Shown: positions 1 through 41,473 of the stretch, in pieces | How positions within the stretch are numbered: position 1 is the first letter of the stretch | How the letters are laid out: every line of letters begins with the position of its first letter | DNA from: a virus | DNA: 41,473 bases | Virus record (IMG/VR): IMGVR_UViG_3300045988_036724 | Strand: one strand, 5' to 3' | The notes under the pieces: model-generated | Seen by the model: only the letters and a program-made list of their open reading frames with translations | Told to the model about the DNA's origin: nothing | Databases searched by the model: none | Made by a program: the position numbers and the translations under genes

Positions 1-180
1 TACAGCACGGCGGGTTCCAGCGGCGATTACAGCACGGCGGGTTCCAGCGGCGATTGCAGCACGGCGGGTTCCAGCGGTTATTGCAGCACGGCGGGTTCCA
101 GCGGCAATTACAGCACGGCGGGTTCCAGCGGCAATTACAGCACGGCGGGTTCCAGCGGCGATTGCAGCACGGCGGCAGCC
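1..180 (+). repeat. 27-nt tandem repeat array (6 clean units plus a degenerate unit), coding
   Basis: Units at 1-27, 28-54, 55-81, 82-108, 109-135 and 136-162. Units differ only at tac/tgc and ggc-gat / ggt-tat / ggc-aat. Confidence 0.95.
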
Positions 181-408
181 ACTGGGGCTTATTGCAGCGC
201 AAAAGCAGATGGAAAAGACAATATCGCCGTCGCAAACGGCGCGCACAGTAAGGCACGGGGCGCTCTTGGCTGCTATCTGGTTCTGACTGAGTACGACGAT
301 GACGGCAATATGCTGTGGGCAAAGATGGAAAAAGTAGACGGCACTCACATCAAGGAAGACGTCTGGTACACCCTCAAAAATGGCGAGTTTGTGGAGGTCA
401 ATCCGTGA
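1..408 (+). CDS. C-terminal part of tandem-repeat protein (same gene as 41014..41473 across the contig junction)
   Basis: Frame 1 is open from nt 1 to TGA 406-408. It starts inside 27-nt repeats encoding (Y/C)STAGSSG(D/N/Y) and ends ...DVWYTLKNGEFVEVNP. Confidence 0.8.
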   Translation, partial: YSTAGSSGDYSTAGSSGDCSTAGSSGYCSTAGSSGNYSTAGSSGNYSTAGSSGDCSTAAATGAYCSAKADGKDNIAVANGAHSKARGALGCYLVLTEYDDDGNMLWAKMEKVDGTHIKEDVWYTLKNGEFVEVNP

Positions 409-569
409 AGAAGCACTACAACAAGCGCTGGCTTGAACAGCGCTGGGATGCAAGGCAGCCGGAACGGTTGGAGCACATCCGGCTGAAACGGCAGCTGAGA
501 GAAAAAAAGGAGGGGTGCGGCAGTGAAGCCGAGCATGGGAATTGCAGAGTGCTGCCAGATTATGCGTGA
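405..569 (+). CDS. small basic hypothetical protein (GTG start)
   Basis: GGAGG at 393-397 lies 7 nt before GTG 405. Encodes 54 aa, VKKHYNKRWLEQRW.... It overlaps the next gene by 47 nt, so it is uncertain. Confidence 0.35.
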   Translation: MKKHYNKRWLEQRWDARQPERLEHIRLKRQLREKKEGCGSEAEHGNCRVLPDYA

Positions 570-759
570 TAACAACATTTCTGTGAGCGAGCCGATCTTT
601 ACCGGTATGATTCAGGCCGGCAGCTTCCCGGCATGGGCGGTGCCGTCTATTGACACCAAGAGCGCCGCCCCGCTGATCTCCCGCGCCGGATTTATGGCGT
701 GGGTGAAGGATTTTTATAAGCTCGAAAAGGTTTACACAAAGGAGAATCCGAAAGAATGA
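523..759 (+). CDS. hypothetical protein
   Basis: AAAGGAGG at 507-514 lies 8 nt before GTG 523. The stop overlaps the next start (ATGA). Confidence 0.6.
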   Translation: MKPSMGIAECCQIMRDNNISVSEPIFTGMIQAGSFPAWAVPSIDTKSAAPLISRAGFMAWVKDFYKLEKVYTKENPKE

Positions 760-1037
760 AACGCAAATCTACTACTTACTACTGGCTGGCTGTCATTTTT
801 GGCGGCGTTGGAATGGGCGCAGCTATGGGCGCAGAGGGGACCGCGCAGACCACCGGATACATCTCCGGTACGCTGTTTGCGGTGTCGCTGGTGCTGCTGC
901 TGGCCGCTGTTCTGCTGGCTCGTCTGGGCTTTGCCGCAGAGGACAGGGAGAGAGCCGCAAAGCGGCGCAAGTACGGCAAGATCAACCGCACCCACGCCCG
1001 GCCCCAGAGGACGGAGGACGAACGATGGAGAGCATGA
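756..1037 (+). CDS. small membrane protein (two hydrophobic segments)
   Basis: Hydrophobic segments YYWLAVIFGGVGMGAAMGA and LFAVSLVLLLAAVLLARLGF, followed by a basic tail. Confidence 0.6.
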   Translation: MKRKSTTYYWLAVIFGGVGMGAAMGAEGTAQTTGYISGTLFAVSLVLLLAAVLLARLGFAAEDRERAAKRRKYGKINRTHARPQRTEDERWRA

Positions 1038-1246
1038 CCCACTACCATGTTTACGCCTACCACAAAAGCGGCGGGTACGAGGCCAAGCGCTTCGAGGGCG
1101 ACGCCGTGACCGCATCGGCGCAGGCCATCCACTACGCGGACCAGATCGCCCACACCTGCGATTACGCCGAGGTGCGGAACGCTGTAGGAGATTTAACTTA
1201 CACCGTCCGCGATCCGCACGGCAAGCTTGCAAAACAACAACGATAA
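1025..1246 (+). CDS. hypothetical protein
   Basis: 73-aa ORF, codirectional and tightly packed with its neighbours. Confidence 0.55.
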   Translation: MESMTHYHVYAYHKSGGYEAKRFEGDAVTASAQAIHYADQIAHTCDYAEVRNAVGDLTYTVRDPHGKLAKQQR

Positions 1247-1260
1247 AAGGAGATAAAAGC

Positions 1261-1884
1261 ATGAAAACCATCAAAGTCAAAATCACATTCATCGAGCCCG
1301 TTCTTGGCACCTGGCCCGCAAACCCAAATGTTGCCCGGGAGTTCATCGCCAGCAAGAGCCCGGATGCTTCCACCATTGAGGACGAAGTTGCTTCCATTGG
1401 CGCAGATGCGGCCGCCGATAAGGCCATGACCGTCTTCCCCCGGGACGAGAACGGGCGGCCCGCATTCTGGGACTACCAGATCAAAGGCTTCTTCAAGGAC
1501 GCCTGCTCGATGCTGGGCCGTATCGGCGGCAAGACCGAAACGGGAAAGAAGCGGGCCGTAAACGAGTCCGGCAAGCTGACCGCCTACAAGAAGGTCATCG
1601 ACGGCCTGATCTTTGTCTCCCCCCGGATGATCCCCATTGACGTGAACGGCTCGATCGGCGATTGCCAGCGTCCGCTCCGCGCCCAGACCGCGCAGGGCGA
1701 GCGCGTGAGTCTTGTGAACTCCGAGGAAATCCCCGCAGGATCCGAGTGCATCATCGAAGTGACTTGCATGGATGACAACCACATGGCAGCCGTGCTGGAG
1801 TGGCTGGACTACGGCAAACTTCGCGGCATCGGCCAGTGGCGCAACAGTGGCAAGGGCCGCTTTACTTACCAAATCCTGAGCTGA
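1261..1884 (+). CDS. conserved-looking phage protein of unknown function (glycine-rich C-terminal loop)
   Basis: AAAGGAG lies before ATG 1261. The track ORF 799..1884 has an implausible Arg/Pro-rich N-extension. The protein ends GIGQWRNSGKGRFTYQILS. Confidence 0.75.
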   Translation: MKTIKVKITFIEPVLGTWPANPNVAREFIASKSPDASTIEDEVASIGADAAADKAMTVFPRDENGRPAFWDYQIKGFFKDACSMLGRIGGKTETGKKRAVNESGKLTAYKKVIDGLIFVSPRMIPIDVNGSIGDCQRPLRAQTAQGERVSLVNSEEIPAGSECIIEVTCMDDNHMAAVLEWLDYGKLRGIGQWRNSGKGRFTYQILS

Positions 1885-2383
1885 CCGCAGCGGCATGGCA
1901 TTGATGGCCCTGATTCGCGGAGAAACGGCATGGTTCGTATGGCAGCGCACCGCAAAGGCTCAGCCCGGCCATGAGGGGCAGAGATTGGCAACGGCAAAGC
2001 ACAGCGAAAATAGCATAGAAACGTTCGGAGCAGTGTACAGCAAAGGCTATGGTTGGCAGTGAAATCCAGTGCTACGGAAGAGCGAAGCGGAGCCAAGGCA
2101 TGGCGATGCGAGGAAATGCAAATGAGCAGCGATGAGGTGAACTGCTGTGCAGTGGCAGAGTATCGCAGCCTACCGCAACGCAGCGGCACTGAGAAGCACA
2201 GACAGGCAAGGCAAAGGCAAAGCATGGAGACGCTTGGCAGCGGCATAGCATGGCATTGAAAAGCAAAGGCGATGCGTTGATTAGTCTGGCAATGGAATGG
2301 CGAAGCGAAGAAATGCGAAGGAATAGCGAGTCCAGGAGCTGCAACGGCAAAGCAAAGTGATTTTTTACGAAAGGAGATAAAAA
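1885..2383 (+). repeat. non-coding purine-rich block with 19 same-strand GGCA motifs and internal imperfect direct repeats
   Basis: No convincing ORF on either strand. GGCA occurs 19 times and TGCC 0 times on the + strand. CAGCGGCAT..GGCATTGA occurs at 1888 and 2238; GCAACGGCAAAGCA occurs at 1988 and 2341. Confidence 0.8.
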
Positions 2384-2785
2384 ATGGTTTTGGATGAAAC
2401 GAAACAGCGTTGTCTTAACTACGCGGCAACCGTCCCGGAATGGACGCTCACGGAGCAACTGAAAGCTGTCAGGGAGTTGTCTGCTTGCGCCAGCAAGCTC
2501 ACGGACATCGTGCAGGCGCTTACTGCCGGGATGATCTATGACCGCTACGAGCACCCGTACGGCAGAGAGGAAGACCGCCCGGACTACTCTAAACAGCTCA
2601 GAGAAGCCGGATACTTTATTGGCAAGTCCGTCTATGCGTTGGAGGTGCTGGCTTCTGAGAGCCCGTTCTCGTATGCGCGCGATCCGTCCATGAACGCGGA
2701 AGCATCGTATAGCACAGAGCACGCGCTTTTAGGGGAACGTTGTCGGAAGCACGGAATGGAGGAGGTGACATATCATCATGGATAA
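2384..2785 (+). CDS. hypothetical protein
   Basis: AAAGGAG RBS lies before ATG 2384. Encodes 133 aa. Confidence 0.7.
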   Translation: MVLDETKQRCLNYAATVPEWTLTEQLKAVRELSACASKLTDIVQALTAGMIYDRYEHPYGREEDRPDYSKQLREAGYFIGKSVYALEVLASESPFSYARDPSMNAEASYSTEHALLGERCRKHGMEEVTYHHG

Positions 2786-3401
2786 AATGACCATTTACGA
2801 GCAGTGCCGGGAAGTGCCCAAAGAAGCCCAAAAGCCTATTGCGGCGGGTCGGTTGAAAGGCAAGACTGACATTAACCCCATGTGGCGCATCAAGAAACTG
2901 ACAGAGCTTTTTGGTCCAGCGGGCATCGGATGGAAGTTTGACCCGCCTGTTTTTGAGGAAAAGCAAGGAGCAAAGGGCGAGGTCATGGTGCACTGCTTCA
3001 CCTGCTTGTATATTCGGCAGGACGTTGAGCAGGCGTGGAGCGCCCCCATCCCTGGAATTGGTGGCTCTACGCTTATCACGATGGAGCGGGACGGCCTGCG
3101 TACGGATGACGACGCCTATAAAAAGGCCTACACGGACGCTCAGAGCGTGGCCTGCAAGGCTTTGGGCATCGGTGCAGATGTGTACTGGAACGCCGATAAA
3201 ACCAAATATGATCCACTTCCCGCTGCTCCTGCACCAGTTTGCTCCTGCTGTGGGAAGAAGATCACCGGCTTTACATATCAGGGCAGCAATGTTAGTGCAG
3301 AGCAGGCAAGCGAGCGCAGCCAAAAGAAATACGGGCGCATCCTTTGCGTAGAGTGTGCCAAGAAGCAGCCTAAAGAAGACGGAGGTTTAACCCATGCTTA
3401 A
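2778..3401 (+). CDS. putative single-strand annealing protein (Rad52-superfamily-like) with C-terminal zinc ribbon
   Basis: Motif AAGRLKGKTDINPMWRIKKLTELFGPAGIGW is recalled from phage annealing proteins. Sits directly upstream of ssb. C-terminal CSCCGKK...CVEC. Confidence 0.55.
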   Translation: MDKMTIYEQCREVPKEAQKPIAAGRLKGKTDINPMWRIKKLTELFGPAGIGWKFDPPVFEEKQGAKGEVMVHCFTCLYIRQDVEQAWSAPIPGIGGSTLITMERDGLRTDDDAYKKAYTDAQSVACKALGIGADVYWNADKTKYDPLPAAPAPVCSCCGKKITGFTYQGSNVSAEQASERSQKKYGRILCVECAKKQPKEDGGLTHA

Positions 3402-3861
3402 CGTTGTGGCATTGATGGGCCGTTTGGTGGCTGACCCGGAGCTGAAGACCACCCAGAGCGGGAACAGCGTGTGCACGTTCCGCGTTGCCGTTGACCGCAG
3501 CTATGTTTCGCAGGGCGAAGAGCGCCAGGCGGATTTCATCACGGTCACCGCGTGGCGCAAGACGGCGGAGTTCGTCTCGAAGTATTTCCAGAAAGGCAGC
3601 ATGATCTCCGTGCATGGCCGTTTGGAGACCCGCCAGTATCAAGACAAGAACGGGAACAACCGCACAGCAACAGAGGTCCTTGCCGCAGAAGTAGGCTTCT
3701 TCGGTCCCAAGGCGGCAGAAAAGCCCGCCACGGCGTCCTACGAGAAGCAGACGGCAAATCATGTGCGAGAAGCAAACGCCCCGCAGCAGCCTCAGAGCTA
3801 TGCACAGGGCAGCGTGGACGACTTCGCCGAGATTTCAGACGCGGACGATCTCCCCTTCTGA
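3394..3861 (+). CDS. ssb: single-stranded DNA-binding protein
   Basis: OB-fold N-terminus MLNVVALMGRLVADPELKTT...FRVAV, and an acidic tail ending DDLPF. Confidence 0.95.
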   Translation: MLNVVALMGRLVADPELKTTQSGNSVCTFRVAVDRSYVSQGEERQADFITVTAWRKTAEFVSKYFQKGSMISVHGRLETRQYQDKNGNNRTATEVLAAEVGFFGPKAAEKPATASYEKQTANHVREANAPQQPQSYAQGSVDDFAEISDADDLPF

Positions 3862-3926
3862 TTTTGGCAGCTGTGCTATCTGGCTATACGGGCGTGCAAG
3901 GAAGGAGGTGAGCCGAAACGAAAGAG

Positions 3927-4703
3927 ATGGAAAAAAAGAGTATAATCCTCTACAAGTCATGGAAAAAACCGCTGCGTCGCCTATCCTTGGAACAAAAAGG
4001 CCGCATTTTTGAGGCGCTGCTCGATTTTCCTGAACAGCCGGAATTTGAAGACCCGATGCTTGTGATGGCATGGGACTTTATGGCTGACGCTCTGGAAGAA
4101 AACGATAAAAAGTGGGATGAAACGCGAGAAAAGCGTTCCGCTGCAGGGCGAAAAGGTGCAGAAGCAACAAACGGCAAACGTCAGCAAAACGCGGCAAATC
4201 CGGCAAATGCCGATTTTGCCGAGCAAAAGCAGCAAAACGCGGCAAATCCGGCTGTATCTGTTACTGTTAATGATACTGTTAATGTTAATGATACTGTTAA
4301 TGATACTGTTAATGTTATATCACCTAACGGTGGTGTATATAAAGGCACCCCAGCCGCCGTTGACGTAGAACTTTCTAAAATCGTCCAGCATTATCAGCAG
4401 GCCGTTGGGGACTTCCCACGTTCTGCTTTGGACAAGCTGCAGAAGTGGCGGCAGGAGTACAGCACAGAGATGATCCTGCTGGCGATTGACAAGGCCACAG
4501 AAGCCGGAAAGCGGTCGTGGAGCTACATCAACGGCATATTGTCCGGATGGAAACGAGACGGCCTGCGCACGCCGGGAGACGTGGAAGCCAACGAACAAAG
4601 CCGACAAGCCAGACAGCGAGGCAAGCAACCAACCGAGACCGTAGATGACCAGCTTGCCCGGGTGCTGGCGAAGATGGACAGAGAAAGGGGTTTTGAGACA
4701 TGA
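3927..4703 (+). CDS. DnaD-domain replisome organizer / replication initiator
   Basis: C-terminal LLAIDKATEAGKRSWSYINGILSGWKRDGLRT is typical of the DnaD/DnaB_2 domain. Internal DNA repeats are present. Confidence 0.85.
   Translation: MEKKSIILYKSWKKPLRRLSLEQKGRIFEALLDFPEQPEFEDPMLVMAWDFMADALEENDKKWDETREKRSAAGRKGAEATNGKRQQNAANPANADFAEQKQQNAANPAVSVTVNDTVNVNDTVNDTVNVISPNGGVYKGTPAAVDVELSKIVQHYQQAVGDFPRSALDKLQKWRQEYSTEMILLAIDKATEAGKRSWSYINGILSGWKRDGLRTPGDVEANEQSRQARQRGKQPTETVDDQLARVLAKMDRERGFET
4183..4252 (+). repeat. two perfect 22-nt direct repeats AGCAAAACGCGGCAAATCCGGC inside the organizer gene
   Basis: Copies at 4183-4204 and 4231-4252. Confidence 0.9.
4261..4316 (+). repeat. AT-rich 12-nt iteron array (ATACTGTTAATG about x4 plus TTAATG), candidate ori
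   Basis: ttactgttaatg atactgttaatg ttaatg atactgttaatg atactgttaatg, followed by ttatat...gtatataaa. Confidence 0.85.
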
Positions 4704-5275
4704 CGCGGGAAGACGTGGCAAAGCTGATCCGCATGAATTTTGTGCTGTACAAGCTGGGTTCCAGGCCGCTGACCGACGAGGAGATGCAGACCACCATTGA
4801 CGTGTGGACGTACCAGTTTGGCGACTATGACGGCGATGCTGTCAAGCGGGCTTTTCTGGCGGCGAACCGGGTATGCGTTTATCCGGTCACGGTGGCCGAC
4901 ATCTTCAAGCAGCTTTCTCAGTGTCTTGACCCGTCCGCCGAATGGAAAGCTCTGGCTGTAGCGGCACGCAAGGCACAGACATTTTTGAGCTGGCGCAAGG
5001 TCCCGATGGTGACCGGCATTGACGAAAAGGGCGGGCTGCTGCGTAGCGACGGGCAGAAAGAACTGCAAGCCCTGTATGACCAACTCCCTCCGGCGGCAAA
5101 ATCCTATGCCGGGAGCGTGGGAGGGCTGGCAGAGCTGGCTGAAATGCCAGACCTTACATACCGCCGTGCCGAGTTTTTGAAGCAGGCGCAGGGTGATATT
5201 TCTACTACGCCGAGGGAAGCTGCTCGCCTGAGAGCCGGGCACACCCCGGCCAGACTGGAGGCAGCCAATGGGTAA
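4700..5275 (+). CDS. replicative helicase loader/inhibitor-like protein (SPP1 G39P-like N-terminus)
   Basis: Pattern TIDVWTYQFGDYDGDAVKRAFLAANRVCVYPVTVADIFKQL resembles the G39P family. Sits immediately after the organizer gene. Confidence 0.65.
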   Translation: MTREDVAKLIRMNFVLYKLGSRPLTDEEMQTTIDVWTYQFGDYDGDAVKRAFLAANRVCVYPVTVADIFKQLSQCLDPSAEWKALAVAARKAQTFLSWRKVPMVTGIDEKGGLLRSDGQKELQALYDQLPPAAKSYAGSVGGLAELAEMPDLTYRRAEFLKQAQGDISTTPREAARLRAGHTPARLEAANG

Positions 5276-5450
5276 GCTCAGGATTTTAGTGGAGTGCCGC
5301 AACGAGGGCGGCACAGACCTCCACTGCTGGATCGTGGAAGCAAAGAACCCCGGCGAGGCAGAGCATATCGCCGTTTCCAGGGCTCGGGCCTTTTACCCAG
5401 AGTTTGATGAATTTGAACCTGTAAGGACGGAGGTGCTGAAAAATGGCTAA
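5268..5450 (+). CDS. hypothetical protein
   Basis: 60-aa ORF with overlapping start and stop junctions. Confidence 0.5.
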   Translation: MGKLRILVECRNEGGTDLHCWIVEAKNPGEAEHIAVSRARAFYPEFDEFEPVRTEVLKNG

Positions 5451-5850
5451 AATCATAGACCATCTTTCGCAGGGCGAAATTCTCGCCCAGATGGCTGAGG
5501 AAAAGAAAATCACCCGGCTGGTCGATGTTGGCGAACTGGAAGCTGACCTAAAAAAAGACCTCGCAGAAGAGGAGGCCAAGGGCAAGGATGCCGACATCCT
5601 GTTCTGCGAGAGCATCGAAGATGAGCTGTCTGACCTCGAAAACCTCCCTACCGTTGACCCTGAGAGCTTGCGACCTACGGCAAAGTGGATTATTGTGCGG
5701 CGCATGGCAGATGGTGCGGAGTGCAAGTGCGGGATCTGCGGACGCAAAGAGGTTTTTACAACATTCGACCGGCACACGGAACATGCCTATTGCTGCCGCT
5801 GCGGGTGCAAAATGGAAGAAGCGGATGAAAGCGAGGTACGCAAAAAATGA
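5443..5850 (+). CDS. hypothetical protein with C-terminal zinc-ribbon-like Cys cluster
   Basis: Cys cluster CKCGICGRK...CCRCGC. Confidence 0.6.
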   Translation: MAKIIDHLSQGEILAQMAEEKKITRLVDVGELEADLKKDLAEEEAKGKDADILFCESIEDELSDLENLPTVDPESLRPTAKWIIVRRMADGAECKCGICGRKEVFTTFDRHTEHAYCCRCGCKMEEADESEVRKK

Positions 5851-6065
5851 CGATGACACCGTGTAAAGACTGCCCCGCACGGCACCCGGTATGCCACGAC
5901 AGTTGCCCCAAGTACGCCGAGTTCAAGCGCCAGCGCGGCGCAGAATCCGCTTACACCCGAGAGATGCTGGACACAGGCAAGGTCTACCACTACGACCACG
6001 AAGACCGACACCGGGAACGGGGCCGCAAAAAGTACATGGGAGCGAACGGAGGAGCGGACAGATGA
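5847..6065 (+). CDS. small Cys-rich hypothetical protein
   Basis: Cys-rich stretch CKDCPARHPVCHDSCPKY. The ATGA junction overlaps the previous gene. Confidence 0.55.
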   Translation: MTMTPCKDCPARHPVCHDSCPKYAEFKRQRGAESAYTREMLDTGKVYHYDHEDRHRERGRKKYMGANGGADR

Positions 6066-6123
6066 AAGTGCTTACGTTGCTTGAAGAACTTCGCCGTAGG
6101 ATTTTGGGAGAGGAGGAATCCCG

Positions 6124-6702
6124 ATGAAGTCCGTGCTTATCAGTATCCGACCTGAGTGGTGCAAAAAAATTCTTGACGGAGAAAAGACAGTTGAGATGCG
6201 CAGAACTTGCCCTGTGCATGGGACGCCGTTTAAGGTGTACATCTACTGTACCAGGACAGCGAGTAAAGAGTTTATTTTGGACGACGACAACTGGGACGTT
6301 TCCGCGAAGAAACACGGTGGATGGCCAGGGAAAAGGGGGCGCGTCATTGGCGAGTTCACCTGTAAGAAAATTACCGGCCTAACCCATGTTGGAGAAACAG
6401 GAAGCTGGGAATCGGCAAACCTGTACGTTATGGCACCCGGATCATATTACAAACCAGCCGATGAACTTCTTGAAGCGGCCTGCATGAGCAAGGAAACCGC
6501 CGAAAAATATCTCAAAGGTCGTGACGGCTGCGGCTGGCACATTTCCGACCTGAAAATTTACGACCGCCCACGACCGTTGAGCGATTTTTCAAGGCTGCGG
6601 GTAACGAAATTTGGATATGAGCCAGTCGAAATCAAGAAGCCGCCTCAGAGCTGGTGTTATGTCGAGGAAGCTCACGAATGGAGGAATGATTGTACGGAAT
6701 GA
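6124..6702 (+). CDS. ASCH (PUA-like) domain protein
   Basis: N-terminus SIRPEWCKKILDGEKTVEMRR is typical of ASCH domains. Confidence 0.75.
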   Translation: MKSVLISIRPEWCKKILDGEKTVEMRRTCPVHGTPFKVYIYCTRTASKEFILDDDNWDVSAKKHGGWPGKRGRVIGEFTCKKITGLTHVGETGSWESANLYVMAPGSYYKPADELLEAACMSKETAEKYLKGRDGCGWHISDLKIYDRPRPLSDFSRLRVTKFGYEPVEIKKPPQSWCYVEEAHEWRNDCTE

Positions 6703-7082
6703 TGAAAACAATGCACCTGACCATCTACGGCGACCCACGCACCAAGAAAAATTCCGCACGCATTCTCCGCACACGCTCCGGGACCCCATTCGTGGCCCCT
6801 AGCAAGGCATATGTGGATTACGAGACCGACTGCCTGCGGCAAATCAAAAGGCCACACAGCCCCATCTCTGCCCGCGTGAACGTGCGGTGCGTGTACTACA
6901 TGAAGACCGCCCGCCGGGTCGATTTGGCAAACCTCATAGAGGCGACCACGGACATCCTAGTAAAAAACCGCGTACTGGAGGACGACAACAGCAAAATTGT
7001 TGCCGCCCACGATGGCAGCCGGGTGGACTACGACAAGCAAAACCCCAGAGTGGAGATCTGGATCGAGGAAATGGAGGAATAA
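6699..7082 (+). CDS. rusA: RusA-family Holliday junction resolvase
   Basis: LTIYGDPRTKKNS ... DLANLIEATTDILVKNRVLEDDNSKIV. The start is ambiguous (TTG 6690, ATG 6699, 6702 or 6711). Confidence 0.85.
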   Translation: MMKTMHLTIYGDPRTKKNSARILRTRSGTPFVAPSKAYVDYETDCLRQIKRPHSPISARVNVRCVYYMKTARRVDLANLIEATTDILVKNRVLEDDNSKIVAAHDGSRVDYDKQNPRVEIWIEEMEE

Positions 7083-7083
7083 T

Positions 7084-7656
7084 ATGGACTTGCCAAACAA
7101 AAAGTACTCCGTCATATACGCAGATCCACCGTGGAACTATCTGCAAAAAGGAGCGGCCGGTAAAAAACAAGGGTACGCAGCCCAGCATTACAAAACTATG
7201 ACCACCGATGATATTTGCGCTCTGCCTGTCCAACAGCTTGTTGGGGGTGGATGCCTATTATTCATGTGGGCAACATTTCCCACACTCCCGGATGCACTTC
7301 TAGTTATGGATGCTTGGGGGTTCACTTACAAAACCGCTGCTTTTGTTTGGGTGAAAAAATACAAATGCGGAAAAAACTTCGTTGGGATGGGTGCGTACAC
7401 CCGCGCAAACGCAGAAATTTGTCTGTTGGGTGTGTCGCATGACTTTTGCGCAAAAAAGCAGATAAAAAGCCACTCCGTGCGGCAGGTTATTGAGGAACCT
7501 ATCCAAGCGCACAGCGTAAAACCAGAAGAAACACGGCGGCGCATTGTTGATTTGCTGGGGGATGTGCCACGGATAGAACTTTTTGCCCGTCAACGTGTGC
7601 CTGGTTGGGATGCGTGGGGCAACGAAATCGAAGAAAAGGAGGACGGAAATGGCTGA
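7084..7656 (+). CDS. MT-A70 family N6-adenine DNA methyltransferase
   Basis: YSVIYADPPWNY catalytic DPPW motif. Start taken as ATG 7084 after the rusA stop. Confidence 0.9.
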   Translation: MDLPNKKYSVIYADPPWNYLQKGAAGKKQGYAAQHYKTMTTDDICALPVQQLVGGGCLLFMWATFPTLPDALLVMDAWGFTYKTAAFVWVKKYKCGKNFVGMGAYTRANAEICLLGVSHDFCAKKQIKSHSVRQVIEEPIQAHSVKPEETRRRIVDLLGDVPRIELFARQRVPGWDAWGNEIEEKEDGNG

Positions 7657-7927
7657 ATATCATGTTGGGTGTGGGCTATTCGGAACCATCTATGCCGGAA
7701 CGATGATGAAGCAGCGGAAAGATGGATTGCAGTTATGGAGAAGCAAGTCTGATGTGACCGACGAAGCAGTTTCCGCTGTTCTGACTCATTTTATTACTGA
7801 AATGGAGAATTCAGACAAAACGAAGCTCGAAAAGGTGTGGGGTGTTATCGGAAACAGGAAGCTAAAAGTCACTTTTGAGATTTTCGCTAGCAAGGAGGAA
7901 AACAATGACCCGCACATGGACACCTGA
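7649..7927 (+). CDS. hypothetical protein
   Basis: AAGGAGG lies before ATG 7649. N-terminus MAEYHVGCGLFGTIYAGT.... Confidence 0.65.
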   Translation: MAEYHVGCGLFGTIYAGTMMKQRKDGLQLWRSKSDVTDEAVSAVLTHFITEMENSDKTKLEKVWGVIGNRKLKVTFEIFASKEENNDPHMDT

Positions 7928-8402
7928 CACCAACACACCAAAGCCTGACAGCGGCGCGGACTACCAGACTGTCAAAGCATGGTTTCAGCAGTGCCTGGAC
8001 GGTCAAAAGGCCGTTGAGGCACAGCGTTCAAAAATTGCACAGATAAGGCTGCTTGCCAGCCATATCACGCCCAGCATGACGGGCATGCCGCTGGCACCGG
8101 GCAACGGGGACAAGGTTGGGGATGGTGCCGCAAACATCGTGGATGAGCGGCGCAGGCTCCAGCGGATGGAGACGGACCTGTGCAATCTGCGCATGGAAGC
8201 CACCCGGCGGGCGTACTGCCTGTATGAGCTGCCGGAATGCGCAAAGGCCATCTGCGAGTACTACGTCAACGGCAAGACGCAAACGGTCATTGCGCAGGAA
8301 TCGGGCTTTCTCGACCCGCGCGTCATTCGGAGCCGGATCAAGCGAGGGCTTATCACTCTAGCGGAAATCTGGGACAGCTTTGATAAAAACGCACAAAAAT
8401 AA
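7905..8402 (+). CDS. putative late-gene transcriptional regulator (sigma-70 region-4-like HTH; DUF1492/ArpU-like)
   Basis: AAGGAGG lies before ATG 7905. C-terminal ICEYYVNGKTQTVIAQESGFLDPRVIRSRIKRGL. It is the last gene before the packaging region. Confidence 0.6.
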   Translation: MTRTWTPDTNTPKPDSGADYQTVKAWFQQCLDGQKAVEAQRSKIAQIRLLASHITPSMTGMPLAPGNGDKVGDGAANIVDERRRLQRMETDLCNLRMEATRRAYCLYELPECAKAICEYYVNGKTQTVIAQESGFLDPRVIRSRIKRGLITLAEIWDSFDKNAQK

Positions 8403-8848
8403 AGCACGTTTTTATACACGCGGTGTCCTGTTAAAATCCTCATGAATAGGATAAAATAATTACAAGCGATTCAGCGCTTTGAGCGCGACGCTTGCCACGC
8501 GGCCTCCGAAACGGTTCCACCCGGCGGGTTTTCATGCTTTCCCGTTCCTTCCCCGTTTCGTGGGCTGCTTCTATATGCGAGATTCCGAAACGGCTCCGCT
8601 CAGAGCTGCGCAACTTTGAGTGCAGTGGGCAGGTTCGAGGCCTTCCTCTCCGCGCGGTTTGACTCCGCGATCTCGCTCCATAACGCGGGGCATCTGTACC
8701 CGCAACCGCCTGACGCATGGGGCTCATCACCCAACCGGCAACACCTCCTTTCTGGCTTTTTCTTCTCTATGTCACACGCATTTTTCCATAACAGCAGAGC
8801 CGGAATCCTAAGCGCGCCGTTCCTTGCGCGCCGGATGTGCGTCAACAA

Positions 8849-8879
8849 AGCCCCGAGACCGCAAACCCGGGGCTTTTTC
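8849..8879 (+). terminator. intrinsic terminator-like hairpin
   Basis: AGCCCCG ... CGGGGCT stem followed by TTTTT. Confidence 0.6.
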
Positions 8880-8966
8880 AATGCTATGTGGCCGCCTGAG
8901 CGCAGTTTGGAGCGCGTGTCAGCTGAAATATTGCTGGCTGGGTCGAGTCCAAGGGCGATTTTTTAT

Positions 8967-9042
8967 ATTCCCGTAGCTCAAGTGATGGAGCAGCGGTCTC
9001 CAAAACCGCAGGCTGCAGGTTTAAGTCCTGCCGGGAATGCCA
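8967..9042 (+). tRNA. tRNA-Trp (anticodon CCA), CCA-encoded
   Basis: Acceptor ATTCCCG/CGGGAAT, D stem GCTC/GAGC, anticodon arm GCGGT-CTCCAAA-ACCGC, T arm GCAGG-TTTAAGT-CCTGC. The D loop lacks GG and the T loop lacks C56. Confidence 0.75.
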
Positions 9043-9128
9043 TTTGCGCACCCTAGAGGGGGCGGCGCAATAGCGGGGCATCTAGCCGCGAAAGTTCCAG
9101 ATGCAGCGGTTCCGCCGACATGGAACCG

Positions 9129-9264
9129 CTTCTTGTATGCCGCCATAGCTCAATTGGAAGAGCGCCGCCCATTTAAGGCGGGACAACGTTGGTGACACCA
9201 CGGGAACATCACTGCACAGCCAACCACTGCGCACATCCATTCCGTGGGTGCTGGTTCAAATCCA
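9129..9264 (+). tRNA. aberrant tRNA-like gene (Lys-UUU-like anticodon loop CAUUUAA) with a 68-nt insertion at the variable-arm position
   Basis: Acceptor GCCGCCA/TGGCGGC, D arm GCTC-AATTGGAA-GAGC, anticodon arm CCGCC-CATTTAA-GGCGG, T arm GCTGG-TTCAAAT-CCAGC. Positions 9172-9239 are extra. Confidence 0.5.
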
Positions 9265-9277
9265 GCTGGCGGCTAGC

Positions 9278-9300
9278 GTGATTTTAGAGTGTCCACTGTG
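9278..9300 (+). terminator. hairpin plus T-run after the tRNA-like gene
   Basis: AGTGTCCA ctg TGGACACT followed by TTT. Confidence 0.6.
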
Positions 9301-9326
9301 GACACTTTTGGAGAGGAGGCATACAA

Positions 9327-9554
9327 ATGTTTGAGCGCTTGAAAGAACTGATTTGCGACATGGCAAAGTTTTTGACGCGTCTCGGCGCTGGCCTTATCCT
9401 CTCGGCCTTACCGATCAGCAACAAAGAAAGCCACTTTGTGCGCTATGCGCGGCGTTTCGGTTTCCGTGCAGACCACACAAAACGCGAGCCTCGGGCAGAG
9501 ATCGGAGGCAGTGGCTGTATCCAAGGAGCACGGCCTGCTATCCGTGCGGATTAA
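9327..9554 (+). CDS. questionable small ORF
   Basis: A strong GAGGAGG lies 8 nt upstream of the ATG, but the second half of the protein is Arg-rich and low-complexity. It is followed by a long imperfect hairpin. Confidence 0.35.
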   Translation: MFERLKELICDMAKFLTRLGAGLILSALPISNKESHFVRYARRFGFRADHTKREPRAEIGGSGCIQGARPAIRAD

Positions 9555-9579
9555 CCGCTGCTGATACAATACGATTAAA

Positions 9580-9627
9580 AGCCTGCTTTTTGCATGATGA
9601 GCTCCATGCAGCAAAGCTGGCTTTTTC
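9580..9627 (+). terminator. long imperfect hairpin plus T-run
   Basis: AGCCTGCTTTTTGCATG ... CATGCAGCAAAGCTGGCT followed by TTTTT. Confidence 0.5.
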
Positions 9628-9629
9628 AT

Positions 9630-9702
9630 GCCGCTTTCGCACAACTGGCAGTGCTCCCGGCTCATAACCGGACGTGTGCAGGTTCGAGCCCTGCAAGCGG
9701 CA
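9630..9702 (+). tRNA. tRNA-Met (anticodon CAT; fMet, elongator Met or Ile2 cannot be resolved)
   Basis: Acceptor GCCGCTT/AAGCGGC, D arm GCAC-AACTGGCA-GTGC, anticodon loop CTCATAA, T arm GCAGG-TTCGAGC-CCTGC. Confidence 0.8.
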
Positions 9703-9773
9703 TATTCGATATTTCGACCGTTCGGATTTTCCGGGCGGTTTTTCTTTTGCACGAGTTTAGAGAGGTGGTGGCT

Positions 9774-10238
9774 GTGGGGGCAAAACTGACAGACCGACAG
9801 AAAAAGAAAATCATTGCGGACTATGTACAGCTCCACAATTACCGCAAAACTGCCAAGCTGAACAACGTCGCCGAAAGCACTGTGCGCAAGGTTGTGAGCG
9901 AAAATCCGGTATGTGCAGATTTGTGCGCCTTAAAAAAAGAGCAGAACACACAGGACATGCTTTCCTACTTGGGCAGCAAGCGCGGGGAAGCACAGGATCT
10001 TCTCGGGCTGTACCTAAAAGCGATGGCAGACCCGGACAAAATCGCAGAAGCAACGCTGCCGCAGCTGTCCACGGCGTTTGGCACCATCGTGGACAAGTTT
10101 GCTATGCTGGGAGACCAGAGCGGCATAGAAGCCCCGGACGATGGCCTGCTTGAGGCTCTGAGCGCTGCCGCAGACCTCAGCCCACCGGATGACGTAGAGA
10201 TGCTGCCGGAGGAAGAGGACGACCATGCGGAAAAGTAA
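9774..10238 (+). CDS. terS: terminase small subunit
   Basis: N-terminal HTH LTDRQKKKIIADYVQLHNYRKTAKLNNVAESTVRKVV and an acidic C-terminus, directly upstream of terL. The track ORF start (9594) overlaps tRNA-Met, so GTG 9774 is preferred (9765 or 9768 also possible). Confidence 0.75.
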   Translation: MGAKLTDRQKKKIIADYVQLHNYRKTAKLNNVAESTVRKVVSENPVCADLCALKKEQNTQDMLSYLGSKRGEAQDLLGLYLKAMADPDKIAEATLPQLSTAFGTIVDKFAMLGDQSGIEAPDDGLLEALSAAADLSPPDDVEMLPEEEDDHAEK

Positions 10239-11472
10239 CGGTTTTCGATGGAAAGCCCTCAGCCAGCGGCAAAAGCAGGTCTTGAGCTGGTGGGCACCGC
10301 AGAGCGCATACAGCGGTTACAACGGCATCATTGCAGATGGCGCTATCCGCTCGGGCAAGACCTTTGCCATGAGCTTTTCTTTTGTTCAGTGGGCCATGAC
10401 CTGCTACAGCGGGCAGCAGTTTGCCATGTGCGGCAAGACTATTGCCAGCTTCCGGCGCAACGTGCTTGGCACGCTAAAGCAGCAGCTTGCGGCCCGTGGC
10501 TACAACGTCAAGGAGCATCGGGCAGAAAACTGCATGACCGTCAGCAAGGGTGGCAGAACCAACGAGTTTTATTTTTTCGGCGGCAAGGACGAGAGCAGCC
10601 AGGACCTGATCCAGGGCATCACCCTTGCCGGGGCATTCTTCGACGAGGTGGCTCTGATGCCGCAGAGCTTCGTCAATCAGGCCACAGCCCGCTGCTCTGT
10701 CACCGGGTCAAAGTTTTGGTTCAACTGCAACCCGGGCAGCCCACAGCACTGGTTTTATCTCGAGTGGGTGCGGAAATGCCGTTCCCGCAAGATGATGTAT
10801 CTTCATTTCACGATGGACGATAACCTGTCACTTGCCGAAGACATCAAGGCCAGATACCGCAGCCAGTACAGCGGCGTTTTCTATCAGCGCTACATTCTGG
10901 GCTTGTGGACGGTGGCCGAGGGTCTTGTCTACGATATGTTCGACCGTAAGAAGCACGTCATTGACAAGATCCCGGCGCTGTCTCCAAAAAGCGCTTATGT
11001 GGCGTGCGACTTCGGCACACAGAACGCAACGGTTTTTCTGCTGATCCAGAAGCAGGCCGAGGCAGACTGCTGGATCGTCACCCGGGAGTATTACTACAGC
11101 GGCCGCGAACAGAAGCGGCAAAAGACCGTGGGCGAGTACGTCACAGACCTCAAGGCGTGGCTGAATGGTCTCAAGCCGGAGAGGATCATCGTGGACCCCT
11201 CTGCCCTGCCCCTGATTACGGAACTGCGCAAGAATGGCTTTACCCAGACCCCCGCAAACAACGACGTTCTGAGCGGCATTCTGGACGTGCAGACCATGCT
11301 GCAGACCGGGCGGCTGAAAATTTACAAAGACTGCAAGCACACGCTGGAAGAGTTCGGCGTGTACGCTTGGGATCCAGATAAAGACGACACCGTGCTGAAG
11401 GTCAACGACCACTGCATGGACGCTATCCGCTATTTCGTGCGCACAAAGCGCCTTGTAAAACTGAGGGATTGA
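10225..11472 (+). CDS. terL: terminase large subunit (PBSX/SPP1-like)
   Basis: Walker A GAIRSGKT, 415 aa, with a C-terminal nuclease-like region (DHCMDAIRY). Confidence 0.95.
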   Translation: MRKSNGFRWKALSQRQKQVLSWWAPQSAYSGYNGIIADGAIRSGKTFAMSFSFVQWAMTCYSGQQFAMCGKTIASFRRNVLGTLKQQLAARGYNVKEHRAENCMTVSKGGRTNEFYFFGGKDESSQDLIQGITLAGAFFDEVALMPQSFVNQATARCSVTGSKFWFNCNPGSPQHWFYLEWVRKCRSRKMMYLHFTMDDNLSLAEDIKARYRSQYSGVFYQRYILGLWTVAEGLVYDMFDRKKHVIDKIPALSPKSAYVACDFGTQNATVFLLIQKQAEADCWIVTREYYYSGREQKRQKTVGEYVTDLKAWLNGLKPERIIVDPSALPLITELRKNGFTQTPANNDVLSGILDVQTMLQTGRLKIYKDCKHTLEEFGVYAWDPDKDDTVLKVNDHCMDAIRYFVRTKRLVKLRD

Positions 11473-12860
11473 TTTTGAGCACTGTATACACTTTCCAGAC
11501 CTTTCAGCAGGCGCAATCCGCCGGGGAGCAGCCTGATTTCATCCGGCGGTTCGTGCAGCAACACTGCGCTTCCAAGCCCTACAAGATGGCTCTGGACGCC
11601 GACCTGTACGACGCACAGAAAAACCCGGGGGCTGAACGCTTCGCGCAGGATTACGCTTTGATGCTGAAACGCCTGTCCAAAAACACAAAGCAGGATGTCC
11701 TGCACCCCGATATGGTCAAGAGTAATCTTTTCCGGCGGCTGAACAAGCAGCGTGCCACCTACTCCCTTGGCAACGGTGTGGTCTTTGCGAACGATGGCGT
11801 GGACAAGGACAGGCTTGGGCAGAACTTTGACGAGCAGATCCAGAAGGCCGGATATTTCTCCCTGATCCACGGTGAGAGCTTTGGCTTTTGGAACAACGAC
11901 CATCTGGTGGTCTTCAAGCTGACCGAGTTCGCTCCCCTGTACGATGAAAAGACAGGCCTTTTGCAGGCGGGCGTGCGATTCTGGCGGCTGAACCCGGACA
12001 CGGATATGCACTATATCCTGTACGAGCTGGACGGCTTCACTGAGTACACGGAAAGCAAAATCGGCAGCACGATGCAGGAGACAACGCCGAAGCAGGCATA
12101 CAAGAGCGTGACCGTCACCACACCCGGCGGCGGGCTGGAAAGCGTGGAGGGCGAAAACTACAGCGCTCTTCCCATTGTGCCGTTGTGGGGTTCCGACCTG
12201 CACCAGAGCACCCTTGTGGGACTGAAAGCCTACATCGACAACACCGATCTGGTGATGTCCGGCTTCTGCAATGACCTGCAGGACTTTTCGCAGATCTACT
12301 GGCTGTGTGAGAACTTCAACGGCATGACCGATGACGAGCTGCAAGAGTTCCTTGTCAAGCTGAATCTGTACCACATTGCAGGCGCAGACACCAGCCAGGG
12401 CGGCAAGATCACCCCCTACACCACCGAGATCCCTGTGACGGCCCGGCAGGCTCTTTTGGAGCTGCTCCACACTCGGGTCTATGAGGACTTCGGCGGTCTG
12501 GACGTGCATTGTGTGAGCGCGGACAGCACCAACGACCATCTGGATGCGGCCTATGAACCGCTGAACCAGAACGCGGACGACTTCGAGGCTCAGGTCAAGC
12601 CGTTCATCCGGCAGATCTGCGCACTGGCTGGCTTTGAAAACGCTATGCCGACATTCAACCGCAGCAAGATCACCAACACGGCTGAACAGGTCGCAACGGT
12701 GATTTCTGAGGCGCCGATCATCGGTCAGGACATGGCCATCGACCTGCTGCCCAACCTGACCCCGGAACAAAAGAAGCAGGCCAAGGCCGCACTGATGGCT
12801 GAGAGCGCAACACGGGAGACCGTGGACGATGCAGAGGATGACAATGGTGATGAAGAATGA
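11469..12860 (+). CDS. portal protein
   Basis: 463 aa, immediately after terL, with an acidic C-terminus. The TTG start is uncertain. Confidence 0.85.
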   Translation: MILSTVYTFQTFQQAQSAGEQPDFIRRFVQQHCASKPYKMALDADLYDAQKNPGAERFAQDYALMLKRLSKNTKQDVLHPDMVKSNLFRRLNKQRATYSLGNGVVFANDGVDKDRLGQNFDEQIQKAGYFSLIHGESFGFWNNDHLVVFKLTEFAPLYDEKTGLLQAGVRFWRLNPDTDMHYILYELDGFTEYTESKIGSTMQETTPKQAYKSVTVTTPGGGLESVEGENYSALPIVPLWGSDLHQSTLVGLKAYIDNTDLVMSGFCNDLQDFSQIYWLCENFNGMTDDELQEFLVKLNLYHIAGADTSQGGKITPYTTEIPVTARQALLELLHTRVYEDFGGLDVHCVSADSTNDHLDAAYEPLNQNADDFEAQVKPFIRQICALAGFENAMPTFNRSKITNTAEQVATVISEAPIIGQDMAIDLLPNLTPEQKKQAKAALMAESATRETVDDAEDDNGDEE

Positions 12861-13891
12861 TTTCTGACCGTGACCGCATTTCCACCCGGCAGCTGAACCG
12901 CCTGCGCCGCCGTATCCTCCGGGTGTACGGCACTGCCCGCCGGGAGATGCAGGAGCAGATCACCGAGTTTTTAGCCAAGTACAAAGCACTGGATGAACGC
13001 AAGCGGGCGCAGATGGCTGCAGGCGAGATCACCGAGGACGATTACCGCATCTGGCTGCAAAATCAGGTCTTTCAATCTGATTTGATGCGAGCCAAGCTGG
13101 ACGGCATCACCCAAACATGCACCACGGCCCAGCAGACGGCCTACAAGCTGGCCCGGGACGAGCAATACAACATCTTTTCCTTTGGCGCAAACTGGGCTTT
13201 CTACGAGCTGGAACAGGCAGCAGGTGTGACGTTCGGGCTGACCCTGTACAACACCGAGGCGGTCAAGCTGCTGCTCAAAGAAAACCCCAAGCTGGTGCCA
13301 AACAAGCGCATCAAGAGCGAGAGCAACCGCACCTATGACGCCCGGGTGTTCAACCGCTACGTCATGCAGGGCATCGTGCAGGGCAAGAACGTCCACGACA
13401 TTTCCATGCAGGCCGTAAACGGCATGGCTGATACAGAGATCCACTGGGCCATGAACAACGCCATCACAGCCCTTACCAGCGCCCAGAACGCCGGGGCTTT
13501 GCAGCAGATGCACAACGCCCAGGCTCTTGGCATCGAGGTCAAAAAGCGCTGGAACTCCACCCACGACTACCGCACCCGTGAGATGCACCGCCTGCTTGAC
13601 CAGCAGACAGCAGAGCTTGACGAGCCTTTCAAGGTCATGGGCTACGAGATTCAGCGCCCCGGCGACCCAAACGCAGCGCCGGAGATGGTTTACCACTGCC
13701 GCTGTGTGCTGTCCTCTGCGCTGGGCAAGTATCCCCGGCAGAACGCCATGCAGCGGGACAATGTGACCAAAGAGACCACCCCCGTCATGGATTACACCGA
13801 GTGGTATAAATCCAAGGGCGGCAAGGAAGCCGAGCAAATGTGGTGGGCGGAAGAACGAAAGCGCAGAAAGGAGAGTTCCAAAAATGAGTAA
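12857..13891 (+). CDS. minor head protein (SPP1 gp7 / Mu F-like)
   Basis: Position after the portal gene, plus the C-terminal signature PEMVYHCRCV. Confidence 0.85.
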   Translation: MISDRDRISTRQLNRLRRRILRVYGTARREMQEQITEFLAKYKALDERKRAQMAAGEITEDDYRIWLQNQVFQSDLMRAKLDGITQTCTTAQQTAYKLARDEQYNIFSFGANWAFYELEQAAGVTFGLTLYNTEAVKLLLKENPKLVPNKRIKSESNRTYDARVFNRYVMQGIVQGKNVHDISMQAVNGMADTEIHWAMNNAITALTSAQNAGALQQMHNAQALGIEVKKRWNSTHDYRTREMHRLLDQQTAELDEPFKVMGYEIQRPGDPNAAPEMVYHCRCVLSSALGKYPRQNAMQRDNVTKETTPVMDYTEWYKSKGGKEAEQMWWAEERKRRKESSKNE

Positions 13892-14309
13892 ACGAGGCTC
13901 TGGAAGTTCTACAAGAGCAAGCGGTGGGACTGCCAACGAACACGAGTTTGAATCTTTTGTAAATGGCAAATGGGTCACCGATTACAGCAAAATTGCGGCA
14001 GCAGAGGCGAAGAAAGCCGCCGTTGTTGTGGATAGTTCCAGATACAAGAAAACGCATAACGACGTTGTATCTTTCGTAAAAGAGCAAGTTGGTGTTGACC
14101 TCAACAAATATCGAAGTGGCGATGGTTCCTCTCCGTCTCACACCACATATTGGGACAAGAGTGGTCCAAAAGTTGCATTTGACCTAAAAGGGATGTCGTC
14201 GAGTGACCGCACAAAACTCATGCAGCTCACACAAAAGCCGTTTGGCGTGACGGTCGAACAGGGTGGTGCATGGATTGGATTCGTTTCGAGGAAAAAGAAG
14301 AAAAAGTAA
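13884..14309 (+). CDS. hypothetical protein with MSKRGSGSS leader (cassette 1)
   Basis: The ATG overlaps the upstream stop (ATGAGTAA). The N-terminus MSKRGSGSSTRASGG is shared with 14944..15414. Ends KKKKK. Confidence 0.65.
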   Translation: MSKRGSGSSTRASGGTANEHEFESFVNGKWVTDYSKIAAAEAKKAAVVVDSSRYKKTHNDVVSFVKEQVGVDLNKYRSGDGSSPSHTTYWDKSGPKVAFDLKGMSSSDRTKLMQLTQKPFGVTVEQGGAWIGFVSRKKKKK

Positions 14310-14327
14310 GGCTTGGAGGGATGAACT

Positions 14328-14951
14328 GTGATCTTGCCGATGGAAAACACCGAGAAAATGATTTTCCCCGGCGTTGGCAAGTATGGCATCCCTGAAATCA
14401 AGCCGGAAACGGACATCCGCATTGACAAACTGGAATGGATCCCGGTCAATTATGCGCTGACAGCCAAAGAAAAGGCCACAAAAGGCGTGCATTTTTACAA
14501 GGACGATTACCAGTTTGAACGGTTCTGGAACAACCCGGATAAGTACATCCCGCTGCTGCAGCAGTTTGGGGCTGTGTGCTCCCCGGACTTTTCTTTGTAC
14601 AGTGATATGCCGCTTGCAGTACAGCTTTTCATGCACTACAAAAAGCACTGGCTGGCTGCATACTGGCAGGCGCACGGCATCCACGTGATTCCAACGCTCT
14701 GCTGGTGCGGCGAGCAAAGTTATGACTGGTGCTTTGACGGAGAGCCCAGAAACGCCATCGTGAGCATTTCAAGTCACGGCACACAATCTGACCCATACGA
14801 AGCAGAGTGCTTTGCTAAGCACTGCCGTGTGGCGCTGGACAGGCTCAAGCCGACAAGCGTTTTGTGGTATGGCAAGTGCCCGGCTGAATTTGACTGGAAC
14901 GTGACCAAAATCAAGCCATTTCAATACGAGAGGAGGCATTACCGTGAGTAA
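14328..14951 (+). CDS. DUF4417-like protein
   Basis: FYKDDYQFERFWNNPDKY...SPDFSLYSDMP...YWQAHGIHVIPT pattern, recalled as DUF4417. GGAGGG lies before GTG 14328. Confidence 0.65.
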   Translation: MILPMENTEKMIFPGVGKYGIPEIKPETDIRIDKLEWIPVNYALTAKEKATKGVHFYKDDYQFERFWNNPDKYIPLLQQFGAVCSPDFSLYSDMPLAVQLFMHYKKHWLAAYWQAHGIHVIPTLCWCGEQSYDWCFDGEPRNAIVSISSHGTQSDPYEAECFAKHCRVALDRLKPTSVLWYGKCPAEFDWNVTKIKPFQYERRHYRE

Positions 14952-15414
14952 AAGAGGTTCGGGCAGCTCTGCGAGAGCAGGCGGCGGTGGAGCTGGCGCA
15001 AAAGAAAAAGAGCTTTTTACTGTTGGAAAAGATGGCGTGAAGACCTATAAGGAAACCGATGAAGGCGTTCGTGCGTTCTTTCACATAAGTGATAATGTTT
15101 GCATTTGGAACAAAGGATTTGATGTACTTGAGGGCGATAAAAGGCCCGTAAGCATGAAGCGAAGCCAGCAATGGGATTATTTGAAAAACCACAACATCAA
15201 CGAATTTAGACTTGAAGTTGCAAAAGGCCAAGAAAAGAGAGCCTTAAAACAAATGGAAGATTATGGTTATCATGTTGTGGCAAAACGAGCAGTAAACGAA
15301 AACGCTACAGCATTGCATCATACGGTTTACTACTATATGTCCAAAAAGAAAATGCAAAGGCTTGGATTGGATTTCAAGGTGGAAACCTACTGGAAAAAAG
15401 GATGGAAAGGATAA
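14944..15414 (+). CDS. hypothetical protein with MSKRGSGSS leader (cassette 2), AT-rich
   Basis: The GTG overlaps the upstream stop (GTGAGTAA). N-terminus MSKRGSGSSARAGGG. Visibly lower G+C than its neighbours. Confidence 0.65.
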   Translation: MSKRGSGSSARAGGGGAGAKEKELFTVGKDGVKTYKETDEGVRAFFHISDNVCIWNKGFDVLEGDKRPVSMKRSQQWDYLKNHNINEFRLEVAKGQEKRALKQMEDYGYHVVAKRAVNENATALHHTVYYYMSKKKMQRLGLDFKVETYWKKGWKG

Positions 15415-15433
15415 AGGCTTAGAGGGATGAGCC

Positions 15434-15886
15434 ATGAACTTTAACTACGACATCAAATTCACCGACAACACCCCGCAGCTGCATGAGGCTCTGGACTCTT
15501 GGGCGGAGCGGGTGCTGACCATCTGGGGCATGAAAGTGCAGGACTACGCCCAGCTGCTTATCGTCCCAGGAACGGAAGAAAGCACCCACATTGAGGGCTA
15601 CGTGGGCGGCGCGCTCAAGCAAAGCCTGACCTTTGTCCTCGACCTTGCAAAAAAGACCGTGACCATCGGCAGCAATCTGTTTTACAGCGTCTATGTGGAG
15701 CTGGGCACGGGCGTTCACGCCACAAACGGCAACGGACGCAAAACGCCGTGGGTCTGGAAAGACTTCAACGGCAAGTGGCACTTTACCCGGGGCATGAAAG
15801 CCCGCCCGTTCCTGCGTCCGGCGGTGGAGAAACACATTGACGAGCTGCGAGAGATCGCGGTGGAAGAAGCGAACAAGGAGGCTTAA
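15434..15886 (+). CDS. HK97 gp10-family-like head-tail joining/tail completion protein
   Basis: Motif YSVYVELGTG...GMKARPFLRPAVEKH. Confidence 0.6.
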   Translation: MNFNYDIKFTDNTPQLHEALDSWAERVLTIWGMKVQDYAQLLIVPGTEESTHIEGYVGGALKQSLTFVLDLAKKTVTIGSNLFYSVYVELGTGVHATNGNGRKTPWVWKDFNGKWHFTRGMKARPFLRPAVEKHIDELREIAVEEANKEA

Positions 15887-15887
15887 C

Positions 15888-16265
15888 ATGAAGAAAATTT
15901 TAGCATCTATCATGCTGCTTGCAGCGCTGTTGCTGTGCGGCTGTTCTGAGGCTTCCAAGGCCAATGCCAACATCTCCAAGCAGGCCGATTACTTTGAGAG
16001 CGAGCGCAAGATCACCGTCTACAACGCCCGCACTGACAAGGTGATCATGGAAGCCGAGGGCTATATGTCCATCTCCAACAACTCGGACAACGAGCTGGTG
16101 TGCACTGTGAAAATTGGCCCAGGCACCTACCGCAAGAACTACATCTACCTGAACGACTACACCATGTATGTGGTAGAGGACATCACCGGCACCCATACCG
16201 ACCCCTACCACTACAAGCTCTACTTCCATACAGACATCCTGCCCAGCGTGGAAACAAGGCCGTAA
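15888..16265 (+). CDS. lipoprotein (signal peptide plus lipobox)
   Basis: AAGGAGG lies before ATG 15888. N-terminus MKKILASIMLLAALLLCGCS. Confidence 0.7.
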   Translation: MKKILASIMLLAALLLCGCSEASKANANISKQADYFESERKITVYNARTDKVIMEAEGYMSISNNSDNELVCTVKIGPGTYRKNYIYLNDYTMYVVEDITGTHTDPYHYKLYFHTDILPSVETRP

Positions 16266-16277
16266 AATTTAATACCT

Positions 16278-16310
16278 AGCGGTTGGCGCACAGCGTCAGC
16301 CGCTTTTTTA
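16278..16310 (+). terminator. intrinsic terminator inside the morphogenesis operon
   Basis: AGCGGTTG ... CAGCCGCT (one mismatch) followed by TTTTTT. Confidence 0.6.
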
Positions 16311-16311
16311 T

Positions 16312-16388
16312 GCCGTTTTAGCTCAGGTTGGCAGAGCGCCGGATTTGTAATCCGGGGGCCGTGGGTTCAAGCCCCACAGGCGGCACCA
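16312..16388 (+). tRNA. tRNA-Thr (anticodon TGT), CCA-encoded
   Basis: Acceptor GCCGTTT/AGGCGGC (two G-U pairs), D arm GCTC-AGGTTGGCA-GAGC, anticodon arm CCGGA-TTTGTAA-TCCGG, T arm GTGGG-TTCAAGC-CCCAC, then ACCA. Confidence 0.9.
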
Positions 16389-16463
16389 CACCGGCAGCAC
16401 GTCCGGCAAATAAACCTTATTGCCAAGCATGGCAGCCCGAGCAAGGGCAGAAAGGACTATCAC

Positions 16464-17051
16464 ATGGCACTCGAACGCAAGACTCTCCGGGCGATTCTGG
16501 AAGATGAAACGACCGACACCAGCGGCAAGCTCAAGAAAATTTTGGACGTGCTGCATGAGGAAACGGACGCTTTGCAGAACCAGCTCGATGAGAAGAACGC
16601 AGCCCTCGCCAAAGCCGAAAAGGACCGGGACGCAGCCAACGGCGGCAAGGAAGCCGCAGAAAAGGCTTTGACCGACTACAAGGCCCAGCAGACCCAGAAG
16701 GACACCCACGCAGCCAAGGAAGCCAAGTTCCGGGAGCTGCTGAAGACCGCCGGGGTGCTGGACAAGTATGCTGATCGGGTCGTGCGGCTGTCTGGCGAGG
16801 ATATCGACAAGCTGGAGCTGGACGATAAGGGCGAGGTCAAGGATGCCAAGAAGCACGCCGACAGCCTGAAAGCTGATTGGGGCGACTTTGTGGCGACGAC
16901 CACGACCACCGGCGCAAAGGTGGACACCCCGCCCACCAACACCGGCTCCAAAATGACCAAAGACCAAATTTTTGCAATCAAGGACGCAGGCGAGCGCCAG
17001 GCGGCCATTGCAGCAAATGCCGACCTGTTTACAGGCGGCGGAAAGGACTAA
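16464..17051 (+). CDS. scaffolding protein
   Basis: Charged coiled-coil composition, 195 aa, directly upstream of the capsid gene. Confidence 0.8.
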   Translation: MALERKTLRAILEDETTDTSGKLKKILDVLHEETDALQNQLDEKNAALAKAEKDRDAANGGKEAAEKALTDYKAQQTQKDTHAAKEAKFRELLKTAGVLDKYADRVVRLSGEDIDKLELDDKGEVKDAKKHADSLKADWGDFVATTTTTGAKVDTPPTNTGSKMTKDQIFAIKDAGERQAAIAANADLFTGGGKD

Positions 17052-17054
17052 CAC

Positions 17055-17954
17055 ATGGCAGCAAAGACCAATCTGACCACTACTACCGAGATCACCGTCA
17101 ACCCCCGGGAAATCGACTTTGTGACACGATTCCAGCGCAACTGGGAGCACCTGCGGGAGATCATGGGCATCATGCGTCCCATCCGGATGCAGCCCGGCAC
17201 CGTGCTGAAGAGCAAGTACGCCCAGGGCACCCTGCAGAGCGGCACCGTGGCAGAGGGCGAGGAGATCCCCTACAGCCAGTACACCGTCAAGGAGAAAGAC
17301 TATGGCAAGATCACCATCGAAAAGTACGCCAAGGCTGTCTCCCTGGAGGCAATCCAGAACTATGGCTATGATGTGGCCGTGCAGAAGACCGATGACGAGT
17401 TCCTGTTCGACCTGACCGCAAAGGTCACGGACAAGTTCTACAAGTACCTGAACACCGGCAGCCTGAAGGGCACCCCCAAGACCTTCCAGATGGCTCTGGC
17501 CATGGCAAAGGGCAGTGTGGAGAACAAGTTCAAGAATATGCACCGCACCGTCACCGGCGTTGTGGGCTTTGCCAACGTCCTGGACGTGGCGGAGTACCTG
17601 GGCACCGCCCCGATCACCATCCAGAACCAGTACGGCTTCCAGTACATCAAGGATTTCATGGGCTACACCACCATCTTCCTGCTGTCTGACGGCGAGATCG
17701 CAAAGGGCAAGGTCATTGCCACCCCCGTGGACAACATCGTGATGTACTACGTTGACCCCTCCGACAGCGACTACGCAAAAGCTGGGCTGGTGTACACCAC
17801 CGCAGGCGAGGCCAACAACCTGATCGGCTTCCACACCCAGGGCAACTACACCACCGCCGTCTCTGAGAGCTTCGCCATCACCGGCGTGACCCTGTTTGCT
17901 GAGTACCTGGACGGCATCTCTGTCCAGACCATTACCCCGGGTGAATCGGTCTGA
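17055..17954 (+). CDS. major capsid protein
   Basis: 299 aa, in the position after the scaffold gene, with an SPP1 gp13-like layout. Confidence 0.85.
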   Translation: MAAKTNLTTTTEITVNPREIDFVTRFQRNWEHLREIMGIMRPIRMQPGTVLKSKYAQGTLQSGTVAEGEEIPYSQYTVKEKDYGKITIEKYAKAVSLEAIQNYGYDVAVQKTDDEFLFDLTAKVTDKFYKYLNTGSLKGTPKTFQMALAMAKGSVENKFKNMHRTVTGVVGFANVLDVAEYLGTAPITIQNQYGFQYIKDFMGYTTIFLLSDGEIAKGKVIATPVDNIVMYYVDPSDSDYAKAGLVYTTAGEANNLIGFHTQGNYTTAVSESFAITGVTLFAEYLDGISVQTITPGESV

Positions 17955-17975
17955 CCTGCAAGGGGGTGACTTTGC

Positions 17976-18464
17976 ATGACCGTCCCTGAGCTGTGCGTTT
18001 ACACGCACAATTTTTTTGACCGGGCGGACGACCCCATTGCCGGGGAGTTTTCTTTTGAGCCGGATACCGTGCCCGCCGGGGTAGTGCCGGGGCAGTATTT
18101 CCTCGTGTGCGGATCCATCTTCAATGACGGCGTGCACAAGGCCGGGGACGGCGATCTGACCGCCGAGACATTCGCCGGGACAGTGCAGCCCATGCGCGTG
18201 CCGCCTGCCTTTGTGGCGTTGGCTGAAAAAATCGACGCATACGACAAGGCGCTCCCGTCCGGCGGCGTGTATGTGTCCCAGTCCTTTGCCGGGTGGTCTG
18301 GCACGATTGCCACAGGCACGGACGGGCTGCCAGCCGACGGCAAAACCCGCTATAAATCCGAGATCAATCAGTGGAGGAAGATGTGGCATGGTCAATCCGT
18401 TCACTGCATCCACCGTGATGCAGAGCTTTACCCAAAAATACCGCTTTCAGACCCGCAGCTATGA
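17976..18464 (+). CDS. putative head-tail connector/structural protein
   Basis: Called on position only. The 3' end overlaps the next gene by 77 nt. Confidence 0.45.
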   Translation: MTVPELCVYTHNFFDRADDPIAGEFSFEPDTVPAGVVPGQYFLVCGSIFNDGVHKAGDGDLTAETFAGTVQPMRVPPAFVALAEKIDAYDKALPSGGVYVSQSFAGWSGTIATGTDGLPADGKTRYKSEINQWRKMWHGQSVHCIHRDAELYPKIPLSDPQL

Positions 18465-18756
18465 GCCGGACGGCGTGGGCGGCTTTGTGTCCGGCTGGCA
18501 GGACGGTCCCGAGTTTGAGGCCGTGGAGCGCCACGACACCACCGTGGAAGCTCAGGTGGCGGAGCAGGCTGACACCGCATCTACCTATACCCTGCTGGTC
18601 AACACCGGTGTGCCGCTGGCTTTTCCGGACTACATCAAGCGGGTAAGCGATGGGCAGACTTTCCAGATCACAAGCACAGCGGACGAAGCCAAAGCCCCGC
18701 CGGAATCCGGCATGGGGCTGCGGGCCGTCAAGTGCAAAAAGGCGGTGCTGCCATGA
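18388..18756 (+). CDS. head closure / head-tail adaptor protein (SPP1 gp16-like)
   Basis: ATG 18388. Pattern QKYRFQTRSYEPDGVGGFVSGW...DYIKRVSDGQTFQITS is typical of head closure proteins. Confidence 0.65.
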   Translation: MVNPFTASTVMQSFTQKYRFQTRSYEPDGVGGFVSGWQDGPEFEAVERHDTTVEAQVAEQADTASTYTLLVNTGVPLAFPDYIKRVSDGQTFQITSTADEAKAPPESGMGLRAVKCKKAVLP

Positions 18757-19133
18757 TGGGACCGTCCGAGAGCATCAACCGGGCACTGAACACGTTTTTC
18801 AACGGTTTTGGCATCCCCGGCTATCTGGAAGACAACATCCCGGCCAAAGCCACACTGCCATACCTGACCTACAAGCCCGCCGTCCCCGGCAGCTGGAACG
18901 AGGAAGCGTCGTTTCATGGCCGCTTGTGGTATCCAAGCAGCGCAGGGCGTTTACCCATCTTACAGACCGAAGACAAAATCAGCGCAGCCCTTGCAGGCGG
19001 TTTGACCGTGCCGTGCGAGGGCGGCGCTATTCTTTTGCGCAAAGGCACCCCGTGGGCCCAACCGATGGACAACCCGCCCGAGGGCTATTTGTGCGAGTAC
19101 CTGAATTTTGAGATCACGCAGCTATGCGAGTAA
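18753..19133 (+). CDS. tail completion / tail-to-head joining protein
   Basis: ATGATG overlaps the previous stop. INRALNTFFNGFGIPGYLEDNIPAKATLPYLTY resembles DUF3168/gp17-like proteins. Confidence 0.55.
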   Translation: MMGPSESINRALNTFFNGFGIPGYLEDNIPAKATLPYLTYKPAVPGSWNEEASFHGRLWYPSSAGRLPILQTEDKISAALAGGLTVPCEGGAILLRKGTPWAQPMDNPPEGYLCEYLNFEITQLCE

Positions 19134-19141
19134 GGAGAATT

Positions 19142-19717
19142 ATGGGAAGAAAATTTACCAAAATTTCCGCAGAAGCATTCAAGTCCATGCAGATCAACGC
19201 GGGCCTTGTGCTGAACAAGTTCGACACTGAGGGCCAGACCGCCGTCGCTGATGCTGACATCATCTGCGCAACCACTGGCGGCATCACCGCCACCTGCACC
19301 CCCAACATCACCGACCTGGGCGAAGATGTGGACAACTGCCAGAAGAACACCGTGGAGCTCATGGAAATTGAGGACTACGACTGCACGCTGGCTTTCACCG
19401 CGCTGAATACCTCCGCCGAGGTCATCCGCATGGCGCTGGGCGCAGCGGACGTGGCCGGGGGCAAGGTAACGCCCCGCATGACGTTCAAAACTGACAAGAC
19501 CACGGGCGACTTCAAAACCATTTGGTTTGTGGGCGACCTCATTGGCGGCGGTTATGTGGCTGTTCGGCTGGACAACGCAATCAGCACGGGCGGCCTGTCT
19601 CTCAAGACCACAGACAAGGGCAAGGGCAATGTGTCCGTCACTTTGACGGGCTGTGTCCGCATGGGCGACGAGTCCGTCCCCATGGAATTTTTTGTGAGCG
19701 AAGACGCGGCAGCATAA
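19142..19717 (+). CDS. major tail protein
   Basis: AAGGAG lies before ATG 19142. 191 aa, immediately upstream of the chaperone pair and the tape measure gene. Confidence 0.75.
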   Translation: MGRKFTKISAEAFKSMQINAGLVLNKFDTEGQTAVADADIICATTGGITATCTPNITDLGEDVDNCQKNTVELMEIEDYDCTLAFTALNTSAEVIRMALGAADVAGGKVTPRMTFKTDKTTGDFKTIWFVGDLIGGGYVAVRLDNAISTGGLSLKTTDKGKGNVSVTLTGCVRMGDESVPMEFFVSEDAAA

Positions 19718-19729
19718 GGAGAAAACCAC

Positions 19730-20134
19730 ATGAAAACTCTTAACCAGATGGACGAAACGGAATTTCTGCGCCACTGCTACATGATCGCGGACAAAGTGGC
19801 CGCCCTGCTGACCGAGACGCAGGTGATGGAGCTGCGCAAAGTCGGCCCCATCCTCACGGGCAGTGAAACCCCCGATGAGCTCAAGGCAAAGAAAGAAGCC
19901 CAAAGCCGCAAAAACATCAAGGCGATGGCGAAAAGTCTTCTGTTCGACAATGCCAAGAACACTGCGGAACTGCTGCCTTTGCTGTACGAGCTGGAAACGG
20001 ACAAGGATGGCAAGCCAGAAAAGATGACCCCGTTCAAGACCCTGCGCGTCATCACCGAGACCATCAACGACCGGGATGTGCTGGATTTTTTATCCTCGTT
20101 GGTGAGGTTGGCTCAGACCGATATCGGCGGCTGA
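19730..20134 (+). CDS. tail assembly chaperone (gpG analogue)
   Basis: Position, acidic composition, and a slippery site near the 3' end. Confidence 0.75.
   Translation: MKTLNQMDETEFLRHCYMIADKVAALLTETQVMELRKVGPILTGSETPDELKAKKEAQSRKNIKAMAKSLLFDNAKNTAELLPLLYELETDKDGKPEKMTPFKTLRVITETINDRDVLDFLSSLVRLAQTDIGG
20086..20092 (+). promoter_or_regulatory. -1 programmed ribosomal frameshift slippery heptamer T_TTT_TTA
   Basis: Zero-frame codons are gaT TTT TTA. The -1 frame is open from 20086 to the stop at 20392-20394. Confidence 0.75.
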
Positions 20135-20394
20135 TCTCATCCATCCGGCTGGATATGCTGAAAGCCATTGGAAAACCCTACATCGTCCAGCATTGCGTCA
20201 ATGCGATGCAGCAGGAAGCTTACGAGAAGAGCTACCGCGCCTACATCACGGACGCTCTGGCTGGCCTTGTGGGCATGGAGTGTCGGTGGGTGGACACCCT
20301 ACCCGACTTTAATACTCCCGCCCGGCCCCAGCAGAGCGCAGAGGAAATCAAGGCCCGTATTCTGGCCGGATTGAACGGAGGTGACACACCCTGA
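20092..20394 (+). CDS. gpT-like extension of the tail chaperone, reached by -1 frameshift (an internal ATG at 20155 also exists)
   Basis: Frame is -1 relative to 19730..20134, with no stop between the slippery site and 20394. Confidence 0.65.
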   Translation: MLVGEVGSDRYRRLISSIRLDMLKAIGKPYIVQHCVNAMQQEAYEKSYRAYITDALAGLVGMECRWVDTLPDFNTPARPQQSAEEIKARILAGLNGGDTP

Positions 20395-20408
20395 AACTTT
20401 TTGAATTG

Positions 20409-23030
20409 ATGGCCACTCTTGGGCTGGACACGTCCGCGTATGAGCAGGGCATCAACAACGTCCAGGGCGAGACCAAAAAGACCGTGACGGCACTTTCCAG
20501 CGAGTACAGCAAGGCTGCAAAAAGCGTGCTGGAACTGACAAAGCAGTATAACGAATCTGCCGCCAAGACAGGCAAGACCTCGGCTGAAACCAAAGAGCTA
20601 AAAAATCAGCTTGCAGCAGCTGAGGCACAGCTCAAAGCTACTGCCTCTGCCCTGAAATCCGCAAACAACGGCATGGACTCCTTTGGCAAGTCGGCCGGCA
20701 GTACGGGAAGCGGGCTGACGGCGGCGCTGACAAAATCGCAGCTTCTTGCTTCTGCCATCTCCACGCTTTCCACTTCGGCCCTCAGCGGCGCAAAACAGTT
20801 TGTGTCTATGGGCATCGAGTACAACGCCCAAATCGAGAGTTACCGCGTGGGCCTGACCAATATGCTGGGCGATGCACAGGCGGCCAATGAGGCCATGGCG
20901 GCCATTCAGGAGGACGCAGCCCGCACGCCGTTCAGCGTGGATTCGCTGACACAAGCAAACCAGCTGCTCATCAGCGCCGGTGAAAACGCGGGCTACTCCC
21001 GCAAGGTCATCATGGCGCTGGGCGATGCTGTTTCCGCCACAGGCGGAGGCAATGTGGAGCTTTCCCGCATGGCAGCTAATCTGCAGCAGATCGCCAATGT
21101 TGGCAAGGCGTCCGCTATCGACATCAAGCAGTTTGCCTATGCCGGCATCAACGTTTATCAGGTGCTGGCTGACTACACCGGGAAAACGGTGCAGGAAGTC
21201 CAGAACATGACCATCAGCTATGATGTGCTGTCCCAGGCTCTCATCGCCGCCAGCGAAGAGGGCGGGCGCTACTACAACGCCATGGACACCCAGAGCCAGA
21301 CCATGAATGGCCGTGTTTCCACCCTGAAAGACAACGTAAGTCAGCTGGCCGGGCTCATGACGGGCGACCTCAGCAGCGGAATTGGTGTGGTAATCTCCAG
21401 CCTCAACGATATGACCGTTGCGGCTATTGATGCATACAAAACCGATGGTTGGGCAGGTCTTGGAAACGCAATTCTGGATTTGGATAACCCCATCAGTGCA
21501 ACAATCAAAAAATTTGGCGAGCTTGGAAATGCCGCTGTCAGCGCTTTAGACCGTGCAAGCTTTGCATTGAACAAGCTTTTAGGAAAAAACGCCTATTCCG
21601 GGTACGAAAACAACGGTGAGGGCTATGCAAAATACGTTGCGGATAAAACCAGCCAGAGCAACTACGACCGCCGACGGCAGGATGCTAAAAACGGAAAAGG
21701 CATCTACAACGAAAGCTGGACGGAACGGCAGGCAAAGGCGGCTGCAGCCGCCGGAAGTGGCGGAAGCAGTATCACTGCATCGGGAGGCGGCGGCACAGGC
21801 GGCGGAACAAGCAAAAGATCTACCGCCAAAGCAGCTGCTGACACCAAAAAGCTGTCGGATACCGTCACCGAAACGTCGAAGCAGATCCTTGCCGGAACGG
21901 GCAACATCGTGGGCAGCATCCAGCGGGTGGTGGAGACCGCCGACAACACCTACAACGTCTACGACGGCACCACCAAAAAGCTCAAGGGCACCACAAAGGA
22001 GACCGTGGAGACCATCACGGACTCTTGGAAAGAAGTGGTGGACGGCACGGAGAAGACCGTCAAATCGGTCACAAAGAAAGTAACCGATGCGGACGGAAAA
22101 GTGACCACGACCACGCAAAAGACCTGTGACGATGTGGTTTTGTCCGTGACAGAGCTGCAAAGCCGCATTGACCAAAACCTCAGCAATGCGCAGAAGCAGT
22201 GGTCTGGCGGGATTTTTGGGCGCCTGCAAAGTATGCTGACCGATGTCAAAACCGGCAATTGGTCTGGGCTGGCTACGAACATTGCCAAACTTATTTGGGG
22301 CGAAATCTCGCAAGAACAGCGTGAGATCATCTCCAAGTGGGCAGTGGATTCGCTGACGGCCATCAACGAGAGCTACAGCGGCGGCGGGGCCAAGGCGGCG
22401 TATGAGCGTCTCCGGGAGCTGTTCACAAACGGCATTGCAGCAGATGCTACCGAAGCAAAGACCGCGGTGCAGAGCTTTGGCGAGATTCTGGACGGTCTGG
22501 GCACATCCGGCGGCGTGGGCGAAAAGCTGGCTGGTATCGCCACGAGATTTTCCAGCATGGCCGGCAGCGTGATCTCTAGTCTGGGCGGCATTGTGTCCTT
22601 TATCACCGCCAACCCGATTCTTGCGGCGATTCTGGGCCTTACCGCTTTGGCTGGCGGCATTGGACTGGCTGTGCTCTCCAAAAAGAGCAAGGGCAGCGAC
22701 AGCGTGACGGGCGGCAGCTATGACAGCCCGTTCTCCAAAACGCCCATCTATGACAGTCTGGCGGAGTTTTCTGCCCGTGCGGACTCCCTGAGCCGCTACA
22801 GCACTGCCACCGTGTCGCCGTTCAGCGGCCGGCAGGACAGCACCGGAAAGCAGCAGCTCAGTGTGCTTCAGCGCATTTCCAATTCTCTGGACGAGCACCT
22901 CCCTGCCATCGGCACCGGGCAAGTCGTCTTTGATACCGGGGCCGTGGCGGGTGCTTTGCGTCCGGCTCTGGTGGACGGCATTGATACTGACCTGGGCACA
23001 CGGGCCAAGCGGAAAGCGAGGGGCGGCTAA
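20409..23030 (+). CDS. tail tape measure protein
   Basis: 873 aa, Ala/Gly/Ser-rich with hydrophobic segments, in the position after the chaperones. Confidence 0.9.
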   Translation: MATLGLDTSAYEQGINNVQGETKKTVTALSSEYSKAAKSVLELTKQYNESAAKTGKTSAETKELKNQLAAAEAQLKATASALKSANNGMDSFGKSAGSTGSGLTAALTKSQLLASAISTLSTSALSGAKQFVSMGIEYNAQIESYRVGLTNMLGDAQAANEAMAAIQEDAARTPFSVDSLTQANQLLISAGENAGYSRKVIMALGDAVSATGGGNVELSRMAANLQQIANVGKASAIDIKQFAYAGINVYQVLADYTGKTVQEVQNMTISYDVLSQALIAASEEGGRYYNAMDTQSQTMNGRVSTLKDNVSQLAGLMTGDLSSGIGVVISSLNDMTVAAIDAYKTDGWAGLGNAILDLDNPISATIKKFGELGNAAVSALDRASFALNKLLGKNAYSGYENNGEGYAKYVADKTSQSNYDRRRQDAKNGKGIYNESWTERQAKAAAAAGSGGSSITASGGGGTGGGTSKRSTAKAAADTKKLSDTVTETSKQILAGTGNIVGSIQRVVETADNTYNVYDGTTKKLKGTTKETVETITDSWKEVVDGTEKTVKSVTKKVTDADGKVTTTTQKTCDDVVLSVTELQSRIDQNLSNAQKQWSGGIFGRLQSMLTDVKTGNWSGLATNIAKLIWGEISQEQREIISKWAVDSLTAINESYSGGGAKAAYERLRELFTNGIAADATEAKTAVQSFGEILDGLGTSGGVGEKLAGIATRFSSMAGSVISSLGGIVSFITANPILAAILGLTALAGGIGLAVLSKKSKGSDSVTGGSYDSPFSKTPIYDSLAEFSARADSLSRYSTATVSPFSGRQDSTGKQQLSVLQRISNSLDEHLPAIGTGQVVFDTGAVAGALRPALVDGIDTDLGTRAKRKARGG

Positions 23031-23534
23031 ATGGCAGCACTACAAGGCGTACAGCTGGGCGACTACCACACCCTCAAAGACTGGGGGCTTTATCTCGTAG
23101 TGGGCGGAACCACCGTGGGTGAAGCCGAGGTGGACGAGCACCTGGTAAAAGTCCCGGGCGGTGACAGACTGCTCAATCTGACCAAAGCACTGGATGGCAA
23201 AGTGCACTACACCCAGCGAAAAATCACCATCACCCTCAAGTGCGTAAAACCGAAAAAATACTGGCCCAATGTGCAGCGCACCCTCGAAAATGCGCTGCAA
23301 GGCCAGTGGCTGCGGTGCATCTTTGATGATGACCCGTCTTGGTACTGGGATGGCCTTTGGAAAGTGGCCCCGCAGAGCCGTGACCGATGGGAAAACGTTT
23401 TTGTTATCACCGGCACCTGCAACCCGCACAAGATCAGCCTGACCGCAGAAGCGGGGGCAGACTGGCTGTGGGATCCTTTCAATTTCGAGACAGATACCAT
23501 CTATACCACCCCAACGAAAGTGAAGAGCTTATGA
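23031..23534 (+). CDS. distal tail protein-like
   Basis: Called on position, immediately after the tape measure gene. 167 aa. Confidence 0.55.
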   Translation: MAALQGVQLGDYHTLKDWGLYLVVGGTTVGEAEVDEHLVKVPGGDRLLNLTKALDGKVHYTQRKITITLKCVKPKKYWPNVQRTLENALQGQWLRCIFDDDPSWYWDGLWKVAPQSRDRWENVFVITGTCNPHKISLTAEAGADWLWDPFNFETDTIYTTPTKVKSL

Positions 23535-25273
23535 GCTATAAAGTCTATGCCGGGACTCAGACGGCAATTGATACATGGAGCGAAAAGGTCTGTATCTATG
23601 ACCCGGGTTCCGAGGATGACACCAAAATCCTGCTGGATCCGGTGCTCACGCGGGAAGATAACAAAGCGGGAAGCTTTGAGGCTACCGTGCCGCTGGGCAA
23701 TATTGCCCACTCTGCTTTGCAGAAGCTGAAAGCCATCGTGGAAGTAGAGCAGGACGGCGAAACGCTCTGGCAGGGGCGCGTCATGAGCCACGACATGGAC
23801 TTTTATCTCAATCAAAAAATCTACTGTGAGGGCGAGCTGGCGTACCTCAACGACAGTTCCATGGTCCCGTACAAGTACGAGTGGATCACGATCCCCGAGT
23901 TTCTTGGCAAAGTGCTGGACAGCCACAACAGCCAGACGGAGGGCTACAAGGCCTTTTACCGTGGCACCGTGGACGCGGGTTATCAGCAGGTGCTTTATGC
24001 TACAGGCTGCACCGTCCAGAGCCGCGAAAAAGAGGACGATGACGGCAATGTAGACCGCTGGTATACCTACTACGATCAGAGCGGAAGAATACTGGCTTCG
24101 ATCGATGCTAACCCGTCCAGCTGGGATGATGACCCGTCCAGATGGGAAGTGGGTTCCACCCACTACGTCGGCGGCACGGATTATGTATGGGGCCAAGCTG
24201 AGGATGCCGCGACGGCTATTACAAAGACGTCCGACACTTTGTATACCGTCAGCACGGGCGTCGTGTACGTCGTGAACAGTGATGGCTCTGAAAAGACCTA
24301 TTTGGCAAATATCAAAGTGGTCACGTCCGGCAGCACAAAGCGGGCCATGTTTGAGCCCACCGACACCGAAAGCGGCACCTATACCGTAAATGTGGCGGAT
24401 GACGGCAGCGTGACCGTGACCATCAAAATCAAAAACTTTATAACCGGGGAAACGACCACCACCACCGGCGTGGGTTATGTGCTGAAAAAAGAGTACAACC
24501 TGTATACCTTTGGCGACGGCAAAAACTTTGGCGTTACCTGGGACATCTTGCAGTCTGAGCTCACGGACACCTACGGCGGGCATTTTATCGTGCGGAGAGA
24601 GAAGCGGAAGCTTGTCAATACCACCATCACCCTGCGGTATCTGGATTATGTGTCCAATGTCACCGAAAAAACCGGGCAGAAAATCGAGTTTGGCGAGAAT
24701 CTTCTGGATCTGGACAGCTATGTCAAGGCAGAAAACATCGTCACCCGCGTCATCGCGGTGGGTTACCGGACAAGCGGCTTCTGGGTGTGGAAGAGAACCA
24801 ATACCCTCACGGCCACGGCCAACGACTACGCCGCCCAGAAGTACTATGGCATCATCACACGGGTTATCGTGATCGAGGGCACATCCTCTACCACAGAGAC
24901 CCTTTTGAAAGCGGCTCAGAAAGAGCTTGCAAAAAATCTGCGGTATCTGGATGGCATGACCATCTCTGCCGTAGACCTGAAAGACGCGGGAGTGGATACC
25001 GAGCGCCTGCAGTTTATGAAGAACGCAGACATCATCTCCGAGCCCCACGGCGTGCATACGTCTCTGACCTGCACCAAGCTTGTGGAGCCGCTGGATAAGC
25101 CGGACGAGAAGAAATTTACCTTTGGGATTGACTTCTCTTCCATCTCTGACCTGCAGGCCCTCAGCGCCCGCAAAGCCACCAACGCTTTTGATATGGCGCA
25201 CTCCGCCGTCATGAGCTTTAACGACTCTACTCCCGCCAGCCTGAGCTTGGACGAAGAGGAAGATTTGAAGTAA
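23531..25273 (+). CDS. tail-associated/baseplate hub protein (Tal-like minor structural protein)
   Basis: ATG 23531 overlaps the previous stop. 580 aa. N-terminal pattern DPVLTREDNKAGSFEATVP.... Confidence 0.7.
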   Translation: MSYKVYAGTQTAIDTWSEKVCIYDPGSEDDTKILLDPVLTREDNKAGSFEATVPLGNIAHSALQKLKAIVEVEQDGETLWQGRVMSHDMDFYLNQKIYCEGELAYLNDSSMVPYKYEWITIPEFLGKVLDSHNSQTEGYKAFYRGTVDAGYQQVLYATGCTVQSREKEDDDGNVDRWYTYYDQSGRILASIDANPSSWDDDPSRWEVGSTHYVGGTDYVWGQAEDAATAITKTSDTLYTVSTGVVYVVNSDGSEKTYLANIKVVTSGSTKRAMFEPTDTESGTYTVNVADDGSVTVTIKIKNFITGETTTTTGVGYVLKKEYNLYTFGDGKNFGVTWDILQSELTDTYGGHFIVRREKRKLVNTTITLRYLDYVSNVTEKTGQKIEFGENLLDLDSYVKAENIVTRVIAVGYRTSGFWVWKRTNTLTATANDYAAQKYYGIITRVIVIEGTSSTTETLLKAAQKELAKNLRYLDGMTISAVDLKDAGVDTERLQFMKNADIISEPHGVHTSLTCTKLVEPLDKPDEKKFTFGIDFSSISDLQALSARKATNAFDMAHSAVMSFNDSTPASLSLDEEEDLK

Positions 25274-25284
25274 GGAGAAAATTT

Positions 25285-27021
25285 ATGGCTACGAATCTTA
25301 CTGACATCATCAAAAAAGTACGCACTGCCTTGCGAGGTGAAGAGGTGCGCGGCAGCATCGCCGACGGGCTGGAGTTTTGTGGGCAGATTTCCGAGAATGC
25401 CAAAGCAGATATGGAGGCAACTGCCGCATCCACCAAAGAGCAGCTGTCTAAAGATATCGACGCCAAAGCCGCAGAGACACTCAAGAGCATCCCGGAGAGC
25501 TATACGGAGATTGATGGAAGTGTGAAGCAGCTAAAGGAAGATTTATGGGAAAATCCATCTGTTTATTCGCCGTTTGAGTTGGGCACTTTAATTAATGGTG
25601 AAATTGCCAAAGTTAAATATAGAATTGTGTCCACAAACATTATCCATACCACCTCAAAACTGTACATTGCAATAGGCAAAAATAGGAGAGCTGGTATACA
25701 TTATTATGACTCTAATGGGAAATTTCTCTATGACTCAAAATGGCGTACCTTAGAATATGTCATTCCAGAAAACTCATACTTTAGAATTGTTATATCTGCA
25801 TTTCCGAAAACTGTGGAAGATGAATTACTTGAATATAAAGCAAATGTGAATACACTTTTGGAATATGTTAAATTTAATCCAATTTGTGAAATTCTTGCAA
25901 AAAATGCCGTAAAAGATATAGTTAAAAAATTGAGCAAAAGAGAAAAAATAACATTTTATGATTATTTTGAAACAAACGAATGGACATCTTGCAATGATTG
26001 GAATAATGGAGAACTTACATATACCGATACTAATTCAAGGTTGGGCTTGTTGAACATTATGGATACCGAGACCGACATTAATTTAAGTGTAGAAAAAGGT
26101 CGAAGATTAGGTGTTGCATATTTTGACGAAAACGGAAAGTTTGTTAAAGACCCGGGATGGCAGAAAGGGCACGTATTTATTCCTAAAAATTCTCATGTTA
26201 AGTTCTTAATTTCCCACACCGATGTCACTAATGATGACGAATTTGAGGAGTATGCCGATGCTAACAAATACTTAAAATACATTAGTTTTGAAAATTTTCA
26301 ATTCTTCAATAAAAAAATAAACGCATATCCATTTTCTACAAATGTTTCACTTGAAACAATAGTGGATACACAAAATTTGAAAAGAATGCAAGGCGGAGTC
26401 TTTGCTAATGGGTATTTATATTATGCCAAAACTGACGACACAATTGCTACAATATATAAATATGATTTGGCGTCTAAAACAGAAGTGCTGAGTGCGAGTG
26501 GCAATTACGGACACGCTGGAGATATGACATACAATTCCGCAAAAAATCTTATTGTTGTTATTCATGGAGGCACTTCGGAGACAAATATTTGGTTTTTGTC
26601 TCCCGAAACTCTTGAACTTGTGTCAAGTAAAACCGTATTGACTGCCGGAAGAAGAATTGGCGGAATAGCATATATTGGAGATAGTAATGAATATGTTTTG
26701 GAGCTATCCAAGGATGGCGTATGGAACAATTATAGCTTTGCAATATGCGATAATGATTTTAATATAAAGTTAGAATTTGAGCCAATAAAAAATGGCTACT
26801 TAATGCAAGGGATCGAATGCAATAATAATTTCATTTACTCACTATACGCATTCCCCAATATCGTCATTGTTTATGACTTGAACGGAGATTATGTTGGCTG
26901 CCATAAAATTGACATTTCGACTGAACCAGAATTTATTACATTGAATGGCGACGAAATTATTATCGGGTCAGATGGTGACGGGATTATCAGAAAAGCAACT
27001 CGAAAATACTTGTGGGAGTAA
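25285..27021 (+). CDS. tail fibre / receptor-binding protein, mosaic
   Basis: A GC-rich conserved N-terminus (about 80 aa) is followed by a very AT-rich body. The body contains a tandemly duplicated domain of about 90 aa (..G.HYYDSNGKF.. / ..GVAYFDENGKF..). Confidence 0.7.
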   Translation: MATNLTDIIKKVRTALRGEEVRGSIADGLEFCGQISENAKADMEATAASTKEQLSKDIDAKAAETLKSIPESYTEIDGSVKQLKEDLWENPSVYSPFELGTLINGEIAKVKYRIVSTNIIHTTSKLYIAIGKNRRAGIHYYDSNGKFLYDSKWRTLEYVIPENSYFRIVISAFPKTVEDELLEYKANVNTLLEYVKFNPICEILAKNAVKDIVKKLSKREKITFYDYFETNEWTSCNDWNNGELTYTDTNSRLGLLNIMDTETDINLSVEKGRRLGVAYFDENGKFVKDPGWQKGHVFIPKNSHVKFLISHTDVTNDDEFEEYADANKYLKYISFENFQFFNKKINAYPFSTNVSLETIVDTQNLKRMQGGVFANGYLYYAKTDDTIATIYKYDLASKTEVLSASGNYGHAGDMTYNSAKNLIVVIHGGTSETNIWFLSPETLELVSSKTVLTAGRRIGGIAYIGDSNEYVLELSKDGVWNNYSFAICDNDFNIKLEFEPIKNGYLMQGIECNNNFIYSLYAFPNIVIVYDLNGDYVGCHKIDISTEPEFITLNGDEIIIGSDGDGIIRKATRKYLWE

Positions 27022-27023
27022 AG

Positions 27024-27869
27024 ATGGCTTTATCTTATCAAAAACTGAAAGGACGTGACCAAATGAACCTCCTAAACTTCCTCTCCCGCCTCTTTTCCGC
27101 CCTTGCCAACGCAAAGGAAGCGGCAGACAACTCCACCGCAGATCCTGCCCCCGTGTCCACTGTGGACACCCAGAGCGCCGCTCCCCCCGGCTGGGGCGGG
27201 CCGCTGCCTTACCGATACATCGACGTGAGCCGGTATCAGGGCAAAATCACCCTCGACGGCTGGCGCAAGGTCAAAGCGGCTGGCTACAAGGGCGTCATGC
27301 TCAAGACGGTCTCCACGAATCCGAAGATGAGCAAGCGGGCAGACGGACTGTACATCGACCCGACCTTTGAGCGCAACTACCGCAACGCCCGGGCCGCTGG
27401 GCTGGACGTGGGCGTCTACTACTACACCTACGCCACCAGCGAAGCGATGGCGGATGCAGAGCTTGCCCTTGTGCGGCAGGCGGTCTACGGCAAGGAGCTT
27501 ACCATGCCCCTCGCGGTGGACGTGGAGGAAAACAAGCTCAAGCCCATGAGCACCCTCGACCTCACCAACCTCACCGCCTACGCGTTGGAACAGGTGGAGA
27601 AGATGGGCTTTTATGCCCAGCTGTACACCTACACCCACTACTCTAACATGGAGCTGGACATGGGCCGTCTGGCAAGCCGTTGGGACGTCTGGCTGTCCGA
27701 TACAACCGGGCACACTCCCGCCGTTGGCTACCACTACAACGCCCACCAGCACACCAGCGAGGGCCGCGTGCCGGGCATTACGGGAAATGTAGACCTCAAC
27801 GTCACCACCCGCAACTATCCGAAGATCATCAAGACAAAGGGCCTGACGCGGCTCAGGGAGGGCACATGA
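27024..27869 (+). CDS. GH25-family lysozyme endolysin
   Basis: YIDVSRYQG, DPTFERNY, AAGLDVGVYYY, PLAVDVEE and VDLNV motifs. The start could be 27024 or 27063. Confidence 0.85.
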   Translation: MALSYQKLKGRDQMNLLNFLSRLFSALANAKEAADNSTADPAPVSTVDTQSAAPPGWGGPLPYRYIDVSRYQGKITLDGWRKVKAAGYKGVMLKTVSTNPKMSKRADGLYIDPTFERNYRNARAAGLDVGVYYYTYATSEAMADAELALVRQAVYGKELTMPLAVDVEENKLKPMSTLDLTNLTAYALEQVEKMGFYAQLYTYTHYSNMELDMGRLASRWDVWLSDTTGHTPAVGYHYNAHQHTSEGRVPGITGNVDLNVTTRNYPKIIKTKGLTRLREGT

Positions 27870-28264
27870 CTGAAAAAGAGGCTTTGATCTGGATTGTGGG
27901 CATCTTGGGCAGTGCGTGCGCGGCAGCGATTACGCTGGACAAGGTGCTGGACATCATCCACAAGTACATCAAAAAGGCACAGGCTCCCGACGATGCACAG
28001 GACAAGCGGCTTGATGAGCTGGACAGGCGCGTGGGAGTGCTTGAGACGGGCTACTCTAACCACTCTGCCGCTCTGGGCCGCGATCTGGAGCATTTTGGGG
28101 CGCTGGAAAACGCCATCACCATCCTTTTGCGCTCCAACCGCGCCGTTTTAGGCGCTCAGTTGTCAGGTGATAATATCAAAGCAATGGAACAGAGTGCGGA
28201 GGAAATCGACAAGTTTTTGTATGAGAGGAGAGAAAACGCATGGACGCATCAGCAAAAATCCTGA
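27866..28264 (+). CDS. lysis-module membrane protein (one N-terminal TM, coiled coil)
   Basis: LIWIVGILGSACAAAITL TM segment. The ATG overlaps the endolysin stop. Confidence 0.5.
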   Translation: MTEKEALIWIVGILGSACAAAITLDKVLDIIHKYIKKAQAPDDAQDKRLDELDRRVGVLETGYSNHSAALGRDLEHFGALENAITILLRSNRAVLGAQLSGDNIKAMEQSAEEIDKFLYERRENAWTHQQKS

Positions 28265-28578
28265 GCGCCGTCCCGGGCCCGGTGGCCCTGGCTCTGATGC
28301 TGGGCGGCTTCATCTTCTACGCCCTTGGCTGCATCCGGCTGGGATATGGTGCGGCGGTCAAGCCCACCGTGCTCCAGCTCATCGAGCAGGCAGAAAAGGA
28401 CATCCAGGGCACCAAAAAAGGCGCGGAGCGCAAAGCCTGGGTGGCTCAGATGCTCCGCACGGCTCTCAGCGCCAGCAAGTGGGGCAAATTCATCTCGTGG
28501 GCCATCACAGATGAGACCATCGGGATTGTGATTCAGTTTTTCTTTGATCGAGTCAAAGAAACGCTCAGTAAAGATTAA
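28240..28578 (+). CDS. holin (LL-H-like)
   Basis: N-terminal TM PVALALMLGGFIFYALG, then GTKKGAERKAWVAQML, typical of LL-H holins. Confidence 0.6.
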   Translation: MDASAKILSAVPGPVALALMLGGFIFYALGCIRLGYGAAVKPTVLQLIEQAEKDIQGTKKGAERKAWVAQMLRTALSASKWGKFISWAITDETIGIVIQFFFDRVKETLSKD

Positions 28579-28589
28579 AGGAGGATATC

Positions 28590-28829
28590 ATGGCAAGCAC
28601 TACATACGAGCATTTTGTTGACACCAACAAAATGTACGCCGCACAAAAGCAATTTCGTGACATCACGAAATTGGTCTGCGCACGTTTTCGTGGCTTCACG
28701 AAAACATACCATCTCGGTAACGCCTCAGTAATGGTGCGCAACTCCGGACAGTTGCCGCAGCCTTTCTGGCTCGGTGCTGCCTGTGGCGGCGGCTCGTGTA
28801 GTGCTGCCACTGTGCCTGCAAGGACTTGA
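28590..28829 (+). CDS. hypothetical protein, possibly the N-terminal half of a split regulator
   Basis: A strong AAAGGAGG RBS. It overlaps the next ORF, which lies in another frame. Confidence 0.5.
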   Translation: MASTTYEHFVDTNKMYAAQKQFRDITKLVCARFRGFTKTYHLGNASVMVRNSGQLPQPFWLGAACGGGSCSAATVPART

Positions 28830-29007
28830 CCGCCAGCAGATGACAGCCGCCATCAAAAGCGCACCGCTTGGGAGGGTAGACCGTAAGATAGCCTTACTGC
28901 GGTACGTTGAGCGGCTTCCGCAGGCCGACATTGCAGCACGCACCCACTACTCCCGGCAGGCGGTGAGCTATCGCCTGCAAAGCATTGATAAAATGCTGGA
29001 TATGTGA
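28774..29007 (+). CDS. sigma-70 region-4-like HTH fragment
   Basis: RKIALLRYVERLPQADIAARTHYSRQAVSYRLQSIDKML. There is no good RBS of its own. Together the two ORFs are about 139 aa. Confidence 0.45.
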   Translation: MLPVAAARVVLPLCLQGLDRQQMTAAIKSAPLGRVDRKIALLRYVERLPQADIAARTHYSRQAVSYRLQSIDKMLDM

Positions 29008-29044
29008 TATACTATCTGCACACCTCCCTGTGAGGTGTCTTTCA

Positions 29045-29092
29045 CAAAAAATCCCCCGGGTGATGTTTGCGCATCGCTCGGGGGATTTTTTA
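29045..29092. terminator. bidirectional intrinsic terminator (end of late operon / end of acidic gene A1)
   Basis: AAAAAA ATCCCCCG ... CGGGGGAT TTTTT. Confidence 0.85.
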
Positions 29093-29093
29093 T

Positions 29094-29402
29094 TTACTCC
29101 ATGTCCTCCAGCACTTTGAGGTACTTGGGATAAAGCTCATCAATGATGACCTGCTTTTCCATGTCGTCCAGCTCACCGTTCATGAGGGCATCGCTCTGGC
29201 TCTGATCGTCGAGAACCAGCTTGGTGGTGATGGTCTCTTCAGCATCGTCGCAACACCGGACAAGATCACCGTCCTCGGTGATGTGTGCGTAGATCGTCCA
29301 GATCTGGCAATCACGGCTTGCGGATTCAAAATCCTCATATTCAATCTCGGTACCGTTCTCCATGACCTTGGTTGCGAACTCTTCAGCAGTCAGCTTTTTC
29401 AT
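29094..29402 (-). CDS. very acidic small protein A1 (102 aa, 28 D/E vs 9 K/R)
   Basis: GGAGG lies 8 nt before ATG 29402. The leader is shared with A2. Confidence 0.75.
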   Translation of the reverse strand: MKKLTAEEFATKVMENGTEIEYEDFESASRDCQIWTIYAHITEDGDLVRCCDDAEETITTKLVLDDQSQSDALMNGELDDMEKQVIIDELYPKYLKVLEDME

Positions 29403-29448
29403 TTTAGTTACCTCCAGTTGATTGTGTGTGGTGTCTTTCACTTTCTAC

Positions 29449-29477
29449 AGTATGCGCTCGTTGAGCGTATTTGTCAA
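29449..29477 (-). promoter_or_regulatory. sigma-70 promoter P1 (TTGACA-17-CATACT) flanked by operator palindromes
   Basis: -35 at 29472-29477 and -10 at 29449-29454 (minus strand). GCTCgTTGAGC at 29456-29466 and GCTCAaTGAGC at 29498-29508. Confidence 0.7.
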
Positions 29478-29509
29478 GGTTTTTTGCAAAAATTTATGCT
29501 CAATGAGCA

Positions 29510-29555
29510 CAAAAAATCTCTGGCGCCTTATACTAGACTGCCAGAGATTTTTTCT
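29510..29555. terminator. bidirectional terminator after the HTH gene
   Basis: AAAAAA ATCTCTGGC ... GCCAGAGAT TTTTTT. Confidence 0.8.
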
Positions 29556-29594
29556 CAGCTCGTTAATGGCGTTTTTATCTCATCCTGCCACCCA

Positions 29595-29918
29595 TTACAG
29601 AAGTCCATAATGCTCTGCCAGCAAAAAGCGGATGTATACAGGGCACTCTCTTGTCTCACCGCACCAGCCTTGCAGTGTACGATAAGGAACCCCGGCCATC
29701 TTGGCAAAGGCCGTCTGCGTGAGGCCTGTCTCTTCCACCATCTCTTTAAAAGACATGTGGGCGATCTCCCAAATATTTTCAAGCTTAGTCTTTTGGGCGT
29801 CCAGATCAACGCACCCAGAGGCATCGTCCTCCACGCTGAGGGTGACGTTGTTCAAAAAGATTTCTTTAACGGCCTTTGGGTCAGATGCCATGACGAAAAG
29901 TTCAGCTGCATTATACAT
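29595..29918 (-). CDS. small HTH protein between the two acidic-gene cassettes
   Basis: AAGGAG RBS. C-terminal HTH GLTQTAFAKMAGVPYRTLQGW. Confidence 0.7.
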   Translation of the reverse strand: MYNAAELFVMASDPKAVKEIFLNNVTLSVEDDASGCVDLDAQKTKLENIWEIAHMSFKEMVEETGLTQTAFAKMAGVPYRTLQGWCGETRECPVYIRFLLAEHYGLL

Positions 29919-29942
29919 TGCAATTCTCCTTTTTTGATTGAT

Positions 29943-29986
29943 AAATTCCCCGGGTGGTGTTCGCGCGTCACTCGGGGATTTTTTAT
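29943..29986. terminator. hairpin with a strong T-run on + and a weak one on - (partial terminator after A2)
   Basis: TCCCCG ... CGGGGA followed by TTTTTTATTT. Near-identical architecture to 29045-29092. Confidence 0.65.
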
Positions 29987-30160
29987 TTACTGCTCGTTCT
30001 CTTCAAACATTTTGAAATATTTCTCGTACTCTTCCCACTCTTCGGGGTCTGCCGGGTCATCACAAGCCGGGCTGCAATACTCTGCAATCCACTCTTCCTT
30101 GTCGGTGCTTCTCCAACCGCCATCGAACATCGCTGCTGCACTGCTGTAATAATCTTTCAT
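29987..30160 (-). CDS. very acidic small protein A2 (57 aa, 17 D/E vs 5 K/R)
   Basis: Same leader and RBS as A1 (GGAGGTAAATAAAATG). Confidence 0.7.
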   Translation of the reverse strand: MKDYYSSAAAMFDGGWRSTDKEEWIAEYCSPACDDPADPEEWEEYEKYFKMFEENEQ

Positions 30161-30206
30161 TTTATTTACCTCCAGTTGATTGTGTGTGGTGTCTTTCACT
30201 GTCTTT

Positions 30207-30235
30207 ATTATATGCTCATTGAGCGTATTTGTCAA
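30207..30235 (-). promoter_or_regulatory. consensus sigma-70 promoter P2 (TTGACA-17-TATAAT) flanked by operator palindromes
   Basis: -35 at 30230-30235 and -10 at 30207-30212 (minus strand). GCTCAtTGAGC at 30214-30224 and GCTCAaTGAGt at 30256-30266. Confidence 0.8.
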
Positions 30236-30319
30236 GGCTTTTTGCAAAATTTTATGCTCAATGAGTTTATTTCTTTGTGCCTGTGCGGCCCCGCTGCCGT
30301 GCGGGCGCTTTTTTATTTT

Positions 30320-30350
30320 TGGCACTCGTTTGGCATTCGTTGGCACTCAC
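30320..30350 (+). promoter_or_regulatory. three tandem TGGCAYTC repeats (spacing 11 and 10 nt); the first pair resembles a sigma-54 -24/-12 element
   Basis: tggcactcgtt tggcattcgt tggcactcac. TGGCAC at 30320, with GC at consensus positions 14-15. Confidence 0.35.
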
Positions 30351-30393
30351 GGCGGTTTAAAAAAGTACACTGGGTGCAAAGGGAGGGGGTGCC

Positions 30394-30786
30394 ATGTGGC
30401 ACAAGTTTAACCCGAACCCGCACGGGAGCAGCGTCGGGGACTGCGTAGTGCGGGCGGCAGCTGCGGCCACCGGTCAGAGCTGGGAGAAAGCTTACCTTGG
30501 GCTTGCGCTTACTGGCTTTATCATCGGCGATATGCCCAGCGCCAACCGCACATGGGGCGCATACCTCCAAAAGCGCGGGTTCAAGCGCAGTTTGGTGGAG
30601 GCAGACTGCACCACCTGTTACACCGTGGCAGATTTTGCCCGGGAGTACCCCCGCGGTGTGTATGTACTGGGCTGCTCCGGCCACGTTCTGGCCGTCATCG
30701 ACGGCGAGTGGTGGGACAGCTGGGACAGCGGCGCAGAATGCCCGATCTACTACTGGTACAAGGAGGAAAACGATGCCGATTTATAA
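30394..30786 (+). CDS. putative papain-like cysteine peptidase-fold protein
   Basis: AGGGAGGGGG RBS. Ordered candidate catalytic residues: VGDCVVRA ... SGHVLAVIDGEWWDSWD. Confidence 0.6.
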   Translation: MWHKFNPNPHGSSVGDCVVRAAAAATGQSWEKAYLGLALTGFIIGDMPSANRTWGAYLQKRGFKRSLVEADCTTCYTVADFAREYPRGVYVLGCSGHVLAVIDGEWWDSWDSGAECPIYYWYKEENDADL

Positions 30787-31216
30787 CGGATACCCGCAAG
30801 TGTTTTACCCGCAACAGCCGCAGGGGCAGCTTGAACAGCTCAGGGCAGCACAGTACCAGCCCCAGCCCGTCATGATGCCTACAATGCAGGGGCAGGCCGC
30901 ACCGACTGACAGCGGCTTTATCTGGGTACAGGGTGAAGCAGCAGCCCGGGGCTATTTGGTCGCCAACGGGAGCCGTGTGCTTTTGCTGGATGCTGATTCC
31001 GATACCTTCTACATCAAAGAAGTGGGACAGGACGGCAGGCCGTTCCCGCTCCGCATCTACGATTACAAGGAACGCACCAGCGGCCCCAAAGCGTCGATTG
31101 CAGCCGCGCAAGCCGCAGGCGGGGAGTATGTCACCCGCAAAGAGTTTGACGCGCTGGCGGAAAAGCTGGCGGCGTTGGAGAAGCAGGAAGCACCAGAGCC
31201 GAAAAAGGAGGGCTAA
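30773..31216 (+). CDS. hypothetical protein, P/Q-rich N-terminus plus small beta-rich domain
   Basis: AAGGAGG lies 6 nt before ATG 30773. N-terminus MPIYNGYPQVFYPQQPQGQ...; later ...FIWVQGEAAARGYLVANGSRVLLLDADSDTFYIKEV. Confidence 0.65.
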   Translation: MPIYNGYPQVFYPQQPQGQLEQLRAAQYQPQPVMMPTMQGQAAPTDSGFIWVQGEAAARGYLVANGSRVLLLDADSDTFYIKEVGQDGRPFPLRIYDYKERTSGPKASIAAAQAAGGEYVTRKEFDALAEKLAALEKQEAPEPKKEG

Positions 31217-31219
31217 ACG

Positions 31220-31456
31220 ATGAGCAGCAGCTTGTATAACTCGATGGGCCGACAGACCCAGAACCCTATTGGCGGGCAGTTTCAACAGTTTATGGGCCAG
31301 ATAAAAGGTCAGATGCAGGGTCGAAACCCGCAGGACGTGATAAACCAGATGGTTTCCACTGGCCAGCTTTCACAACAGCAGCTCAACGCCATTCAGCAGC
31401 GGGCACAGCAGATCGCGCCGATGCTCAACGGCATGAAAAATATGTTTGGATTCTAA
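31220..31456 (+). CDS. Q-rich small protein
   Basis: 78-aa ORF, followed by the 16-bp palindrome AAATGCGGCCGCATTT (31456-31471). Confidence 0.6.
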   Translation: MSSSLYNSMGRQTQNPIGGQFQQFMGQIKGQMQGRNPQDVINQMVSTGQLSQQQLNAIQQRAQQIAPMLNGMKNMFGF

Positions 31457-31509
31457 AATGCGGCCGCATTTAGAATAAATTTCAAAATCTAACGTAAAGG
31501 AGTAAAACT

Positions 31510-32355
31510 ATGTCTCTTTCTTCTGATAGCACGGTTCTGACCATGCCGGTACAGCCCGCCAACGGCTACAGCAACGGTCTCAACGGCTGGGGCGGCGACT
31601 GGATGGGTTGGATCGTCCTCTTCCTGATCTTTGGCATGTTCGGCTGGGGCGGCATGGGCGGCTTTGGCTGGGGCGGTGGTATGGGTATGGGCGGCGCTTC
31701 GCCTTATATGACAAGCGCCGTTACCCAGGCAGACCTGCAGCGCGGCTTCGACAACCAGAGCGTCATGAACAAGCTGAACGGGCTGGAAAGCGGCCTGTGC
31801 GACGGCTTCTATGCCATGAACACCGGGATGCTTCAGGGCTTCAACGGCGTGCAGCAGGGCCTGAACGGCGTCACCAACGCCATGCAGCAGGGCTTCAACA
31901 GCACCAACGTTGCGCTGATGCAGGGTCAGAATGCTCTGGCTACACAGCTGGCAGACTGCTGCTGCAAGACCCAGACCGCGATCCAGGGAGTCAACTACAA
32001 TCTGGCCACGCAGGAGTGCGACACCCGGAACCAGATGCAGCAGGGCTTCTGCGCAACGCAGAACACCATGAACAACAATACCAGGGATATTATCGAGAAT
32101 CAGAACAGCAACACCCGCGCGGTGCTCGACTTCCTGACCAACGATAAGATCGCCACCCTGCAGAGCGAGAACAACGAGCTGCGCCGGGCTGCTTCTCAGG
32201 ATCGCCAGAGCGCGTTCCTTACCACCGCGATGAACGCGCAGACCAACCAGATCATCGGGACTCTGCAGCAGAAAGCTCCCGTGCCTGCCTATCAGGTGCC
32301 AAACCCCAACGCCATTTACTATGGCTGTGGGGCCGGCTGCGGCAACTGCGCATAA
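31510..32355 (+). CDS. G/W-rich membrane-anchored, Q/N-rich repeat protein
   Basis: AAAGGAG RBS. WGGDWMGWIVLFLIFGMFGWGGMGGFGWGGGMGMGG, then reiterated QQGF/NxxN motifs. Ends YYGCGAGCGNCA. Confidence 0.7.
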   Translation: MSLSSDSTVLTMPVQPANGYSNGLNGWGGDWMGWIVLFLIFGMFGWGGMGGFGWGGGMGMGGASPYMTSAVTQADLQRGFDNQSVMNKLNGLESGLCDGFYAMNTGMLQGFNGVQQGLNGVTNAMQQGFNSTNVALMQGQNALATQLADCCCKTQTAIQGVNYNLATQECDTRNQMQQGFCATQNTMNNNTRDIIENQNSNTRAVLDFLTNDKIATLQSENNELRRAASQDRQSAFLTTAMNAQTNQIIGTLQQKAPVPAYQVPNPNAIYYGCGAGCGNCA

Positions 32356-32421
32356 CCGAATCACGGCAACTGACTGCAAATTGTAGTCTGTTCAGCCCCT
32401 GAGCTGATTTTGCGAACCAGA

Positions 32422-32450
32422 GCGCCGGGGCAAAAGTCCCGGCGTTTTTC
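32422..32450 (+). terminator. intrinsic terminator
   Basis: CGCCGGG ... CCCGGCG followed by TTTTT. Confidence 0.75.
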
Positions 32451-32469
32451 TATGAAATGAGCCGATAAA

Positions 32470-32892
32470 ATGGCTGAATTTAGCAATTCCAACACCGTCA
32501 GTGTGGCAGCGGGTGAAAACTTTCCCCTGACCGAGACCGCGGTGAAAGCCCCTGCCTGCATCATGCACCGTGAGGGCAGCGGCCTTGTGACCCTGCGGGG
32601 TCTGACCAATCAATGCAAAGCGCGCTTCAAGGTAAGCTTTGGCGGCAATATTGCCATTCCCACCGGCGGCACTGTTGGACCCATTTCTGTGGCGCTGGCT
32701 GTCGGCGGTGAGTCGCTGACCAGTGCGACAGCCATTGTCACCCCGGCGGCAGTCGAAAATTACTTCAATGTTTTCGTGGCCGCGTTCATCGAGGTGCCGC
32801 GCGGCTGCTGCGTGACCGTGGCGGTTAAAAACACCAGTACGCAGGCAGTCAGCATTGCAAACAGCAATTTGATTGTTGAGCGGGTAGCATAA
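32470..32892 (+). CDS. beta-sandwich protein resembling BclA/C1q-like C-terminal domains (recollection only)
   Basis: 140 aa with alternating beta-strand pattern. Ends VTVAVKNTSTQAVSIANSNLIVERVA. The RBS is weak. Confidence 0.55.
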   Translation: MAEFSNSNTVSVAAGENFPLTETAVKAPACIMHREGSGLVTLRGLTNQCKARFKVSFGGNIAIPTGGTVGPISVALAVGGESLTSATAIVTPAAVENYFNVFVAAFIEVPRGCCVTVAVKNTSTQAVSIANSNLIVERVA

Positions 32893-32908
32893 GAAAGGAG
32901 ATAAAGTC

Positions 32909-33310
32909 ATGCTGGATAAACTGAATCATCTGAAAGACGAAATGTGCGAAGAGCTCATGGATCTGACCGACAAAAAGAACCGATCCCCGGGCGATGTTGA
33001 GATGATCGGCGAAATCGTGGACATCATTCTGGACATCCACCGCATCGAGGACTACTGCGAGGGCGGCGAGTACAGCCGTGCAGGCGAGTGGGAAGCTGAC
33101 ATGCGCGGATCTTTCAGCCGCGATGCCGGAAACGGTTACAACCGGGGCAACAGCTATGCCAACCGAGGCCGTCATTATGTGCGCGGGCACTACTCCCGCA
33201 CGGATGGCCGTGAGCGTATAATCTCTGACATCGAGGACATGATGCAGGACGCCACCGGCGCAGAGCGCGATGCCTGCAAGCGGGCCGCTGACATCTTGCG
33301 CAACGCATAA
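32909..33310 (+). CDS. hypothetical protein (helical ends, central G/Y/S/R-rich low-complexity region)
   Basis: AAAGGAG RBS. 133 aa. Confidence 0.65.
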   Translation: MLDKLNHLKDEMCEELMDLTDKKNRSPGDVEMIGEIVDIILDIHRIEDYCEGGEYSRAGEWEADMRGSFSRDAGNGYNRGNSYANRGRHYVRGHYSRTDGRERIISDIEDMMQDATGAERDACKRAADILRNA

Positions 33311-33327
33311 GAAAAGGGGCGGCAGGC

Positions 33328-33657
33328 ATGGACATTGACGAGATCAACACCCATATTCACAAGCTGAAATGCGGTGCAACGGACTGGCAGAGCGTGGAAA
33401 AGCTTGCCGCCCTCTGCACTGTGCGGGACGAGCTGGAAGAAACACACTCACCTGAAACGAAGATCCAGGCATTGCCGCCCGCGACTTATGCGGCGGCGTA
33501 CTCCACAGCAACGGAACCTCAAAGCGACTTTGTGGCGGCTGCCAGCTCTGTTCCTTTCGGCGGTCTGATGCAGGTGCTTGACGAGCACATGAAAGCAATA
33601 AAGCTGGTGTACCCGAAAGAGTATGAGCTAGTAATGCGGAAGATAAGCGACTTGTAA
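33328..33657 (+). CDS. hypothetical protein
   Basis: 109-aa ORF, the last gene before attP. Confidence 0.6.
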   Translation: MDIDEINTHIHKLKCGATDWQSVEKLAALCTVRDELEETHSPETKIQALPPATYAAAYSTATEPQSDFVAAASSVPFGGLMQVLDEHMKAIKLVYPKEYELVMRKISDL

Positions 33658-33712
33658 AAAGACATAGAATGTGCTATTTTTACATAGTCTTCAACGTTGG
33701 GACGCGAGGCAC

Positions 33713-33741
33713 ATAATCTAACAATAATCTGACAAATCAAT
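33713..33741 (+). repeat. attP arm-type repeat R1 (ATAATCTAACAATAATCTGACAAATCAAT)
   Basis: Contains two AATCT(A/G)ACAA units. A near-identical repeat lies at 33906-33935. Confidence 0.8.
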
Positions 33742-33770
33742 GATTATTTGCATAAATACGTCAAATAAAC

Positions 33771-33819
33771 TTGATTTGTAATCAGTGGGTTGCAGGTTCA
33801 ACTCCTGTCACCAGCTCCA
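33771..33819 (+). other. attP core: 3' portion (anticodon arm to CCA) of a tRNA-Thr(UGU)
   Basis: TTGA-TTTGTAA-TCAG, T arm GCAGG-TTCAACT-CCTGT, acceptor 3' strand CACCAGC-T-CCA. There is no matching 5' half, and a terminator hairpin follows. Confidence 0.8.
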
Positions 33820-33905
33820 AAAATAAACGCACGAACGATGAAAACGATTCGTTTGTGCGTTTTTCTTTTTGCTTAAAATACCTTAAAATCTCCTGAATGA
33901 ACGTG

Positions 33906-33935
33906 ATAATCTAACAAACAATCTAACAAATCAAT
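33906..33935 (+). repeat. attP arm-type repeat R2 (ATAATCTAACAAACAATCTAACAAATCAAT)
   Basis: Direct repeat of R1, on the other side of the core. It overlaps the int stop codon. Confidence 0.8.
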
Positions 33936-35064
33936 ACTTCATTTTTTGCATTTCCCGCAACAGATAAGCCGGGTCATTGTGGGAGACGTACTTGTTGGCT
34001 GTGGTGGAGAAATTTTTGTGACCCAAGATTGCCTGCACGGCGGTCTTTTCCAGGCCGCACTCCACCATCTTGCTGCTGGCTGTGTGGCGCAGCGTGTGTG
34101 GATGCACGCCCTCTATATGGCATTCCTGCATCAACGCCCGGAACTTTGTAGCCACGTTACGCTTGTCCAGCTTTGTGCCGGCTTTGGACGGTATCAGCCA
34201 TTCACACCCGCTGTCCATCATCCAAAAGGCAATGATCTTGTAAATGGGCTCAAGGATGGGGATGATGCGGTTCTTGCCCGCCTCGGTCTTTTCACCGCCC
34301 TGCATGTACCGCTCTTTCAGGTTCACGTCCTCACAGCGCATGGAAAGCAGCTCATCGATACGCATACCGGTGTAAAGCAGCACCATTGCGATTTGCGCCG
34401 TCTGCCCAAACTTCGGGTCGTCTTGTCGGCCGCTGATCCGCTCAATCTCTTGGGCGGTCAGGGTGCGTTCTTCCTTGCCTGTAGCCGCCGGGAGCTGCAG
34501 CAGCATGGCGTAATTTTTGTTTATGATATCCTGAGCCATTGCCCACTCGCAGATCTGGCTGAAAAGCGTGCGCTGCTTTTCGCAGGAGCTGCGTGAAAGG
34601 CCCTTTTCCACCATTGCGTCAATGACCTGTTGATAATCTGCCGCTTTCAAGTCCCGCAATTGTCGGTCGTATAGCGGCGCAGCCTTTGCATAGGCCAGCT
34701 CGTACCCCTTTTTCATGTCAGTACTGAGCTTGTCAAACTTGGGCTGCACTTTCCATTGGGCGTAGGCATCCGCAAAAGTGAATTTCAGACGCGCTGCGGG
34801 GGTGTTCTGGGCGTTGTAAGCATCCAGTGCTTGTACTGCTTCGCCCGGCGTCGCAAACGTCCCCAGAACGTCTCGCTTGGCTGTCAGGGCCACATACGGC
34901 TTTGACCTCGTCCCGCTCAGTTTATACACGCTGCCGCTGCCCTTTGGGCGGCGGCGTTTTTTTCTTTGCTGCGGGGCGGCTTCCGGCTGCTTCTTCCCGC
35001 ACCACGGACAAAAAGAAGCACCATCCGGGATCTCTTTCCGGCAGCATGGTCTCACGCATTTCAT
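33931..35064 (-). CDS. int: tyrosine integrase with N-terminal zinc ribbon and AP2-like arm-binding domain
   Basis: CCRKEIPDGASFCPWCG; GSGSVYKLSGTRSKPYVA...LGTFATPGEA; C-terminal HTLRHT...LGH...Y catalytic signature. Confidence 0.95.
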   Translation of the reverse strand: MKCVRPCCRKEIPDGASFCPWCGKKQPEAAPQQRKKRRRPKGSGSVYKLSGTRSKPYVALTAKRDVLGTFATPGEAVQALDAYNAQNTPAARLKFTFADAYAQWKVQPKFDKLSTDMKKGYELAYAKAAPLYDRQLRDLKAADYQQVIDAMVEKGLSRSSCEKQRTLFSQICEWAMAQDIINKNYAMLLQLPAATGKEERTLTAQEIERISGRQDDPKFGQTAQIAMVLLYTGMRIDELLSMRCEDVNLKERYMQGGEKTEAGKNRIIPILEPIYKIIAFWMMDSGCEWLIPSKAGTKLDKRNVATKFRALMQECHIEGVHPHTLRHTASSKMVECGLEKTAVQAILGHKNFSTTANKYVSHNDPAYLLREMQKMKY

Positions 35065-35067
35065 GGC

Positions 35068-35655
35068 TTACTCCTTTTTCTGCCCGATATATCCGAATGC
35101 GCCATTTTCAGCAGCGGCTCTTCCGGCCTTGTAGTTGATCTTCAGGTCGTCAATGGGAGGGTGCGGAGCGTCCGGGCATGGGTCTAATCCCATGCTCTGG
35201 GCAAAGTTGTATTGGTCGATGATGGTTCCGCATACGCTGACCCGGTTATTGAGCGGGCAGTGCAAGTTGGCTGCCACCTCGGAGATCACCGCGGGCGGGC
35301 TGCTGCCGTGGCTGCCTTTCAGTATGAAGAGAAGCAGCCTTTTTGTCAGCGGCGGCAGTTTTACCACGATACGGCGCAACTCCGCGTTTAACTCATCGTC
35401 GTCCTTGCCGTCATCCGGCACTTTGTACAGATCCGGGTGGGTCATCTCCATAAACACCGTGATGGGCGACACCCCACACGCCGTGCACCAGTCCATGATC
35501 TCGTCACTGTCCGGGCTGGTGCAGCCTTTTTCCCAGCTCTGCACGGTGCGCTCCCCTTTTTCGATGCGCCTTGCGATCTCCACTTGGCTCAGGCCAGCAG
35601 ACACCCGTGCTTTTGCAAGCGCTTTCCCGATTTGGCTCGCCGTAAAATAACTCAT
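35068..35655 (-). CDS. XRE-family HTH protein with a C-terminal domain of about 130 aa
   Basis: ATG at 35655. LSQVEIARRIEKGERTVQSWEKG. Only 3 nt separate it from int. Confidence 0.8.
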   Translation of the reverse strand: MSYFTASQIGKALAKARVSAGLSQVEIARRIEKGERTVQSWEKGCTSPDSDEIMDWCTACGVSPITVFMEMTHPDLYKVPDDGKDDDELNAELRRIVVKLPPLTKRLLLFILKGSHGSSPPAVISEVAANLHCPLNNRVSVCGTIIDQYNFAQSMGLDPCPDAPHPPIDDLKINYKAGRAAAENGAFGYIGQKKE

Positions 35656-35692
35656 ACTTTCGCCCCCATAATTCCGGTGTATTTTTAACAAA

Positions 35693-35719
35693 AAATGGCG
35701 CAGAAAAAATCTGCGCCAT
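35693..35719 (-). terminator. perfect 11-bp hairpin with T-run on the minus strand
   Basis: AATGGCGCAGA aaaaa TCTGCGCCATT. Confidence 0.5.
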
Positions 35720-35813
35720 TCGACAAATTTTATCCGTATTTTATTTTCCAACGGCGCATGGTAGAATTTGGTTTGTAAATCGTAGATGTGCACAAAAGAA
35801 AGGAGAAAGCAAA

Positions 35814-35924
35814 ATGGATTTTGAGCAAAGAAACGGTAAAGAAAACGAAATGACCATCATCGATGGAATGCCCGCCAGTATCCTGACTGGCACCGACCGC
35901 ACCCCTGCACCCTGGGAGGAATGA
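35814..35924 (+). CDS. 36-aa micro-ORF
   Basis: AAAGGAG RBS. MDFEQRNGKENEMTIIDGMPASILTGTDRTPAPWEE. Below the ORF-track size cutoff. Confidence 0.4.
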   Translation: MDFEQRNGKENEMTIIDGMPASILTGTDRTPAPWEE

Positions 35925-35927
35925 GTT

Positions 35928-36140
35928 ATGAAAAATCTGTCACACTTTCGCACCCATGCCCGTGCCCTGCTGGCCTGCTATTTGGATATGACCCCGGAGC
36001 AGCAGCGCCTTGCTCGCGCTTACATTCAAGATAAGGCCCTGCCGGAGGTGCAAGCCCTGCGTAACGCAGCCGGTACGCCCGGCGGGGCGCTGGCCGCTGA
36101 CCTGTTGCAAAATTTGCAACAGCCTTGCAACCGCGAATAA
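35928..36140 (+). CDS. hypothetical small protein
   Basis: GGGAGGA RBS. 70 aa. Followed by the hairpin ACGCGCA..TGCGCGT. Confidence 0.55.
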   Translation: MKNLSHFRTHARALLACYLDMTPEQQRLARAYIQDKALPEVQALRNAAGTPGGALAADLLQNLQQPCNRE

Positions 36141-36299
36141 CAACGCGCATATTTTGCGCGTATTCAGCGTAAAACGTGCAAAAGTCAGCGTAAATTTTAA
36201 CGCTTCAACGCAAATGAATAAATTTTTAACTTGTTTTGCGCATTTTTTTACGCTTGACGATATACAACTAATAGTTTTATAATATGGTTGTAAACAGGT

Positions 36300-37016
36300 T
36301 TACAGGCCAAGCAACTGAGATTTCTTTGCGTTGTACTCCGCTTCCGTGATGGCCCCCATATCCAGCAGCTGCTTAAACTTCAAAAGTTCATCGGCAGAGC
36401 TGGGGGCAGCCGGAGCGGTGCCCCGCGGCTGTTCTGGAGAGCCTTTGCAACTCTTGAGAAACGCAGTCATTCCGCCTGGATAAACCGTTGTCGGCAAGTT
36501 GCTTTCGCCTAGTGGAAGCGAAAAGTGGATAGATACGCTCTCTTTACTGCGACCCTTGCGGGTCTCTGTTTTAGCGGTGGCAGCGCCCACGATCGCACCC
36601 ACAGACCCGGCAACGGCTGCACCGATCACGGCACGGCCAATACCGCCCTTTGTCTCTGTCACCGTCAGATCGTCAGGCGCGTCAGATTCATAACCAACGA
36701 CTTCATCAAAGCTGTAGATCATGCGAGGGCCTTTATCACCGCCTCGGTGCCCAAAGTAAAAAAGCCGGTCGGTTTTGTCAATCGACACAAAGAGCGCGTC
36801 ACCATCATAGATGGAATCGGTTTCTTTGAACACTTTCCGACGCTGTTCCAGTGTAACCCAGTAGCCCACAAGGGCAGCTGTCGGTTGCTTTGCAGCCCGG
36901 ATGCCCAATTTTGAAAAGAAAAAATTGCTGCAGCTGGCGCAAATCAAGCCATCCGCGCTTTTCTCACGGTTCAGAAAGCCCAGCTTGCCGCCGCATATGG
37001 GGCAGATATTCGCCAT
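36300..37016 (-). CDS. zinc-ribbon / glycine-zipper / SHOCT-domain protein
   Basis: CPICGGKLG...CASCS; GGIGRAVIGAAVAGSVGAIVGAATA; C-terminal ELLKFKQLLDMGAITEAEYNAKKSQLL. Confidence 0.8.
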   Translation of the reverse strand: MANICPICGGKLGFLNREKSADGLICASCSNFFFSKLGIRAAKQPTAALVGYWVTLEQRRKVFKETDSIYDGDALFVSIDKTDRLFYFGHRGGDKGPRMIYSFDEVVGYESDAPDDLTVTETKGGIGRAVIGAAVAGSVGAIVGAATAKTETRKGRSKESVSIHFSLPLGESNLPTTVYPGGMTAFLKSCKGSPEQPRGTAPAAPSSADELLKFKQLLDMGAITEAEYNAKKSQLLGL

Positions 37017-37018
37017 GA

Positions 37019-38302
37019 TTACACCTCATTCTTCATTTCTTCTCTAGCTTTTTCAAGCTTCTTGAACTCGTCTTGAATGATTGATTTCAAATCATCGTTA
37101 TAATTGTGCGTAAGCAAGTCAATAGAATCTTTCCAACGCTGGTTAGAGTTCAGACGGCCACGATCCGTTTTCAAGGAACAAATCTTGTCCATTTGAGCGC
37201 TGGAAGAATTTTCAATTACAATCGAAAACAGATCTTTGGTGTGCGTTTCGACACTCCATAAAAGTAACGAAGGACTGTAGTTGAATTTCGCGCCGTGCAT
37301 CTCTGCAGCAGAAAGCTGTTTCAAATCTCTTTTGACAAAATCAATTTTATCAAAAAAATCAGTTACATCTTTTAAACGCTCAATGGATAGAAAATTGTCC
37401 AGAACGCGCCGCATTACAGCTTGCAAATATCCGACAGGAAGTTTATTTGCATAAGATGTGTCTATGCTCAAAGCCGCGGCTGTACGGTCCAACCCATCAC
37501 GAAAACCAAGCTCGTTCCAGTTCAAGGAGGCGGATTCAAGCTTTTTTCTGTATTTATCCACATCGATTCCGACGGCTTTGAGTTTTGCATCTTCCTCTGC
37601 TTTTTTGTGAGCCTTGTATTCGTCAATCTCGCGCCATATCTGGTAAACAACATCTTCCCAGTTACGCGGATCGCCACCTGCAAGTCTCCGATTGATGCCC
37701 CAAACTGAAAAATCATCAGACGCTTCAAGGTTATCAACCGTCAGCCCAGGAGCGTTCATCATATAAACCACATAAAAGTTGTCAGCTACTTCTTGCTTTC
37801 CAAATGCCGTTGGCGCGTATTTCCCGTTTTCCTGCATCTGGATAAACCCTCTTTCTTCAAGGGATTCCAGATAAAAATTGACGTTTTTCATACCGTATTC
37901 AAACCACCAGAAGCCTGGGTACCCCCGCTTTGGGTTTGGATAATCGCCAAAGGAGCAATAGTGTATCAGTGCAATTTCACCCACATACAGCCCTCTGGGG
38001 GATGGATAAGATGTTTTCTTTCGCTCCGCAAAAGACTGTACACGCAGCATCCCGTTTTTGGCTTTGAGCGAAAAAGACGGAACAAAATCAGTGTAATACT
38101 CGGGTTTTTCGTAAAACTTCTCATCCCCGTCTGGAATTGGAGGCTCATCCACAAAGGGCTTTGAAAAATCTTCACAGATGGCGTTTTCTTTTAGCTTTAA
38201 ACCCGCTTCGGGTTTTAACGGCGCTTCTCGGATGTCAGATTTGGCTTCAGACTGCGCTTTTGAATCGGGCTTTTTCCCAAAGACAAGAGACAGAAGCCCC
38301 AT
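37019..38302 (-). CDS. 427-aa protein of unknown function, AT-rich
   Basis: GAGGTG RBS. Translationally coupled to the downstream gene (TAA-tc-ATG). I recognise no motif in it. Confidence 0.8.
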   Translation of the reverse strand: MGLLSLVFGKKPDSKAQSEAKSDIREAPLKPEAGLKLKENAICEDFSKPFVDEPPIPDGDEKFYEKPEYYTDFVPSFSLKAKNGMLRVQSFAERKKTSYPSPRGLYVGEIALIHYCSFGDYPNPKRGYPGFWWFEYGMKNVNFYLESLEERGFIQMQENGKYAPTAFGKQEVADNFYVVYMMNAPGLTVDNLEASDDFSVWGINRRLAGGDPRNWEDVVYQIWREIDEYKAHKKAEEDAKLKAVGIDVDKYRKKLESASLNWNELGFRDGLDRTAAALSIDTSYANKLPVGYLQAVMRRVLDNFLSIERLKDVTDFFDKIDFVKRDLKQLSAAEMHGAKFNYSPSLLLWSVETHTKDLFSIVIENSSSAQMDKICSLKTDRGRLNSNQRWKDSIDLLTHNYNDDLKSIIQDEFKKLEKAREEMKNEV

Positions 38303-38350
38303 ACCGCAACACCTCGCACACTACATATTATATAAGGAGGATAAAACAAA

Positions 38351-38455
38351 ATGCAGGGTACAACTTTCAGCCAGGACGAAATCAAAAGAATCATCGAAAA
38401 GCTAAAGAGTGACCCTGCATTCCGTCAGAAAGTCCTCGATATTCTAAACAGCTAA
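38351..38455 (+). CDS. 34-aa micro-ORF convergent with cI
   Basis: AAGGAGG lies 9 nt before ATG 38351. MQGTTFSQDEIKRIIEKLKSDPAFRQKVLDILNS. No clear promoter. Confidence 0.3.
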   Translation: MQGTTFSQDEIKRIIEKLKSDPAFRQKVLDILNS

Positions 38456-38456
38456 A

Positions 38457-38798
38457 TCACAGTAACGCCCGGATCGCATTCTTTTTTGCGTCCGATGCGG
38501 CCATAATTTTTCTTACAAGCTCAGCATCTTCTGGAGACAGACTGCTCAGGTCTATCTCTCCAGCGATGCTGGGTTTTTCTTTTTGTGCCGGCTCTTGACC
38601 CATGAGCTCCTCAATAGAAATTTGCAAAAAGTCGGCTACCAGCAATAGCTTGTCTTTCGGCGGATAGCGCTTTCCATTAGCCCATTTTCCTACTGTTCCG
38701 TTGGCAAATTTCAAATCTTTCTCCATTTTTGTAATGGAGCTTCCTCGATTTTTACACGATGCACGGATAAATTCCACCAGTTCAGGCAAAGAACGCAT
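38457..38798 (-). CDS. CI-like repressor (XRE HTH)
   Basis: SSITKMEKDLKFANGTVGKWANGKRYP. Divergent from the Cro-like gene across an operator-promoter region. Confidence 0.85.
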   Translation of the reverse strand: MRSLPELVEFIRASCKNRGSSITKMEKDLKFANGTVGKWANGKRYPPKDKLLLVADFLQISIEELMGQEPAQKEKPSIAGEIDLSSLSPEDAELVRKIMAASDAKKNAIRALL

Positions 38799-38814
38799 AA
38801 AAAAATTCCTCCAA

Positions 38815-38858
38815 TAGCCTAATTTTCTATTGACAGCTAGAAAATTAGGCTATATAAT
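38815..38858 (+). promoter_or_regulatory. early rightward promoter (TTGACA-17-TATAAT) embedded in a perfect 15-bp inverted-repeat operator
   Basis: TAGCCTAATTTTCTA ttgacagc TAGAAAATTAGGCTA tataat. A further ATTTTCTAG half-site lies near 38960. Confidence 0.8.
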
Positions 38859-38999
38859 AGAGAGCGTAAGGAGCAAACAAAACCAAAGCCCCTGACAATA
38901 TTATATCGGGCAGACGCTAGATTTTATTCACTTTGTACCTTGCAAATACATAGTAGCATATTTTCTAGTGATTTTCAAGCCCGGAAAGGAGAATTGCTA

Positions 39000-39227
39000 G
39001 TGAATGTTTCAAAAATTGACCAGTTTTGCAAGTTGCACGGACTGAGCCGCACCGATCTGGAGGCGGCTGCAGGCCTGAGCAACGGCGCAATCGGCAAGTG
39101 GGAGCGCTCGATTTACGGGCCCAGCCTTTCGCAGCTGCTCAAGCTTGCTAAGTATTTCAAGGTCACACTGAACGAGCTTGTGGTCTACGATGAGGAAAGA
39201 AAAGGAAAGGAGAATACAAGTGCCTGA
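39000..39227 (+). CDS. Cro-like HTH regulator
   Basis: AAAGGAG lies 8 nt before GTG 39000. LSRTDLEAAAGLSNGAIGKWER. Confidence 0.8.
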   Translation: MNVSKIDQFCKLHGLSRTDLEAAAGLSNGAIGKWERSIYGPSLSQLLKLAKYFKVTLNELVVYDEERKGKENTSA

Positions 39228-39417
39228 TTTTGAAACATTTTTGCTTGCGCTTGCATCGATTGTGCTCATTGTCGTTGCTTTTGGCTTTTCGTGGGCCGTC
39301 ATTTCCGGCCTTTGGTGGCTTATCTGCATGCTCATCGGTTGGCAGTTCTCTTTCGGCGTGGCCACCGCAATCTGGATTGTGGCGATGCTTATGAAATGGG
39401 TGACAAACCATGATTAA
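39220..39417 (+). CDS. small multi-pass membrane protein
   Basis: AAGGAG lies before GTG 39220. FLLALASIVLIVVAFGFSWAVISGLWWLICMLIGW... Confidence 0.6.
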   Translation: MPDFETFLLALASIVLIVVAFGFSWAVISGLWWLICMLIGWQFSFGVATAIWIVAMLMKWVTNHD

Positions 39418-39619
39418 GCCCGAACCGTGGACTGGCCGTTTGATTGGCCGAATGCACAACAACAAAGTCACGCTGGAACAGCTTGCCGCTTATCTGGGCT
39501 GGACAAAGAGCTACTGCTCGATGATCCTGAATGGCCAGCGCAAGCCGCGCGGCATCCGCGAGAAAATGGAAGCCGCCGTCAGCGAGATCATCAAGGAAAA
39601 GGAGGACAAAACGGCATGA
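39410..39619 (+). CDS. small HTH-like regulatory protein
   Basis: 69 aa. VTLEQLAAYLGWTKSYCSMILNG. Confidence 0.6.
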   Translation: MIKPEPWTGRLIGRMHNNKVTLEQLAAYLGWTKSYCSMILNGQRKPRGIREKMEAAVSEIIKEKEDKTA

Positions 39620-40404
39620 GCGAATTAAACAATCTCATCCCCATTAGCTACGAAAACCCGGAGCGCCCCACGGTGAGCGGCCGGGAGCTGCACGAGTTTT
39701 TGCAGGTTGATAGCAACTATACCACTTGGTTCAAGCGGATGTGTGAGTATGGCTTCACCGAGGGCGAGGACTATGTTCCAATTTTGGAAAATAGGTCTGA
39801 CGGCCTTGCAGGAAAGCCCCGCACCGATCACCAGTTGACTATCCCGATGGCCAAAGAGCTGTGCATGATCCAGCGCAACGAGCGTGGAAAGCAGGCCCGG
39901 CAATATTTTCTGGCCATTGAAGCCCAGTGGAATAGCCCGGAAGCGGTCATGCGCCGGGCGGTGCTTATCGCCCAGAAGCAGAACGACCAGCTCAAGGCCG
40001 TAAACAAACAGCTTTTGGCTGAGAACAGCGACCTGAAGCCAGATGCAGAGTATGCCAGGGCCGTGTGCATTGGCGATAACTGCCGGACGGCTACCAGCAT
40101 TGCAAAGGATTACGGCATGAGCGGCGAGAAGCTGAACAGCATCCTGCACGGGCTGAAAATCCAGTGGAAGAACAGCGACGGGCAGTGGGTGTTATACGCA
40201 AAGTATAGCGGCAAAGGTTACACCAAAAACCGCAAAGGCCGTCCGTTTGAGCACAACAGTGGCAAGATCACCACGCCAAACACCACCGTTTGGACGGAAG
40301 CGGGCCAGCGGTTCATTTATGAGCAGCTCAAGGCCATTGGCCTGACGCCCAGCATCGACCACAACGAGAATGTGGAACAGACCACGTTTGAAAGGGGTGC
40401 GTAA
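39616..40404 (+). CDS. antirepressor (AntA/ANT N-terminal plus KilAC C-terminal domains)
   Basis: ATG 39616. VSGRELHEFLQVDSNYTTWFKRM...; later TATSIAKDYGMSGEKLNSILHGLKIQ. Confidence 0.85.
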   Translation: MSELNNLIPISYENPERPTVSGRELHEFLQVDSNYTTWFKRMCEYGFTEGEDYVPILENRSDGLAGKPRTDHQLTIPMAKELCMIQRNERGKQARQYFLAIEAQWNSPEAVMRRAVLIAQKQNDQLKAVNKQLLAENSDLKPDAEYARAVCIGDNCRTATSIAKDYGMSGEKLNSILHGLKIQWKNSDGQWVLYAKYSGKGYTKNRKGRPFEHNSGKITTPNTTVWTEAGQRFIYEQLKAIGLTPSIDHNENVEQTTFERGA

Positions 40405-40444
40405 CATGACGCTGAACTGCATGAACGGTAAAGGAGGAGCAAGC

Positions 40445-40687
40445 ATGAAAAAAGCTATTGTTGGCGTAGCGTCCGTATTGGCAAGCGCTTTGCTGATGGC
40501 CGGATGCAATAAGCAGGTCATCGATTTGACTTATGAATACAACTGGGCACAGCTGAAAATGCCCGACGGAACGATTGTCGAGGGCAATGTCGAAAGCTGG
40601 TGCGACTATGAAGGCGACCAGCTTCAGGTTGTGATTGACGGTGTGACCTATCTGGTTCATTCGTCCAACATTGTTATGCGTCATTGA
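40445..40687 (+). CDS. small lipoprotein
   Basis: AAAGGAGG RBS. MKKAIVGVASVLASALLMAGC lipobox. Confidence 0.7.
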   Translation: MKKAIVGVASVLASALLMAGCNKQVIDLTYEYNWAQLKMPDGTIVEGNVESWCDYEGDQLQVVIDGVTYLVHSSNIVMRH

Positions 40688-40703
40688 TGCAAGGAGGATC
40701 TTT

Positions 40704-41021
40704 ATGAAAACCACGATGCGCGATAAGGTTTGCCAGCTGATTGGCAAGTATCAGTATCTCGAAGACTATTACAAAACGAAAGCGGCCATCAACACACAAA
40801 AGAGCTTCCTCGACGGCGGCTTTATCATCCGGCTTGCAGAGCCGGCGCAGGCGGATATGTGCGGCCAGTTCTTGGCCGATTTGAACAAGCTGCTGGAAGA
40901 GGACGAAGCTGCAGCAGCCCAGGAAGACCCCCGCAAGACCGCCCCGGCTGGCAAGTGGTGCGCGGACTCAGCGGCACAGGCAGCTGAGAGCGCTGCAAAG
41001 GAAGGTTATGAGCATGAGTGA
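40704..41021 (+). CDS. hypothetical protein
   Basis: AAGGAGG RBS. 105 aa. Confidence 0.6.
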   Translation: MKTTMRDKVCQLIGKYQYLEDYYKTKAAINTQKSFLDGGFIIRLAEPAQADMCGQFLADLNKLLEEDEAAAAQEDPRKTAPAGKWCADSAAQAAESAAKEGYEHE

Positions 41022-41473
41022 AAAGATCATCGCATACAAGGCCATGGACAAAAATATGCAGTGCCGTGGCAAGCAGTATGAGGTTGGCAAGACCTACCAC
41101 GAGGACAAGGCGGACTGTTGCAATGCCGGAATGCACGCCTGCGAGAACCCGCTGGATGTGCTGCACTACTACCCGTTGAAAGATGGCTCGCGCTTTTTTG
41201 AGGTCGAGTGCGGCGGGAGCGTGGATAAAAGCGCAGAGGACAGTAAGTTGGCCTGCACTGAGCTGACGGTAAAAGGCGAAGTGAATTTTGCAGGGCTTGT
41301 AAAAGCTACGGTGAATGCCGTTTTTAATCGGGTGAAGGGCAAAGAACCTTTTTCCAGCGGCGATTACAGCACGGCGGGTTCCAGCGGTTATTGCAGCACG
41401 GCGGGTTCCAGCGGCGATTACAGCACGGCGGGTTCCAGCGGCGATTACAGCACGGCGGGTTCCAGCGGCGATT
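41014..41473 (+). CDS. N-terminal part of tandem-repeat protein (runs off the window end; continues at 56..408)
   Basis: ATG 41014 (or 41008). N-domain AYKAMDKNMQCRGKQYEVGKTYHEDKADCCNAGMHACENPLDVLHYY (DUF7666-like by recollection), then 27-nt repeats from 41353. Confidence 0.8.
   Translation, partial: MSEKIIAYKAMDKNMQCRGKQYEVGKTYHEDKADCCNAGMHACENPLDVLHYYPLKDGSRFFEVECGGSVDKSAEDSKLACTELTVKGEVNFAGLVKATVNAVFNRVKGKEPFSSGDYSTAGSSGYCSTAGSSGDYSTAGSSGDYSTAGSSGD

Follow-up and report, generated by a model that had tools for sequence, protein, structure and literature searches.

The DNA analysed here, a stretch of 41,473 nt (IMG/VR record IMGVR_UViG_3300045988_036724; hereafter the window), is from a temperate Faecalibacterium siphophage. 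Faecalibacterium is one of the most abundant bacteria in the human gut, and the hosts of the related loci described below belong to this genus, F. prausnitzii ATCC 27768 among them. On the strand of the integrase and CI genes, and positioned between integrase and the lysis genes, lies a cassette locus with two small genes, A1 and A2, each behind its own promoter (P1 and P2), and a gene for a helix-turn-helix (HTH) protein between them. The features are listed below in window positions; the operators O1 and O2 are predicted.

27012-27869: endolysin
28240-28578: ORF of phrog_15303, function unassigned, possibly a holin by position
28774-29007, plus strand: gene convergent to A1
29029-29046, minus strand: promoter-less leader relic, GTGAAAGACACCTCACA..., with a small hairpin, ACACCTC/GAGGTGT
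29046-29091: strong bidirectional terminator, ends A1 and the convergent plus-strand gene
29094-29402, minus strand: A1, 102 aa, net charge -19
29403-29442, minus strand: A1 5' leader, ribosome-binding site GGAGG at 29411-29415
29449-29454, minus strand: P1 -10, CATACT
29454-29468: O1 of cassette 1, ACGCTCAACGAGCGC, degenerate, two mismatches to the family consensus
29472-29477, minus strand: P1 -35, TTGACA
29496-29510: O2 of cassette 1, core 29498-29508, perfect GCTCAATGAGC
29511-29553: strong bidirectional terminator closing the A2-HTH unit
29595-29918, minus strand: 107-aa XRE-type HTH protein, predicted autorepressor, recognition helix at residues 79-86, with G84 as the predicted determinant of operator specificity
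29943-29986: hairpin after A2, paralogous to the A1 terminator
29987-30160, minus strand: A2, 57 aa, net charge -12, cargo gene
30161-30200, minus strand: A2 5' leader, AGTGAAAGACACC, a CA-rich tract, then ribosome-binding site GGAGG at 30169-30173
30207-30212, minus strand: P2 -10, TATAAT
30212-30226: O1 of cassette 2, 15-bp palindrome ACGCTCAATGAGCAT in the P2 spacer
30230-30235, minus strand: P2 -35, TTGACA
30254-30268: O2 of cassette 2, weaker copy upstream of the -35, 11-mer core 30256-30266 with one mismatch
30277-30308: GC-rich hairpin flanked by A/T runs, upstream of P2, at the left edge of the locus
33931-35064: integrase
38457-38798: CI-like repressor

Duplicated promoter, leader and hairpin modules

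The first-pass annotation had described two minus-strand cassettes with near-identical regulatory DNA, and this description held. A direct repeat of 111 nt (29397-29507 versus 30155-30265, 91% identity) comprises promoter, operator and leader, one copy lying before A1 and the other before A2. The 3' ends of the cassettes were also paralogous, and so, as had been proposed, were the hairpins, with 83% identity over 42 nt between the hairpin after A1 and that after A2. Both promoters were found on the minus strand; P2 (TTGACA-17-TATAAT, 30235-30207) agrees with the sigma-70-type consensus at 12/12 positions and P1 (TTGACA-17-CATACT, 29477-29449) at 10/12. Since relatives carry TATACT or TATAAT at the position of the P1 -10, P1 is probably weakened here. 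The conserved leader before each ATG was likewise present, and the alignment gave 35 nt identical between the two cassettes. Both leaders were predicted to be unstructured, with folding z values (+1.0 and +1.27) worse than those of shuffled sequence. A structured RNA element in the leader, as for Aca2, was rejected on these values, and Rfam returned only sub-threshold hairpin matches.

The hairpin at 30277-30308 is terminator-like, with 13 pairs, and homologous sequence was found upstream of the module in relatives; it is likely an insulator against transcription from outside. For the hairpin at 29943-29986 (-15.8 kcal/mol, tail AAUUUAUC), the minus-strand U-tract is poor; termination there is probably leaky, and transcription would read into the HTH gene. 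This type of hairpin is kept at the cargo-to-HTH junctions of relatives, and no promoter was found in the 25-nt gap between the A2 hairpin and the HTH gene. The terminator at 29511-29553 has 14-nt arms that are 100% complementary and a U-run (-26 kcal/mol, z = -5.8). The 96-nt region 29000-29095, which holds the terminator at 29046-29091 and the leader-relic hairpin, gave -39 kcal/mol and z = -7.4.

A third copy of the leader, noticed earlier beyond the A1 terminator, is present at 29034-29046. It was rejected as a third active cassette: the terminator T-run abuts it, so that it has no promoter, and what follows it is the 3' end of the convergent gene, so that it has no ORF. Among the related loci, the relic comes after the A1 terminator in L016-L019 and L023, and in L017 and L021 after that of an A1 remnant; the same sequence stands between the cargo hairpin and the HTH gene in L032, L039, L073, L084 and L086, and in L038 it comes straight after the promoter. 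The relic at 29029-29046 is the HTH gene's own leader, which moved with the A1 cassette.

The HTH protein and its operators

The annotated ORF of 107 aa at 29595-29918 exists, and an AF2 model of its product was obtained with a pLDDT of 87.5. The helices of the model (57-64, 68-75, 79-86 and 94-103) are those of the XRE / Cro-C1 superfamily. This HTH domain is C-terminal and stands behind a family-specific helical N-terminal region of approximately 53 residues, which is missing from short homologues. In Foldseek searches, XRE repressors were matched with probabilities of 0.9-1.0 and, for most matches, an rmsd of approximately 1.4-3 Å over approximately 50 residues. The C-terminal half superposed on Aca1 bound to DNA (7c0g and 7vjn; probability 0.98-0.99), and the other fold neighbours included C.Esp1396I, P22 c2, C.AhdI, C.Kpn2I, HigA2 and HipB. 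The Foldseek E-values were at least 0.3, and the likeness, also that to Aca1 and Aca10, goes no further than the generic XRE fold. By sequence, the protein matched phrog_25567 (E = 2.5e-9), Pfam HTH_3 (E = 0.002, under the gathering score) and Pfam MerR_1 (E = 0.25). No significant sequence match to curated families was observed; the sequence comparison covered the Acas of solved structure, none of which matched even by profile at E up to 10, and AcrIIA1 gave no sequence match in PDB searches.

The predicted operator is a 15-bp palindrome with the family consensus ACGCTCAATGAGCGT, which fills the spacer of TTGACA-17-TATAAT; in cassette 2, the final base of O1 is the first T of the P2 -10. The weaker copy O2 lies 42 bp upstream of O1, centre to centre. 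The first-pass annotation had reported four 11-bp palindromes, GCTCAnTGAGC. Their coordinates and 42-bp spacing were correct, but perfect copies occur only at 29498-29508 and 30214-30224, and those at 29456-29466 and 30256-30266 carry one mismatch each. With at most one mismatch, the 11-mer had 7 matches in the window against 1.96 expected, a number reached by none of 100 shuffles. The 15-mer with at most three mismatches was found within the window only at the four operator sites. Host LexA or the phage CI as the binder was rejected, because within the window the palindrome occurs only at the locus and is absent from the CI/Cro intergenic region. Furthermore, the CI/Cro region uses a different inverted repeat, CCTAATTTTCTA-N8-TAGAAAATTAGG, which makes binding of P1 and P2 by CI or Cro unlikely.

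In 75 of the 88 related loci counted, a 15-bp palindrome lies inside the spacer of TTGACA-17-TATAAT. The half-sites were of the types TGAGCG, TGCGTG and TGGGTG/TGGGTA, with both arms changing together, and make up at least three operator specificity classes. In classes I and II, O2 follows the sequence of the class at the 42-bp distance and the leader element AGTGAAAGAC is kept; in classes III/IV this element is degenerate. Locus L031 carries the same O1 variant as cassette 1.

Residue 84 of the HTH protein, inside the recognition helix, was G in 16/16 proteins of class I, D in 29/29 of class II and N in 7/7 of class III/IV, giving the recognition pattern Q-G/D/N-W across the classes. It was the only alignment column with mutual information equal to the class entropy (1.382 bits). 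Two class-I proteins that are nearer overall to class II proteins still have G84, and loci with degenerate promoters follow the same rule. Operator-seeded scans, in which many contigs overlap the first set, gave G in 10/10, D in 56/56 and N in 11/12, with one H. The truly independent cases were eleven homologues from other phages, mostly short single-domain HTH proteins of 54-76 aa and two full-length proteins of 113-117 aa, and the rule was kept in these as well. The earlier suggestion that the HTH protein is the operator-binding regulator is strongly supported by this co-variation of one recognition-helix residue with the operator class. Because the residue tracks the class even in homologues of 32-50% identity, the HTH protein very probably binds the operators and acts as the autorepressor of both promoters; we infer repression rather than activation.

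Constant HTH gene and variable cargo

In about 90 related loci (88 in the counts), the HTH gene is constant, and the genes before and after it are swapped. The HTH gene was found in the window and in 9/9 of the first relatives, with the same flanking genes wherever the retrieved DNA reaches, and at least 533 IMG/VR stretches encode an HTH relative. The promoter-proximal gene may be A2, a member of the A1 family or one from other families (58-149 aa); at least 10 unrelated families, or no gene at all, occupy the position before the HTH gene. The genes after it also vary and include HNH/AP2-like proteins and an orphan DNA methyltransferase, the latter in 1/88 loci; this is L038, in which the promoter drives the HTH gene directly and the methyltransferase follows. 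Unrelated ORFs have been swapped between the same promoter-leader and hairpin modules in related phages, in agreement with the modular array that had been proposed from the window. A 35-aa basic "family F0" after the HTH gene in relatives was judged to be conserved non-coding DNA and is absent from the window.

The cargo consists mostly of small acidic ORFans, and the acidic families include F5, F7 and F10. Families F2, F3, F6 and F9 are not acidic, and among distant phages this promoter is used to express small, basic, membrane-like peptides; accordingly, the platform is not specific to one function. The acidic composition noted for A1 (28 D/E and 9 K/R in 102 aa) and A2 (17 D/E and 5 K/R in 57 aa) was confirmed. 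The net charge per residue was -0.19 for A1 and -0.21 for A2, approximately three times that of the most acidic ORF (-0.068) in a non-overlapping comparison set without A1 and A2. The two ORFs had been called unrelated, which is correct for their bodies but not for the last approximately 12 codons, which belong to the common 3' flank.

The A2 family comprises only 5 clusters and is first after the promoter in 11 loci. A1 belongs to a small orphan family, with only 28 relatives in a profile search of 1.84 billion representative proteins, and tblastn against GenBank phages gave no informative relative (two "hypothetical protein" matches, E 0.07). Another mobile element also carries A1 homologues, within long arrays of tiny acidic ORFans. 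When A1 and A2 were compared with Pfam, PHROGs, NCBIfam, PADLOC and PDB sequences, no known family or anti-defence protein was found, and 10 representative cargo families gave no known Acr or anti-defence protein in PHROGs. The A1 model is confidently alpha/beta (pLDDT 91.5, pTM 0.83), and no structural relative of it is known, the best match among PDB folds having an E of 1.3.

The first-pass annotation had likened the composition of A1 and A2 to that of DNA-mimic anti-restriction proteins such as Ocr or ArdA. A1 and A2 are indeed as small and extremely acidic as Ocr, ArdA and AcrIC5, the last described as a highly acidic protein that blocks DNA binding (bioRxiv 10.1101/2025.06.06.658234). 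However, A1 and A2 have no sequence similarity to these proteins, and A1 has no significant structural similarity to them. Ocr/ArdA and the solved Acrs gave no sequence or profile match to A1 or A2 in the PDB and none by the A1 fold. The only link to AcrIC5 is one weak structural match in BFVD between A1 and an "AcrIC5-like domain" protein (E 0.01, TM 0.53, rmsd 5.5), and the AcrIC5 domain was absent from Pfam scans of the A1 family, including remote members.

Comparison with acr-aca operons and alternative readings

In acr-aca operons (Aca1/Aca2; Pseudomonas phage JBD30 and Pectobacterium phage ZF40), small variable genes are likewise followed by a conserved HTH gene. The order A2, hairpin without U-tract and HTH gene corresponds to this layout in the window and in relatives. 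The published acr-aca promoters have near-consensus -35/-10 elements and an IR1 in the core promoter, with a similar IR2 placed before or after it (PMC9410906); P2 agrees with this, since TTGACA-17-TATAAT holds a palindrome in its spacer and O2 lies 42 bp upstream. One Aca is described that regulates a neighbouring operon through repeated motifs (PMC13551039), and the arrangement of P1 and P2 is alike. Aca1 ranked high among the fold neighbours of the HTH domain. Unlike acr-aca, the HTH protein here gave no sequence match to Aca1, Aca2, Aca10 or the other solved Acas, its HTH domain lies C-terminally behind the helical region of approximately 53 residues, and no cargo gene is a known acr or a homologue of a validated Acr. 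Aca1 and Aca2 have RNA-level control, of which there is no sign here, the 5' leader being unstructured. By analogy, the arrangement probably works like acr-aca operons, and no component was sequence-related to the named families with which it was compared.

Listeria prophages, which are temperate phages of a Firmicute, carry the anti-CRISPR locus acrIIA near the lysis end, and AcrIIA1 is a bifunctional HTH protein that represses the acrIIA promoter via a palindrome. Both this position and this mode of repression recall the scheme predicted here. Morons of lambdoid and other temperate phages have their own promoter and terminator per cassette, lie between conserved genes and vary in presence from one close relative to the next; autonomous promoter-gene-terminator units, variably present among relatives, were also observed here. 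Unlike morons, the present cassettes share a dedicated repressor and a common promoter-leader-hairpin frame that allows ORF swaps.

On balance, and by analogy, we lean towards an autorepressed accessory-gene locus with the build, and probably the mode of action, of an acr-aca anti-defence operon. P2 would transcribe A2 and then, by presumed read-through of the leaky hairpin, the HTH gene, and P1, as a duplicated and slightly degraded copy, would transcribe A1 as a separate unit. The HTH protein, probably as a dimer, would bind O1, in the spacer and touching the -10, and the weaker O2, four helical turns upstream. When naked phage DNA enters the cell, both promoters would presumably be fully active; with rising levels of the HTH protein, RNA polymerase would be occluded and both units would be held low, including in the lysogen. 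Expression in the lysogen would fit the strand shared with the integrase and CI equally well as early expression. In the present phage, A1 may be poorly expressed or regulated, given the weak -10 and the degenerate O1 of P1. A1 and A2 would be interchangeable cargo, most likely host-defence inhibitors, exchanged between phages by recombination in the common promoter-leader and hairpin modules. The acr-aca-like architecture makes the anti-defence idea for A1 and A2 plausible, not proven, and by this analogy we give it an even chance. Literature searches turned up nothing on how Faecalibacterium phages evade host defences and nothing usable that ties Faecalibacterium CRISPR types to the locus.

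The same regulation could also serve lysogenic-conversion or host-takeover morons acting in superinfection exclusion or on host physiology, with low expression from the prophage. Such a role for A1 and A2 fits the location of the locus (the classical moron position, with lysis genes on one side and the integrase on the other), its orientation with integrase and CI, its insulation by bidirectional terminators, the heterogeneous cargo, which includes neutral and basic proteins and, in distant phages, small membrane-like peptides, and the lack of homology of A1 and A2 to anti-defence proteins. We nevertheless consider it rather unlikely: small, highly acidic, fast-swapping ORFans beside a conserved HTH autorepressor are a search signature for anti-CRISPRs (PMC10799925), an orphan DNA methyltransferase is among the cargo, and A1 homologues occur in the long tiny-acidic-ORFan arrays of another mobile element.

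The other alternatives concern the HTH protein itself. Toxin-antitoxin autoregulation typically involves palindromic operators that overlap the promoter. This feature, the antitoxins HigA2 and HipB among the structural neighbours and the small basic membrane-like peptides before the HTH gene in some distant loci would suit a type II toxin-antitoxin or abortive-infection module, in which the HTH protein would be an Xre-type antitoxin and its small neighbour the toxin. That reading is very improbable, as no conserved toxin partner stands beside the HTH gene (at least 10 unrelated families precede it, and in L038 it follows the promoter with no partner gene in between), A1 and A2 are acidic soluble proteins lacking a toxin domain, and A1 is a separate transcription unit. 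Still a little less probable is a restriction-modification C-protein-like regulator with the palindromes as C-boxes timing a modification or restriction gene; C.Esp1396I, C.AhdI and C.Kpn2I are fold neighbours and a DNA methyltransferase follows the HTH gene in L038, but this orphan enzyme is the only methyltransferase in the 88 loci, none of them has a restriction endonuclease, and the window has no R-M gene at the locus. MerR-type activators bind the promoter spacer, where the operator sits here, and their promoters have over-long spacers of 19-20 bp. Activation from the spacer by the HTH protein is just as improbable as the C-protein reading, since its fold is XRE and not MerR (the Pfam MerR_1 match being that given above) and the optimal 17-bp spacer and 12/12 hexamers of P2 mean that no activator is needed.

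Regarding the autorepressed acr-aca-like locus, a broader reading joins its parts into a portable, self-limiting counter-defence platform with insulated classes, ORF capture, new inhibitors and an HTH effector; as a whole, we regard it as tentative and possible rather than probable. Its platform would be spread over phages of gut Clostridia and beyond. The pairing of G/D/N with TGAGCG/TGCGTG/TGGGTG would insulate the classes mutually by a single residue, and co-resident or co-infecting phages would be spared cross-repression of their cassettes. New ORFs would be captured by recombination in leader and hairpin, somewhat like gene cassettes; A1, A2, F5, F7 and F10 would be new inhibitor families of Faecalibacterium immune systems; and the N-terminal domain might lend the HTH protein a second, effector role, on the pattern of bifunctional AcrIIA1.

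The HTH gene and its searchable promoter-operator signature offer a guilt-by-association anchor for counter-defence in Faecalibacterium phages, pointing to about ten candidate families, at least one with a confidently predicted fold that has no known counterpart. Should the cargo serve some purpose other than anti-defence, the locus remains a clear illustration of temperate phages packaging and exchanging accessory genes behind a common self-limiting promoter. The relation of one residue to one operator class is a testable code, and orthogonal repressor-promoter pairs for Clostridia are conceivable. In lambdoid immunity types, repressor and operator likewise diversify together into discrete classes within one phage group; unlike these, the switch here is that of an accessory cassette and not of lysis-lysogeny, and a single recognition-helix residue tracks the class.

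Duplicated cassettes around the HTH gene

The window is a temperate siphophage, and the locus lies in its accessory region between lysis and integration, on the same strand as the integrase and CI genes. The gene for a 107-aa HTH protein is located between those for two small acidic proteins, A1 (102 aa) and A2 (57 aa), referred to here as cargo. P1 and P2 denote the promoters of A1 and A2; O1 is the operator palindrome in the promoter spacer and O2 is the copy upstream of -35.

Features of the locus
30277-30308, hairpin upstream of cassette 2
30268-30161, minus, O2, -35, O1, -10 and leader of the A2 cassette
30160-29987, minus, A2
29986-29943, hairpin between A2 and the HTH gene
29918-29595, minus, HTH gene
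29553-29511, terminator after the HTH gene
29510-29403, minus, O2, -35, O1, -10 and leader of the A1 cassette
29402-29094, minus, A1
29091-29046, terminator after A1
29046-29029, minus, leader relic past the A1 terminator

As the first-pass annotation had proposed, the cassettes are duplicated: the promoter-leader module forms a 111-nt direct repeat with 91% identity. P2 (TTGACA-17-TATAAT) matched the consensus at 12/12 positions and P1 (TTGACA-17-CATACT) at 10/12. The 3' ends of the cassettes are also paralogous (approximately 75 nt, approximately 80% identity), starting about 12 codons ahead of the stop and continuing across the hairpin; thus, each ORF body is set in a common 5' and 3' frame. 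The coordinates of the palindromes and their 42-bp spacing within each cassette were confirmed, whereas just two of the four palindromes were perfect. Seven palindrome matches were observed in the window against 1.96 expected, and the 15-mer form was confined to the four cassette sites in the window scan, which argues against chance. The amino-acid counts reported for A1 and A2 were exact, and the acidity per residue of both was approximately three times that of the most acidic ORF in a non-overlapping ORF set lacking A1 and A2. The feature is real and non-random, and it is largely explained by the comparative data.

Operator classes and the recognition residue

In the relatives, O1 is a perfect 15-bp palindrome, ACGCTCAATGAGCGT, in the spacer that ends on the first T of the -10 hexamer. 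Across the 88 loci surveyed, palindromes with the half-sites TGAGCG (class I), TGCGTG (class II), and TGGGTG or TGGGTA (class III/IV) were found at this position; the arms covaried, and the hexamers and spacing were constant. In classes I and II, O2 matched the class of O1, with the 42-bp distance preserved. Residue 84 of the HTH protein (motif R-T-(L/V)-Q-X-W) predicted the operator class without exception in the first protein set.

Residue 84 and operator half-site (unique proteins)
G, TGAGCG, 16/16
D, TGCGTG, 29/29
N, TGGGTG or TGGGTA, 7/7

The mutual information of residue 84 equalled the class entropy (1.382 bits), and the next best column reached 1.169 bits. This covariation does not merely reflect shared ancestry, since two class-I proteins nearer overall to class-II proteins retained G, a recombinant with a class-II-like C-terminus retained N, and loci with degenerate promoters also obeyed the rule. 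Furthermore, IMG/VR scans seeded with operator DNA alone gave G in 10/10, D in 56/56, and N in 11/12 cases with one H, although many of these contigs overlap the first protein set. The truly independent cases are 11 homologues from other phages with 32-50% identity, mostly short single-domain HTH proteins (54-76 aa) with two of full length (113-117 aa); these showed G in 4/4, D in 2/2, N in 4/5, and H in 1/5.

In the AF2 model of the HTH protein (pLDDT 87.5), residue 84 was located within the recognition helix (79-86), and the C-terminal half superposed on XRE-type repressors, among them DNA-bound Aca1, C.Esp1396I, P22 c2, and HigA2. From the covariation, we infer that the HTH protein binds these palindromes; the covariation of residue 84 with operator class also upholds its earlier designation as a candidate operator-binding regulator.

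In an unrelated phage (L264:6830-7400), two promoters carry the same class III/IV operator, and the specificity position of its HTH protein is occupied by H, the sole exception to the G/D/N rule. The Faecalibacterium contig CAKTGQ010000006.1 contains two HTH loci (L012 and L013) approximately 39 kb apart, with an N-type specificity residue in both; by the search criteria used, neither showed a clear promoter.

A constant HTH gene with changing neighbours

The exact leader was found in 8 IMG/VR contigs. The HTH gene was present in the window and in 9/9 first relatives, flanked by the same genes wherever the fetched DNA covered the flanks. Its family comprises 114 clusters, mostly of 105-107 aa, whose full-length members are at least 54% identical, and relatives are encoded on at least 533 IMG/VR stretches. 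In related loci, the position behind the promoter is taken by A2, by the A1 family, or by other families (58-149 aa) that are unrelated. The HTH gene is followed by nothing, by A1 with its own promoter copy, or by HNH/AP2-like proteins, zinc-ribbon proteins, or an orphan DNA methyltransferase. Among the cargo proteins, many combine small size with strong acidity, and several others are neutral or basic.

Acidic families of neighbouring ORFs
A1 family (F1 representative), 121 aa, net charge -21
F4 (A2), 57 aa, net charge -12
F7, 58 aa, net charge -12
F5, 120 aa, net charge -14

In four loci of distant phages (L107, L162, L194, and L261) with the same promoter-operator design and a short HTH gene, the first ORF after the promoter encodes a 37-45-aa peptide with a basic N-terminus and a hydrophobic helix, resembling small membrane proteins, which means that acidic cargo is not the only kind the platform serves. 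L001 (2260-2600) and 43 other loci share a conserved stretch of approximately 300 nt after the HTH gene and before the sigma-like gene, with hairpins such as AAAAGCGGCAGACCCGAAAGCCTGCCGCTTTT; the window lacks this stretch. The 35-aa basic ORF called in it (F0) was rejected as spurious, and the stretch is probably non-coding.

A GC hairpin lacking a good U-tract is conserved at the junctions between cargo and the HTH gene. In five of the loci with an A1-family gene ahead of the HTH gene, AGTGAAAGACACCTCAC..GGAGGT comes directly after this hairpin. In L038 this element directly follows the promoter with no cargo between, indicating that it is the HTH gene's own leader. The third leader copy noted in the first-pass annotation is present at 29034-29046, and is this HTH leader, brought along when an A1 cassette landed downstream of the HTH gene. 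In L016-L019 and L023 it likewise comes after the A1 terminator, and in L017 and L021 after the terminator belonging to an A1 remnant. The cassettes are thus framed by junction hairpins and leader repeats, which would provide homology for recombination. Cargo is swapped within this frame in related loci, in agreement with the modular cassette array suggested earlier.

Proposed regulation, cargo function and phage context

P2 and P1 have the anatomy of strong sigma-70-type promoters requiring no activator. On entry of phage DNA, both would fire and A2 and A1 would be made, with the HTH protein produced by read-through of the weak hairpin after A2 (-15.8 kcal/mol, tail AAUUUAUC). Judging from the covariation and operator position, HTH dimers would then occupy both the spacer site O1 and O2, which lies four helical turns farther upstream, excluding RNA polymerase and holding both units low. 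Since the -10 of P1 in the window is weakened (CATACT) and its O1 is degenerate, A1 may be less strongly expressed and less tightly regulated than in the relatives.

This anatomy fits the published description of acr-aca operons (PMC9410906, PMC13551039), in which promoters have consensus hexamers, IR1 lying inside the core promoter and a similar repeat, IR2, close by (PMC9410906), and Aca proteins regulate neighbouring operons via repeated motifs (PMC13551039). However, the leader shows no RNA structure resembling those described for Aca1 and Aca2, and none of the cargo genes corresponds to a known acr. The HTH protein showed no sequence or profile match to Acas with solved structures and none to curated families; its placement in a named Aca family, judged against the former, is not supported. 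The locus thus appears acr-aca-like in its working rather than a demonstrated acr-aca operon and is read as an Aca-like autorepressed accessory or anti-defence locus, in which A1 and A2, by analogy, may neutralise host defences.

The A1 family contains 32 homologous clusters, none annotated, and a profile search yielded just 28 relatives among 1.84 billion representative proteins. The confident AF2 model of A1 (pLDDT 91.5, pTM 0.83) combined an alpha/beta core and a long helix at the C-terminus and had no neighbour in the PDB (best E = 1.3, TM = 0.34). Its best BFVD match was an "AcrIC5-like domain-containing" protein (E 0.01, TM 0.53, 20% identity), which we regard as a lead only; Pfam scans of the family gave no support. 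The A2 family has five clusters, and no matches to A2 were found.

Because the cargo is heterogeneous, its interpretation as morons for lysogenic conversion or host takeover, with the regulation unchanged, is a serious, if unlikely, alternative. Readings centred on the HTH protein are poorly supported: a toxin-antitoxin module lacks a conserved partner, a C-protein lacks its endonuclease, and a MerR-type activator is at odds with the optimal 17-bp spacer and consensus hexamers. Two aspects merit follow-up, namely the clean specificity code of one residue to one operator, and the set of candidate counter-defence proteins, so far unexplored, that phages of a major gut commensal encode; the bacterial genomes with related loci are Faecalibacterium, including F. 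prausnitzii ATCC 27768.

An A1 homologue (56% identity) also occurs in L280-L282, a different mobile element, within a long array of tiny ORFans on one strand, most of them strongly acidic (e.g. L280:1153-4651; net charges -8 to -30), without the HTH module or Pfam matches.

Phage features in the window
2.7-7.7 kb, replication genes and methyltransferase
up to 27 kb, structural genes
27012-27869, endolysin
28240-28578, phage ORF, possibly holin by position
33931-35064, integrase
38457-38798, CI-like repressor, facing the Cro/Ant region

A 77-aa ORF at 28774-29007 (plus strand), sigma-70 region 4-like (Sigma70_r4_2, E = 4e-5; phrog_3512 "sigma factor"), ends the lysis cluster convergent with A1, is kept in all relatives, and may be a late-gene regulator. 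At 30319-30350, three direct repeats TTGGCA(C/T)TCG (plus strand, about one helical turn apart) lie 45-75 nt upstream of the plus-strand gene at 30394 and may be activator binding sites for this rightward operon; in relatives, another repeat, ACAACGAAGG x2, occupies the same place. Over 25001-27000, GC falls to 35-42% across a 578-aa gene (25285-27021) just before the endolysin; it had no PHROG match and may encode a tail fibre or receptor-binding protein, acquired in a recent exchange. A low-GC block (approximately 43%; 36300-38302, minus) separates the integrase/XRE genes from the CI-like repressor and codes for a 427-aa protein without a family match and a 238-aa protein (phrog_888); PADLOC returned nothing, and the block may be unrecognised prophage cargo. 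At the CI/Cro switch (38818-38858), a 12-bp inverted repeat (CCTAATTTTCTA / TAGAAAATTAGG) frames the -35 of a consensus promoter (TTGACA-17-TATAAT); the operator-in-consensus-promoter design is common to the switch and the cassettes, but the sequence is different.

Follow-up and report, generated by a model that had tools for sequence, protein, structure and literature searches.

Comparison with described systems

In temperate phages of Gram-positive bacteria, superinfection-exclusion genes are found between the integrase and the repressor genes, such as those for Sie2009 in lactococcal phages and Ltp in the S. thermophilus phage TP-J34. The two genes described here occupy the same slot in a viral DNA sequence of 41,473 nucleotides (IMG/VR record IMGVR_UViG_3300045988_036724, hereafter referred to as the window), and encode proteins of 427 and 238 amino acids. 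Like the genes for Sie2009 and Ltp, they lie on the lysogeny strand and are variably present among related phages, and the 238-aa product is likewise small and predicted to be membrane-associated. However, the 238-aa protein has neither an N-terminal transmembrane anchor nor a lipoprotein signal, its N-terminus being a zinc ribbon, and it is not known to be homologous to Sie2009 or Ltp.

The arrangement also resembles cI-rexA-rexB of phage lambda, in that the genes come immediately after the repressor and share its lysogeny strand, the first encoding a predicted soluble DNA-binding protein and the second a membrane-associated one. It has been shown that RexA acts independently of RexB, shifting the lambda switch in the lytic direction (PMC11077077). 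The cargo proteins show no sequence or family relationship to the lambda proteins: the 427-aa protein has no Pfam match at all at E<=1, and the 238-aa protein has no match to RexB at this threshold. The latter possesses one hydrophobic insert in a PH-like domain rather than the four transmembrane helices of RexB, and, unlike rexA and rexB, the two genes assort independently.

A third comparison is provided by the membrane-bound defence nuclease SNIPE, which acts at the injection site, and whose homologues have PH and DUF4428 domains in place of the transmembrane anchor (bioRxiv 10.1101/2025.11.03.685801). PH or DUF4428 domains as targeting modules are common to both cases, but neither the 427-aa nor the 238-aa protein possesses a nuclease or DUF4041 domain, and the likeness is confined to these targeting modules.

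Organization of the lysogeny slot

The region is the lysogeny-module cargo slot of a human-gut Firmicutes temperate siphovirus, with the order cI, small antisense ORF, cargo, HTH protein and int. The lysogeny-strand block begins with a cI-like HTH repressor of 113 amino acids (38457..38798, minus strand), with HTH_3/HTH_26 above cut-off and matches to the repressor families phrog_8/phrog_4. It is followed on the same strand by the genes for the 427-aa protein (37019..38302) and the 238-aa protein (36300..37016), both with an ATG start in the ORF list. Reading of their junction, GAGGTG-TAA-TC-ATG, agrees with an earlier note on this DNA: the stop codon at 37019-37021 is separated by 2 nt from the ATG at 37016, with GAGGTG just upstream. 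A GC-rich hairpin (36143..36161, strand unassigned; 7 pairs, weak T-run in the terminator-like scan), located between the 238-aa gene and a convergent plus-strand 70-aa ORF, is a candidate bidirectional terminator. Further downstream on the minus strand are a second HTH protein (35068..35655; HTH_3), of ∼195 amino acids when read from Met47 of the ORF and of 195–197 amino acids in relatives, and, directly after it, a tyrosine integrase of 377 amino acids (33931..35064; Phage_integrase E=3.6e-31, phrog_1). The placement of the two cargo genes between cI and int on the lysogeny strand, also proposed earlier, is thus borne out on both sides.

A plus-strand sequence resembling the 3′ half of a tRNA, with ...GGTTGCAGGTTCAACTCCTGTCACCAGCTCCA (33771..33819), adjoins int, and is a probable attachment-site core judging from its sequence; ARAGORN found no complete tRNA at this position. 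An Rfam search of 33000-41473 returned only sub-threshold chance matches, and neither the region nor the 427-aa protein matched the cultured-phage and plasmid collections by megablast and tblastn.

Both cargo genes had been described as more AT-rich than the phage backbone. This holds for the 427-aa gene, which has a GC content of 43.3%, within the lowest 3.7% of stretches of the same size, but not for the 238-aa gene (54.1%, against 53.6% for the backbone). Low GC is shared by the 427-aa gene, the adjacent cI and a 34-aa ORF located between them. The 427-aa gene is an optional, AT-rich and recently acquired cassette, present or absent among related phages.

The 427-aa gene is preceded by GAGGTG at 38310-38315, 7 nt before its start, as had been reported, and by TATAAT at 38327-38332 (both on the minus strand). 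Together these form a weak promoter candidate, and the suggestion of a private promoter is not sustained: the TATAAT is a lone -10 hexamer, absent from the promoter scan, whose best -35 matches at 2/6 positions, and which has no extended -10. The terminator-like scan gave no site in the interval from cI to the 427-aa gene, so that transcription from the cI promoter may run on into the cargo. I infer from strand and position that the cargo genes are expressed in the lysogen.

Assortment of the two genes

The two genes had been proposed to form a sensor and membrane-effector pair, a proposal for which lack of co-conservation in other genomes was named as one refuting outcome. Such co-conservation is largely absent, and in related phages each gene occurs without the other. 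Close homologues of the 238-aa protein are encoded alone behind cI in 49 of 80 IMG/VR loci; in 29 of the 80 the 238-type gene is preceded by a gene encoding only the C-terminal module of the 427-aa protein (C-module), and in none by a gene for its N-terminal module (N-module). Full-length 427-type genes are found together with a 238-type gene in four loci (L001-4), and without one in four others (L169-L172). In the latter, tblastn with the 238-aa protein gave no match and the 238 cassette is cleanly missing, the homology to the window skipping from 37034 to 36303. Among 67 genomic loci encoding N-module relatives, none has a 238-like or C-module neighbour, and one distant C-module gene is followed, in place of a 238-type gene, by an unrelated gene for a 244-aa protein with a signal peptide.

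Recombination breakpoints were located at 37028-37038, 37441 and 36303. Those at gene boundaries, 37028-37038 and 36303, mark the approximate edges of a discrete 238-aa cassette. The 238 phylogeny shows partner types interleaved, with no co-divergence with the partner: 238 proteins with the same partner type have an identity of 0.907-0.913, compared with 0.906 across the two main types. Since related phages carry either gene without the other, the two are separately swappable cargo, and on these sequence comparisons they are independently assorting cassettes, not a matched two-gene defence system. Their 2-nt spacing reflects co-transcription, not functional pairing.

The cI-int slot of this phage lineage is a cassette exchange site, in which at least four cargo genes occur in free combination. 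It therefore supplies a defined set of candidate genes, and close spacing within it is no evidence of joint action. Whatever the function of the two proteins, coupled translation and a common location after cI do not suffice for a two-gene system. In every locus examined where downstream sequence is available, the C-module gene is followed by a co-oriented gene, either 2 nt downstream or with a 4-nt overlap, and because of this constant partner the C-module may be an accessory or an adaptor.

The 238-aa protein

The 238-aa gene is the common cargo gene of the phage lineage, with more than 300 close homologues of its product, and is under purifying selection (dN/dS 0.09-0.24). The protein is a member of phrog_888 (E=4.1e-34, residues 2–154) and of the proteins combining DUF4428, PH_gly_zipper and SHOCT. 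The zinc ribbon, glycine zipper and SHOCT motif recognized in it earlier were all recovered. A DUF4428 zinc ribbon spans residues 4–32 (36921..37007, minus strand; C5, C8, C26 and C29), with a PF14471 score of 33.3 bits against a cut-off of 27.8, and pLDDT values of 78-88. A SHOCT domain occupies residues 209–236 at the C-terminus (36309..36392, minus strand; PF09851, 34.9 bits against a cut-off of 27; pLDDT 85-89). The sole hydrophobic segment is internal, and consists of the glycine zipper GGIGRAVIGAAVAGSVGAIVGAATA at residues 124–148 (36573..36647, minus strand), with a Kyte-Doolittle value of 1.86 over 19 residues and pLDDT of 25-30; G124, G132, G137, G140 and G144 are invariant in two clades.

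In the AlphaFold model, residues 68–191 (36444..36815, minus strand) form a PH-like beta-sandwich with a C-terminal helix (strands 68–123 and 149–180, helix 183–191), into which the glycine zipper is inserted, and precomputed annotation assigns PF27000 (PH_gly_zipper) to homologues at 85-92% identity, as well as to the neighbouring gene of related loci. The model is of low confidence (mean pLDDT 60, 25-30 across the glycine zipper); its best Foldseek matches in the PDB are non-significant matches to PH domains, with nothing at E<=0.001. Because the model is poor, the placement of the glycine zipper as an insert in the PH-like sandwich, rather than as a classical transmembrane span, is tentative. 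A classical single-pass transmembrane topology is doubtful for the 238-aa protein, since the segment is modelled within that sandwich. The domain calls behind the suggested membrane-perturbing effector are right, but the simple picture of a pore-forming effector is weakened by this low-confidence model.

SHOCT is predicted to serve as an anchor of proteins on the inner leaflet of the membrane, and domains like it have been linked to PSP envelope-stress systems (PMC11237479). The literature searched yielded no functional study, with regard to phages, of the DUF4428, bacterial PH, glycine-zipper or ArfC families. S. aureus PdpSau was considered as a relative and rejected, because it is a protein with an N-terminal transmembrane segment and an OB-fold, and adjoins the lysis module.

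The 427-aa protein

The 427-aa gene is under purifying selection (dN/dS 0.06), and full-length homologues of its product fall into 14 clusters at 69-86% identity, with one more at 51%. No motif had been recognized in this protein previously, and Pfam, PADLOC and NCBIfam are similarly blank; an enzymatic signature is not recognizable in either cargo protein. In the suggested fold comparison of the AlphaFold model, as for the 238-aa protein, Foldseek against the PDB returned nothing at E<=0.001. Sequence-profile searches of the PDB retrieved SAP domains only, a domain that the 427-aa protein does not possess. PADLOC, proposed as a check for defence models, matched neither protein, and with the PADLOC-DB 2.0 models there were 0 families for both proteins and 10 relatives.

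The protein starts with the peptide MGLLSLVFGKKP (38267..38302, minus strand), of the MGLLxxFxKK type, which is common to 427-type, C-module-only and SAP-family proteins. An M[GSND]-hydrophobic-hydrophobic start, usually followed by basic residues, is found in 107 of 183 family sequences, and the peptide may bind the membrane. The N-module, at approximately residues 50–245 (37568..38155, minus strand), is aromatic-rich (YPNPKRGYPGFWWFEYG), and was modelled with pLDDT >90 over residues 50–180. Its fold is predicted to be winged-helix-like, with weak matches to MntR/DtxR/MarR-type proteins. The PDB matches to MntR/DtxR/CggR have an E of about 1 and are non-significant, that to Sso10a (E=0.025) is sub-threshold, and a viral relative is labelled MarR-like (E=3e-3). 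The assignment also draws on the SAP insert of relatives, which is missing from the 427-aa protein itself.

An exhaustive search placed the N-module in an unnamed family of 526 clusters at 50% identity, part of phrog_10777. The family core, ERKKTxYPSxRGLYxxEIxLLxYC...YPGFWWFEYG...RGFI...KYxLTxxG, is present in the 427-aa protein, and its N-module matches SAP-bearing members at E 1e-26 to 1e-39. This SAP/winged-helix family occurs in mobile elements of Firmicutes and Actinobacteria, often within lysogeny modules, and several phages carry a member in the same cI-int slot. The MGLFxxFKK N-terminus and the YPxPKxGYPGFWWFEYG motif are common to the family and the 427-aa protein. In contrast, the SAP insert, which 73 of 105 family members (70%) have between their RGFIQ and KYxLT strands, is absent from the 427-aa protein and its full-length relatives, as is, in the 427-aa protein, the near-invariant His of the YMH motif. 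Some N-module relatives lie elsewhere than in prophages, and some form fusions with nucleases or helicases. The commonest domains encoded next to N-module genes are HTH_3, integrase, S24 and M78, and defence genes are only weakly enriched among the neighbours.

In place of the TPR-like tail of this family, the 427-aa protein has a rare, all-helical C-module at residues 288–427 (37022..37441, minus strand), and 37441 is a recombination breakpoint as well. The C-module also stands alone, as proteins of 200-250 amino acids in the same slot, and its remote relatives are P0303 and P0172, the latter reaching phrog_7974/17596. A toxin-antitoxin reading of the locus was rejected, as there is no family match and no small-partner architecture.

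Related proteins in other lysogeny slots

Similar proteins are encoded at comparable positions in other phages. In one locus (L164), a LexA-like cI is followed by a full-length 238-type homologue of 230 amino acids. S. aureus SA13 gp03, annotated as a PH domain-containing protein (bPH_3 and SHOCT), is located between ImmA and int and belongs to the same PHROG, phrog_888, its tblastn match to the 238-aa protein covering the C-terminal SHOCT region only. Unlike the 238-aa protein, the staphylococcal phrog_888 members possess bPH_3, and neither a zinc ribbon nor a glycine zipper; orf3 of the phiETA/phiMR25 type is another phrog_888 homologue in S. aureus. Matches confined to the SHOCT tail were also obtained for R. 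gnavus phiRg519T2 gp22, between an HTH regulator and int, for L. casei phage C4.1, where the neighbouring genes are unannotated, and for L. garvieae PLg-TB25 ORF2; in several Firmicutes phages, the gene immediately after the prophage repressor encodes a protein that shares only SHOCT. On the side of the N-module, two loci (L011/L012) have the order cI-ImmA-SAP protein-int, and L. curvatus phage TMW 1.1447 P1 encodes a SAP/N-module protein between cI and int.

Proposed function and alternatives

An anti-phage or exclusion role is plausible for each gene from its position alone. The explanation I lean towards, though only somewhat, is that of a lysogeny cargo slot with two independent cassettes, each acting alone, the 238-aa protein as an exclusion factor and the 427-aa protein as a DNA binder. 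The 238-aa protein would be made in the lysogen and located at the cytoplasmic face of the membrane, since PH domain, hydrophobic glycine-zipper loop and SHOCT are each a module of the membrane-proximal kind. There it would probably oligomerise and act by itself against a superinfecting phage, either hindering DNA entry or, once triggered, permeabilising the membrane. The 427-aa protein may be a DNA binder, possibly membrane-tethered and acting on its own, just as relatives encoded by a lone gene between cI/ImmA and int would; it could target the incoming DNA or the lysis-lysogeny switch of its own phage.

A more ambitious proposal, possible but rather doubtful, is that both genes encode new single-gene anti-phage factors at the inner membrane face. 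Proteins of the 238 type, with a zinc ribbon, a PH domain bearing the glycine zipper and SHOCT, would oligomerise to block DNA entry or collapse the membrane potential, and the family with the MGLF peptide and winged helix (SAP) would be membrane-tethered DNA binders trapping or marking incoming DNA. If so, prophages of gut Firmicutes would have two widespread and unrecognized families of exclusion factors, made experimentally tractable by their homologues in S. aureus and lactic-acid-bacteria phages. Should either protein exclude phages, it would add a family missed by PADLOC and common in human-gut Firmicutes prophages.

It is unlikely that the two proteins form an obligate abortive-infection system of the RexA/RexB kind, where the 427-aa protein would sense infection, for instance phage DNA through its winged helix, and activate the 238-aa protein to depolarise the membrane. 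In its favour, the genes are 2 nt apart directly after cI, as in lambda cI-rexA-rexB, the first encodes a predicted soluble DNA binder and the second a membrane-associated protein, and each C-module gene examined with downstream sequence is followed by a co-oriented gene at 2 nt or with a 4-nt overlap. However, each gene is found alone in close relatives, the 238-aa protein does not diverge with partner type, a neighbour of the 238 or C-module type is absent from all 67 genomic N-module loci, an unrelated secreted protein can follow a C-module gene, and neither RexA nor RexB is matched in Pfam at E<=1.

It is likewise improbable that the genes serve lysogeny regulation rather than defence, the 427-aa protein biasing the lysis-lysogeny switch of its own phage, and a submembrane 238-aa protein relaying the state of the envelope or membrane to induction. 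Close relatives that share the backbone can dispense with either gene, variable presence at a cargo slot is seen more typically with an accessory gene than with a core regulator, and N-module relatives occur outside prophages and in nuclease or helicase fusions. This is set against the location of both genes within the immunity region, between two HTH regulators, the winged-helix-like N-module with its SAP-bearing relatives, and the low GC common to the 427-aa gene, cI and the 34-aa ORF. In addition, a homology block in two loci with a 240-aa C-module-only protein (L005/L006) spans the cI 3′ end, this ORF and the first cargo codons, RexA can push the lambda switch to the lytic state independently of RexB (PMC11077077), and envelope-stress systems contain SHOCT-like domains (PMC11237479). 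A further reading is that of factors for lysogenic conversion or host fitness with no part in phage conflict, for example in membrane stress tolerance or antimicrobial resistance: PH, SHOCT and glycine zipper are general membrane-proximal modules, SHOCT-like domains occurring with PSP envelope stress (PMC11237479), and PADLOC returned no defence model. I consider this very unlikely, as the repeated position behind repressors in unrelated Firmicutes phages is the classic location of exclusion genes, and rapid cassette turnover is typical of conflict genes.

A small opposite-strand ORF

The 34-aa ORF MQGTTFSQDEIKRIIEKLKSDPAFRQKVLDILNS (38351..38455, plus strand), to which the earlier note made no reference, possesses a GGAGGA ribosome-binding site and is called in all relatives. 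It converges with cI and diverges from the 427-aa gene. This conserved ORF goes with the immunity type, and a different ORF of 37-57 amino acids is found at the same position in other types.

Gene layout between the repressor and the integrase

Two minus-strand ORFs with ATG starts occupy the slot, encoding proteins of 427 aa (38302..37019) and 238 aa (37016..36300). The former lies downstream of a cI-type HTH protein (113 aa, 38798..38457, minus strand), and its start is preceded by GAGGTG with a 7 nt spacing. The sequence at the gene junction reads GAGGTG-TAA-TC-ATG, with the 238-aa start 2 nt past the 427-aa stop, and the Shine-Dalgarno of the 238-aa gene within the 3' end of its neighbour. 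Downstream are a second HTH protein, paired with the integrase, and the tyrosine integrase itself (int, 35064..33931, minus strand). This confirms the two coupled genes between cI and int described in the earlier note. Pairwise dN/dS against relatives is 0.06–0.24 for both genes alike, and I therefore conclude that both encode functional proteins. A plus-strand sequence resembling a tRNA 3' half (33771–33819) adjoins the integrase gene and is likely the attachment-site core; ARAGORN identified no complete tRNA there.

The two genes had been described as AT-rich, which holds for the 427-aa gene (43.3% GC, among the lowest 3.7% of same-size windows) but not for the 238-aa gene, where the value of 54.1% is indistinguishable from the backbone (53.6%). 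A private promoter had also been proposed, but the site is a lone TATAAT (38327–38332, upstream of the 427-aa gene) that lacks an extended −10, is missing from the promoter scan, and has a best −35 fitting 2 of 6 positions. The interval from cI to the 427-aa gene yielded no terminator-like site, so the cI promoter may drive the 427-aa gene by read-through.

Domain architecture of the two proteins

Within the 238-aa protein, a DUF4428 zinc ribbon (residues 4–32) and a SHOCT domain (residues 209–236) are both above the Pfam cut-offs. The sole hydrophobic stretch, GGIGRAVIGAAVAGSVGAIVGAATA (residues 124–148, Kyte-Doolittle 1.86), is the glycine zipper, and its glycines are invariant in two clades of just 37% shared identity. 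The combination of zinc ribbon, glycine zipper and SHOCT noted earlier is borne out. The protein matches phrog_888 (E=4e-34), and homologues 85–92% identical to it have a precomputed assignment to Pfam family PF27000 (PH_gly_zipper). Its AlphaFold model (mean pLDDT 60) is confident at the SHOCT and at the zinc ribbon with its helix, and poor between these. In this poor region, strands 68–123 and 149–180 and helix 183–191 are modelled as a single sandwich whose strands are interrupted by the glycine zipper; the best fold matches are PH domains (GRK2, Pob3, p62), all non-significant. Should this topology hold, the hydrophobic segment would have its two flanks on one side of the membrane, tentatively suggesting a submembrane protein that is peripheral or monotopic rather than single-pass. 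SHOCT-like domains have been predicted to act as anchors at the inner leaflet of the membrane (PMC11237479), and homologues of SNIPE, a membrane-bound defence nuclease, swap the transmembrane anchor for PH and DUF4428 domains (bioRxiv 10.1101/2025.11.03.685801).

As previously noted, the 427-aa protein carries no recognisable motif: Pfam, PADLOC and PHROG assign it to no family, and residues 139–170 give a sub-threshold NCBIfam match to the winged-helix chromatin protein Sso10a. A word-indexed search returned only 37 relatives, in three classes, namely full-length proteins (403–429 aa), 240-aa proteins matching only the C-terminal ∼140 residues, and SAP-domain proteins (343–399 aa) matching only residues ∼55–230. 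The AlphaFold model (mean pLDDT 74) has five regions: a disordered N-terminus (residues 1–44), a helix-helix-helix-hairpin N-module (pLDDT >90 over residues 50–180), a long helix (residues 212–243), a disordered linker, and an all-helical C-module (residues 290–426). No PDB entry matches it significantly, the best being the winged helices of MntR, DtxR and CggR (E ∼1); in a viral fold library it matches uncharacterised relatives, one with a MarR-like label.

In an exhaustive profile search, the N-module was found in 526 clusters (50% identity) and the C-module in just a handful of proteins. Because 73 of 105 N-module family members bear a SAP DNA-binding motif, inserted at the expected wing position, DNA binding by this family can reasonably be predicted. 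Occasional fusions join the N-module to Phage_Mu_F, TPR, RNase_T+BRCT or a giant DUF4011-helicase-nuclease protein. In the distant protein P0172, a SAP-bearing N-module is joined to a divergent C-module (E=1e-6), and the C-terminal part matches phrog_7974 and phrog_17596, indicating that the N+C architecture is more than an isolated oddity. An N-terminal MG-hydrophobic-hydrophobic-x-x-F-x-K-K peptide, present in 107 of 183 sequences, is common to all three classes and offers a lead, given its likeness to the amphipathic membrane-binding helices at the N-termini of proteins such as Vipp1/PspA.

At three loci of the SAP-family protein P0031 (L008–L010), a 163-aa PF27542 (ArfC) protein is encoded ∼250 nt upstream of the SAP/N-module gene. 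The two may form a conserved pair, found in three different contigs, of which L008 and L009 have common downstream genes and only L010 differs there, the SAP/N-module gene adjoining DUF2326/MC7/CTD11 conflict-system genes.

Assortment of the cassettes

The earlier note proposed a matched two-component system, and co-occurrence across relatives argues against it, each gene being found without the other. In 49 of the 80 best IMG/VR loci with a 238 homologue (≥85% identity), that gene stands by itself, right after cI and a small antisense ORF; in 29, a C-module-only gene (200–250 aa) precedes it by 2 nt; two were unclassifiable, and none of the 80 has an N-module gene. Full-length 427-type genes accompany 238 at four loci (L001–L004). 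Conversely, relatives 72% (P0013) and 51% (P0016) identical to the 427-aa protein lie between cI and int without a 238-like gene, and tblastn found no match to the 238-aa protein in their four loci (L169–L172). At L171, DNA homology to the window spans 38318–37034 and restarts at 36303, the 238 cassette being cleanly missing. Downstream of P0303, a distant C-module gene, comes an unrelated 244-aa signal-peptide protein (L162:5597–6331, plus strand, no family assignment), a candidate further surface-acting cargo gene that precisely replaces 238; homology to the window restarts exactly at the 238 stop codon. Further breakpoints map to 37441, where the C-module begins, and to 12–22 nt before the 238 start. 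In the 238 protein tree partner types are interleaved, with identities of 0.907–0.913 within a partner type versus 0.906 between the two main types. Genomic loci of N-module relatives (Clostridia, Collinsella, Selenomonas, Akkermansia) numbered 67, and neither a 238-like nor a C-module gene neighbours any of them.

The solitary occurrences of either gene, the gene-boundary breakpoints and the interleaved tree together make it very probable that the slot holds independently assorting cassettes, and the 2-nt spacing indicates co-transcription, not functional dependence. Each C-module gene seen with context precedes some co-oriented gene, and the module may therefore have an accessory role.

Recurrence and possible function

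Unrelated Firmicutes phages repeatedly encode relatives of the 238-aa protein on the lysogeny strand, directly after the prophage repressor, and the depth of similarity varies. On a human-gut phage contig, a LexA-like repressor is followed by a full-length 230-aa homologue. S. aureus phage SA13 gp03 (bPH_3 + SHOCT, phrog_888) lies between ImmA and int, its tblastn match being limited to the SHOCT region. SHOCT-tailed proteins with C-terminal matches only are encoded by R. gnavus phage phiRg519T2 (between an HTH regulator and int), L. casei phage C4.1 (flanking genes unannotated) and L. garvieae PLg-TB25. N-module relatives also occupy such slots as single genes: X in the order cI-ImmA-X-int at L011/L012, and a gene that separates cI from int in L. 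curvatus phage TMW 1.1447 P1. Their commonest neighbour families in genomes are HTH_3, integrase, S24 and M78.

Cargo genes in this slot are well known as a kind, and temperate phages keep exclusion genes there (lambda rexAB, lactococcal sie2009, streptococcal ltp). The novelty lies in what this slot contains and in the finding that four or more cassettes recombine freely at one slot. The families to which the 238-aa protein belongs (DUF4428, PH_gly_zipper, SHOCT, phrog_888) have names but are uncharacterised. That of the 427-aa protein is unnamed, its N-module being frequent among mobile elements of gut Firmicutes and its C-module rare.

Genomic position and cassette behaviour, fast turnover being typical of conflict genes, give at best an even chance that one or both genes are anti-phage. 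In the favoured explanation, the 238-aa protein would be lysogen-expressed, submembrane and acting alone, most likely excluding superinfecting phage, either at DNA entry or through membrane perturbation by glycine-zipper oligomers; the 427-aa protein would be a separate, recently acquired DNA-binding cargo, likewise acting alone. Counting against a defence role, no PADLOC model matched either protein or any relative tested, defence genes near N-module genes are sporadic, and a literature search found no experimental study of either family. An obligate pair of the Rex kind would suit the coupled junction, but is improbable given the solitary genes. RexA biases the lambda switch (PMC11077077), and modulation of lysogeny or induction in that manner is equally improbable; host-fitness factors without relation to phages are slightly less probable still.

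Other features of the window

A 34-aa ORF (38351–38455, plus strand), absent from the earlier note, lies between cI and the 427-aa gene; it has a strong ribosome-binding site (GGAGGA) and is called in all relatives. Where the repressor type differs, phages have an unrelated 37–57-aa ORF in its place, such as MNETDRQGYIDAIIKLLERADLRALRLIWIHAKGLVK; the 34-aa ORF, with a weak Nif11-leader-like match (E=0.006), seems to belong to the immunity cassette. Directed at a cro-like gene (38940–39227) is a perfect sigma-70 consensus promoter (TTGACA-17-TATAAT, 38830–38858, plus strand), with a TG-extended −10 promoter on the opposite strand (38978–38950), the two being the divergent immunity switch. Between the 238-aa gene and the HTH/integrase pair lies a 70-aa ORF (35928–36140, plus strand), with a 36-aa ORF (∼35815–35925, plus strand) called in relatives just upstream; both have no family match and are kept in all relatives sharing this backbone.

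The strongest compositional anomaly in the window, a 578-aa ORF (25285–27021, plus strand, GC ∼33–37%), comes straight after the gene for a 628-aa tail-region protein and probably represents an exchanged module for receptor binding or a tail fibre. Three plus-strand tRNA genes lie inside the phage genome: Trp-CCA (8967–9042), Met-CAT (9629–9703) and Thr-TGT (16312–16388).
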